Shown: in pieces, positions 1 through 64,000 of the stretch | Layout of the letters: every line of letters begins with the position of its first letter | Position numbering within the stretch: the stretch's first letter is position 1 | Source: Thalia democratica | Taxonomy: Eukaryota | Length of the DNA: 64,000 nt | Assembly: GCA_965202585.1 (NCBI GenBank) | Contig: OZ241831.1 | Coordinates: 13,392,001-13,456,000 of the forward strand | Direction: 5' to 3' | Program-made: the position numbers and the translations under genes | Notes under the pieces: model-generated | Told to the model about the DNA's origin: nothing | What the model saw: only the letters and a program-made list of their open reading frames with translations | Databases searched by the model: none

Positions 1-550
1 CTACAAAAGGTTAACACACTAGTAAGCAATAACAAAACATTTACGTAAGACTTTCAATGCAGTTTTTAAACCGTAATATAAACGTTTTTGTATCTGAATA
101 ATACAATTGTAAGAGTTGACTTTTTAAAGTATGCTTATGTTAAAACTATTTCAGTCACGTTAATTACAATAAGATCCAAATAAGATATAATTATCATTGC
201 TTATTTTAAAATCCTACAAAGAAGAGTTTAAAATACTTTAAGGTAAAAAATTTAGTAAATTGTATATGATTAACGAAAAACGTCTCTTAATGTGTATTGA
301 AATAACAAAAAAAAAAAAAAACTAAAAATATGTGTAGGATAATGAGGTAATAAAAATATATTAAGATTATGTTAAGTTAATACTAAAATTAAAATCTATA
401 CAAAAATATCTTTACGTAACACAATAAAATCATTATGTTTAAAATAACTAAAAGTTTAATTTTTTTATTGTTATTTTAATAACTTCATTAAGACTAGTTC
501 ATTTTTGCATGAAATTTAGATTAAAAAATAAAAACGTAACATAAGTAAAA

Positions 551-1043
551 TGGGTTAGAAACGATCGGGTTAGAATTGATCGGGTTAGAAGTGATCGGGT
601 TAGAAGTGATCGGGTTAGAAATGATCGAGTTAGAAATGATCGGGTTTAATTGGGTTAGAAGTGATTGGGTTAGAAATGATCTTGTTAGAAATGATCGGGT
701 TAGAAGTGATTGGGTTAGAAATGATCGTGTTAGAAATGATCGGGTTAGAAGTAATCGGGTTAGAAATGATCGGGTTAGAAATGATCGGGTTAGAAGTGAT
801 CGGGTTAGAAGTGATCGGGTTAGAAATGATCGGGTTCGAAATGATCGGGTTAGAAGTGATCGGGTTAGAAATGATCGGGTTAGAAGTGATCGGGTTAGAA
901 GTGATCGGGTTAGAAGTGATCGGGTTAGAAGTGATCGGGTTAGAAGTGATCGGGTTAGAAATGATCGGGTTAGAAGTGATCGGGTTAAAAGTGATCGGGT
1001 TAGAAGTGATCGGGTTAGAAATGATAGCGGGTTAGAAATGATC
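551..1043. repeat. 15-bp tandem minisatellite (TGATCGGGTTAGAA[A/G])n, about 32 copies
   Basis: Directly visible 15-nt period from 551 to about 1043. It generates the spurious repetitive ORFs 576..1253 (VRNDR/VRSDR) and 661..1035 (IGLEM/IGLEV). Confidence 0.97.
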
Positions 1044-1560
1044 GGCTCCCCCTCAAGACAACTTGGAAAAAGAATAAAGGAACATATTCCAAAAAGTATC
1101 GATGAATTTTATATGAGTAATAAAAAAACTAAATCTGTTAGAGTAATAAGTAGTTCAAAAAGATCTGCTATTGCTGAACACTTAGTAAATAACCTTGATT
1201 GTGCTAGTTTTTATAATTTAAAAAGATTTAAGATTATAAAAAATTGTTTTTAAATTTCCGATTTCATTAAACTTGAGGCTATTTGTATTTTGTTAAGAAA
1301 ACCTAAGTTGTGAAACATAAAGATTTTGATTATACTGTTTTGTTGTTTTCTTAAATTGTTTTGTAAATTGTTGCTTTGTTTTATTGTTTTTTTTTAGTTG
1401 CATTGTAATTAGAAGTACTTATGTATTGTTAATAACTCTTTGCTTTAGTATTAATTACGTTGATTGCATTTTCACTATATAAGCTAGATTTGAAATTTTG
1501 TTTTTATTGCTTAGTATACAACTGACGAAAGAAGCATGAAATATATATTGACTTTTAATT
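1044..1560 (+). mobile_element. 5'-truncated Penelope-like retroelement: C-terminal GIY-YIG endonuclease remnant plus 3' pseudo-LTR
   Basis: Translation SRQLGKRIKEHIPK...KRSAIAEHLVNNLDC...RFKIIKNCF, then in a shifted frame KLEAICILLRKPKL, matches the PLE GIY-YIG tail pattern (R.KEH...SAIAEHL...LEA.I...KP.L). It is followed by sequence shared with 2720-3365 and a hammerhead core. Confidence 0.85.
1519..1550 (+). ncRNA. minimal type I hammerhead ribozyme motif (Penelope-associated)
   Basis: CAA-CTGACGA-aagaagcat-GAAA-TATATA-TTG: catalytic core CUGANGA/GAAA, 3-bp stem I (CAA/TTG), self-complementary ATATAT stem III, vestigial stem II. Confidence 0.7.
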
Positions 1561-1959
1561 TTTCACACTTTTTTATTTATTTAATAAGTCTTAGAGTTAG
1601 AGCTTTATTTATATTTACGTAGAGATCATTTAGTCAAATAATATTTGCTCTGCCCCAGAACAACAGAAAGTATGTAATGTGACTCATAAAAGCTGAGTTG
1701 AAAATTAAAAACAGGAATTTTTCATTTAAAAAGTATCTCGTTTAATATAAAAAACCAATTGTTTTTAATAACTTAGTCTGTAATGTTTCTATTGGTTTTG
1801 TTCATTTAAGATTATTGTTCATTAAAATACTAAAACATTTATATATTTACAACTGTTTATCTTTTTTATAGCTGTTTTACCTAATTTTAGATTTATGTTT
1901 TATCAAAAAAAATTTAACCGAATGATAAAACATGCATCTTTTTCTGTTAAAATTAACTC

Positions 1960-2620
1960 ATGTTAGTTTACAATAATCCAGTCTAAAATTGTGCTAAGTT
2001 TCAGATTTAATTTGGCACTGTCTTTGTGTTTTGTGTAACTGTCTTTGTGATTTGCTTTAATGTTGTATATATCATTTGAAAAAATTTGAATTCTTAAACT
2101 TGTGTTATTTTGTAAATAATATGTATTTGAAACAAAAGAGGTCTTAGGACTAAGCCTTGTGGTGCTCAAAAATCAATATTTTCACAAATTAAATTATACC
2201 CTCCAAAATTCACAAACTGTTTTATTTCGGTTAGATATGACGATGCCAAAAAACTTTTTTTCCCTTTATACCATAGCATTCTAGTTTGTCAAATTCTCTA
2301 TTCACGCTATCAAGACTTTATTCAGATCTAGCTAAACTGCATACACAGCTTTAACCTTATCAAATGTAGATAGAAGTCCTTCAACAAAATCAGGCAAAGC
2401 TAAGGTGGTAGAATTACCTTCTCTGAAACCAAGTTTGAAACTTTCTAGGATATTAATTTTAATAAAAAAACTAGTCGAAACGGTTATAAATAACTTTTTC
2501 TATACGACTGTATAGACTGGACAAAACTTAAATTAATCTAAACTAAATAAATTAACTAAATAATTAGTTTCCTGGTAATGTTCCTGGTCCTGACTTGAAT
2601 ATTGGTAGAACTTTTGCTAA
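1960..2620 (-). mobile_element. decayed non-LTR retrotransposon (CR1/L2-like) reverse transcriptase fragment
   Basis: Minus strand reads SFKLGFREGNSTTLAL.DFVEG...AV*LDLNKV...APQGLVLRPLLF...IQIFSND...LN.KL..I.DW. These are degenerate versions of QFGFR..HST, FLDLSKAFD, GVPQGSVLGPLLF and FADD; stops and frameshifts are present. Confidence 0.85.
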
Positions 2621-2764
2621 TTATAAGCTATTTTGATACTTACTTTTGATACTTTGATAAAATTCCTGAATTGTTAGTTCACTAATTACTAAAAAAAACA
2701 ATATTGTTTATTACTTTTTTTTAAATTCTTTCAAAACATATACATAAGACTCAAATTTTCAGAA

Positions 2765-2796
2765 CAATATATATTTCATGCTAATTTCATCAGCTG
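2765..2796 (-). ncRNA. minimal type I hammerhead ribozyme motif
   Basis: Minus strand: CAG-CTGATGA-aattagcat-GAAA-TATATA-TTG. Stem I CAG/TTG includes a G-U pair. Confidence 0.7.
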
Positions 2797-3287
2797 CATA
2801 CTAAGCAATAAAAATAACATTTCAAATTTAGCTTATATAGTGAAAATGTAATAAACGTAAAAGTAATAATAATAATAAAGCAAAGGGTAATTAACAATAC
2901 ATAAGTACTTCTAATTGCAATGCAACTAAAAAATTAATAAAACATAGTAACAACCTATAAAAATATTTAAGAAAACAACTAAAAACTATTAAAAAATTAT
3001 TAAAAATTGTTTACACATTTCTGTTTTAATTAAACTTGAGGATATTTGTATTTCGCTAAAAAAATTGTGTAAACATAAAGATTTTGATTATACTGTTTCG
3101 TTGTTTTCTTAAATTGTTTTATAAGTTGTTGCTCTGTTTTATTTTTTTTTTGTTGCTTTGTAATTAGAAGTACTTATGTATTGTTAATTACTCTTTGCTT
3201 TATTATTATTATTATTATTATTATTACGTTGATTACATTTTCACTATATAAGCTAAATTTGAAATGTTATTTTTATTGCTTAGTATA

Positions 3288-3319
3288 AAACTGATGAAAT
3301 TAGAATGAAATATATATTG
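3288..3319 (+). ncRNA. minimal type I hammerhead ribozyme motif
   Basis: AAA-CTGATGA-aattagaat-GAAA-TATATA-TTG. Core is intact; stem I is weakened. Confidence 0.6.
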
Positions 3320-3418
3320 TTCTGAAAATTTGAGTCTTATGTATATTTTTTGAAAGAATTTATTAAATTGTCAAAAAATGTTTATTTTAAAATTGTTTAT
3401 TCATTTTTTTTGACTGAC

Positions 3419-4180
3419 ATGTATTTTTTTATAATGTATGTTTTTACTTTTTATGTTATTTATTCAAAGAAAAGTACACATTTTTAAATTTGAAAGATAC
3501 AATTTAGTTTTCTTTGTTTTATAGCATAAAATAAATAAAATAAGTGGTGTGTAGCTCGATGTCTGAAAGGGTATTCACTTGTTCCTTTAACCATATTTTT
3601 ATGTTTTAATTTCTTAAACGTGTTTAATAAACTTACTTAAAATTCAAAAGTCTGAAATTAAAATATTTGAGAAAAAATCATTAAGAGTCTATAAATTTGA
3701 AAAGTGTTTACCTATTACTTTTGTTTAATATTCAATAAAAAATTAGGAAACTACACAGAATGTACAAAGTTCCTTAAAGAAAGAAACCTCAAGATGACCA
3801 CAAACAGTCAGTGCAAACAAGAAATAAATCCAAAATATATCAAAATATTAGCATGGTGCGAAAAAAAATATTTTCCCAGCTACAGAAACTTCAATTTAAA
3901 CAACATGGATTTTGTTTTTACTGTAAAGAAACTAACACTAAAAAAGTTGTCAATGAAACCTTTTCATAAAAGTGATACCGACTACCTAAGTATATGTGTA
4001 ACGAAAATTCAAGAAACAACGAAAACTATAAATAATAAAAAGAAAAACGTCACTAAAAAAATAGTTCTATCGAATTCAACATACAAATTAAATGAAAAAA
4101 CAGTTAATCAGATAGTTTCCGTACTCTGTGTGGTTTACATCATAGTAATTTTAGTGTATGCATGGATAAAACTAAGAATA
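3419..4180 (+). CDS. putative signal-peptide exon (3419-3473) plus ectodomain/transmembrane exon (3747-4180); probable 5' part of the kinase gene
   Basis: Exon 3747-4180 is open for 144 codons, has 4 luminal Cys and a 19-aa hydrophobic helix IVSVLCVVYIIVILVYAWI followed by KLRI, and ends at a consensus GTGAGT donor (4181). Its phase-1 acceptor fits a candidate hydrophobic leader exon MYFFIMYVFTFYVIYSKK, which is less certain. Confidence 0.6.
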
Positions 4181-4622
4181 GTGAGTTAAATTGAATTGTT
4201 TTAAATAAAAAGTCTTTGATTTTCTAACGGACCTACAGTATAATTTTAAAAAATTTGTTATTTTACTAGTTAACTTGTTTTCTTCTTAGTTAATTTTAAA
4301 TGTTTTGTGTGATTATAAGACAAAAAAGATGCTTTGTTAAATAAATTTATTACGTTTTCTGGTACAAAAGTTATGTTTCACAAGTAGTAAAATATATACA
4401 ATGGTATATATTTATATAAGTTTTAAATTAATATATATTTTTTAAAAGGGATTAAAATGTGGTACAGCAAAATTTCAAATGAACCAAGTTAAAAAAAAGG
4501 TTTGTTTGTTTATTTGATTTAATTATTAACAATGAAAGTTTTTCAAAAACTTTTAAATAAGATCAGAACTTTTTTAAGATCTCTTGTATAAGACAGAGAT
4601 TACTTTTTTTTATATTTTCCAG

Positions 4623-4655
4623 GTGTCACTGAGATCAAATAGCCATAAAACTTAA
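4623..4655 (+). CDS. possible short terminal exon (VSLRSNSHKT*) giving a kinase-less membrane protein
   Basis: Strong pyrimidine tract plus TTCCAG acceptor at 4622, in phase 0 with the 4180 donor, with a stop after 10 codons. Confidence 0.35.
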   Translation: MSLRSNSHKT

Positions 4656-5029
4656 AGCTAAAAACAATAGTTTGTATACAGTACACCACAGTATATTTTT
4701 ACAAATGCTTAAATGAACAGCTACCTTTAAATTAAACAAAATTAAATGATTTTAAAGAAATGAAATTAAAACGATCAATATATCAAATTTCAAAAGTTAT
4801 TATAACTCAAATATAAAATTTGGTTTATGAGCATATGTTTTAAATGTTAAGTTTTATTAGTTTTATAGAAGTTACTAAACTTATTAAATTTGTTATCTGT
4901 CATGTTATTTAAGCAAAAAACATGTACTCATTAAAATAAATTCAATTGAGTAACAAAAAGAAACTTTTATTAATTTTCATTATTTGTTAAACATTATTTA
5001 TTTAAAACTATAACCTATTTCAAAAAAAG

Positions 5030-8000
5030 GATAAAGAAACAAAATTGAAAGTAAATCATGATGAGGAAAAAAATCAAACAGTAGAAAAAAACCAGGATGG
5101 GACAAAAAATCAAATTGTAGAAAGAAAACAGGATGGGACAAAAAATCAAATTGTAGAAAGAAAACAGGATGAGACAAAAAATCAAATTGTAGAAAGAAAA
5201 CAGGATGGGACAAAAAATCAAATTGTAGAAAGAAAACAGGATGAAACAAAAAGTCAAATTGTGGGAAATAAACAGGATGAGACAAAAAGTCAAATTGTGG
5301 GAAATAAACAGGAAGAGGAAAAAAATAAAACTGTAGAAAAAAATAAAGTCAAAGGAGTAGATCATCATGATCAAAAAAGTCAGGACACGAAAGTAGAGCA
5401 ACCGCTAACAATCCGAAGAATAGATGAATTTGATTTTGTGAAGAAACTTGGAAGAGTTTGTTTAATTATTTTATAAAACTATCTAGCTATTTAATTGTCT
5501 TTTTATATATCTTATTTGCTTTATAAACTTATTACATAAACGGAATTATTTTGTTGTTGTACTTAAATAAATTTTAGTGAAAACAAGATACACTTTATAT
5601 TAAACGATATGAAAAAATGGACTCATCACGTTTTTAATATATGTTAAAGTCTTTTGGTTGGTGAATAAATTATATCAAGTATTTACTGAATTGAAACTAA
5701 TTTATACTGGCATGCTTTAGCTATTAATTATTTGTTTTACAGTCGAAGTTTAACTTGCCTTATTAATTTAACAAAGTAAACATATATCTATATAAAAATT
5801 TTACAACTAAATAAAAGATTTATTATTTGATAATCATTTGCTAAACAGGGAGGATATGGTCAAGTACTTGAAGTTATTTACCGAAACGATAGGAAAAAAT
5901 ACGCAATAAAATTACAAAGCATTTCCGATGAGTGAGTCACAATTTTAACTAATTGATTTTGCTTTGTTAACTGAGAAAGAGGTGTTATAAAAGGGTGGGT
6001 GTCACTTTTGCATGAGCGTCACTTTTGCAGAAGGAGACACTTTTGCACGAGCGTCACTTTAGCTCAAAGGGACACTTTTGCACGGCGTCACTTTTGCACG
6101 CAAGATCACTTTTGTACGGTCGTCGCTTTAGCACGAGGGGACACTTTTGCACGGAGGGTCACTTTTGCAAGAGGAGACACTTTTGCACGGCCACATTTTT
6201 AATGATGACAATTTTTTACGGAAGCATTGTTACACAACGATGCTTTTGCACAACGTCACATTTATACGATGACATTTTTGCACAGCGAAATTTTAGCACG
6301 ATGACTTTTTACACAGAACATCAATTTTGCATGCAGGCCGATTAAAAGTTTTTTAGCTAGAACCAAATATGTAACATAAAAAAAACTTAAAACTAAAATT
6401 TTATAACATACCTATATTAAAGGCAAAAATGAAAGATTTAAAATCTTAAACAGTAAAAGTTAATGTTAGAAACAAACTAACGAAAAGATAAAATAAAATT
6501 ATTTATAAAAGATTCATACCAGGAAAAAAATAAATTAGAAACTAGGATAAAAAATACTTTAAATGTTATTAAATTGTTCTAGCTTATTTTTAATTTCAAT
6601 ACATTAATCAACAACTATGCCTTTTTATATATTTTACTGTAAGGTTACAAGTCTATTGTCCATCTGATGGACCTAGGCATCAAAACCTAGACCACTTAAA
6701 CTGAAAGACACATAAAGAAAAAATGAATTCAACACAAATGTTTATTTATTTAAACAACGGTAAAAACATAATTTGAAATAAAATTTATAGGTTAACGTAA
6801 AAAGCAAAATTTTAACCACAAACTTATACTTATTAACGATTTGATGTAGAACAGGGTTTCCCAAAGTGGGCCAAGCGGCCCCCTAGGGGGCCATGACAGA
6901 TACTCATGGGGAGTAAAGATACTCATGAGCAGTAAAGGAGCCTTGAAACTTACACTAGATATTCTTGAGTTGCAGATGAAGAGCAAAAAAAAAAAAGGTC
7001 TTATGTGTATTTTATGGTAGTTTAGAAATTTACACTAGATATTATTGAGTTGCAGATGAAGAGCAAAAAAAAAAAAGTAATCTTGTTGAAGGGGGCCATT
7101 GCTTTTTCAAATTCTTTAAAGGGGGCCATTTGCAAAAAAGTTTGGGAAACCCTGATGTAGAATGATCAACATAAAATATTTTAATGCATTGACTAACAAC
7201 AAAAATAAAAACTTAACGCTCAAAAGACACTAAAAATAGACTTGCCAGTTGACAAACTATTAAATACATTAAAAAATGACTGATCATTAATAGAGTAAAG
7301 GTGTTGCTAATAAAATTGAACTATAAACTAAATCTTAAAATTGAATCTACGGCTGGTAAAAATTACTTAGTAATTTTACTAACACAAATATAGTTCAGAT
7401 ACAACTTTTTTAACTCTAATCAAAGTTCTTTAAAATTTTCGCAAGAAACTAATTCATTGGAAGTTTGTTCCATATTTCAACTGACCAATAAAAACAAAAA
7501 TAATTCTGCCAAGCCTCATTATTGGAATATTGCAGCGGTTGAAGACTAATATGGTATATTTTCTTTGAACAGATTCTAAATGGTTATTATATTTTTTTAG
7601 TTATGTAGAACATATTGGTGTTTTATATTCTAACTTAGGACGAGTTTAAATGAGAAAAAAACTTATTAAGGCTGTTTATATCTGGAAACTGAAAGCTTTT
7701 TAAATGTTGAAAAGATTTAGTTTATGCAATACGGTAAACGTAAAAAAATGGTAATTCCATTAAAAATTTATAGCAATAAAAATTCAAGGTTCTCAAACAT
7801 TTTAGTTGAAGATAAGTTGATATTGTTTATTTTGAAAACAAAAGTAGAGATAGTAGTGTTTTTTTAATGTTTAGAACTTGACATTTACCAGGGTTTTAGT
7901 TTAATTTGATTTACTTAAGCTAATCGTAAATTATATCTAAGGAATATTGTAAAGTTGTGTTCGATTGGTAAAAATTTTTTGTCATCTGCGAAGAGGCTAA

Positions 8001-11000
8001 TGTTGCTGCTAAAATCAATTTCTGAAGCTATAACATTTAGAAACTCTTATAACTAACCAGACTGCTATAAATTTTGTATTGCAATAATAGTATATTTTTT
8101 TTCAAATGGAGAGACAGAGTCAAAATCTTTTACTGTGTATAGATAACTTAGTAAACATGTTGCTTAAAAATAATACCAACAAAGAAGATACCAATTTGTG
8201 AATTGCGGTACGTGATTATATTGTTGTACGTAAAACTTCAAATAAAAATTTTACATTAAAATTTCATTAAATACTACCACATTTTATTCATTTAAAACAA
8301 CTTGCGTTTAAACGCGAATATTATTCTAGTTGACAAAAAAAAGTTATATAATTTTTTTATTGAGAAAATAAAAAGTAGAAGCGTGCAAAAGTGAAGCTCC
8401 GTTTAAAATTGACTGATTGTTTAAAATTTTCGCAGTTTATAAGTATATCCGTGAAAACATAACGACGTTTGAAAGTGACGCTTTGCAAAAATTTCGCCAT
8501 GCAAATTTAACGTCGTGCAAAAGTTTTGACGTGTAAAAATGTCGCCGTGCAAAAGTGTCCCCTCGTGCTAAAATGACCACCGTGCAAAAGTGACGCCGTG
8601 CAAATGTGTCCCATTGTCTCGATAAGAGTACCCGACGTTGTGTCTAATGTCTCGTTAAGAATACCCTACGTGATGTTTATTGTAACCAATCTAAATTGCT
8701 AGGGGTAATTGCTTGGGATAGATATTTTTAGATAAGATAAATACATCTAAGATACTTAAAAGTCAACAAAAGTTTATTTACAAATATAAAATAGTCACAC
8801 GACACACTAACTAAAACTACAGTTGAACACAAGTAACAAGAAGTATCTTAAACTAAAGAAAACGAAGTATTTCAGACTTAAACTTAAACATTTTATAATA
8901 CAACATTTCGAGCTTTACCACACACCAATGATATTGCTACTGCCGAAACTGCTACTGCAAGTAAATGCAAGTAAAATTCCGTTTTATAAGCACTGAAACA
9001 AATGTAACTCCTAACAATAAAAAATGTTTGTTTTTTAAATACTGGAAGCACGTCACGAAATCTGCGTAAAACAATCTACAACATCCGCTTTTAAATAAAT
9101 TTGGAAAAGCTTGTTTTGAGAATGATGAAAAATGTTTTGGAAAAGCTTTTATTGTTACAAAAAATTACATATTTATTCACGAGCTTTAAAATATTAAAAT
9201 TGAAATGTTAGTTTCATTACACCATCGTGCAAAAGTGACCCTGCGTGCAAAAGTGTCCTCCGTGCTAAAGTGACGCTTGTGCAAAAGTGTCTTCGTGAAA
9301 AAGTGACGCTCGTGCAAAAAGAACCTGTTCCTGTTATAAAAATATCATTTATATACCTTTATGTTTTTTGTTTACAAGCGTTTTAAAAAAATTTCTACGG
9401 CAAAAAAAACATGTAGATGCCTCAGAGTTAAACGTTCTTTAAATTTTAAATAATTTTTTTTAACTAGTCAAAATATTTTTTACAAAATTAAGTTGTTAAA
9501 TGTTTATCAAGTAAAGTGGGAAACGCACAGTTTCCAACCGAACAAATCCGAGAACCGCTTACCAACCAAGGGTAAGGGTTAGGGGTAATAGTGATTGTAA
9601 TAAAGAGTTAAAAAAAAACAACAAATAGTTAAGGATAAACAGATTGGTTGGGAATTGTAATCGGGTTGGAATTGTTAGTGTACAAAGTAAACTTTTTTTC
9701 TATTTTCTGTACTTCTTCGATAGTTTTTTTTTAGCCTGAAACTTAAATCAAAATACATTTTTGTTACAACGCTTTCTTTAAGCTAGTTCTCCTTAGCAAA
9801 TATTTAAAATAAATTTATTTTCAAAGACGAATTTTGTTTAATTAAAATAAACAACACAGCATAGCACCAATGGTAAAACTTACCTAGAAAAAAACACTAA
9901 CAACCGTCGCGAAAAGTATTTCTGTTTGTTTTGATAAAAAATAACTTTCAAACTATTTTACACTCAACTCCTATACTTAAAAATTTAAACCAATTATTAA
10001 CTTTAAAATTTATTAAAAAAATTTATTAACTCTTTTTAGTTATGACAAAAATTTCGTTGAAGATGAAGTTGATAAAATTTCTAATTTCGGTCACCCTTCT
10101 ATAATTAGATATTTTGATGTATTTTTTGAAAAGTTGGATGGAGATCTCAAGTAGTTTAATGTAGCATTCATTATTAGTTTAAAAAAATAGTCAAGTTTAT
10201 TTTAATCTATATCTTAGACATTACACTAGTAACAGCTTAGTTTATAAATTAGTAATAAAAAAACATAAATAGTGTTTTTTCTTATGAAAATTGTACTCTT
10301 TTATGTTTTTGTAGTTTTAATTAACAAAGTAAATAAAAGCAAAAAACTTTTGTAGTTTTAACAGAAAAAGTAAAAAAAAAATCTTTCTAAAGATTTTTAT
10401 TTTGATTTTTTTCTAAAACTAATATATTATACAAATTTATTTCAGAAAAATCATTAAAAAGTGTCCTGGCATGGAGGATGCTGATTTAGAAAAACTAATC
10501 AGAGGAGCCGAGCTTAATAGTTAGTTATTTTACTCAAAATTTTTATACAAAATATTCCCTAGTTATTCATAAATTTTAGATCGTTGGTCTTCAACCTTTT
10601 TAAAAGCTGTGCACACTAAATTATTTGAAAAATATTCTGTGCACACTAGACTAAAGAAAATATCTAATAATTATTGAGGAATTTTTTTTTTAAATGTTTT
10701 AATATATGTAGTTTTTAATGTATTTTTGTATGCCTTTGTATATAAATAGCGGCTTAAGAACTCTTATTTTATGTTATAGTTATCTTTTTACCATATATAT
10801 ATATAGACAAAACAAGCGTCATATAAAAAAACATTTTTTCATCTTACTAAATTTTCTGTGCACAGTAGAAAAGTTTATATATTACTAGTTTGCACAGGTG
10901 CACTTTTTACGACCATTGGTGTAGATCAGGGTTTCCCAAAGTGGTCGGTATCGCCCCCTGGAGCGATTTTAGTAAGTCGGGGCGCAATAACTAGTAAGGG

Positions 11001-14000
11001 GCGTTTTAAAAATTTTGCGGAGTCATAAAATACTAGATATTCTTGAGTTGTACATGAAGAGAAAAAAAAAATTCTCATGTGTATTTATTGATAATTTTAA
11101 AACTTACACTAGATATTCTTGAGTTGCAGATGAATAGCGAAAAAAAGGTCTTAGGTGTTTTTAAATGGTAGTTTTTTGAGTAGTCTTGTTAGAAGGGGCC
11201 ATAGCCTTTTTAATTTTTTTAAAGGGGGCCATTTGTAAAAAGTTTAGGAAACCCTGGTTTAGATAATAACTGCTTAGCAAGCAACCTAGTTTATCGAGCT
11301 ACAAAAACAAACAACTTAACAAAATTTTATGTGGGTTCAAATAGCATAACATTTAAAAACAGATACAGTAACCATAAGCTAAGTTTTAACAAAGACATAA
11401 TACTGAACTATCAATTTACATATGGGAACTAAAAGACGCAAATAAAGACTACAATTTAAAATGGAAAATACTCTGCGGAACTAAGGAAAACAAAAAAAAA
11501 ACAACAAAATATGTAACTTAGGTAGATTAGAAAATTACATACAGTCACCTTTCGCGAAACTACGAAAATTGTGTCCACAGCAAAAGTGCGTAAATAAAAG
11601 AGAGAACGTAGCTAAACGAGATGTAACAAATAGTCCTACTATAATAGTTATTTTCTTTTAATGAATTTGATTATATACAATATGGTGACTTTTTCACTTT
11701 TTATTTGTTTACAAAATAGTTTTTATTCAAGTTGTACATATATGTGAAAATTTATATTTTTATTCTGAGCCTTTATATAACTTGCTTGTTTTGTTTTCGT
11801 TTAAGTATGATCGATTTAATAATTATAATTTTTTTAAACGAAAATACGCTTTAAAATAAAAGTAATCTAAACTTTATTCAGATCATATTCTTTGTAAGTT
11901 AGAAAAATACTTTGTAAGTTGTCGTCAAAAGTTTATCTAAAAGTTTTTTAAAAATATTAATTTCGATATTTGGTAAATTTAAGAGTGTAGTTAATTAAAT
12001 AAAATAATTTTAATTCCACTAAAATTGTTTTAATATGTCTTACAACTTTCAGCATCAGAAATATGCATCATCAGGATGGCGGTTGCCAATAGCGATGTGG
12101 CAACGTTTCTACAAGAAACAAGAGGGCAAAATGGATACACTCGTTTGAGCTTTAGGATGGTGGACCAGGTTTTTAGTTTCTTTCGACACATGAAGCTTTA
12201 TTTTATACTATATTGCAGCTTAAGTTTATGTAAGTCATTACAAACTTTCGACAAGATATTTTTGAATTTAATGTTATCTTAAAGGTAACGAAAACAAAGT
12301 AGTTTTCTTTAAAGGTTTTACTTATATTAATAATTTTCCATACTAAACTTAATAAAACTATATGGAACAATATTAATGAAATGACTCTAAAATTTTTATT
12401 ATAAGTTATAATGTTTTTTTAAATTTTACAGTAATATTTACAAAGTAAAATGAAGAAAATGGGAACTTTTTTTAAATTCAAAAATTTAAAATACGTCTGT
12501 AATAATGAAAAATCTAAGAGACAGCTAAACTTAATAGCTTTTATTTTAGACTGTTTTTTGATTTTTAGAAAGATCAATTAAGTTGTATATTTCTTTCTAT
12601 ATTTTTGTTTTTAAAATAATTTATTTCAAAATTTGTAGCATTAAAATTAATCCTTAAAAGCTAGGATAAAGTAAGTAAAGTAAAAGTAATTAAGCTATTG
12701 CTGTTTAGTAGTTAAACATAAAAAACTACAAGCTCCTTTAACAAAGACATGAAAGTTTGTAAGTTTTTTTTTTAATATCTTTTTTTCTACATTGTAAGTG
12801 TTTCTAAACTGATTATAAGTATTTATTGTATAATGATCAGAAATAATATTTGATAGTTTAATTGTTTTCGCCTTTGAAAAAAGTTGATAAAATATAAAGA
12901 TAAAGTAATTTTATTTTGTTAAACAATAAGTTATCAAAATATACTATTAAAATAATAAGTTAGACTTTTTATGTAAAAAGTACTTAATTTGCTTTTTTTT
13001 TTAGATTTTCGATGCCTTGCAATATCTGCACGAGGAGCATATGATGGTCCATTGTGATATAACACCCAACAACATACTTTTAACAATGGACCATCATATC
13101 AAGCTCACAGATTTCGGTCTTTCTAAAAGTTCAAGTAAGACTTTGCTAACGTCGTTTAAACAAGTTATTTGCTAAACATACAAACTTTAGAAATATTTTA
13201 GGTTAATAAGTTTAGAGAATTTATTACACTATTATGTTAAACTTGTATCCCAAGAAGTCTATTTAAACTTTTTTAAATGTTATAACATTTAGACTTATCA
13301 TTAGATGCATTAAGTTCATTTTATAACGGTTTATGTAATGGATAATTAATCTAACTAAACGTCAATAAACACTAGACTTATAAATAAAAATAATTACCAG
13401 TGGAACATTCGAGTGACACTAGAGGTAAGGTCGTAGTAGAGTCGCGTTCTTGGCACCAGACATTGGATTTCACCGCTCCAGAACAAGTAATTGCGTTTTT
13501 GTGTTTAAATAGATTGTTATTTTTGTTTAATAGCTAATCTAACAATATAAAAAATAAATCTAGCTGTATAATTGTTAGTTAAATTAATTAAAATCAACTT
13601 CTGACCAATTAAATTAATTTTTCGAGTGTGAGAAAATTTTATTTTTATCAATATTTGTTATTTTTTATATCATTTGGTTAAAGTAAATTCTGTTCTAAGT
13701 CATTTGGGTCATTTTTTTATGAACTAATTGATAAAATTTCATATGTCGAAAATTAACTTGGTCAACATTGTTTGTTTTTAATTAGATAAAGAAGGATGAT
13801 CTAGTTAAAACTGGCTGGTTTCGCACACTAAACTAGATTTAGAATTATTTTGCTTGAAACAAAAATTTTTTTTTTACCTTGCAGGGGTCAAGAATCTTCA
13901 CGCAAGCGGTTGATGTGTACTCATCGACCCGGGTAGCCGTTTTGATCTTCGCCAGACCTTTAGATATTTCAAAAGTAAACTTGTATGTCAGATGCAAGAA

Positions 14001-14210
14001 GTACCCAACAAGTTTGAAAGCTCCCAGCAAAGCTCCACTTGTTAGTTACTTTAAACGCTTTGTAACGTGTTCATTTATTAAAACTTTGGTTTGTTTTAGC
14101 TATCAGTCGTTCAAAAGGGGCTGGCTTTTGGTGAGAAAGATCGGCCGCTTGCAGGTGAAATGAAGGAAATGCTCAGGGAAGCGAAAACTAGAATTTCCTT
14201 AAACAACTGA
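5030..14210 (+). CDS. divergent Ser/Thr protein kinase, eIF2-alpha kinase (PERK/PKR)-like, non-RD
   Basis: Exons 5030-5455, 5849-5931, 10040-10150, 10446-10519, 12053-12168, 13005-13134, 13401-13486, 13885-14040 and 14100-14210, all GT-AG with matching phases. Motifs in order: [20 protein letters not shown], alpha[12 protein letters not shown], short insert, [40 protein letters not shown]. The 5' acceptor at 5029 is inferred. Confidence 0.88.
5060..5347 (+). repeat. coding 36-bp (12-aa) tandem repeat x8, D[G/E]TK[N/S]QIV[ER/GN]KQ
   Basis: 36-nt period visible in the first kinase exon. The antisense ORFs 4998..5285 and 5015..5401 are by-products. Confidence 0.95.
5996..6335 (+). repeat. array of CACTTTTGCACG-type subterminal motifs (end of a non-autonomous element family)
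   Basis: More than 10 degenerate copies of gtcacttttgcacg. The same family occurs at about 8380-8612(-), 9225-9322(-), 21562-22314, 35455-35640, 36925-37090 and 41565-41912. Confidence 0.8.
6852..7154. mobile_element. hAT (Buster/Charlie-type) MITE
   Basis: TIR CAGGGTTTCCCAAA / TTTGGGAAACCCTG, perfect 8-bp TSD ATGTAGAA (nnnTAnnn). Confidence 0.93.
7450..8200 (-). mobile_element. decayed CR1/L2-like LINE reverse transcriptase fragment in a kinase intron
   Basis: Minus strand LFADD (7981-7995) and downstream RPKLEY.TPI.S...LESVQRKYT, typical of LINE RT C-termini; multiple stops. Confidence 0.85.
10582..10918. mobile_element. decayed hAT MITE
   Basis: Degenerate TIR CGTTGGTCTTCAA / TTACGACCATTG, flanked by TTTTAGAT and GTGTAGAT. 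Confidence 0.55.
10927..11256. mobile_element. hAT (Buster-type) MITE, same family as 6852
   Basis: TIR CAGGGTTTCC / GGAAACCCTG; TSD GTGTAGAT / GTTTAGAT (1 mismatch). Confidence 0.88.
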
Positions 14211-14559
14211 TCATGTACGTTTCGTTAGTTTTAATTTTGTATAAAAAATACAATTCAAACTGTTTTAAATTAAATTGTTTTTTGACGTATAAATTTAAAA
14301 GTTAAGCAAAGTAAACGAATAAAAGGAAAAAAAAAACTTGAAAGTTATAAATTTTTAAGTTAAGTTTTAACATATTTTACTACCTTATTTAAAAAAATTT
14401 ACTTAATTCATTCTAAAAACGCAAAAAAAAACCTTAAAATAGATTTTTAAAACTATAAAAAGCTTTTTTTTTAAGTAAAAAAATCAAAACTTAGTGAATA
14501 TTCTTTTTACAAATATGTCTAAATGTCTAAAACAATAAGTCTTAATATTTTACTATTAA

Positions 14560-14895
14560 GTTTGTTTTTTTGCGCATTTTGAAGTTTTCAAATTTAATTT
14601 CACCAATGTAGATTTTTAAGTCAGCTAAATCAGTTTTCTAATCATCTAATTATACTCCTTAACGTCCAAAATAACTAACAAGTAAAGCTAAGTTGTCTTA
14701 AGTTTTTTGTGTATTTTATACATGTCGCAAAGTTTTTGAAATATCCAAACAGCTGCCCGAGTTAGCTACACATCAAACGCTTGTGCGAAGGTTCTTGACC
14801 CATACAAGCTGAACTTTTTTGTTTTTGCTCAAAAGTAATACATATAGTTCTCATTAATATTTTGTTGTAGTATGCAAAACTAGCAAGTTTTAGAT
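14560..14895 (-). pseudogene. degenerate inverted copy of the last two kinase exons and flanks
   Basis: Reverse complement reads GSRTFAQAFDV* against [12 protein letters not shown] in exon 13885-14040. Similarity extends over the upstream intron (about 13800-13850) and the 59-nt intron/last exon. Confidence 0.75.
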
Positions 14896-16841
14896 AGCTC
14901 GTTCTTTTTTATTCAATGAAAATTAAACAATGTTCAACAAGCTTACTTTCAACATATAAAATTTTATAAATTTTTTCATAAAAAAAAAACTTTAGTTAGT
15001 CAAAAAGAGCTAAATTATCTCTATCAAACGATATAAGAATTATAATGATAGATTAAAAAATTTGCTCAGACACATAAAATTATACTATTATTCTTTTAAT
15101 TTTTTAAAAATTTTGCAATAAATGCTTATATGCATCCTGTAAAATTGTCATTTTCTAAAAACAAAAAGTTAATTTTGAAGTATTTTTAAAACGATCTGTA
15201 AAATATTTAACAAATACTTATGTTAAAGCATATACAATTTTTTATTGAGTACACATTTAAAAAACATGATTTTATTACAGCCTAACTAGTCAATTTGATT
15301 ATATGTTTTACTGTTACTTTAAAATGTATTTAAATGACTACTCTGAAAAATTTTTTGAGCTTAGAAAAGTTTACTTTATACAGGGTCAATTCAGTAGCAA
15401 GCTAGAATTTATATAAACTTTATAACTGATTCGTTTCTGCTTTAATTTTGGTATCGTAACTAACGTACAACAGTTTGTGATTTACTGAAAAAATAAACGA
15501 GCTTTAGTCAAACTTTGTTAATTTTCTATACATCTAATGTGTATAATTTGTTTTAAGGTACAAAATAAAAATAAAGGAATATAATTTTTTAAATCAAAAA
15601 ACTTGTATAAAGAGTATTAATGTAGTTTCTCACTTATTTTAAATGTCTATTTAATTTTAAAGTAGACAAACGATTAAGGCATTTTGCATTTATTGTGTAT
15701 CACTGTTAATTATTTTGACTAATAATTTAAACTTTGTTTTTTATTTAAACAGTTTATAATACTCTTTTTTCGTCTATAAGTTTAAACAAGCCCAAAAATT
15801 TCATCATAATTAAAAGTAAATATTTCATTAACTATTTTTTTTTACTGTTTTTTTATGTATATGATAAATTATTTAAAATCCTTTAAAAAAATATGCTAAA
15901 AAATGTTTCTTTTAAAGGTTTACTCTACTTATTTCTTTTATATCCTTTCAATGAAAATTTCGTTGAAATTTATAGAAATATATTTCGTTTAAATTTCTTT
16001 TGTTGTTCATAAATAGTTTAAAGATTTTTTTTTCAGAACTAAGTCTTAAAACAAAACAAATTAGTAACTTAACTGAATTATAGTTTTAATAGTTTATTTG
16101 AAGGTAAGTAAATAAAATGTTAACTACAAATTTAGTTTACTTTTTACACTAGATTGATAATTAACTTTTTTTTTAATATCATGCCGCTTATGATTAACTT
16201 GAATTGTATAGATTTTATTTTTAGTAGAAATATAAAAATATTTTTAACGTTATATTTTTTTAGTAAAATTAAAACGTAAATAAAACGCGTCTGAACTTAG
16301 TGAATATTTTGTTTGTTGTTATTAAATTTATTTAATTGCTAAACTTAATGTGGTTTATACTTTATAATGAATGGGTCATTATCTTCAACGTTCTAATTAG
16401 TTCAGATCACTTTTTAGTTTATGAAAATAATTCAGACCAATCTCAACCCGTTGTATTTTGTTCGTTCAAGTACAGAGTGATTTTTTGCATTAACAGTTTT
16501 AAATTTCGTAATATTTTTTTTAACCTAAGGTATTATTACAAATGATTCAATAATGATATTTATAAGTCGTTTGGTAGAAAATTTATTAGCAGTAATACTA
16601 AAACGATAAACAATAAAGATTGAGATGATAGTAGAGTAATATTTGAAATATTTGTAAGTTAACTAATAACATAAAGAAAGTTGTAATTGGTTATAAAAAC
16701 AATTTTGATAAAAGTAAACAATAGAACTAGTTTATAATTAAGACTTGATTAAATAATAAATGACAGGGTAGAAATAGCTATTAGGATAGTAATCAAATCC
16801 TTCTCATCAAACAACGACGGGAATTTTTAATTGTCGAAAGC

Positions 16842-17084
16842 CAGGGGTCGGCAAACTGATACCCGCAATATGATTGTTTGCAAAAAAGAAACGATAATTT
16901 GATAGATGAAAGTTTTGCTTCAGTAAGATAATAGTTACAAACACATTCTTTTGTGGGTAAACTGCTGTCTATACTAGTAATATATAATTTAAAGTTTACT
17001 AAAACAGTTTTTGAAAAATATTTGACTGGCGAAGAGCTTTTTCAGTAAAATTAGTCTGACCCTTCTAAAAGTTGCCGACCCCTG
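16842..17084. mobile_element. hAT MITE (CAGGGGTCGGCAA family)
   Basis: TIR CAGGGGTCGGCAAACT / AGTTGCCGACCCCTG; TSD decayed. Confidence 0.8.
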
Positions 17085-18812
17085 TCCATAACCTTTTAGT
17101 TTAAACAGTTTACTAATTTAGCATAAAGTATAACAATAAATAGCTTGTTGTAGCTTTAGCTGTTTTTAAAATATGAGTATAACGGAATATAGTTTATAAT
17201 ACTAATTTTCAAAATATAACTTTTAAACAGTTTTGTTAAGACTTACAGAGAGTATATCAAAATATTTTAATAAAAATTAGAAGTATATTATAAACTAAAT
17301 TGAGAGTACATGGTGCTAGTTTCACAGTTATTTTGTTTAAATTTTCTGGAAAGGTGAACTAAAAACTGTTAAACTGTGTAAAAGAACAAATAAATAATTA
17401 AATGTTAACAAATAAACCCGAAACTTAAAAAAAAAACATGCTTTGTTCCAATTGATTTGTTTCAAAACTGCTAAGATTCTAGAGTAATTTAGAAATTCGT
17501 AACAAGTTATAAAACTTTTTTAACAACAAAAACTATGTAGGTCTGTGCAAGAAGATTTGATCGGTTGTTTGCTTACATCAAATTTTAATTTTTTTTTTAA
17601 TGATGTGCAGTAAACTTTTTTAAAGATTAAAGGTCTCAACAAAATAGGAGACTAATTAAAAAACAATTGTTTAAAGAGCTTAACTCGTAACAATGTTTCT
17701 ACTAACAGGAGTAATTAAGTTATAAACTCTCTTATTTTGAATAAAATAGACAAATATACGATAACTTTCTTTAAAATTGAGTAATTGTTAATTCTTTAAA
17801 ATATACAAAATAATTTATCAAAAAATAAACCTCTATAGAATTTCATTAAGTTTTTTTTTTAGTGTCGGCTGCAGTTCAAAGGTCGCTTCTGATTGGCTAA
17901 TATTTTACTTTTTTTAAGTAATAAAACTTTTTTTTGGGTTATATTTTGTATATTTCGGTACTGTGGGTTAGGAATAAGGGTGTACATTAAAAATTTTGGG
18001 TAAGGTTTATTATTAGTGATAAGGGTATAAATGTTCCTAACATTCTGCTGTATTATCAATTCACATTAATTTGCATAATATTATGAATAAGAACTAAATT
18101 TAGGATATGATAGAAATTTTTATATATAAATGTAGTCAAAGGTTATATAAATATTAATATTTTTCAAACTGAATAAAAAGGTTCCTACCATTACAAAAGT
18201 TATTATATTAGCTTTTAAGTAGTAGTTCTCCAAAATTATTTAATTCTGTGCTTATTTTATAATAAAAAAAAGTTTACTTTAGTATTAAACATGAAGAAAG
18301 TTATACTTTATACATATTTATATATAGAACTAAAATACACAAAATAAACTTTTGCTTGGGACAGCTGTTTCTGCGTTTAATACGCGTCTTCAGCCAAGTT
18401 TTATTCAATGAAAAGCTTAACTATATAAATAAATATATATATTTATTTATATAGTTATTTTAATTTTGTAACACTTGTAAATGTTAAGTAAATGAAAAGT
18501 ATGAAGCTTTAATAGTAAAAAAAGAACATTTTTGTAACAAAATTATTCTAAAAAAAATTCAAGATAAATTTTATTTGGTGTTAATAAAGAATACTATTTA
18601 AAAATTTTTAATTTAGTATATTAAAGCATTTTAAGAAATCTACCAAAATCAACTTAAAATCTACTAAATATAATAGTTTTATAACTATATACAAAATTCA
18701 TATATATTTTTTGCTTGTGATTGAAATATTTAGTCTTAAAAATGTTTGGTAGAGTAACTACAAAAAAATTCAAAAAAAAAAAATTACTTTATTATCATGG
18801 ACACGACGTTAA

Positions 18813-19056
18813 AATGTATCCGTGGTGTATGACTCGAAAGGTTCTTCGTGCACCAGGTCCTAGTGCCAAATATTTTGAGTGTCTTTTTTTGTCGTTTAAT
18901 AAACAATAATGTTTCTTATTTTATTAAAAAAAATAAACTGAAATAAAACATTATTATAGTTTATTAAACAAAAAAAAGACACTCGAAATAGTTTGTCCTT
19001 TGACTTGGTGCTTAAAAACGACTTTCGGTTATCGAATCGCACACCACAGATACCTT
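18813..19056. mobile_element. palindromic TTAA-flanked MITE
   Basis: TTAA on both sides, long internal inverted repeats (aaaaaaagacactc / gagtgtctttttt; gtatccgtgg / ccacagatac). Fragments of the family occur at about 42570-42640 and 45310-45355. Confidence 0.7.
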
Positions 19057-19316
19057 TTAATATCTTCTCCGAGATTATTAATCAAGATTATTAAACAAAG
19101 CTTTAAAATACTTGTTCTAATCTATAAAATTTACATAAAATAATTTTGTTTGTTAAATTTTTAAATAGTTTCTATTTGACCGTTAACTTCCAATTTTGAA
19201 GACATCAAAAGTTTATATAAGCAAAAACCTTTCAAATCACTTTGAGCCAATTGGAAAAACTTTTGTTGCTGACGGAAGTTTTTTAGGTTTATTTTTAGGC
19301 TCTATATGCGCTAGAA

Positions 19317-19649
19317 CAGGGGTCGGAAAACTGCGGCCCTCAAAGCTAAATCTGCGGCCCGCGAGCTACTTTTTAGACAAATATTTTTTTTTATAAAACA
19401 TAAAAATAAACGGTTTTTTAATAAAAGTATACAATTAGGCTCTTCCTCTTAATTTTGTAGATAATCTAGAAAGGTACTGTTTTACTACTGATTTTGTTGT
19501 ATTATTTGTTTAATATAGTATTTTTTTACTAATTAATATATATTTTTTAATAATTGCGGCTCTCGACGACTTTTTTCTTTAAAGTGCGGCCCGCGAGCAG
19601 TTTCTCTGAGAAAAATGGTTCACGAGTTACAAAAGACTGCCGATCCCTG
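19317..19649. mobile_element. hAT (Buster/Charlie-type) MITE
   Basis: TIR CAGGGGTCGG / CCGATCCCTG, internal GCGGCCCGCG motifs, perfect 8-bp TSD CGCTAGAA. Confidence 0.92.
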
Positions 19650-21561
19650 CGCTAGAATCTTAGCTGTCATTCAAGAAAATTTCATACATACTTTCTATTT
19701 CCAGGTGCGTGCCCTTTGTGCCTATTAAGCAAGCATGGGATTAGAGTTTTAATGCCACGTACAATTAAGAACTTTCGAAGTTATTTTTAAAAATAGGTTT
19801 ATAAAAAAGAAACTTTTGACTTTGCAAAGAATTTTAGACAAACTAAAACCACAAATTGCATATCGCGTTTCATTAAAAGTTGTTAATTTTTTTTTATAAA
19901 ATTAAGTTATATGACGCTACGAGTTAGTTATGAGATTAAACTGCATTAACAACATTTTTAGTCGCTCAACACTCAACATTCAACAGGTAACTCAATTAGT
20001 TAACGTGTAATGGTAAATTTTTGATGTTCTAAAATCAATTTGTAAAATATTTTTGGATCATCAGTTCAAAAATTACTTTCAAAGTATATATTTGACGCTT
20101 TACATCTTAAAGTTATTTAATTATTTAAATATAAAAAGTCAACAGAGTTTACAAAGTCTAATTTTTTCTGCAAAAATAGTTAGCAGCATAATACTTAGCA
20201 TAGAAAACAGCATTAAGTTATAATAAATAATAAAAAAAAAGACATAGTTTTTAAACTAAGAATTATTGAAAAAAAAGGTTTATATTTATTAATTGCTACA
20301 ATCACAATTTTGATTTGAAATTTATGGATATTAAGGTCTTACTTAGGTAAAACTGTTAAGTTTTTTTATTTTTGCTTATTAAAATTTTAATTTAAGTTGA
20401 GTGTGTGACTCGATGACCGAAAGGGATTTTGTGGACCAACATTTTTTTGAGTATCGCTTCATTTTTTTAAGTAAACAAACTTAGAAAGAATTGTAAATGT
20501 AAGATCTAAGACTACTGCTGTCTGTTAAAGTGATTAACTGACTAGTGACTACAACCAGATAGTGACTTATAGTAGGTAGTTTTATTAAAACACCCTTAAA
20601 CAAAAATACTTTTTAATCATATCAAATATATAACAAATATTATCCAATAATAAAATTTGTTTAAAGTAATTTATGGTTGGTGTTACTCTTTTTCATGCCA
20701 TAATAAGGACTTTATTGCTGCTCAATCAATAAAATTGTATATACCTGATTGATATACATTCAAAAAAAAAAAAAAAGAATCTGAATCTCACAATTAAATT
20801 CAGCTGTAGACCATAAAAAAATGTATCCAAACAAATAAAAGTAAATTTGTTTAAAACGCCATGGTAAAACTTTATTCGATCCTCTTAAGGTCAAAACAGA
20901 ACATAAGAAAAAAATGAAAAGTCTTTATACTCAAATCCCACAACAGTTTAAATAATAGATAGAGTAATTTTTGAAAAAAATAAAATATTTAAAAAAGATT
21001 AAGCCATGTATTGTAAAGCAGTTCAATTCTGCTTATGAATGTCAGAAAAGAATACTAAAAGTAAATGCTAAAATGAATGACTCTTAAAAACTGATTTTGC
21101 TTTTACTTGCTTTTTCTACTGTTTTTTTTTTCTCTGTTTGTCTACCACTGGCAGAGTTGCTTTAAAGTCAGGAAAAACAAAAATAAAGTGATTTTCAAAA
21201 AAGTCAGGAAATTTGATATGAACTTGATCTTAATAAGAAAGTTTGTCATCACTAAAAACTACATTTTGCTTATGTTATTTTCTAAAACAATTTGCTTTTG
21301 CAATTTCTCTTTTTTCAGGGTGTAATTGAATTTTTAGAATAAATTAAAATGTTTAAAATTTTTGTTAATGTATTTGTGAATTGGTTTTAAATGAGATTTT
21401 AATTAAAAAAGTGAGTAATTTTTCAGCTTCATCTGTGGCAACCCTGATTGGATCTTGAATTTGCAACAAAGTTTCTTGCTCAGAGATTTTCAAAGCCATC
21501 AATAGGACCATTACTATAAAGCTACACAATTTGAATTTAGATGTTTTGCATGCTTTAATAA

Positions 21562-22314
21562 AGGGTAGGAGTCAAATATGCACAAAGAGACACTTTTGCT
21601 TAAAGATACATTTGCACAGAGGGTTATTTATGAACAATGTCAATTTTGCACAATGGGTCACTTTTGCACAGATTGAAAATTTTTCAAATTGTTTATATTT
21701 TATTAATTATATTATTTAAATAGTTTTATTATTTATTTTATTATTACTATCACTTATATACTATTTATTGTTACCCCTAACTCATACCCTTGGTCAGTAA
21801 TTTTTTTCTTTGGTTTTTATTTTATTAGTTGTTTTTTTAGTTGATTATTTATTTTATGGTTTATTTTTTCTTAACAAATTTTGTTAGTTTTTTTATTATT
21901 TTTATTTTAATTTTATTATCACTGTTACCCCTAATCCTTATTCAACCTTATTATACCTAATCCTTATGGTCACTAACTTTTTTGTTATAGATATTTTTTT
22001 AGTTTTTTTTCTTTTTAGCAATTTTTATTTGTTATTTAGTTTTTAATTTTTACTATCACTGTTGCCTGTAACACTTACCCTTTTTTGGTAATTAATTTTA
22101 TATTATTTTGACAATTTATTTGATTACTACTTTTTTGTTTTATTTTTATTTTTTTTTATTTTTTACTCTTGTGCAAAAATAACCCTTTGTGCAAAAGTGA
22201 CCCCTTGTGAAAAAGTGACCCCTTGTGAAAAAGTGACCCTTGGCGCAAAAATGTCTTTGTTCGAAGTTGTTCCTTTGTGCCAAAATGTTTTCATGCATAT
22301 TTAACCCGTACCCT
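21562..22314. mobile_element. non-autonomous element with GGGTA(C/G)G..T(T/C)AAATATGCA TIRs and CACTTTTGCAC subterminal arrays
   Basis: AGGGTAGGAGTCAAATATGCA at the left end, TGCATATTTAACCCGTACCCT at the right end, and an AT-rich interior with TTACCCCTAA repeats. Confidence 0.72.
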
Positions 22315-22399
22315 AAATAAGTCCACAAACTGATAAAAACAAAAACCCTTCTAGACTCAATTTTCAACTTCATCACCAAACTGTGCTCTTCATTAGAAC

Positions 22400-24060
22400 T
22401 AGTGATGTACCGGACTCACTATCCGGGTCCGGCCGGATATTGCCATTTTTGTCTGATATCCGGATCCGGCCGGATTCTAATTTGAAAAAAAAGTCCGGAT
22501 CCGGTTCCGGCCGGATTCTAGTTTGTAAAAAAAGTCCGGATCAGGTTCCGGCCGGACTCTAATTTGAAAAAAAAAGTCCGGATCCGGGTCGGATCTAGTT
22601 AGTAAAAAAGAGAATACTGAAAAGTATTTTTTCAAAATAAACCCTGTGTAAATTAATGAGAGTCATTTTCTTCACTTGAAATTAAACACCTACCGTGATT
22701 GGCTCATTTTGTACACGTGACTAATTTACATTTGTTTACATTTAAACTATGAAATAAACAACTAAGAAATGCAACACTTTACATATGTTGTAAAATTGAA
22801 AACTTTTGAATGAATACTTGCATTATTTCTTGTTTAAAGTTGAGCTCAGAGAATATTTAGAGTTAATACTGTTGAATGTACAAGCCGATGAGAATCATAT
22901 AAATGTTTCAAACTAAATACTGATGCAAAAAACATCAGAACATGACAGGCAGTTTATATGTAAGCAGTTAGTTAGTTTGGTGTGCAGCTTGAAGCAACAA
23001 AATATCTTGAACTTTTTTGTGAATGCCTATTGTAAGTAGTGTTTTGTTTTAAAAGTGAATATTTCAACTGGTTTTTAATTGTTTAAATATCTAAGCCAGG
23101 TTTATAGTTTAATAGTTTATTAAAAACTTTACAGTTTCTTGTTTACTAAAAGTTTTATTTAATTTTTAGTTAACTGTTTTAAGTCTTTTGATATAGATTT
23201 AAGAAGCTTCCAGTTTTTAAAGTGTTACCAAAGTAATTTATAATTTTGTATATGCTAGTATTTCTTGTTGTGTTTTATATAAAAGATTCATCACTCAAAA
23301 CTGTCGTATCTGATTATAGAAAGTAGTCTCAGTTAGAATTTAGTATTTGTTAGATATTAATAAGGTAGGATTTAATTATGATGGGTAGTACTAATAAGTT
23401 AAGTGTACCACAATCAGTCCACAACTTTACTACCAAATTGTCAACCTTTGCTAGCTGTTCTACTGATTATTAGATTAAAGTAATTATTTCAGTTTCTAAA
23501 AATCTCATTCTGACTCAGGCTTGTTTATACTCACTCTAGCTAGTTTTATTGACTTAAACAGTGGCAACCCTGCTAGTTTGAAAACTTTTGGGAATTTTAG
23601 AAAAATTTGGACTGCCTCAGGCTAGTTTAGTTTTTTATAAAAACTCAGGATAGTTTTCTTTTAAATTTTGAATGAGTTTGAGCTGATCGAGTTTTCAATA
23701 TTTTGTTATTTTCTAGTGTATTTTCTTCAAGAACTTGATTTCAGATTTTTAATTGTAAATAACACCTAAATTTGTAAACCTTGTGGCTAGCTGTTTTACT
23801 TATTATTAGATTAAAGTTCTTTTTTTTTCAGTTTTTAAAAACCTCATTTTGACTCAGGCTAGTTTATACTAGTGATGTACCGGACTCATTATCCGGGTCC
23901 GGCCGGATATTGCCATTTTTGTCTGATATCCGGATCTGGCCGGATTCTAATTTGAAAAAAAGTCCGGACCCGGTTCCGGCCGGACTCTAATTTGAAAAAA
24001 AAGTCCGGTTCCGGCCGGATTCTAATTTGAAAAAAAAAGTCCGGATCCGGTACATCACTA
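22400..24060. mobile_element. composite Ac-type hAT element (1661 bp) containing a captured ~1.27-kb segment and a second internal left end at 23870
   Basis: 15-bp TIR TAGTGATGTACCGGA / TCCGGTACATCACTA, identical 8-bp TSD ATTAGAAC at 22392-22399 and 24061-24068 (nTnnnnAn), and CCGGATCCGGCCGG subterminal repeats at both ends. Confidence 0.85.
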
Positions 24061-24472
24061 ATTAGAACCTAGTTAAGGTAGCAAGCTCATATTAAAGGAT
24101 TTATAGGTATAAGAGCAAGGTTTGCACAGGGAAGGTAAAATAACAAAATCAGAAACAAAGTAGTTGTTTAATCAAACTATTAATCACATGTTCAAGTACC
24201 TCTTGAACAATTGGAGTAGGAGTAGGCTGAATAAGTAGGAAGTCTCCACCAAGAACCTCAATCTTGTCTTCATGCACTCAAGAAAGTCTACCATTGCTTT
24301 TTTACAACTTCTTTGACAGCTGTTTTGCACAAACTGATTATGTAAAGATCTCAGTAGTAAATGCTTATAAGAATAAGTTTTGTCAAATTTAAAAGACAAG
24401 ATAATACATCACCAGTATAACTATAAATTGCAGTCATAAAATTAAGTCATCATCTTTTATTTAAATACTTAA

Positions 24473-25094
24473 GGGCATAGGGCAGAGAGGGGGTAAATCA
24501 CCTTTTTCACAATTTAGTCTTATTTTATTAAGTTTTAACTAAGCTACAAGTTGCTTTTTACAAATTTTTAAAACTCAAAATAATTTTTGAGATATAGCTG
24601 GTCAAAGTCAAAGACTACAATAGGTTTCTTATGGGAGGTGCAAACTAAAACAGTGAATATCTAGAAATCACTAAAAATCTATCTTTTCCTACCTTTTTCG
24701 AGATAACTACTTCAAACTCTCAGGATATGTTCCTTGCAATATTTAAAAAATCCTGTCAGAACAGAATAAAATAAAATAAAGATTTTAAATTTTTTTATTA
24801 TTTTTTCAAGTTTTTAAAAAATTACTTCGGACAGATTTTTTTAAATATTGCAAATAACATTTCCTGAAAGTTGGAAGTAATTATCTCTAGAAACATGGAA
24901 GAAAATATATTTTTAGTGAAATAGTATTTTTTGCTGTTTTAGTTTGCGCCTCCCATAACTAACCTATTGTTGCCTCTGACTTTGATCTTAAAAACTGTTT
25001 TAAATTTTTTAAATCAGTAAAAATCATCTTTTAGATTAGTCTCTATAAAATAAGATCAAATTGTAAAAAAAGTGATTTACCCACCCGCATGCCC
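24473..25094. mobile_element. TTAA-flanked fold-back MITE (Kolobok-like RR termini)
   Basis: TTAA|GGGCAT ... ATGCCC|TTAA, with the halves forming a long imperfect palindrome. A relative lies at 48372-49013. Confidence 0.8.
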
Positions 25095-25724
25095 TTAATA
25101 TATTGGCTTATATGGGGTTGTTTAACTTTAAAAGCTTCCTGTTTTTCTGTGAAGAATAGATTCTGACTATAAATTGATCATGTGAAAGCACCTTAGTAAC
25201 TATTTATTTTATACCTCATTTTTTCAGATGATTGCCACTCTGGTTTTGTTATGGAATAAGCGGTTTTTGAAAGGTTCCCTAACTTTTTGCAGTTTGACAT
25301 AATTTGAAACTCTATTGATCAGACCAAAATTAGTTATTAATCTTATAAAGTATAAACAATTAATATTTACAAAACCTTTTATTAACAATGAACTATTAAG
25401 TTTAATCATAACTTTCAGATATAAAACTAGTTTGATGCCTGCAGCTTCCAAACAGTACATAGTTTCCATAAAAATTGTATCTTGTTTTATATACTTGAAC
25501 TTTTAAGTTTAAAAGTTTATTTTATAGTATATTTAAACTGTTAGATATGTAAGAGTTATTCTAATATAAGATTTAAAAAATTTTCAAAGTATTGTTAAAT
25601 TTGATGTTAATAAAATTGATTTGGGTTTCTTTTAAGCTGAAAGAAATTCTTGTACATACTAGTTTTACTCAAAGCTGTGAAATATAAACTTCTATTTATT
25701 TTCAGAAACTTATTTGTTTATTTA

Positions 25725-28700
25725 ATGATGTCATTGCTGCAAAAAGAACTATTAAGGAAGTTTTTGCATTCATTTTCTCCTATTTATAGGTTCAAGTCAT
25801 CACAAAAGTTACCAGCAGAAAGACAACAACAGCATGCTGTTAAGCTAACAAAAAAGCAAATAGATGATAAAGAATTTAACAAACCAAATAATGAAATCAA
25901 CTGGCAAAGAATAAAGGAAAGTTATAAGTCATACATTATGGGAGGAGAATCTAGTTTTTTCGATCTGAAGAAGAATAGAAATTGGAACAGGTTTTTTACC
26001 AAGTTTATACATAAAATCTTGTATTTAGTTTTATTTTTTGTAAAAGTTTTTAGCAACTTATTGATTTAAAAGGTTTTATTATTGTACCTTGTTTGCATGG
26101 TTGCCATCTAATCATCCAATTTTATTTTTTTATTTAAAAACGGTTAATAAAGTACTAAATGTATGTTTCTTTATGAAATTGCGATTAGTTTTTTATCTCA
26201 TTTGTCTACTTTTTTGACTAATATGTTTGTTTTTATTTGTGGTATATTTTTTCTAATGATATTAATATTTTACATAATAAGTAGAATTTCGATAGTTTAT
26301 GTAATTTAAAGTTTAGTTTAAAATCTTAAAGTTGTTTTGACTTTTTCAGAAAATATTTTTTTTCTTATTTTTACTTGTATTACAAATTTTATTATTACTT
26401 CCTGTTTCTTATTAGTATACTGTAAGAAACAGTCTTAAAAAATAATGGCATTTTTGTTTTATACTTTGTTTTATCCATTATTTTTAATATTAATAACAAA
26501 ACATGTTATACTTTTTTTTCGTATTAAGCTTATTTATATTATTTTTATCAATTGTTGTTTAAGAGTTACTTTAATGATGTTATTCTATTGTTACTTTAAA
26601 CTTTTTTTTGTAGTTTTGTACAGATTAATATGTCACTTACTACCAAAGAAGTTATAGCATATTAAAACTGATTGAAAAAATAAGGGCTCATTTTTAAACT
26701 TTTTTATGTTCAGACCTTTTTGGTTTCAAACGGAACCTATGTATTTATTTAGCCCCTAGAGTTCTTAAAATTAAGCTCTAAGAAAGTTTAACCGCGAACT
26801 CCTAAAATATTTTTAGAAATTTATGCAATATAAATTACTTTTTTCTTATTAATAAATACAAAAAACAGTGAAATTAAAATAGTTATAAAATGTAATTCTA
26901 AGATAGATTTTTTTATTTATTAACAGGATTGCCACACTCTCTGGATACTGAGTAGAGTTAGGATAAATTGAGATGTTTTGAATATTTTCAAAATCTCAGG
27001 ATGACTCAAGATAACTAAGGTTATAGGATAATAAGATATTATGATTTTTATTTAAGACAGGCTGACTCAGGATATTTTTGTTTTTTAATAAAAAACTCAT
27101 GACAGATTTTTCTAGATTTAAAATTGGGTTTAAATGATCCAGTTTCAATATTTTGTTATTTTGTATAATTATATTTAATTACACATTAAATGCAGAATCA
27201 TATTTGTATTGTTTAGAAAGTCCTCATAGTGTATTAGTAGTTTGCACCTAAGGCAATTTTTTTTTTAATAAGTTAGAAAATCTCAGAATAGTATACAATA
27301 AATAAATGTCACTCCGTATAGTTTTCTTTTGACTTAAAGAGTAGTAACTTTTGTTAGAGTTGATTAAAAACTATGAAAAAACTTTATGTATGCGTGATAA
27401 TTACAATTTTTAGTGATTTTAATCTAAAGTCTTTAATGTTGGACTTATGTGATAAACTTTTTTTTTTGACTTTGTTAAAAGTTGCGCTTACAATTTATAA
27501 AAAAATGTTGTTTGTTTATTTTAATTAAATGGGTTAGTTATAAATGTTAAAGTTTTATTGCTAGTTTTTTATAATGACTCAAAACAGTAATATAAACGAG
27601 TTGAGTGTTGATCAAAAACCAAGAGATCTTTATCCACACCAGGTCCGTTGAACATTGAGCTTACACTTTGCAAAACTGCTAGTACTAAATAAACTACATA
27701 AATAAATTAGTTTGTTTGATGTATTATATCAACTAATTAAAAATCTTAAACTTAAGCCTAAGTTATAAATTGAAGAAATACTCCTTGTGTTTAAATACTT
27801 TATTAACAATGAAAAATCTGAAACAATTATAAGTAAAAATATAAACACACATATGCAATATGAACACTGATATATAATAAAATGAGCTATAGGTGAATTA
27901 TGCTTCATAAATGCTTTATTTTTGTCTTTTGGTTTAAAAAAATCTAAATCTTCTTATACTTTTTACAGGCTACTGAAAAAAGATGAAGTTTTGTTCTACT
28001 TTAGAAACGTTGACGATTTAGCTTATTGGTATGTTAACACAGATGAAGATGAGCAGGTTTGTTACTTCTTGAATAAATTAATTTTTCAACATATTCAATT
28101 TCAATGTTGTATTTTTTATTAAAAACTTTCATTTAAGTTTAACAATTATTGTTTTTAAAAATTTAGTCTGTATGGCATTTTAATAGGTCAAACACTGATA
28201 AGTTTTATTCACAGTTTCTTATCTTAATATATTTTTTAATTTTTTCAACATGATTTAAATAAGATGATTGTCATTTAATCCTTAATTATTAAAATAACCT
28301 AGTTTTATACGAAATAATTTTTGTTGTACTTTTAAATAAGTAAGTAATAATTTTATACACTGGTGTTAATACCTTTTATCAAACATCAATTTATCGTTCA
28401 CTAAAACCCTACAGGGATTCAGCTGGGCGGAGCTGAGGCCGAGCAAGAACGATCAGACGGCGCTGTTCCGCGGGTACATCAGCAACAAGATTCCCCGCTA
28501 CATGCTCCCCAGCTCCGATCCGCTCGCCAAGGAGACGCTGTGGAGCGGGTACGCGTACATGGAGACCAAACCTTTCAGGGTTCGTTGTTGATGCGTATAA
28601 AGTGAACGATGAAAGAGTTAGATACAAAATAAGCACATAAGCATTTTGTTCCACAGATAAACTTAGATAACAAAGACGGGTTTAAGTAAATTTATTTGCT

Positions 28701-31700
28701 TTAATAACTTGATAATTTCCTTTAAATTGTAGTAAGTTAGACATTTTTAGAGGGATTTTATGAAAAAATTGTTTCCATCTCATTTTTAGAACTATATTGG
28801 TTTAAAAAATCATAGATAATTTTAAAACTCTAACCATGAGTTCGATTAGTTTTAAGTTTTATATGTGGTAAAAATATATCATCAATGTTTTGTATATTAG
28901 TTATGTTATAGTTACTAATCTAAATCTACACGTGGATTATGAAATCATATTGTAAAATAAATATTCTTTCTCACAAAAATTGGTTTAAGAAATCAAAAGA
29001 GTATATTAAATTTGTATGATTTTATTACATGGTTGGTAAATTTTATTTTTCTAAAAGCATTTTCTTACTTGTAATGTATCAATATTTACCTGACTTTACG
29101 CAGTTTAACTGAGTTAAGATTATATTTCTTTTCTTTGTTTTTTTCTGTGTTTGACGCTGCCCCCTTTTAAGTAAATGAATTCTTTTTATCATCTTTATTG
29201 AACTAATTGACAGCTTTTTCATTCTTCTGCCTCTGTAGCAATTATAGTTTTATGGATTAAAAACATTTGATCAAGTATTCTACTTATGTAAATAATCAGA
29301 TTTTCTAATTTGATTTTAAAAGTTGTTGAGTCGAGGCGTATTTTTTTCCAGTGTGGTTTTGTATTCAATGTTCATAAATAAAATTAAGACCATAGTAATT
29401 AAACTTTATCGCAAGAGCCAAACAATTAAATATGTTAAATACTAACAAAATTTAATGCACAAAATCTGAGTTGTTTCAACAGTTGTTTGTTAGAATATAA
29501 TTTGCTTAGTTATATTGTACAGTAAGCCAAAAGAAAAGTGTGTCTTGTATTTTCTAAAGTATTATAAAGTTTTTTTTCCTAAAACTTTTTTCTGACAGTA
29601 TTATACATTTGGTAAAACAGTCTTACATTCTTAGTGATAATAATTAGAAATAAAGAAATGTACGTTATATTTTTGGATAAAATGAGTATAGCATGTGTTT
29701 TTATAATCAAATAAAGATTACGTTTAAAAAAAATAAATACTCTTTTTAGCATATACGCACTATTGAATTTATTTATACCTGTTACATGAAGTACTTCAAA
29801 AAAAGATTTCATTGAACTTAGAAAGTCTTTAAATTGACCAATTTTTAGTTTTAAAGTTAACAGTTTAAGTATTAAAGATATGTTTCTCAATCTATGTAAC
29901 TTTCTATGTAAAAATACTGTTTTGTTGACAGTAATAATTTATTTAAAAACAAAAGTTTAAGAATATATATTTAAAAATATAATGTTTGACAAAACAAAGT
30001 ACGTCTGTTAAGGAAGATAATTTAAGTTATTTCCTTGTAAGTATCTATATGTTAGTATAAATTTTGTTTAGAAACTTACTTTTGAACTTTATTAAAAGAA
30101 GCTTTTTATTATATAAACGAGTATTTCTTTTTAAATTTGAAACCAAATATTACAACAGACAGTCTTCGACAAGGAGTCGTTCATCAACTTGGAGCATTTC
30201 AACGCGTTCAAACTGCGCATAAGAGGCGACGGGCGCATGTACAAGATGGGGCTGCTCAATTGTTTCGGCATGCTGGACCAGAGCATGTTCTGGTGTCCCA
30301 TATACACCAACGGTGGTCCCGAATGGCAGGAAGTCACAGTAAGCTGGTTTTGTGTAAATTTCCTTTTGCAGCGTGGTAATTGTACTTGTTAGGTCCATAT
30401 TTTTGTTAACGTTTTTGGTTGTTTTACACTATTTAAGCTTTTTGTTTTACTTCTATGCCTTAATTGTTATACATAACTGGTGTTAAGTTATATTAAGATA
30501 ATTTATAATAAGCTTTTTAGATTAAATTAAAGTTCAATTTTGCTTTTAGTTTCATGAAATTTTACAAATAAAATCTAAATGTTTAATACTGTAAGCATTT
30601 TTAATTCTCATGATATTGGTATACCTAAAGAATATGTTTCAAAAATTTTTAAAGTTAACTAATTGTGTTTATTCAAATTGGCATGTGTTATACAAAATAC
30701 TAACTGATTATAATATTTTATTTGAATACTTGTATATTTTAAAATAACTAATACTAGTGACCATAGTTTATTATTATTAAGAGAATTTAAAATATATTTC
30801 TTAAATGTAAACTTTTAAATGCAGACTGTTTTCTCAGATTATAGTAAATACACTTGGACAACGTTTCAATTTCTATATATTTTTAACATTTAGGTTTTAA
30901 AGTTAGTTTTTTGCTAAACACTTACGATGAATTGTTTATTCCAGATACCATTTTCAAAGTTTTATCAGACTAAGAAAGGACAAAAAACAAAAAGGCAACC
31001 ACTAATGGAAAAACAACGAGTTAGTTCCGTTACTTTATAAATTTATTTTTAATTCAATAATTATCATTACATTTTTAGTAAGTAGAAGTCGTTGTTATTT
31101 TTAGATATTTCGTATTGCAGTAATTTTTTGTTGATTAGAAAATACTTTACCCAATATCTAGCGTTTTTCTTTGTCATAACTTATTTTAAACTTTTACTAC
31201 GTAAATTTATATTTTTGAAAGTTTAAAAACTTTGTTTTTTTAGATTAAAAAGATGTTAAAGGAGTTAAATAAAATTTATTACTAATCATAATTTGACACT
31301 TTTTTGCAAATAAAATGTTTTCAGGTGTTTTTATAAAATTTTAATACTTATAATTCATGAAAAAATTACTTAAATAAGTTGGTATAAAATTGCTGAAAAA
31401 GTAAATCGTTTTGAAAATTAATTAGGTTAAATACCGGTGGTTTTTTGTATTTAGTGAGTAACTTTGAAAATTTTTAACTAAAAACGAAAACTTCAAATAC
31501 ACTTTTACGTATTTTGGTATTAAAGATCTAGCTATCAAAATAAAAGCAATTCTTTTTTGTAAACTAACCAATGTTTAAACATTTATTTTGTTATGTCCAA
31601 TTCTTAGTACTTATATTTTAAATAATTTTCAAAGACTATTCTAAGAACTATCTAAAAAAAATTTAAATGTATATTTTTGATAAATTTGAAATAATAATCT

Positions 31701-32890
31701 TATTTTTATATTTTAAATTAAAATATGGTTTTTATAAATTTAACTTTTGTTGAATTCACATACTTTTAGCTTTCTCTTTTTGTTACTACTTATAAAACAG
31801 TAATTTCAATCTAATTTCAAGTGCAACCTCATACTGAATTTTAAAACCTTGTTGCAATATTTTGATACTGAGTTTTCTTTGATAGTTAAGTCAAAGAATT
31901 GAGATCTACTTTTTTTTTATAACTTTTGAAAACATTTTGCCTGCGGGTTGATACGAAGTTTTTTTCTTTTTTATTTATACTAGATTTAATACCAGAAATT
32001 ATCATTGTTTGTAGAACATGTAAAATAGTTATTGATATTTTTAGTTATTATGAATATTTTATTATGTTCTAGATTTAAAAAAGTTATAATTTTTTATATT
32101 TATAAAGCCAAATAATTCGTTCAAACCTAAAATTGTGGAACTACTGTTGTTTTGCAAGTCATTTAGCCGTTTAGAAATTTTTTATTCAAACTTTTCTTTT
32201 GCTTTTCGAACTGTTATTTAAACTACCTTCTACATGTTTCTAGTTAGTTTTATTAACTTCAAATAAATGGAATATGTTACAAAACTTTTACAAACAGTTA
32301 AAATGTTTTTATTATGATAAAATCCTCATTATTTATATGTTGACTACTTTAGATAAAGCATCCTAAAATGTTCTTTGAATTCTATAAGTGTTATTGATTT
32401 CGTTAGAGTTATACTTTAACAGTTTGACAAAAAATAAAACTTTTGATACTAATGTTCGAAACGAATAAAACATTGAACTTTTATAAATTGACTTAAAATT
32501 CATCTGAAAACAGTTAAAAATTAAATTTTTGTCTTTATATTCAAACTTTGAAGCTTAACTAAAATGTTGAATTACACAATTTAATAGTTTAAAGTTTAAG
32601 TTTGTTTGTGCATCTATATAATCAAGCTAAAAAAGTTACCGTTCAAGATATGATTCTGCGAGTTTCAAAAAATGAACCAACTTGTTTTTTGTTAATTTCT
32701 GAGCCGATATTAAAACAAGTAAATAAAACTTCAACAGATACAGAGCATTCAGTTTCACCTGAGAGACAACATCGAAGGACCTTTCCAGCTAGAAGTTGAT
32801 TACATCGTGCTGACGAGAGATGAGCTGTACAGGAACCACCACAACGAAAACCACAATCCGTGGCTGGGCACCGATCTCATGTCCGGATAA
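25725..32890 (+). CDS. NDUFAF1: complex I intermediate-associated protein 30 (CIA30), mitochondrial complex I assembly factor, about 308 aa
   Basis: Exons 25725-25990, 27969-28056, 28415-28579, 30159-30338, 30945-31019 and 32738-32890, with consistent phases (927 nt). Basic presequence-like N-terminus and CIA30 motifs: F.F...DL..W...D, SGYA, FN.FKLRIRGDGR.Y, TNGGPEWQEVTIPFSKF, DNIEGPFQLEVDYI. Confidence 0.93.
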
Positions 32891-33638
32891 TCGAGCGAAA
32901 GCCGCATGTTCGGATGATGGAGAATTTTCGAGGGCAGTGAGTTGAAAAAGATTTCAGGCAAATTTAAATGTAGGAAAATGTTTATTTTTTATGCGTTATT
33001 TATTTTTATGATCTTTATGCAATTTTTTTTTTACTTATTTTTCGTTTTTGTTGCAAACCCTATTGTAACTTTAAAAAAGAAACTTAAAGTTTTATGATTT
33101 ATCAATTTAAAAATGTGTTCCTAAGTCTAATTAAAACAATTTAAACTTAGCTATCTTATAGAAAATAAAATTGACCTAATACCTATCTGGTTTGAATTTT
33201 TGAAACTAAACTCAAGATCGTAATTGAAAAAAAGTATATCAACTTTTATTTTTAAGAATAGTGGTCAGAAAATGTTCAAAAACTGTGTGCTCAGTAAACT
33301 TCTAATTAAAAACACGCACACAGTAAATTAGACACTATTTCACTACTAAAACTAGTCTCATTACGGTTAATTGTATTACTTTTTCGTAAATAGTATACTA
33401 AAATGAAATAAAAGCTATAAAAAATTATTTTGAAGTCAAATTGCGTAATAAAACGCACTTATTTATTACAGTTTGTACTACTTCTTTAAGTTTTTGTGGA
33501 CATAAAAATAACTTTTATTTTCTTACGTCTACACTTTTAAAAATACTGGTTGAAACAATAAATATTTTTATAATTAAACGGCGGCCTTCTCGGTTTTGCT
33601 TGTGTTCAAAGAAGATAGCTATTATTAAAAACAAAATA

Positions 33639-34706
33639 CAGTCACCTTTCGCGAATCTACGCACAGCACATTGTATCCACAAGTGTCAAATAAACGTATG
33701 TGAACGAGAGGTAGCAAATATACATACTGTATCAGTTTTAACACACAATAGTTCTCTCCCAAAGCTTTAGCTGGTGCTGAAGAGCACTACAAAATAAATG
33801 AATAAAACGTGCGAAATTTATCAACTTTTGCTGTGCAAAGCATGTGCTACAGAAGAAAAATTCAGGCAGAAAAAACGTCAAATGACAATTTTTGTTTACT
33901 AAGAGAAACAAATAATATTTGTGTGATGTGTACGCATGTTTATATTTGATATCATTGCCACATTTTCCTGGAAAATTTCTTGTGAGCTGTTTTGTCGATA
34001 ATTATTTTTTGTGTGCGATTATTCATAACTGTTAGTCAAATTGATAGTCAATCATGTTTCTTTAAGAATTCTAATTAAAACTTTTGTTGTTTATTAAAAT
34101 TTGTGTATCACTGAGACACAATTAAATGTTTATCCAACCGTCAAGGAACATAAATTTACAAAGTCTAAACAGCGTTTTCAAAAGTCGGCCAAGGGGCCCC
34201 CTTGGCGGCCATGAGCAGTAAAGGGGCCACAGGGGGGTCATGAGGTCATAATTTGAAACTTACACTAGATATTCTAGAGTTGATGATGAAGAGCAAAAAA
34301 AAAGGTTTTAGGTGTTTCTAATGGTAGTTTTGAAATTTGTACTAGATATTATGGAAAAAAATAGGAAATATAAGGGGCCATAAGGCCATAATTTGAAACT
34401 TACACTAGATAATCTGGAGTTGGTGATGAAGGGCAAAAAAATATATTTGGCGTTTTCAATGCTAATTTTTTGAGTAATGTTGTTAAAGGGGACCTTATGA
34501 AAAAAGTTTAGGAAACCCTGGCCTAAATAAATATAGAGGTGAATTAAGCATTTAAAATTATATATAAAAATTGAATATATAGTGCATACAATAAATTTAA
34601 AATATTGAATACTTTTCAAATTACTATTATTATTTTTTTAGAATTCTAAAACGTATAACTAATTGAAAGTGCTTAAACTAAGTCGTAGATTCGCGAGAGG
34701 TGACTG
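33639..34706. mobile_element. TA-flanked (Tc1/mariner-like) non-autonomous element carrying a nested hAT MITE
   Basis: 23-bp TIR CAGTCACCT(T/C)TCGCGAATCTACG with TA on both sides. Another left end lies at 11542. Confidence 0.8.
34170..34520. mobile_element. hAT MITE (6852 family), nested
   Basis: Degenerate left TIR CAGCGTTTTCAAAAGT, right TIR GGAAACCCTG, and the shared internal ACTAGATATTCTTGAGTTG motif. Confidence 0.8.
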
Positions 34707-34894
34707 TAAATATAAGAGAATTTTAATATATCTATATATGTATTTTTGTTTTAAGTTTCAAAACTATTTGCATGCTTATCAAAGATAAAATTGTTTGAAG
34801 CTTTAAATCGCACTACTAGTAAATGACTATAATGCCAGTAGTTTATTTTCTAATACCAAAGACATTTATAAGCTTAATGTGATTTGTGTTTTAG

Positions 34895-37808
34895 TTATTT
34901 TACAAATTTAAACCTAGTTGAATGATATAAACAATGAAAAGTATTTTTTTAGAATCATGTAATTGTAATACTGAAAGTGTTTTGCATAAGTTTAATTAAA
35001 TTTAAACCTAAATGTATGTAAAGTATATAAATACTATTATATTCACCATTTTGAAAAAAAAATGCTTATTACATATCATTAAAAACTTTTTTTTGATAGT
35101 CTTTGGATACCAAAGCTTAAAATTAGTTATATGCAATCAGCGATAATTTCAGTTTTTACAACTAACTGCAGCAAATATTTAACATATATCAACTACGTTT
35201 AAATAAAGCATATAATCGACAATATTTTCTTAGTCTTGTTTATGAGGTGGAAACTTATAAAGTTAATTTTTTTAGGTAGTCTTCAAAGATTTTTTTTTTA
35301 AGGTAGTAATAGACACAATTTTTTTAAGGGATACAGCTCACGAAACTAGACCAAATAGTTAAAACTTATTAGTAATTTAATCTCTTTAAGTGTAAAAAAT
35401 TTCTAAGTCTTTTTCTAAAGTGTTTCAAACTTTAGAGGTGTAATTAATGTTTATATGTCACTTTTGTACCGGAGCCACTTAGCACGTATTCATCCTGAAT
35501 CTTACCGTAATTCTAAATATAACCTTACCCTTAAACCTAACTCTGACCCTTACTCTGATTCTAACCCTGACCTTAAACCTAACTCTGACCCTAACCTCGT
35601 GCAAAAATAACGCTCATGCAAAAGTGACTGCAAACTAATATACCTGATTAACAGCTCAAACTTACGAAAATATTTAATACTATCAGGAAAAGTTTTAACT
35701 AAAACACAATATGATACAATGAGCAGTAGGGTGTTAACAGCAGTAGTTAACAAAGGCAGCAAAATTGCCAAACTTATATCAGCAAAGAGCCACACAATTA
35801 CTTGAGAATAAATTATATATCAAACAAACATCTGTTTATCAAGTATTCACAACTTTTTATTATTGCAGTTTTAGCAATTATGGTCAAATGTTACATACTG
35901 ACAATATTATTAAAACATTTACGCACTGCCTGTCATTTTAGAAGGAAAGTTGCCTCAGTAGAAATGTAAACTGTTGTTTGTAACAACTTTGGAACTTACA
36001 GCCTGCTTTTCAGAACTTTCAAAAATTTTTGAAAAGTTTTTTAACACCAAATAGTGTCATTAAAACCCGAACAGCAGGCTACTTTAACAGACATGCAATC
36101 AGTAGTATTTAGTTTAAAGTAAATGTCAGTTGCAGTGATCATTACTTTCGTCTGAAAAAATTTAATGCGTTCCCATTTTAATGTTTTTAATAAAAAGGTA
36201 CGTAAATTGAAGATTGTATCAAGTGTTTATTAGTAATTTGCAAGTTTTTTTCTTACGTTTACTCCAACAAAAATATTTTGCTTATTTATACAGACTGAAT
36301 TGCCAGAATTCTATAAGTAAAGAGTTTAAAATCTTTTATTAAATTTTACAATTTAAAACCTACTATAATGATATATAAAATTAAATGTATTTTTTTAGAA
36401 TCATGTAATTGTAATACTAAAGGTGTTTTGCATAAGTTTAATTAAATTTAAACCTAGATGTATGTGAAGTATATTTATACTATTATAATCACCATTTGAA
36501 AAAAAAAACAGTATGCCTATTACATATCATTGAAAACTTTTTTTTTGATAGCCTTTGGATACCGAAGCTTAAAATTAGTTATATGCAAGCAGCGATAATT
36601 TTAGTTTCTACAACTAACTGCAGCAAATATTTAACATATATCAACTACGTTTAAGTAGAGCATATAATCGACAATATTTTCTTACTTAGTCTTGTTTATG
36701 AGGTGGAAAACTATCTTTATAAAAAACGATGTTTATAAAGTTATCTTTTTTAGGTAGTTTTCAAAGATTTGGTAATAAACAAAATTATTTTTTAAGACAT
36801 ACAGCTCACAAAACTAAACCGAATAGTTAAAACTTGTTAGTAATTTAATCTATTTTTAAGTGTAAGAAATTTCTAAGTCTTTTTCTAAAGTGTTTCAAAC
36901 TTTAGAGGTGTAACTAATGTTTATGTGTCACTTTTGTACCAGAGCTACTTAGCACGTATTCATCCTGAACCTTATCGTGATTCTAACCTTATCTATAACC
37001 CTACCCTTAAACCTAAGTCTGACCCTTACTCTAATTATAATCCTACCCTTAAACCTAAGTCTTACCTTAACCTCGTGCAAAAGTAACGCAAGTGATCGCT
37101 CGTATTATAAAAACTATTATATCTGATTTACAGATCATATTTATGAAAGTATTTAGTATTATCAAAAAAAAGTTGTAACTAAAAAACAATATAATACGAT
37201 GATCAAAATGGGTGTTAACAGAAATAGATAACAAAGGCAGCAAAATTGCCAGACTTATATCAGCAAGTAGCTACACAGTTACTAAAGAATAAAAATTTAT
37301 ATCAAACAAACATCTGTTTATCAAGTATTCACAACTCTTTTAATACAATTTTGGCAACTCTTGATAAATGTTACATACTGACAATATTATTAAAACATTT
37401 ACGCACTGCCTGTCATTTTAGAAGGAAAGTTGCCTTAGTAGAAATGTAAACTGCTTTTTCTAACAACTTTGGAAGTTACAGCCTGTTTTTAAGAACTTTC
37501 AAAAAATTTTAAAAAGTTTTTTAACAGCAAATACTGTCATTAAAACCCGAACAGCAGGCTACTCTAACAGACATGCAATCAGTAGTATTTAGTTTAAAGT
37601 AAATGTCAGTTGCAGTGATCATTACTTTCGTCTGAAAAAATTTAGTGCGTTCCCATTTAAATGTTTTTAATAAAAAGGTACGTAAATTGAAGATTGTATC
37701 AAGTGTTTATTAGTAATTTGCAAGTTTTTTTCTTACGTTTATTCCAACAAAAATATTTTGCTTATTTTTACAGACTGAATTGCCAGAATTCTATAAGTAA
37801 AGAGTTTA
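34895..37808. repeat. head-to-tail tandem duplication of a ~1.45-kb non-coding unit (about 34895-36328 and 36340-37808)
   Basis: Long colinear identity, for example both units end in GACTGAATTGCCAGAATTCTATAAGTAAAGAGTTTA. The 3' halves are almost identical and the 5' halves more diverged. Confidence 0.92.
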
Positions 37809-38532
37809 GATTAATAATTAATGTTTTGTTTTATTCAATTTAAAGCACAATTCCTACTTATTATGTGGAGATTTTTTTTATTGAAATCTTGCAAGTACGC
37901 TTGTAGGTAAACATTTATTAATTTAAAGTAAAACATGGTTTTAGAACACAATACTTTTTCGCTTAAACTGTTTACTCAAAGAACAATTCATACTCAAGTA
38001 GGTGCTATTGTAATTACACAGTTCTCTGTTTTAAGTGTTATTTTATTAGTTAATTGTATTTATAGTGCTTTATTTTTAAGTATGCGAAATACTATTACTG
38101 TTATTACCTTTTAATTAATTTTTTACTAAACTATATAAACTTTATAGTATCTTACTTAAAAATCTTCAAGTTTCATTTGAACAAAATAGTTGTTGTTTGC
38201 AAGTTTATGTTATCAAATTTCTACAGTTTTTAGGGTTTTATTATCTTTTAATTTTTTTTTAATTGCTTAGTTAATGCTAAAAGTTGATAACTGTGGGCTT
38301 GTAAATTATACAATGTAACAAAACTTTATATTCAAAGCACTCAGCTTGAAGACTATAGTATATTTATTTCACTCTAGTTTACTATTTTAGGCTTGATAAA
38401 CAAAATCTATAAAGATATGAAAGATTTGATATAGTAAATTTTGTTTCAAAAAACTCATTTGCAATTCTGAATGTTTATTTACAGTTTTTCGCTTAATAAC
38501 AAAAAAATATTTAAAGTTTCAAGCTGTTTTCC

Positions 38533-39990
38533 TTAACAATTGATAAAATCAAATCGCAGTGAAGGATATCCATTCCATGACACCACTTGGATTCTGAATG
38601 TTCTTGCTTCGATTGTCTTGTCAAACTTGTTAATCACTGGTGTCGATCTATCACTGTTGCCTTGAAATGTCTATGAAAAGAATTAAATAGTTTGTTTAAT
38701 TATTTCTCTCTGTTTAAAAGACCAGAAATACTGTTGCAAATGTTATTCGCAGCAAATGCATCACAATAAAAAAAAAAGAAATATTTCGAACTGTGTCAAA
38801 TCTTTGAAATTATTTTAACCAGAGTTTAAGACTGTATTACTTAACTAAACCAATTTAGTGGTTAAATTAAAAAAAAAACTATAGCATTTAAAAAAAAAAA
38901 TTAACTATGGGTCGGTTGTTTTCATCTTCAACAGTCACAAAGTTGTTCTGTCCGTCTTTTAAGTATTTTATCTGATAAGAAGTAACCCACTGGTAATCGT
39001 CCGAGTTGGGCTTACCCTGGGTCACCACCCCTGTCACGGGCACATTTTTCAGTAAATCTACTTGAATCCATAAGTCGTTGTAAACCACTCCTAAAATTTA
39101 ATTTTAAAATAATTTGACTGCGCTTTCTTTTGTAATTAAGTTGTTTACATATATGAGTTTGCTAAAACAGTAAGCTTTTCGTAAACATAAGTGTTTAAAA
39201 AACCATCAATTCTAAAAGTCAAAAGTCCCAAGTTGTAAATAAAAAGGTTATTTTTTGTACCAGATGTCCGTCGAAAAGAGTCATAGCCGCCACACCAGGC
39301 ACCTCCATAACCGCTCCTCCCAAACAACCTTCCGTGAACGCCCGAGTGGTTTTCTAAGTTGTGATAATGAGACCCGTCACTCAGTTGGCTGTCGGAAACG
39401 ACTGCTCTGTTCTGAATTCCCAAACCGCATTCTTTTAATTAAAATAAAAACTTTGCTGTAGAGTTAAAAGGAAAAAGTAGATAAATGAGTCTAATACGAC
39501 TCAAAACGTTTGATTTTTCGAGTTTGGTCAATACAAACAACTTCTTAAAATTATAATTTTCTTCTAATAAAATAAAAAAGTTGCTGCTCTTTTACCGACT
39601 ACAAGAATTTTAAAATATTTACTAGAACTTAGCTTTTTAAACAACTTATTCTAAACTAAAACAGTTTTATAACTTTTCATAGTATATTATTAAACATATA
39701 TTTTTTTAAAAATTACCTTTTGCGATATCCGTACTGCTTAGTTTTCTATAAACAAATCGCTCCACAACATCCATTCTCTTCTGCATGCTTGAAAACAGAT
39801 CCGCGTTGTCAGGACAGTCCTTCCCTGGCCACCCCAACTCGCCCTTCTCCCCTTTCGGACCCTGTTTGCCGCGCAAAGCGTGCGTAGGGGAGGCGGAATG
39901 CGGGGAGCAGACCACCCTGCAGTCGTTCAAATCATGCCCGCTTGTCAGGCGCATCAAGAAAATGCAGAATAAAATTATCACCAATTTCAT
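38533..39990 (-). CDS. secreted short-collagen + F5/8 type C (discoidin) domain protein, about 255 aa
   Basis: Exons 39990-39717, 39431-39261, 39090-38906 and 38670-38533, with phases 1/1/0. Signal peptide MKLVIILFCIFLMRLTSG, CRVVC, six Gly-X-Y triplets, helical neck, then discoidin motifs CGLGIQN...SDSQLS, GRL...GAWC, WIQVDL...VTGVVTQG, WVTSY.I.Y, FQGNSD, AR.FRI...SW.GYPSLRFD..C. Confidence 0.92.
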
Positions 39991-40025
39991 TTCGATTTTG
40001 AATCAGCTGCATAAGTTGCCGTGTA

Positions 40026-40031
40026 TTTATA
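40026..40031 (-). promoter_or_regulatory. TATA box of the collagen-discoidin gene
   Basis: TATAAA (in CCTATAAATAC) about 36 nt upstream of the ATG at 39990, with a CAGCTG E-box at 40004-40009. Confidence 0.6.
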
Positions 40032-41564
40032 GGGGTCTTGAAATTCAGCAAGTTTCTTTTGTTCGTTTTTTAAGCCGTAACCGTTGAACTGCTTTCTTTT
40101 GTTGCAACGAGTCGTTGTTGAGGTTGAAAAAAAGATGCATTCAAGATACTTAATTGACTTTCTATTGTTGTTTTTATTTCAACGTTTGTTTTAAAAATAA
40201 ACGCAAGCTAAACTTAAACTTTAAGAGCTGTTAACGTTTTCAAGCTTGCATTATTAGTTTTGAAACAAACATTAGAAAACTACAATAGGTACTAATTAAA
40301 CAAAACATACACTTGAAAACAACTTTGTTTCTTTTTTATACTTTATTAATGATTAAAAATTCAATAGAAAACTTTAACAAGTATTTTAAATTTAAGAGTT
40401 ATTCAAATATATAGTTTTAAATTTATGATTAGAAAACAAATTTCTAAGAATAAAATAAATTTTTTAAGTAACAGTCGACTTTAGTTACGATATGAAAAAT
40501 AAAAAAGTAAATGTAATAGTTTAGCTAGTACGTTTATTATTTACAGTTAGTAGTTTTTTTTTGACTACTTTGTTTTAAACTAATTTTATACATAACATAA
40601 ATTATTTAAGTTAGTTATTTTTTAGTAAGTATCACACTATTCTAATCTTTTTTAAAACTTAAGCTAAATTCATAACTTTAAACTGTAAAAAAAAAATCAA
40701 TTTATATAAAGATTTTTTGTATTTAATTTCTGTACAGTAATTGATAACGACTTACTTTAGAGACAGCTAAATGTGTTAATGTATTAAAATTCTACTAAAA
40801 TAAAGACTAAATATATAATCTTTAATGAAAACTACTCTTAAACTGAGAAGCTTTGCATAACTTTTTTTTATACTAAGTTCAATTCAATATCTTTAAGTAT
40901 GATATTTTACATAATCTATACAAATTTTGACATAATATAAAAAATTATTTGAAAGAATTCTAATATTAATAAGAAAAGTATTTATTTAAAGTTCATGCTT
41001 GTAGAAAAAAATGTAAATAATTAGATAAAGGTGGTTAAATCCTAAGTTTATTTAAATTATATTAGAAGCTATTATAATAGTTTTTCGACTATAAAAGACT
41101 TAGTATTTATAAAATACTGTTTTTGATAATTTTAAACTAGTAAACCGTTTTTTTTTTTTATAAGAGACATGTTGTTTTTTTACGCATAAAATAACTAGTT
41201 TAATCAATAGTAAATTTATATAGTTTTAAGTACTAGATTTCAAAATATAATAAACTTTTTATCTAAAGTTAGATATAAATTTTGTATATGACTGTGAAAC
41301 CCTTCTGGTAAAAAAATGTATTTTAAATAGTACGACTTAGTATCATTTTGTAACTAAACCCAAAACTTATTTAGTAACTTTCTATTGTGATAACTATTTA
41401 AAATAAACTTAGATGTTATTAATAATCTAAATAAATCTTTTTAAGATTGTATTTTTAATTTTTTATACAAAAAGACTTTTATTTATTAATATGTTTTTTT
41501 TAACATTAAAAAAAATCTAACTATAATCGTAATTTTGGCTAATATTGGTCAATTTTTAGAAAAA

Positions 41565-41912
41565 AAGTCACTTTTGCACAAGTGTTGATTTTTTAATGCA
41601 TAAATTTTGCTCGAAGCTTCATTTTTTCACGGCGTCACTTTTGCACGAGGTTAGGGCCAGACTAAGGGTCAGAGATTGGTTTGAAGTCAGGGTTATAGTT
41701 AGGTTTGATTAAGGGTAAGGATTAGAGTAAAGGTCTAAATTAGGGTTAGGATTAGGTTTAAAGTTATGATTAGGTTTAAAATGAAAACGTGTAAAGTGAT
41801 ACCGTGCAAAAGTTATTGTGTGCAAAACTGATACTTCGTGCAAAAGTGACGCTGTGCTAAAGTGACCATTCGTGCAAAAATTACGCTTCATCAAAAAGTG
41901 AAGCTTGTGAAT
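41565..41912. mobile_element. palindromic element of the CACTTTTGCAC family with internal degenerate (TTAGGG)-like repeats
   Basis: Inverted CACTTTTGCAC / GTGCAAAAGTG arrays flank ttagggttaggattagg-type repeats. The same interior appears reversed at 35520-35600 and 36980-37070. Confidence 0.7.
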
Positions 41913-42895
41913 ACAGATCCGTTCGCTTATCTATAAATTCTTTATAGATAAAAAAATGTTAACTTTTTTAATTGGTGTAAAAAAAAAAACGTAACAAGAT
42001 ACTTAAAGAAATCATTATGTTTTTTTTATCAGTCATACAAAGGTTGTAAAGCTTATTTGTCGTTTTTACGTATTACTTTTTCAGAATTTTTAACTTCAAA
42101 AAAAGAAAAATATATGATAATAAATTTAAATTTGTGATAGTAAAACATTCTTTAATACGACTAAAGTTAACAAAAATTTATTTACTTCATTAATTTGAAA
42201 CTCTTGTTCTCTTTGTCATTAAAAATTTTAATTCTTTTAACACTTATTTACTTTAATAGTATTTGCTGTTTTAACAATCGATAATAATTATTTATAACAA
42301 AAATCAACAAGCTTGAAATTCATGAGGAAATGTATATATCGATTCAATATTCTGGTTTCATGTATATAAAGTAATTTGTACTAATAGTTATTCTAACCAA
42401 CTATTTTAACTGTTTAAGATTTATTTTTTTTAGGAAGTTAAGTTTAATTAATAGTTTTTAAGTGTTATATAAAAATTAAGAAAACATAACATGCTTGTTT
42501 TAGGTTCTAAATTAGTTTTTTAAATTTAATTCTTTATTTATGTATGTATTCTTTATTAAATGACAAAAAAGTGCTCAAAAAGTCTGGTCTAAGGACCTTG
42601 TGTACGAAAAAACCTTTCCGTTATCGAATTCTGATATGACTCTATTTCGACTGATATATGACTCTATTTCAACTTAGTAAAGATAGATATCTACCACTAT
42701 TTTTTGGTATGTTAAGCAAATTGAAAACAAAGTAAACAGTTGAACAAAGTTATAGTTTAAAATGTTGTCATGTAGTTGAGACTTTAGATGGTTTTAAGTT
42801 TAGCAGTAAAAGTTTTCTTTTGTTTTTAATACTTAACTTGTAAACTGTCTCTTAAAATTCTGACGTTTTAATTTAGTCATTCATTTTTAACTCAC

Positions 42896-43280
42896 TCTAG
42901 ACATAGCAACTGACAACAAGATTGGGTTACACTCGAGAGTGGATGACACGCTCCCAATATTGAATCAACATGGAGAGTGAGTGCACTACGCAGCAGCCGG
43001 AGTCGGGCTTGTATTTCGGCTCCCTGGCACCACCGACGGGCTAACCGGCCGGATCCATCGGCCTGTGCGCTGCGGCGAAGCCTGTCGGGGCGGGGGCTTG
43101 TCCCCACTCGGGCTCCCGACTTCAACGGATCAAAGGCAGTGAGATGAATTGCAGTGAATAGCTGCTCTTACAGTCTTTAATTGGCCCGAACCTCCAAAGG
43201 TCGTTTGCAAATGATTTAGCGCCTCGCCTTTCGACGAGGGAGCTGACACTAACTCAGGGCGACGAAGTTTACTTTACAGC
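42896..43280. other. isolated GC/CpG-rich island of unknown function (candidate structured RNA, regulatory element or dead exon)
   Basis: About 385 nt of GC-rich sequence with sharp edges in AT-rich DNA, stops in all six frames, and several inverted repeats. Confidence 0.5.
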
Positions 43281-45007
43281 TCATATTAAAAAATAATTGT
43301 TATAAATTAAAATGAATTAATTATATAAATTAAATGAGCTATAAGTTACATACATAAGTTTTTAAACTTATGAACTTAATTAATTTGTTTCCCCCTTAAA
43401 GCTTTACTAGATAAATTGTCTCTGTTAAAACCAAAAATTGATAGTCGTTTATATACTTTTATACAATTTTTATTTTATACTAAAAGTTGAATTTACTGCT
43501 TTTTTAAAAATAGTTGACATTTTTTGATTTTTTGAAAATATTAAATGCTACGACTTCTTACACTTAAACATACAGGCTTCTTTTCTACCCTTGTTAAGTT
43601 AATTTAATTCAACGATAGTATAATTAAGACTAAGTTTTAAAAAGTTCAGTTAAGATTTTTTCCTGTATATAAAACAAAATTTTGACGTTTATGATTGTTG
43701 TAAAGTAGTTTATTTAGAGTATACTTGTGCAAAAAAATCTCACAGATTTTATTCTTCCGGAAAAAAAAAACAAAAGTTCCACTTTAAATTGTTATTAATT
43801 AAGCTTTTAGACTTTTTATTTAAATTTTGAGATTTATCAAAAGTAACACTGCTTTTTGCTCGTCAGTGTAATTCTAAAATAACATAGTAGTAAGGTCAGA
43901 GTTCTATCACCAAGAGACCACTAAATTACTTTAGCATTGGATTTCATTGAAATAAGTGAAAAAGTAAATTTCAATTTATAACATAACTTCCAAAGATTAC
44001 GAAGCGTTTAGAAGCCACCACTTTAATAAGTAATATAATTTAAAGTATTTACTTGGAAAATACATCAAACTTTACCGTGGAATATGAATCAACAACTGAA
44101 TGGTTTTTTTACGCTTTAATTCTTAGATCAAACTTTTTGGAGTCTTGTTGTAATGTAACGGTACTTCCCCTAAAACTTTCTGAAACAGCAAAAAAAAAGT
44201 TTCACAATTTTTTATTTTTAGTTATTAAGAAATTACTTTTTGATAAAATTTTGATATGTTTGAGTAAGGTGGATAAGGGGATAAATTAAATAAAGAAATA
44301 GTTTTTAATCTATTTTGCTTACTCAGCAAATGTTAGGAGAATCACCGTTACATTACAGTTGGACCCAGCTTTTTTAGCGCTTTTTTGTCGTTTAATAAAT
44401 TAAGAAAAAAAATTAAAACTTTACGTTTAATGTCATAGTTTATATTTAAGTTTATTCTTTTATATATAAGGTTTTTTAAAATATATATCTAGTACTTTTA
44501 GGACTTAAAGTTAAAATAATATTTTTTATACAAAGTATCAACGTAAAAAAATCCAAATTGTTTTATACTAATTTTACCTAATTTGAGTTTTAAATCCATA
44601 GACTCACAAAATTTTAAATTTACTATATGTGAAGTTTAAAATTGAGCTCAACAAAGATTATAATTACAAGTATCTAAATTGTGATAATGCTATAAAAATA
44701 TTTATAAAAATCATTAGTCTAGAACACAAAATAAGAAAAAAAGCCTAAAGTTTATAAAGATATTCGCCTCATGTCTCAGTAAAGCTTGAATCAGAATTTG
44801 TAGTTTTAAGATGGTTTGTACATTTGATCAAAATTAATAAAACAAAAATTAAAGCAATTTGCTAAATTAACTCATTTATTGTTTGTAGTAACGTTAAACT
44901 TTTTTTTCTTTTCTGTCTATTACTGAGTTCTTTGATGTATTTTTTTTTTGTGTTTGCTCACTTAAGATCTTTAAACCTCATGATTTGTCCTGGACAAGAT
45001 GTTAAAC

Positions 45008-45267
45008 CAGGGTTTCTCTAAGTGGGCCAAGTGGCCCCCTAGGGGGCCATGACAAATACTCATGGGGCCATGAGCAGCAAAGGGGAAGAGGGGAGGCCAT
45101 GAGGCCATAACTTGAAACTTACACTAGATATTCTTGAGTTGCAGATGAAGAGCAAAAAAAAAGGTGTTATGTGTATAGTTTATGAGTAACCTATATGTTG
45201 AAGGGGGCCATTGCTTTTTCAAACTCTTTAAAGGGGGGCCATTTGCAAAAAACTATGGGAAACCCTG
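45008..45267. mobile_element. hAT (Buster-type) MITE, 6852 family
   Basis: TIR CAGGGTTTC / GAAACCCTG, perfect TSD TGTTAAAC. Confidence 0.92.
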
Positions 45268-45766
45268 TGTTAAACTGTATCCATAGTATATGACTCAATA
45301 ACCAAAAGTTTTTTTTTGTACACCAGGTCCTTGGACTAAATGTTTTGAGCATGCTTATATTTTTTGCTGTTAAATATTATAACAATTCTAGACAAAGTTT
45401 CAGACAAAATTTAGAAAGGGTAACAAGAAAAATCTGAACTAAAATGATATTAAAAATAAAAATCTAAAAAAGAAAATAGTCTGTTGCTCATGGTGTACTA
45501 CAGTATACAAGGTCAATATTGGCAGTAATGAGTTAAAAAATACTTACTCTTTTATAATTTTTTTTTTAACTTTGTTAATTTATGTAAAGAAATCTTGAAA
45601 TTTTTCTTTGTATTTTCCAAGTTGAAATAGCTTAAAACAGTGTTTACAAGCAAATAGTTTGTAACTCAATGACCAAAAAGTATTTTTCCACACCAATCCA
45701 TTGATCATGTTGTTGACTGTTTGTATTTTAATTTCTAATAAAAAAATTGGTTGGCAAAAGTTTATT

Positions 45767-46135
45767 CAGGGTGGCCACTAAACCTCGAATCCTGGAAAAA
45801 CCTGGAATTTTGCATTTTAGACTAAAAAAACATGGAATTTGAGAAATTAAAAAAAGACCTAAATAAAACTGGAATTTTAAAGAAGTTTTACATAATAATT
45901 AAGTAGTAAAATTTTGATTCATAAAAATTCTATCATAAAATGAATAATTTTATAATCCATTGATTTTTTGAAAATTAAAAAAAAATGTTTACGTAGGCTT
46001 ACAGAATATTTTCAATGTTATACTACTTTTTAACATATTGTTTACCTTCAACTTAGATTTCAACTGGAAATAGACCTAAAAGCGTGTACTTTTAAAATCC
46101 TGGAAGAAATTTATCAAAAACAAGTGGCCACCCTG
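45767..46135. mobile_element. MITE with CAGGGTGGCCAC TIRs
   Basis: CAGGGTGGCCACT / AGTGGCCACCCTG and internal CCTGGAA repeats; TSD not preserved. Confidence 0.75.
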
Positions 46136-47484
46136 TATATTTCATTTTTTGTTTTGGATGACTAAAGCCAGCTAGAATATTTTTATTATACTTTAGGCTA
46201 GTTCTTTTACTTAATATTTTTTATAACTTTTTAAATTAATTAATTTTGTTGTTTTCTGTTATATTAAATTATTTTAGATAGACTAATAAACTTTATTATT
46301 ATTTTTTCTTTATTACTTGGTTTTTTCAATTTGCTCATGTAAACTCAGGTTAACCTAGGCTAGTTTTTGGTCACTCAGTTAAAACTTTTTACCTCAAAGA
46401 TTAGTAACCTTTCCAATTAAATAAATCATTTAGTGCTCTTTTCAAAGTGCATTTAGGGCTATTTAAAAGTATATTGAGGGTCCTAAAATTCATAAAATCT
46501 CATTAGTCCTTTTATTTCCAGGGTATAGCAATAAAAAAACAACCTAAAATTAAATTTGATAGAACTATTTTCACAAAAACATTTTTTTAAAGGTTTTTTC
46601 CAAGCACTTATTTTGAAAAAGAATTATAAAAAAAAGGTTTAAAATTTCAGGTTTTCAAACAACTATAATAGTTTCAACAAACACTTTACAGTAGTTTGAC
46701 AAAAAATATGATGAATTTTGAGTAGTTTTTTAACTGAAAAACCCAAAAAACACAGGTTGTTTTTTAACTTACATAACTTTAGAAGTACTTGAATCAATAA
46801 AGGAAAAGACCAGTTTTGATAACATGAAATCTAGTTTAAACCAACCAATAGTAGATTATTAAATTTTAAATTTCTTTCTAAATAAGAATTTATTTATGTA
46901 GCCTCAATTTTTCTTAATTTAAAAAGTGATGGTATCAGTGTTTTTGTTGTAAATAAGGCTTTTTAAAAAATTTAAGATTGGCTGATTTAGCATTTTTAAA
47001 GTAAAATGTATGTTATTCATGTCTGTAAAACTCAACATATATAGTTTTTTTTGAGTTTTTGTTTAAAAATCAGTACATATAACACCAAGATTTAAGCACA
47101 TTTAAAGCTTAAACGAATTAAAAAAAATTCTACTCAAAATCAACCAAAAATAATAACTTGTACAATGCTATTATTACTGTGTATTTTAAAAGCTAGACTA
47201 CCTGTAAATTTTAATATTATTAATTATTTACTTTATCTTTTCAATTTACATTAAATAAAAAACAAAATACAGTAGTTTGAATTCACAATATTTTAAAACT
47301 TTGTTTGTATTTAAACTGTTATGTGCTACTGATTGATTTTTTTTTTCTTTCGTTTAAATTGCTACTGATTTAGGTAATGATTATTTTTTAGAAGCCTTTT
47401 GTATAAAAATACCTTGTATTATATCAACTATAATTAAATAAATATTTAGCGTAAGTACTTGTCTAAACATAACAAAAAGTCAAA

Positions 47485-50400
47485 ATGGCTGATCAAAATA
47501 TGAAGACGAGAAACTATATGTATAGTCAAATCATAAGTCAGTTACAAAATGATGGTTACGGTCAAATTGCTCAAAACTTGATAAATCAAGTGAAACCAGA
47601 CAGACTATATCAGCCATCAAGCAAACTTTTTGAGGTTTACAAAAATGAAATTGGAAAGGTAAACTTAAAACTTTAGTTCTATAAACTGTTTTTGTTTAAC
47701 CAAAAAGTATTTAAAAAACTAATAATAACTTGTTTTTTTTTATATTCTTGAAAATACTTTTTGAACTTATAAAATGATATGTTACAAAATTCTTGACTGT
47801 TTTAAGTTTGTAAATTTTCATCCTCATAATCATGTTTCGTTATCAAAATGACAAGTTTAATTAAAATCTAAAACTTAAGATTAAGCAATAATTAGTTTTG
47901 TATGGCTTGTAGGGTTACATGACAATTCAAATTTGGACAATTCAAATTCCAACAATTCAAATTCTTAAAAGTATTACACAACTATATCTCAAACAGTTAT
48001 GTATATAAAAAATATGTATATAAAAAAAAGTGGTTGTAGATCTATTTAATAAAACTGTGTTACCAAAATATAAACTAAAGAGATTTCTTAAAATTACAAA
48101 AAAATACTATACTTTTAAATAAGCTTAGATATATCTCCAAAAACATTTAAAATAGTTTTTCAAAAAGAAAAAAAATGGTCTGTAGGTATAAATTAGACCT
48201 ATATACATATTTTTTATTTGGTTCATAAGTATCTTACTTTCTGATTTGAGGCCCATTAATTTTTTTAAGAACTTGAATTGTCTAAATTTAAATTGTCGTG
48301 CACCTGGCTTGTAGTATAAATTAAACAAAAAGATCAACTAAAAAATCCAATTTTGTTCCTAAAGTAATTAAGAGGTTAGGGAGTCCACCTTGCTTTTTAC
48401 AAGTTGATCTTATTTTGTGAGTTTTATTTAAGCTCAAAACATTTTCAACCACTTGGAGAAATTCAAAGTAACTTTTTAGATATAAGCAATCAAAGTTGGT
48501 GTGCTCAATAGCATCCTTATGAAAGGCGCAAACCAAAAACACAAAAAAAAGACTATTTCACTAAAAATATATCATTTCCTTCATTTTCTAACCAACCTTC
48601 TACAAATTTTCACAATAGTCTGTTACTAATTTTAAAATCAATGTGTGCATGAATTTTTTTAATATAAAAAACCTGTTTTTTTTTTTTTAACAAAAATTTT
48701 ATTTTTTAATATTTTCAAAATTGCTACAGTCAAAGTCTTTTAAATTATAAAAGGAACCTTTACTGAAAACTTGAGGTCTCAAAAAATGAAGGAAAACATA
48801 TCTTTTTAGTGAATTTTTTAATTGCTGATAAAATTGACAATGAACAAATTGTAGTCCATAAGTTTGTATGGAAATTTTTTTTTAAAAACGTATGTATCTC
48901 ATAAACTAATTTAAACTTTGTATTCTATGTAATGTGACTTATACTTTATACTTTTGCTTTAATATAAGAACCTATGCTAAATTTACTCAAAAAATATTTA
49001 CCTCCCTATGCCCTTAATCGAGTCCATGTGAAGTTGTAAGAAACCTTTTTGAAACATTTTATAATTAAAATTTTTATTTTATTTTTATAAAAAGCAACTG
49101 GTTGTCGATTTAAAACTCTTTAAATTAGTTAGAAATTTCATTATGTATCACATTAAAACAGCAATCTAAAACTAAAAACATCATAAAAACTATTGTTCTT
49201 TTGCTATTTCAAAGCTTTTTGTTTTTTCTAATCTTTTAATAGATTTATAAGAATATAGATAACTATAATTATATTTTTTCTCATAATTTTTTTTTTATAA
49301 CTAATCTAAAGAACACAAAATACATTGTTTTTAATCATAAAATTAGTTTTTCACTCAAGTTCTGTTTAAAAATTTTGTTTAGAAATTAAGGTCTCTAGCT
49401 GGAAAATTATCTAAACAAAGATATCATTTGTACTGATTTTAAATTTCATTGTGAATATAAAATTGCATTCATACTTTTGTATAAATACTATCTGAGAAAT
49501 TAACTGTATAACAATTACAAAAACTATCTAGCAAGTACTTCAAACTTTGTTAAATTGATTTTTTATAGATTAAATAAAAAATTAAAGAAACTCTTTTAAA
49601 TTTAATTTATTGGGTCTGCATACCAAAAAATACTTTGAAAAAAAAAATAAAAAATAGTTTTAAAAACATTAGTAAATTAAACATGCTGTTAAAAATTACG
49701 TATTTAAAGAGAAAATGATTTAAAAGGCTTATTTATAGATACTACTCGATATGTGACTTATAATGGAAAATGTTGGGAATTAAATATTAGTGACAAGGGT
49801 TTTCCTAATGCAAGAAATAGAATAGATTTCAACTGGAAGTATTTATGTATACCTAATAGTTGTAATGGGTTAGGGAAAATTGCTCAGTTAAAAAACTCCT
49901 TAATCTAAAACTGTTATCTGGAGCTATTTAAAGATCGTATTAAAAGTACTTCATTTATATAATAAAAATTAAAGCTACTATATAAAATAAAATTATTCAT
50001 TCCAAAACATAACCCTTTTTGAATAACTATAGCTACTTTTTTAATTTAAAAATCCATGAGAGTTTTTCTATTTGCACATATAAACTTACAACCTTAATAT
50101 TAAAACTTATCTAATTAGTAAAAAATTGACTATGCAATTAAACCTACCAAAAAATTGAATTTTAGCTCAATATTTACTAAATTAAAACTCCAGTTTTTTA
50201 TATTCAAACTTGAATTAGAACTTTTTATTTTTGTAATTTAGTGCACATTTAAAACTAAATGGTGGTTCCTCATTTCAAAAAACTTTAAAAGAATATGTTA
50301 CAACATTTAAAAACTATGTTATTTTAACATGAGCTTCTGCCTTATAATTTTATCAACATAGTTTATTTATAATTAAGTTTTATAGTTTTTGATAAACTTA

Positions 50401-53400
50401 AAAACATAACTTTGATGTGACAGCTACCTAAATAAAAAAACTTAAACAAAGTAAAAATTGTAAACATTTTTTGTGAAGTATTTTATTGTTTTACAAACTA
50501 ATAAGATTTGTTCTTTTGATTAAATTAGGATGTTTCAAGTTTTCAATGCAAACTCAGTATGAAAACATATTGAAAAATGTGTTATTAATATGCCACAAGT
50601 TTGAGATTTTTTTTTTTTGAGTTTTCAAACTATCAGTTTTCCTGATCTTATCTAGTAAAAATTTACAATTACATACAAAAAGTATTTAACAGAGTGCCAC
50701 TCTTTTAAGCAAATGTTCAGTTTTAATATTTTTAACTAACTTTTTATTGGAGACCAACAGCAGCACTTTGCAAAAACTCATGAAGTATTGCACATTGGTT
50801 ATTTGACGAGTTATATTAATTGAATTTTTTCATTTTTAAATTTATAAAAATTAACTCATTTTAAAGTATCTAAATTAAAACAGCTTAAAGGATTTTATAA
50901 TTGATTTAATTTAAGTTTTCACTAGTACTAAAAAAAATTTATTAAAAATTTTGAATAATATTTTGCATAGTTATTTGCCTTCACTAAAAAAGAATGCTCA
51001 ATTTACTGGGATGTAAAGAGCTTATATAAATAGATTTATGCAAATTTTATATTTTATTCGCGACCGGTTTTGGTGGCAAGAGATTGCGACCTTTTCAAGC
51101 ATAAAATATTTCGATAACACTGAAATGTGTAAGTTTTTATAGAAAATGCGCTCGATGTTTCAGCAAAATAGTCATATTATGAATTATAAAGTCTTATATG
51201 AAGGCATCTTAAAAAACAAAGTTGAAACATTTAAAGCAGGTTGTTTTTCTTTAAACTTTTTTAGGTGGAGCAACTGCTTCAATGGCCCTCTGATTTAGGT
51301 GGTCAATAAATATTGAGTCTCTTTTATTAAGAAATGCTTTAGATTTTGTTTTTGTGTTTATATAAGGCATCTTTAATTGAAGTTAAGATTTTGTATTTAT
51401 TATTATACTCAGTGATCTAAAATAAAAAAAGTCTTTATTTTATTGAAAATATTTTTTTATTAAAAAATGAAGTTAGCGGGAATTAAATATACAATTTTTA
51501 AAACATTTAACACAAGCATTAATAGGTTGATCAAGATCACAGAGCCAAAGCTCTGATAAACCAAGAAACTTGCTCGGGACTTGATCTAGAATTTGATCCT
51601 AATGAAAAAGAGGTTTAAAATAATAATTTTATAACAATTTTTATCCATACTATTGACGCTTTTTGTATTAAACAATGATATGGTATCAAGTTTTATTTCT
51701 AAATGTTTAAATTTTTTTGTTTGTAAAGATATTAATACTTTGATTACTTTTGAATTTATTTTTTTATTTTATTTAAAACCAGTTAAAATAATAAATCTGT
51801 TTTTTTTTAAATATTGCTTTTATCTTTATAAGATCGTGTGTATACGTAACTAATTCGTAAAGTTACTTTTAAATTTCAATCTTTTTCACAATTAAGTAGC
51901 ACCAAACATGTTTTATTAATTTTAATGTGTTGTTTTTTTTGTAATTTTAGAAAGATCTACCAACGTTTTTATTTTCAACCTTATGTAAACTTTAACTAAG
52001 TTTTTCAAATATTATAAGTCAAAAAACTTTATACAGATAAAATCGCCACAAGCCTCAACATATGAAACTTGCTACGTGACATCGCACAAGGGACCTTGCA
52101 GAGCTGCAGTCTTCTCAAAAAACGGTCTTTACATTGCCACTGGTTCTGTTGATTACTCCATAAAGATACTGGTTAGTTTAAACACCGTATGAAACTTTAG
52201 AATAAGTTTATAATAATCATCATGCGCATGTATGATCTATATAGAAATAATAATACAACTAGTTTTATCTCATTGTTCAAGTCCTATTATTTTTACACAT
52301 ATTTTCCATTGTTAAAGATTCACAAGCAAAACTAAGTATTAAAAAGAAGCTATGTTCCATTTGCTTTTGAAGGTTTTCAAATTAGTACTGATTTGGTTAA
52401 ACAAAAAATTTTAATTACCTTTTATTGTGACAAACAACTTTTTTTTTAAAGTTACCCTTCAAATCAAAATGTCTTGAACAAAAGTATTCTAAAAGTTATT
52501 GTTAAGTTTATTTTTGTTCTAAATTAGAAATTTGCTACTACTTTTGAATAATACTAAATTTTAAAGTGTTTACTAAATGATGAAAGGACAAGTATTATTT
52601 ATTAGGACGTCGAAAGGATGCTCGCAAAGAACACGTCTCCCACCGAACTCGCTGCAATGCAGGCAACAATGCAGACCACTGAGCAGCTGGGCGACCATCC
52701 GGTCATCAGAACATTGTACGACCACTCGGACGAAGTCACCTGCCTCGACTTTCACCCTTTTCAGCAGGTTTTTATTTTATTTGTTTTTAAGTGATTGATG
52801 CTTTTTTAATATTCACTTTTATTGAATTAGTTATTAATATGTGAATTGTAATTATTTAATTAATGTTTTTAAGTAAGTTGAATACTTTTGTATTAGGTTT
52901 TACTTTTCGTTCACTAAAGTAGCTTACAGGCTATAAACTTAATTCAACCAAAATATGTTATTATCATTTCACTCTAAGTGAATTTTATTACAATTTATCG
53001 CAAGTACTGTCATCAACTGTTTATAAAATTGTGTTTGTTATACTAATGTATTTGTACAAAGTCTTGTATACAAAACCATACAATATTACAACTTAAGCTT
53101 ATAATATATAAGTATTTTATACAGTTCCACTTTTCATAAATTAAGTTAAAAAGTATTTTTTTTCAAAATATAAACTAATTTTATTATATCATCTCACTAA
53201 CAGATAGTAATTTCTGGGTCACGTGATTACACTGTGAAAGTTTTTGATTATTCAAAAAGCACAGTGAAAAGGTCAATTGCTACCATAAATGAAGTTGCTA
53301 AAGTTAGATCTGTCGCCGTTCATCCTACGGGTTTGTATAAAGTATTTTCAATGATATTTCAAAAAATTTATTAAAGTACTTTTATAAATACTATTCTTTT

Positions 53401-56400
53401 TTCTATGAAGATGCAAAAAAACTTGTACAATGTACATGTTAGTTGCATGGACAGTAATTAATGAATTTGCTGATGAAAAAACAGCAATCAACTTTGATGT
53501 TTTCTTTATGTTTTTCAGCTTTAATTTCAAGTTGCAAGCAGCAATAATTGTTTTTAAATCATTTATTATAAACCACTAGATTTTTTTTATTTGTAATGAC
53601 ATTTAAGGTCATAAGAAGGGAGGAGGTACGATATATATATTTTTTAATATTTCCCATCACCGTGTACAACCATCAACAATTTGTTTTAGATGGATTTTTA
53701 AATTCTGTTTGTAATTATGCTAGTAGTCGTCAAATAATATTAAAAACAATTCTAATATAAAAACATTTGAAAAATTTAAAATTTGCTATAAATTACAATT
53801 TCAAAAATTTTTTTTACATTACTTATCTAATCTCAGTTAATTAAGTTTTAACCTTTTTCTAAACAATTAGATTTTTGAAACTCAGTACATATCTAAAGTT
53901 TTTTGATCTTAATTTATATTAGATACAAATAAAATATCTATTTAGCAGATATGACAATACTGTTTATCTTAAATTTCTTTTAAAACCAACTAAAAAAGAA
54001 TTTTACTTAGATATGCCTATTTATTATCCAATTAAAATGCATCACAGGTGACTTCTTGCTGGTTGGAACGTACGCACCAGTGTTGCGCGTGTACGACATG
54101 GCAACACAAGCTTGTTTCGTCAGCCCCTGTGCCACCGACCACCACAAGGGACCCATCAACACGATTTCCTACTCACCACGCGGAAACTTGTTCTGCTCCG
54201 GCAGTCAAGATGGAGATATAAAGGTTTTTCCTATGTTTGTAATAATAATGTTTTTTTTTAATTTTATACAAAGTTGTGTTCAAATGAGTTTGAATAAAAG
54301 TAGTTATGGGTCCCAGTCTACTAGAGCTTATTGTTAGATGGATGATTAGGTGGTTTGTCATGAAATATAACGATATACTTTTTATAATTTATTGATAATT
54401 TTTGAAAAAAATAAAATAAAACTTAAATTAACACTAACTTTTAAACTTATGAAAATTTATTTGAATCATGAAATACGAATGCACGGGCTTGAAAGAATGA
54501 TGAGCTTTTATATAGAATTTTATAACCTACATAATACTTTATGTAAAAATACATCGTTTTTGTCAAAAGTTTTTGCCATCACTTTAATTCTTTAATTATG
54601 TGTAAAATTAACTGTGAAAGAAAAAATTGTCAACAACTACTTAAAGTATTGATTTTAGTCAAAAATTTATAGTGCATTAATTATGTTAATGTTAATAAAA
54701 AACTTAATTACTATTAGTCAATGAATTTTAATGTTTTTTTTTATGTATGATAATAGCATTGACAGTGTTTGTTATAATAATAATACTTATTGGATAAAAT
54801 ATACATTATTATTATGAGTGTTTCGGTTCGCTTATAAATAAACTAAAAAATGAATTAAAACTTAATTAAAAACTAAGATTAACATAAACTCTGTAAACTG
54901 GACAATTCAACTATTTGATTTAAAGTTTTACAAATTTGAATTTTAATCTAACCTGCCGCAGTTATGGGACGGCAGGAGCGGTCGCAACGTGCACACTTAC
55001 AAGTCGGCGCACAACAGCCAGCACGTGTCGAGCGTGCTGTTCAGCAGGAACGGAAAGTACGTGCTCAGTAGTGGCAAGGACAGCATATGCAAGCTGTGGG
55101 ACTTGTCCATGCCCAGCAACCCCGTTCAAGTGTACACGGGCGCCGACCTTTCCGGCAACAGACAGGTTTGTTTAAATATTCACAATTTTTTTGTGATTTA
55201 AGTTTATCTGCATGCAATTCTGTGGTTCACAAGTTGATTATAATTTAAAATCGGTTAATGCATTAATAAATATGACTTGTATTAAACATATTTTAAATTA
55301 TGACTTAATAAGTATTAAATGTTTAACAAGTACATATATACTTGTAAGATGGTTTTCATCGAATCACAAAAGCTAGTTATTTCTGTTTTTTTTTTTTATG
55401 CGTATAGAAATATAATTTAAAAAAAGAAAATGTTGAAAAGATAATGTTTTTACTATGATTATTTTGCTAATAATTCTGTTTTTAAAATTTTATAAATCAA
55501 AGTATTGTTTTAAAAGTTTTACTGTTTATAAATTTAATTTTCAAAATTAGTTTTGTTTATACAAAACGAGTTTGAAAAGTAAATTGCAGCTAATTGTAAG
55601 GGTAGGGAGTACAGCACATATTTTTAGTCATATTGTAAAATTCATATTAGTCCATATGATTTGGATGTTTTGCTTCATTAAGGAAGAATCTAAAAAAAAG
55701 TATGCCGCCTAAAAAAACTAATTTCAACCCCAAAAATCACATATTTTTTGATTTTTTGACTTACATAGTAATTAAATTACTTATACATGTCCTAGACTTA
55801 TAATTTATATTTTAAATAAAAGCTTATACTTATTGACATAGATTTAAAGACATATTTACTGCTTTTGATGCATAATGACGTCATAATCACCCTAAATATG
55901 CAAATTTTGTCTGTAAAATGGTCCTTTAAAAAAAAAAAAGCATAGCTTGTTAGTTATTTAATTAAAAAATAATTATTTTAAAACAAAATTTTTTAGGTAT
56001 ACTTCTTACTTTTAAAAATTTGTTGATGTGGTATGTATAATAGCAGAATATTTAAAATCATAGTTCATTTAGTTTTAAGTGTTTAAAAAACCCTTAAATA
56101 GTTATTCAATTAACTTATCAAAAACAAATTAAAGATATATTAAAAAGTTATTATTTATTATAGGCAAGATAATGTTATATAGCATTGAACATTAAGTTAA
56201 TGATTGCAAATTAGAGACTTTTACAAAGAAATAAAGAACATTGCAAAATAAAACGAACATTGTACTGTATCATTTCGTATTAACACCTAACATTATTGCA
56301 AGATGACTGATACTTAAAAAAATATAAGTATAAAAAAGCTGTCACATGGTTAATAAAATCTAATGGACTATATGTTTGAAATAATTAGGTAAACATAATA

Positions 56401-57928
56401 CTCTTAAAGGTTTAAAGAAACTATCATTTAACTTTCTGTAAAAGACATCTGTTCTACTAAAAAATATATTTGGATATGGTTTCTCAGTGAAAAGTAATAG
56501 ATGTTTCATTAGAAACATTACATTCCCCTTCAATTTTACAATCAAGTTAGGATCTATATGCAAGTTCAGCAAATCACGTTTAGGTGGGTGTTTTCACTTT
56601 AAATTATTTCCATCTCGAACTCTCATGAGGTGGGTCAGCATGTAAGTCCCATCATTATTTTAACATTCACAAGTAGCAATATACCACGTGTCTGATGATC
56701 TTCCACTAATTAATGTGGCATAATAATGCCCTCTCAAAATATCTTTATTTTTTCGTTCTGTATATTGGGGGAAGAAGCCCCCACAATTAATGCTGCATCA
56801 GCGTTTGTTGGTAGTGAACACAGAGACTGAGAGCACTTATCATCTTCTGCAACAAGAGCACATAAATTGTAGTTATTATAAGTAAGTAGCATTAAATTAT
56901 GTTTTAAATATTTCAATTCTGTCTAAGACTAGTTATTACCTTAAGTTAAATTTTTTACAAGAATTGACAAAAAACTTGTAATTTCAAAGCCTGGAAGAAA
57001 TTCAGAAAACCTGAAAAAAAAGTACAGAAAACCTAATGCTACGCTGTTGATATGTATATATTTATATTTCAAAGTGTTATAGATTGAGGGATTCTTTTTA
57101 TTTAGATTTTTATAAACAACTGTTTATTACTCAAATTGAAACTGACAAAATGACTAAGAAAAGTTTATTTTTGTCAAGTTGATGCTTTGGTGGCAAAGTA
57201 CTTAAATTTGTTTGGATGCATAAATATAGTGTGTTCGTCAAATTGCTACCTTGTGGGGTTGATAAACGATACAAACCATTTGGGGTTTACATGTTAATGA
57301 TTATGCGGTACATTCGAGGGCTTATAGCCAAGTTGGGAGTGAATACAAGTTCAAGTTTAATCTAAAGTCAAAAACGCGCCAGTGTGAAACTGATGGGTTT
57401 GAAATTCGTCATACAAAAACGTAAGGCTCCTCGGTGTTGTACTTTTTCAAAGTAAGAAATGTGTTTTCATATTGTTAAATTTCAAAAGCTATGTATTAAG
57501 GTTTTTTACATTTTGTAGACAGAAAAGTTGATTAATCACTTAGTTGCAGTTCTACATTAGAAAGAGTAACTAAACATAATAAATTATTAGAAAATCGTTG
57601 AACTATTTAACTTTATTTTACGACCACGCCCAAACAACTTATTCTTTTTTTTCCCCCAAGTTGTTACCAGCTGACAAAACAAACCGAACAGATCCACCGC
57701 ACGCAGGCCGTGTTCAACCACAACGAGGACCTGGTCATGTTCCCCAACGAGGAGACGATGACGCTGTGCTGCTGGTGCGCCAGGAGCGGGGAGAGGCAGC
57801 AGCTGCTGTCGCTGGGCCACCAGGCGCCCGCCAGGAGGATCGCCCACTCGCCCACCAGCGCCGCCTTCATCACGTGCAGCGAGGACCACCGCGCCAGGTT
57901 CTGGTTCAAGAGGCCCGGATGCGATTGA
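47485..57928 (+). CDS. CSTF1: cleavage stimulation factor 50 kDa subunit (WD40 protein)
   Basis: Exons 47485-47658, 51526-51612, 52037-52171, 52606-52767, 53204-53330, 54048-54223, 54962-55165 and 57692-57928, with consistent phases. N-terminal dimerisation motif Y..IISQL..DGY..IA..LIN, then [83 protein letters not shown]. Confidence 0.97.
47912..48304. mobile_element. Mutator-like MITE in CSTF1 intron 1
   Basis: 9-bp direct repeat TGGCTTGTA (47903-47911 and 48305-48313), degenerate TIR GG.T.CA(T/C)GACAATT and subterminal GACAATTCAAATT repeats. Confidence 0.75.
48372..49013. mobile_element. TTAA-flanked fold-back MITE (family of 24473)
   Basis: TTAA flanks, right end CCTCCCTATGCCC|TTAA, and interior similar to 24473-25094. 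Confidence 0.72.
56360..56900 (-). pseudogene. decayed coding remnant, probably DNA-transposon-derived, in the last CSTF1 intron
   Basis: Minus strand reads [53 protein letters not shown]. It looks protein-like with in-frame stops and a frameshift; the family assignment is not certain. Confidence 0.45.
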
Positions 57929-58856
57929 AGCTCGATTGGAGAATGTCGAGTTTGGTTGTTGATTTTCGGTGTTTGTTTTCAATGCTCTCACGTTTTTAGT
58001 ATTTTTGTTGTGTTTCTATACTAAAGTTTTTTGATTATGATGATTTTTTTAATATAAAGAGTTAAAATTTTTTTAATTTAACTACGTTATTTTAATACAA
58101 TTTGTTAACTTAGAGAACTTTGATATTTTTTGAGCTCGTAAGCAAATACTATTGGCGCATTATCAGCTTGGTTTGTCAAAACTAACAAATATATATTTTA
58201 CCTTGGTATTTTCGTAACATTTGCTTTTTTTTTTATTAAGTTGTCATGATTCCTTAAATTTCTTAAATAGAAAGTTTTCGTTAAAAAATTCCTCGAGTTT
58301 TCTTAAGTTTTGGAAAAATACTGTAAAAACTTTTGAAAATTATTTAACTATTAATTTATAAAATTATTAGCTTCTTTACACGTTTTAAATTAGTTGTTTT
58401 TTATAATTTTAGAAATATCAAAATTTTGAAAATAAATTGTTACACTATCGCCGTTTACAGAATTTCACTATTTTTTAAATTTAAGTATGTCAACAACTAA
58501 TGAAATTTTAGCATAATCTTATTTTGACTGATTTTAAACTTTTTTTAGTTATAAAAAACATTACAACTATTAACTTTCAATTTGCCATAGGCAAGTGTAG
58601 ACTATAACAAAATCCAAGATGAAATATGCTTTGATTATCCACTTGTATTTTGTTTATTTACTAATTAAATTAATTTTGAAAAACAATGAGGCTTACCTAG
58701 TGTGATGTTAAAAAAATCGTACTTTAGTAGGATCTTGATTAAGTGTTTTGTATCATGTACTTATGTTTTGCAAAAATTAAAAATACTAGACAAGGCCTAG
58801 CATTATTTTTTGCATGTTATTTCTACAGAATTCATAAATTTGGAAGGAATACTTAA

Positions 58857-59049
58857 AGGTCAGTCTGATTTGCGTATTTGCTGAGTCAGTATTTAAAAGA
58901 ATTTTTGGTTTTATATATACCCTTAAGGCTGACCATAATTCAACTTATCAAATATATTAAAGGTAAATCAAAAAATTAAGTTTTAACAATTAAAATAAAA
59001 AATAACAAGTATTTTGCTAAATCAGCAAATATGCAAATCAGACTGACTA
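58857..59049. mobile_element. TTAA-flanked palindromic MITE
   Basis: TTAA|AGGTCAGTCTGATTTGC ... GCAAATCAGACTGACTA|TTAA. Confidence 0.8.
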
Positions 59050-62000
59050 TTAAGTATACTAGCCCATTAACTTCAAGGTCTTAATTAGTATAAGGCTATG
59101 CTGTGTTATTTTCATGTTTTCATAAAACCATACTTGACCATTATGAAAAATTACATACGTTCTTACAGAAAAATTAGGCTTAATGTCTACTGATTATTTT
59201 TAGTATAAATTATATAAATGTTATGTCTTTGCATCTTTTGAATTTTAAAAGTGGCATAAAATACGAAGTCGTAGTTTAAAATTAAATAGTTTTGTTATTG
59301 CTGTAGTTACTAAATAATTTTTATTAACTAACCTAAATTTAACAAATTTTTTTTAGTAATTTAATATATTTTCACATCAGTAAGGGACATCAAAACTTCC
59401 AACATATTTTAAAGTAAATTGTCTTAAATAAGTCCTTTTATATATCATCACTCCATATTTTCAAAAGTATTGAAATAAATGTCAATAATTAAAATAAAAT
59501 CAAGTATTATTAGAAGTAAGACTATTTAACTTAAATATCTAAACAGTATTGACAGGTAATTGAGTTAACATGTTTAAATAAGTTATGTTTTTCAAATTAA
59601 TAGGTTATAAATACGTTTAAACATTGTTAAATTAGTTACCGACGTTTTGAGTAAAACTTTAAGTTTTGCTAAGTATCTTTTATAGCTATATTACCTAACT
59701 ATTATATGTGTTATAAATAAATAGTAATAAAAATTTAACTTATCCTGCTAATTTGTTATAAAATAAACTGTGTTTCATGTTTCTTAATAAGTTAAATTTA
59801 ATGTTAGTAAAAACTTAAGTCATTTGTAGTATTTTTTGGTTTGTACTAAAAATTAATTAAACTTTTAATTGAGAACAAATAAAAAACGTTTTTAACACTT
59901 TACAGCACTGGTTTTAACGTTTTTAACACTAAAATTGGTTTAAAATTCAAAAGCACTTGAGCAAGTTGCACTTAATTATTGTTAAAATATATAGCGTTCA
60001 CATAGATATATTTATTTTAGATATAGGAGCAGTGTTATATTTTAAGTTTGTTTATTATCAAAGCAATACAAATATCACTTAATGAACCATTTTTTTTTTG
60101 AGTGAGCGTTTTGTTTCTGATTTTTTCTTATCAAGTCTTTATTTTGTAAAATTTAAAAAAATACCTTGTGTCTTAATCAACGAGAGTTTAGTAGTAATAA
60201 ATGCTACATTTTTATGTACAAATATTTTTCTTGAATCTTCTTTTCAGGTGTTTAGTACCAAGTATTAACAGTAGTGGTGTTTAAATACAGACTTATGTTC
60301 AGAGTTCTTGCTAATGACACGTATTATCATAATATTGTATTAGAATTGTGAAGTATTTAAAATGTTAGAAAACGATATTAAAACACTCTCTATCATAATT
60401 ACAAACTTAAGGTGAACAAAAAGTGATATAATAGATATTAACATTTAAAAGTTTGCTAATCTACGTATACTTTTAATAAAACTAAGTATAAAAATATATT
60501 ATTAACAGTTTAAAAGTCTTAAAAAATAGCTAATATTTATTTAAACGGTAATAAACAACTTTGTAAGACTAGGTTTTTTACTTTATAAACAAAAAGTAAT
60601 TACTATTACCCTGGTTTTTTTTTGCAAATAGTTTATTATATGGAAAATAGATTATTATATGGAACTGATATATAAAAAAGAATAATTCCTGTTTTTAACA
60701 GTTGATAATTTTTTTTTAATGAAAACGGACAAGAACTTGTCTAAAAGGTTGATTTGTTTTAGCTTTTGACTTCTCAGATTTTTACAATAACTCATAAAAC
60801 GTATTAGCACTTAATAATTTTTGAAATAGTTTCTATTTTACTTGTTAGGAACGAAATAAGGATACATCTTCTATACTAAACTTTGAAAGTCTCGTATGTA
60901 CCTACTCGAACAGAAAAAAAAATCGTTTTTATATGAAAACAATATATTGTTTCAGGTTTAAACTTCAGAAAACATATTTTGTATTTTTCTCACCAAAAAT
61001 ATTTAAATGCCTGCAAAAAATAACCAAATTTAATATTGTACTAGTCAATGAAACTGATAAATATAATAATGTATAAATAATAATAAGGCCTTGCTGAAAG
61101 TTTAATAAATTAATTTAAAAATATTTTGTTGGCAAATGCGTTCATGTAAATGTTTAAATAGCTCATAAAAACGTTGATCCTCTTATTTTTGTTTTTAAGT
61201 AAGCCAAGTAATGATGAATATCTGCCTACCCTTGAAGTTTCTAGGTAAAAAATATTTATTAAAGAATAAAAGCAAAAAAGAAATACTTGAACTTTTTATT
61301 TAGTTTGTTTGATAAACACTAGTAGTTTTTCTTTGCAGTGTAAACATTGCTTTTAAACTTCATGAAGTAATTACTTTATGCTGTAATCTAATAAAATCAA
61401 ATAAAGTTTTATAAATGTCTTTTGTTAGATAATTTAAAATCAGTATAGAATTTTCGACAAAACATACAATTACATATATTTTATATTATAAGTATTAGAC
61501 CCTTTTTAAGTGTGTCGCTACTAAAAATAGTTTTGAAACCGTAAAAATTAGAGTGATATTTAAAACAACTATATGCTGTATATACATTTTTAAATTAATA
61601 AGATAAAATTTGCAAAAAAAAAGGTGTTTAATGAAATCAAGCTTAAATTCTTTATAGTTCATTAAAAAGTTTTTCTTGAAAAATATATGAAAATTCAAGT
61701 GTTTGGTAGTAAAGCTTGTAGACTTCATTTTAATTTTGTGAAAAAAAATTTCAAACGTTTTTTATAAACAAGTAACATACATTTGTTAGGTTTATAACAT
61801 AAAAACTATTATTGTTTATAAAAGTTTATAAAACAACATGATAGAAGAAGAATATTGTCATATCTCCTACATGAAATTGATGTCGTACAAAACAGTTGTT
61901 CAAGTATAGATCGTATACCTATTAGATTATTTTCATCTTATAAGATTAATAACTTGTACACAAAAACAACTTAAACCAAAGTATATTACTAAAAAGTTAA

Positions 62001-62177
62001 ATATATAGTTATTTATATTAAAAAAAATGATACATAATTTAATTTTGCACTTTATTGATTTTATAAATATAACATAAATTCAAGCAGGTTTAAAAAATGT
62101 TTTTTTGTAAAAATTTTAAAGTTAATTGTTAGTTGTTAAAATAGTTGTTTTTAAACATGTTTTAATTGTTCTAAAAC

Positions 62178-64000
62178 TTAAAACAAACACAGTAAGCAAA
62201 CAATATAAATAAAAATGTTGAACACTTTAATGTCATTTTTTCCAGCTGAACTGCATGTACTTCCCTTTTCAAGATAGTAATCAACTACCTGCAAGTAAAG
62301 TTAAACAAAATTTCAACTCTTTATACTAAAACTTTTTGTGTTTTAGAAATTAACAAAACTTTATAAAATATGTCTAGTGATTTTTTAGTAATAAAAAGTG
62401 TTATAAATGTATACAGTAAGTCATAATCTTTTAAGCGAATAATTTCAACAGTCATTTTGTGTTCTATCACAATTAAGAGCTTAAATCTACTTGTTTTGAT
62501 CGATAAAATGCCCCTACAGCTTTAAATTTCTCTATAATTAATGTTAAGCAAAAATTTCATAACTTAATAAACTAATCTGACCTTTTCGTTCGGATTATCT
62601 GTTCCTGGGCTGAACCACATAACCATGCAAGGTTCATCATTGAGCACAACTTTGAAGTCGTTGGGGTACAGCTTCTCGCATAAGTCCGTGTGAGTCGGAA
62701 ATATGTCTCTGAATCTCCTGCAGGTTTTTTCTTGGCTCTCAGGGCACCGGTTAAAGTCTAAATTATGAGTGTTTAAAAGATATAGGGTATGTTATTTATA
62801 TTTCGAATTTTGTTTGATATTATAAAAGCTAGTTTTTATTTTGTTAACGTTTTAAATATTTGTTAAAAATCTTTATTACAGAATTTATTTAAGTTTGCAT
62901 AAGCTTTTTTGCTTTACTTTATTTGTGTATCGACGTTTCGCTGGATCGAGTCGTTTTAGTTTTATTAATACTTCTTGCTTAAAAACGTAACAAACGTATT
63001 TAAAAAAATTAACAGTACTATCTTACGCTACACTTATACGGAACTATTAGCAAGGAGAAAAATACTAAACTGTAATGCAAAAAACAAATGTGTTTACTTA
63101 ATTTGTATTTTATTTGCTAAACTACCTTTTGACCAGTCCCATCCAGTGGACCAGTTTTCTTTGCACGTGTAATCGTCTTTACAGTCCTCCCACCACGCGT
63201 TGCACTCACTCAAGCACAGAGGCACGTTTTTATACCTTTGGTTTCTGTACGAATTTCCTTCCTAGTGACAAAAACTGTTACACTTTTAAGTTTTATTTTT
63301 CAACTTAATGGAGTTCCACAATTGAGGGTTCATTAACTAAATAAAGTGCATACTAACATTTAAAAAGTTGGAAGGAAAAACTAAGAAATAATATGTTTAT
63401 ATAAGATTGCAAAGTAAACGGTCCAAAGTAACTCTTTCTTTTAAATTTTTGCTTTAATTGTTGTTCTTATATATGCTTGAAGTATTTTTCAAGGAACAAA
63501 AGGTATGCTTATTTTTATTGGAACTTAATTTTAGAAAAACAAAAATAGTGGACAATTTTTAAACAAAACAACCAAAAATCTATATTTTTTGTCGTAGCTT
63601 AGATGAACGTAAGAGAAAACTTATAGGTTCTGTAATAAAAAAAAAAAAAACTGAAAAAAACAGTTATAGAAAAATATTTAAAAAAGCTGTTAAGTTATTT
63701 TTTTGTCCCAGGTAGCACGTTAACACGATTTCATTTCTCACGATTATAAATTCGAGATGTAGAGATTAATTTAAAACAAAAATTTAAGTTTAAACGAAAA
63801 AAAAAAAGGAACAACTGAACTCACATTGACGATCCAGGGTCCGGTGTTGGGAGAGCACTCGTAGAAGCAGTTGTCCTCGACGAAGTGCCGCCTGCACCTC
63901 TCGCTCATCGGGGCGTACGCGTCCGCGCAGTGGTCGTAGTTGAACCCGTACGTGTTGTCCCCGCCCTGCTGGTGGGCCTCGTACGAGGTGTTGGTCGTGC
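62178..64000 (-). CDS. folate receptor / riboflavin-binding protein family member, GPI-anchor type, 5' end beyond the window
   Basis: Exons from the window edge to 63825, then 63261-63126, 62757-62582 and 62288-62178, with consistent phases. Motifs CT.NTS.EAH...YGFNYDHC...C.RHF.ED.CFYECSPN.GPW, R..NVPLC..EC.AWWEDC...YTC..NW..GWDW, CMVMWF...NPNE.V..YY, and a hydrophobic C-terminal GPI-type tail. Confidence 0.93.

Follow-up and report, generated by a model that had tools for sequence, protein, structure and literature searches.

Within a window of 64,000 nucleotides of the Thalia democratica genome, a small cysteine-rich membrane exon lies upstream of a series of kinase exons, which raises the question of whether these exons form a single gene and, if so, what kind of protein it encodes. 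The original prediction had read them as a receptor kinase with a divergent, PERK-like, non-RD kinase domain. Our analysis of the sequence indicates that the locus is very probably an intact gene encoding a protein that crosses the membrane once and joins a small lectin-shaped outer domain to a kinase of the translation-stress type.

Exon structure and reading frame

Eleven canonical GT-AG exons on the + strand, spanning 3419-14210, join into one open reading frame of 587 aa (Table 1). This 1.76-kb frame contains no stop codon and no broken splice site, and its persistence by chance is unlikely given that the genome has 25% GC and stops are frequent. Comparison with relatives suggests the splice joins, including the one from 4180 to 5030, where the phase 0 described for both sides is present in the sequence. 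As had also been proposed, the kinase exons have no start of their own: their first in-frame Met is residue 375, within the β4-β5 insert, so the kinase part cannot start alone.

Exon 1 is the least secure of the 11 exons. It is the sole candidate combining an ATG, a hydrophobic stretch and a phase-1 GT in the 3 kb upstream of exon 2, with AGA as the codon at the junction of the two. The T-run following the first ATG is one or two T longer in two other individuals, so the second ATG alone is reliably in frame; exons 2-4 carry no stop or frameshift in two other individuals. Exon 6 is not itself supported by homology, and is the sole exon found that bridges the exit phase of exon 5 to the frame of exon 7, which is fixed by homology.

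Table 1. Exons and features of the predicted gene (positions in the window)
Feature	Positions	Strand	Description
Exon 1	3419..3473	+	Candidate start, hydrophobic signal-like N-terminus MYFFIMYVFTFYVIYSKK; donor GTACAC, leaves phase 1
Second in-frame ATG	3434		In exon 1
Exon 2	3747..4180	+	Ectodomain and TM; donor GTGAGT, phase 0
Four-Cys domain	~3749-4015		Cys at protein residues 24, 41, 56 and 102
Stalk	4016-4111		Lys/Thr-rich
TM helix	4112-4168		Hydropathy 2.9 over 19 aa; followed by KLRI
Exon 3	5030..5455	+	Repeat linker, then start of kinase domain; phase 0 in, phase 0 out; preceded by AG
Tandem repeat	5053-5343		36-nt unit, 8.1 copies, 89% matches (TRF)
Exon 4	5849..5931	+	Glycine loop (G-GYG), β3 Lys (YAIK)
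Exon 5	10040..10132	+	αC Glu and β4; eIF2α-kinase-type signature
Exon 6	10446..10519	+	24/27 residues of β4-β5 insert; first in-frame Met of kinase part
Exon 7	12053..12168	+	β5, hinge, αD, start of αE; paralog exon aligns at C7:10.2 Mb
Exon 8	13005..13134	+	Catalytic loop and DFG; alone matches Pfam Pkinase (3.2e-12)
Catalytic loop	13050-13073		HCDITPNN
Exon 9	13401..13486	+	Activation segment, ends APEQ; paralogs end YMAPEQ
Exon 10	13885..14040	+	αF-αG, family-specific C-lobe; paralog alignment
Exon 11	14100..14210	+	αH-αI, subdomain XI Arg (KDRP), C-terminal tail; kinase HMM positions 245-272; tail similar to that of paralog 75 kb upstream
Stop codon	14208-14210		TGA

Class and catalytic residues of the kinase domain

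The likeness to PERK and other eIF2α kinases first noticed in the N-lobe proved statistically real at the family level. In a search of 177,635 PDB sequences with a family profile of the αC-β4 region, PERK came first (E = 3e-7), followed by GCN2, HRI and PKR (to 1e-3), and the top three PDB matches of exon 5 itself were PERK (E about 0.5). The catalytic segment agrees: its profile placed GCN2 first (4.4e-21), GCN2 being the best single-domain PDB match. Identity to the HRI ortholog of this genome is ~30% in both lobes. Four residues of the glycine-loop exon (G, G, A and K) are invariant in the paralog alignment, and its profile ranked PKR and PERK among the top few PDB kinase types, weakly (E 0.01-0.06) and not diagnostically. 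The αF-αG part of the C-lobe encoded by exon 10 matched no PDB chain, even with the family profile, so that about half of the domain carries the case for descent from eIF2α kinases. The kinase thus appears to be eIF2α-kinase-like in its N-lobe and catalytic segment, with a private and divergent C-lobe.

The same comparisons bear on the alternative that this is a generic divergent kinase of the "Other" group, whose N-lobe likeness to eIF2α kinases is convergent or shared across PEK, WEE and NEK kinases and implies no special tie to the integrated stress response. NEK1, NEK2, WNK and Wee1 also occur in the αC-β4 list, MAP2K7, MEK1 and CDK6 come close behind GCN2 for the catalytic segment, with other GCN2 entries level with or below MEK1, and to the undiagnostic glycine loop is added the unmatched C-lobe, the lobe that docks eIF2α in eIF2α kinases. 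We consider this interpretation unlikely, though it keeps appreciable weight, because the four eIF2α kinases hold 14 of the 16 first places in the αC-β4 search, where only NEK1 intrudes and their E-values are 100 to 10,000 times better than those of WNK, NEK2 and Wee1, because two independent exons agree, and because a β4-β5 insert, here of 27 aa, is a hallmark of PEK kinases.

The predicted non-RD loop is present as HCDITPNN, and a whole subfamily shares such a loop, with HCD, HSD or HGD. Cys stands in place of the HRD Arg and Thr in place of the catalytic-loop Lys; the loop Asp and Asn and all other catalytic residues are kept, and the DFGL and APEQ motifs are present. Loss of the Arg and the Lys makes the kinase activity of this copy doubtful, and, with Thr in place of the Lys, weak activity or a role as a pseudokinase must be seriously considered.

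Relatives and variation

The proposed lineage-specific character agrees with a large expansion in the genome, where we found at least about 25 similar loci, some of them clearly dead; no homolog was recovered in any other organism, and the family appears to be private to this lineage. About 12 paralog exons share identical boundaries with the catalytic exon. In four paralogs the kinase exons are preceded, on their own strand, by an exon for a Cys-rich ectodomain and TM segment; in a fifth, an open frame of 203 aa with weak similarity occupies this place. The ectodomain-TM-kinase arrangement within a single gene, as originally envisaged, therefore recurs in relatives, and the paralog at C7:10.2 Mb has identical splice phases, including a charged linker exon with the same end point and phase (ending FIKNLGE, then gt). 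Two other genes have a four-Cys and TM exon of the same type, with identical entry and exit phases and kinase exons downstream, and different Cys-rich and TM exons lie upstream of three further kinase paralogs. The family would appear to combine one kinase type with variable Cys-rich ectodomains.

Exons 1-3 differ between individuals by 6 nonsynonymous versus 2 synonymous changes, which lends the description of the receptor as fast-evolving thin support, and one of these changes, E57A, affects a Glu that is invariant among paralogs. The near-neutral 6:2 pattern, E57A, the loss of the Lys and the T-run at the first ATG are compatible with relaxed constraint. They would fit a recently relaxed or decaying paralog, for which the gene model is right and the copy functionless, heading towards a pseudogene in a family that is turning over. 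This copy has lost the catalytic-loop Lys while its nearest paralog retains it, some relatives are plainly dead (loops HCNVNPET and SGFG), and many ectodomain-like fragments carry stops. Decay is nevertheless quite unlikely in our judgment: the reading frame runs unbroken through 11 exons at 25% GC, none of the variants seen in two other individuals is disabling, the remaining catalytic residues are kept, and the SNP counts are too few to tell neutrality from diversifying selection on the receptor head.

Outer domain, proposed protein and known systems

The outer domain carries three N-glycosylation sequons (NYT, NVT and NST), and all four of its Cys are invariant across three paralogs. AF2 models reached pLDDT 72 and 81, the ectodomain being modelled as a compact unit with pLDDT 81 and pTM 0.68. 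The suggested Foldseek check of this model, like Pfam and the ESM Atlas, found no match to the ectodomain, whereas in a structure search 70 of 48,161 chains reached Z≥2 and ~40 of the top 50 were C-type lectin-like domains (CTLDs). The best match was tetranectin 1htn (Z 4.4 with the exon-2 model, rmsd 3.2 over 74 aa; Z 4.0 with the ectodomain-only model), and further matches included PLA2R, SPL-2, CEL-I, DEC-205 and LLT1. These models weakly suggest a compact C-type-lectin-like fold, at Z about 4. As in compact CTLDs (LLT1, CD72, Ly49; invasin; tetranectin), two helices pack on a small antiparallel sheet, with the first Cys in helix 1 and the last in the final strand. Unlike C-type lectins, the domain has ~90 aa, no Pfam Lectin_C match and no WIGL, EPN or WND motif; as these motifs and the long loop are missing, C-type sugar binding is not expected. 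The 12-aa repeats described as a stalk are present, eight in number, but since the TM helix and its KLR stop-transfer precede them they are better placed as a cytosolic juxtamembrane linker than as an extracellular stalk.

We lean, somewhat beyond even chances, towards a single gene at 3419-14210 for a type I single-pass protein of ~587 aa, composed of a leader, a lectin-like domain, a stalk, a TM helix, a charged repeat linker and an eIF2α-type kinase. In the topology and location that we infer, the four-Cys domain would be glycosylated, and binding of an outside ligand or glycan could cluster the receptors and pair their kinase domains in a back-to-back dimer of the kind that activates PKR and PERK. 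In a non-RD (HCD) kinase, phosphorylation of the activation loop should be dispensable; with Thr for the catalytic-loop Lys, the protein's own phosphotransfer is probably weak, and its main part in signalling might be that of a scaffold, or of an allosteric partner to paralogs that remain catalytically intact. Ligand, dimerisation and substrate, like splicing, topology and location, are predictions of this model. A PERK-like sensor of ER or endomembrane stress, whose small Cys domain would report lumenal folding or redox state and bind no outside ligand, is suggested by the match to PERK in topology and kinase class and by the trypanosomatid membrane eIF2α kinases, described in PMC4450062 as residing in endosomes with unrelated lumenal domains; it is improbable, as surface recognition accounts better than a conserved housekeeping sensor for a lectin-like fold with three sequons and for a large family whose ectodomains vary and are poorly conserved. 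That exons 1-2 encode a small membrane protein and the remainder a cytosolic kinase with its 5′ exon elsewhere, the in-frame join being coincidental, is highly improbable, for although the 4180/5030 join is deduced and intron retention would meet a stop two codons past the exon 2 donor to yield a plausible small TM protein, 6/6 members examined have, on the strand of the kinase exons and 1-5 kb before them, a Cys-rich and TM open frame (weakly similar in one), the phases fit both here and in the checked paralog, the kinase lacks an early start, and no other kinase or gene was found between exon 2 and the kinase exons.

The single-gene receptor that we favour resembles PERK (EIF2AK3) in being of type I, with an N-terminal sensor, one TM helix and a C-terminal cytosolic kinase, and in its αC-β4 signature (HPxIVRYFxxWxE type), for which PERK is the best PDB match, its β4-β5 insert and its TMD...DFGL. 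PERK has a lumenal sensor of roughly 500 aa, an insert of about 200 aa and the loop HRDLKP, in contrast with the lectin-like domain of roughly 90 aa and stalk, 27-aa insert and HCDITPNN found here; αF-αG is not recognisably similar, and one of at least about 25 loci stands against a single conserved gene. TcK2 and TbeIF2K2 are, according to PMC4450062, transmembrane eIF2α-type kinases of endosomes or the flagellar pocket, not the ER, and kinase 2 of this trypanosomatid membrane group is heme-regulated. Compared by description, they share with our candidate a membrane eIF2α-type kinase and an outer or lumenal domain unrelated to that of PERK; they differ as single-copy protist proteins outside any large family, with an outer domain that the same paper does not describe as lectin-like (PMC4450062). 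PKR, which is reported as fast-evolving (PMC13712846), and fish PKZ likewise place a different sensing module, pathogen-sensing in their case, on the same kinase type, and PKR (EIF2AK2) is among our PDB matches. Both are nevertheless cytosolic, with nucleic-acid-binding sensors and canonical HRD and Lys.

Plant non-RD receptor kinases (FLS2, EFR, XA21 and C-type-lectin receptor kinases) form large lineage-specific families in which an ectodomain and a single TM helix are combined with a Ser/Thr-type kinase lacking the HRD Arg. The resemblance is one of design only, since they belong to the IRAK/Pelle group, whereas the best matches here are eIF2α kinases, and ectodomains and ancestry are unrelated. 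Hydra "Sweet Tooth" is a receptor tyrosine kinase with several canonical C-type lectin domains, and as such another animal receptor in which a lectin-type ectodomain is joined to a cytosolic kinase; the protein proposed here would instead carry one minimal lectin-like domain and a PEK-like kinase of the Ser/Thr type.

Exon model and protein layout

The exon model was built by three-frame translation and splice-site inspection of the window (C7:13,392,001-13,456,000), which has ~25% GC and comes from an 802-Mb assembly. All introns of the model are GT-AG, and splicing yields an open frame of 587 codons up to its stop. Since stops are frequent in every frame of this AT-rich genome, a 1.76-kb open frame spread over 11 pieces is far beyond chance expectation. 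A scan of the 64 kb with the kinase HMM built here revealed no further kinase exon. Exon 6 lacks homology support, and no other exon was found that could bridge the frame from exon 5 to exon 7. Exon 1 is the only leader candidate within the 3 kb upstream and its donor is poor, making it a weaker part of the model than the 4180-to-5030 join; only ATG 3434 is safely in frame, and the T-run at 3423 that follows the first ATG (3419) carries one or two additional T in two other individuals.

Exons of the gene model (window coordinates)
Feature	Position	Strand	Description
Exon 1	3419-3473	+	Hydrophobic signal-like leader candidate
Exon 2	3747-4180	+	Ectodomain and transmembrane (TM) segment; GTGAGT donor, phase 0
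Exon 3	5030-5455	+	Opens in phase 0; holds the 36-nt repeats
Exon 4	5849-5931	+	Kinase exon, marked by the kinase HMM built here
Exon 5	10040-10132	+	alphaC-beta4; marked by the kinase HMM built here
Exon 6	10446-10519	+	Encodes most of the beta4-beta5 insert
Exon 7	12053-12168	+	Splice-site model
Exon 8	13005-13134	+	Catalytic loop and DFG; PF00069 match
Exon 9	13401-13486	+	Splice-site model
Exon 10	13885-14040	+	alphaF-alphaG C-lobe exon
Exon 11	14100-14210	+	Marked by the kinase HMM built here; stop codon TGA at 14208-14210

The predicted protein begins with a hydrophobic, signal-like stretch (residues 1-18), followed by a region (residues 20-108) containing four Cys (24, 41, 56 and 102) and an NYT sequon, and by a Lys/Thr-rich stalk with NVT and NST sequons. 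A 19-residue segment (residues 141-159; mean hydropathy 2.9) followed by KLR fits a predicted type I topology. The linker that precedes the kinase domain (residues 291-587) is rich in K/Q/E/D (residues 164-290) and includes eight 12-aa repeats, which correspond to a 36-nt repeat at 5053-5343 (8.1 copies, 89% matches). The original prediction correctly described these repeats, the HCDITPNN loop and the DFG motif, the phase-0 exit of the TM exon at GTGAGT and the phase-0 opening at 5030, as well as a kinase part devoid of an early in-frame Met (the first is at residue 375). It had taken the repeats for a stalk, a placement that we revise, as the predicted topology puts them on the cytosolic rather than the extracellular side.

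A search for sequencing runs turned up three DNA-type runs from two other individuals and no RNA run. Variation was surveyed in these three over 3300-5999, with coverage of exons 1-4 outside the repeat core (5123-5283). Differences from the reference reached about 1.9% in introns and about 1.1% in coding sequence, the latter comprising 2 synonymous and 6 nonsynonymous codons (K17Q, A54V, E57A, E135I, I163R and E176K), with no stops or frameshifts in exons 2-4 of these individuals. At position 3861, beside the third Cys, the codon is GCA (Ala) in all three runs, against GAA in the reference for the paralog-invariant Glu57. Either a fast-evolving receptor head or relaxed constraint could account for this pattern, the counts being too small to decide between them.

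The long introns are due to insertions in introns 4 and 6. Intron 4 contains an element of roughly 2.5-3.3 kb (within 5998-9326) edged by inverted arrays of a 17/35-nt subrepeat of the CACTTTTGCACG type (5998-6216 versus 8519-8597 and 9225-9326). Nested at 6841-7151 is a MITE-like element of roughly 320 bp with the ends GGGTTTCCCAAAGTGG ... GGGAAACC, of which a second copy, 80-85% identical, is found in intron 6 (10916-11254). Upstream of the gene, a tandem satellite-like array (549-1250) has several open reading frames, on both strands, and would encode repetitive peptides of the GLEVIGLEMI and NPITSNPI type.

Ectodomain and its probable linkage to the kinase exons

Paralogs elsewhere in the same genome (contigs C1, C2, C4, C7, C8 and C112; genome-wide coordinates) bear on whether exons 2 and 3 belong to one gene or two. 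The ectodomain and TM exon has two clear paralogs, C7:13,320,237-13,320,659 (75 kb upstream) and C1:38,681,316-38,681,729 (minus strand). In both, all four Cys are invariant, the exon is entered in phase 1 and left in phase 0, a Thr-rich stalk and a TM helix are present, and kinase exons recognized by our HMM lie downstream on the same strand. Three further kinase paralogs, at C7:10.2 Mb, C4:57.25 Mb and C8:64.33 Mb, differ in what lies upstream, namely an exon or open frame of another type that contains a Cys-rich region. In the two of them whose DNA was examined, a TM helix and basic residues come next. The splice pattern at C7:10.2 Mb also matches: its TM exon and its charged linker exon, the latter ending ...FIKNLGE, both leave in phase 0, and the exon of the glycine loop does so in phase 2 (GA/gtgagt). 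In total, the kinase exons of all six family members examined are preceded by an exon or open frame for a Cys-rich ectodomain (plus TM). Comparison of these loci makes it very likely that exon 2 joins exon 3, and by this recurrence the combination of ectodomain, TM segment and kinase proposed originally holds as one predicted architecture.

The ectodomain encoded by exon 2 matched nothing in Pfam (no Lectin_C at E<=1), in sequence searches or in the ESM Atlas, and its sequence contains none of the WIGL, EPN, QPD and WND motifs. AlphaFold2, run with three paralogs, confidently predicted a small alpha/beta domain with the element order helix, strand, helix and four strands (mean pLDDT of 72 for the whole exon, and of 81 with a pTM of 0.68 for the ectodomain alone). 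Foldseek searches with this model found no neighbour in the PDB (two runs) or in AFDB clusters. With an exhaustive structural aligner, only 70 chains out of 48,161 scored Z>=2. C-type lectin-like domains (CTLDs) made up ~40 of the best 50, a striking enrichment despite the low scores (Z 3-4.4, rmsd 3-4 A over 70-86 residues). The CTLD neighbours include tetranectin, PLA2R, SPL-2, CEL-I, DEC-205, LLT1, CD302, Mincle, CD72, Ly49, the tunicate lectin TC14 and invasin. In the model, helix 1 carries the first Cys and the terminal strand the last one, which matches the position of the canonical CTLD disulfide. We lean towards a predicted minimal CTLD-like fold that would lack the long loop and the sugar-binding motifs.

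Kinase class and catalytic residues

Kinase class was judged exon by exon and with family profiles against PDB chains. Exon 8 alone significantly matches the Pfam protein-kinase profile PF00069 (E of 3.2e-12, 46.8 bits for a cut-off of 31.7 bits). As a single sequence, the alphaC-beta4 segment has PERK chains as its three best PDB matches, at a non-significant level (E about 0.5). Profile A4, assembled from seven paralog exons for this segment and compared with all PDB chains, ranks PERK first (3e-7), then GCN2, HRI and PKR. These eIF2alpha kinases, which constitute the PEK group, account for 14 of the first 16 distinct sequences (3 for PERK, 5 for GCN2, 1 for HRI and 5 for PKR; E 3e-7 to 1.4e-3), and WNK, NEK2 and Wee1 follow at 5e-3 or worse, i.e. 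with E-values 100 to 10,000 times worse. Profile A3, which represents the catalytic segment of 13 paralogs, places full-length GCN2 (8t7t) first (4.4e-21, 77 bits); the other GCN2 entries (52 bits) are level with MAP2K7, MEK1 and CDK6, and the catalytic segment is therefore only mildly informative. For the glycine-loop profile, PKR and PERK rank among the few top kinase types, though weakly. Between ...VFFEK and ICIIRMAV, 27 residues occupy the beta4-beta5 position, at which an insert is a hallmark of eIF2alpha kinases. By sequence against the PDB, exons 4, 7, 9 and 10 taken singly gave no match, nor did the alphaF-alphaG exon or its family profile match any solved chain; in known kinases, the alphaG region of the C-lobe docks eIF2alpha, a role that the lack of matches neither supports nor contradicts.

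Taken together, these profiles suggest that the family is probably PEK-like with a private C-lobe, a class assignment that rests on part of the kinase domain. Membership in the IRAK/Pelle (TKL) group, another home for a non-RD receptor kinase, is rejected: eIF2alpha kinases lead, and IRAK and plant RLK chains are absent from the best PDB matches of every exon profile. DYRK/CLK, TTK and Wee1, considered as sources of the HCD/HSD loop, are ranked below the eIF2alpha kinases or nowhere by the N-lobe profile.

The kinase domain contains GRGGYG, the beta3 Lys (YAIK), the alphaC Glu, the catalytic Asp and Asn, DFG, APE, the subdomain IX Asp and the subdomain XI Arg. In the HCDITPNN loop, Cys stands in place of the HRD Arg and Thr in place of the catalytic-loop Lys, leaving the catalytic residue set incomplete. 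The non-RD state is a trait of the subfamily, with HCD, HSD or HGD in about a dozen paralogs. The nearest paralog, 65% identical in exon 8, keeps the loop Lys (HCDIKPSN), and both four-Cys paralogs are ordinary RD kinases (HRDVK). A tandem cluster at C1:31.15-31.21 Mb has HCNVNPET loops and, in part, SGFG replacing DFG, for which reason these copies and those of C112 are considered dead. Contig C112 carries near-identical copies of this cluster and is perhaps an uncollapsed haplotype. Judging from these residues, the gene encodes a kinase fold of doubtful catalysis and would be a copy between active and dead, for which weak activity or a scaffold/allosteric role appears just as probable as normal catalysis.

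Family, relatives and proposed role

The paralog search suggested along with the original prediction found exon-8-like (150 scored) and alphaC-beta4-like (66) matches that form same-strand pairs, spaced by 2-14 kb, at a minimum of about 25 loci of the genome, a count that includes the HRI locus and presumably those of PERK and GCN2. Outside the Thalia democratica genome, queries with exon 8, exon 2 and the exon-8 profile, in searches of limited reach, found no family member. The 150 protein matches listed for exon 8 were generic and mostly multi-kinase proteins, none sharing over 29% identity with the spliced model, and the protein homolog search with exon 2 gave no match. A metagenome scan with the exon-8 family profile yielded 80 loci. 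Those with the best scores and highest identities proved to be generic or AGC-type kinases and included neither family members nor spliced transcripts. We found no paper describing such a receptor family in a literature search, and a 2018 survey of eIF2alpha kinase evolution mentions neither tunicates nor such a family (PMC5851622). Trypanosomatids are known to have membrane eIF2alpha kinases whose outer domain is not that of PERK (PMC4450062). Of the PERK-like non-RD receptor kinase with a repeat stalk initially put forward, we retain, stalk aside, the architecture, a PEK-like kinase (profile A4), the non-RD loop and a lineage-specific family.

Ectodomain and kinase disagree on the gene's closest relatives. 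Only the two RD-type genes (C7:13.32 Mb and C1:38.68 Mb) have ectodomains recognizably similar to this one, whereas in the catalytic exon identity is 65% and 51% with the non-RD paralogs compared (C7:10.2 Mb and C4:57.25 Mb), versus 31-33% with the two RD-type genes. Ectodomain exons may have been exchanged by exon shuffling, or the other ectodomains may have diverged beyond recognition. Many stop-interrupted fragments resembling the ectodomain exon of C4:57.25 Mb occur at C1:93.77-94.82 Mb, C2:18.95-18.98 Mb and C4:57.32 Mb, which suggests a trail of decayed copies of the receptor family.

The genome also encodes an HRI (EIF2AK1) ortholog, intronless and 561 aa long, at C2:21914937-21916685 (-), with EIF2AK1 as its best named matches and an HRI-specific Pfam domain. 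It is about 30% identical to the gene model in both lobes and has about 115 residues at the beta4-beta5 insert position. Its loop, HRDVSTRN, is missing the loop Lys too and has an Arg two places later, which is the tyrosine-kinase pattern. In the databases it is closest to a contig from the Tara Oceans marine metagenome (97%) and to an environmental contig hosted at JGI, from sample 3300018950 (78%), matches that indicate a marine planktonic animal not represented among NCBI proteins. Another long, kinase-like open frame, of 424 aa, is found at C2:21950389, at a distance of 35 kb.

The gene is predicted to encode a receptor-like Ser/Thr kinase in which an eIF2alpha-kinase-type domain is combined with a putative lectin-like head; by analogy with PKR and PERK, its kinase domains would dimerise. 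A far-reaching, though improbable, extension is a class of innate-immune or environmental receptors in a pelagic tunicate, whose variable lectin-like ectodomains would be wired to eIF2alpha-kinase-type domains so that recognition at the membrane shuts down or reprograms translation with no adaptor cascade. In that scheme, dead or half-dead members such as the Lys-less copy would act as regulatory partners. If true, such a receptor would be a surface-bound counterpart of PKR and would suggest that recognition outside feeds directly into translational control in the closest invertebrate relatives of vertebrates. To our knowledge, four eIF2alpha kinases have been described in the integrated stress response of animals, PERK being the sole membrane-bound one, and animal receptor Ser/Thr kinases are essentially limited to the TGF-beta receptor type; the family, if confirmed, would add a third design to the membrane receptor kinases of animals. 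With intact, non-RD, Lys-less and fully dead loops, it would also offer a natural series for the origin of non-RD kinases and pseudokinases.

Two known systems invite comparison. PERK (EIF2AK3) combines a lumenal sensor of about 500 aa with a long kinase insert, whereas the gene described here has a lectin-like ectodomain of about 120 aa and a 27-aa insert; the size and fold of the ectodomain together with the short insert lead us to reject its identity as the PERK ortholog. Pattern-recognition kinases of the plant RLK/IRAK type have the non-RD loop in common with it but belong to a different kinase group.
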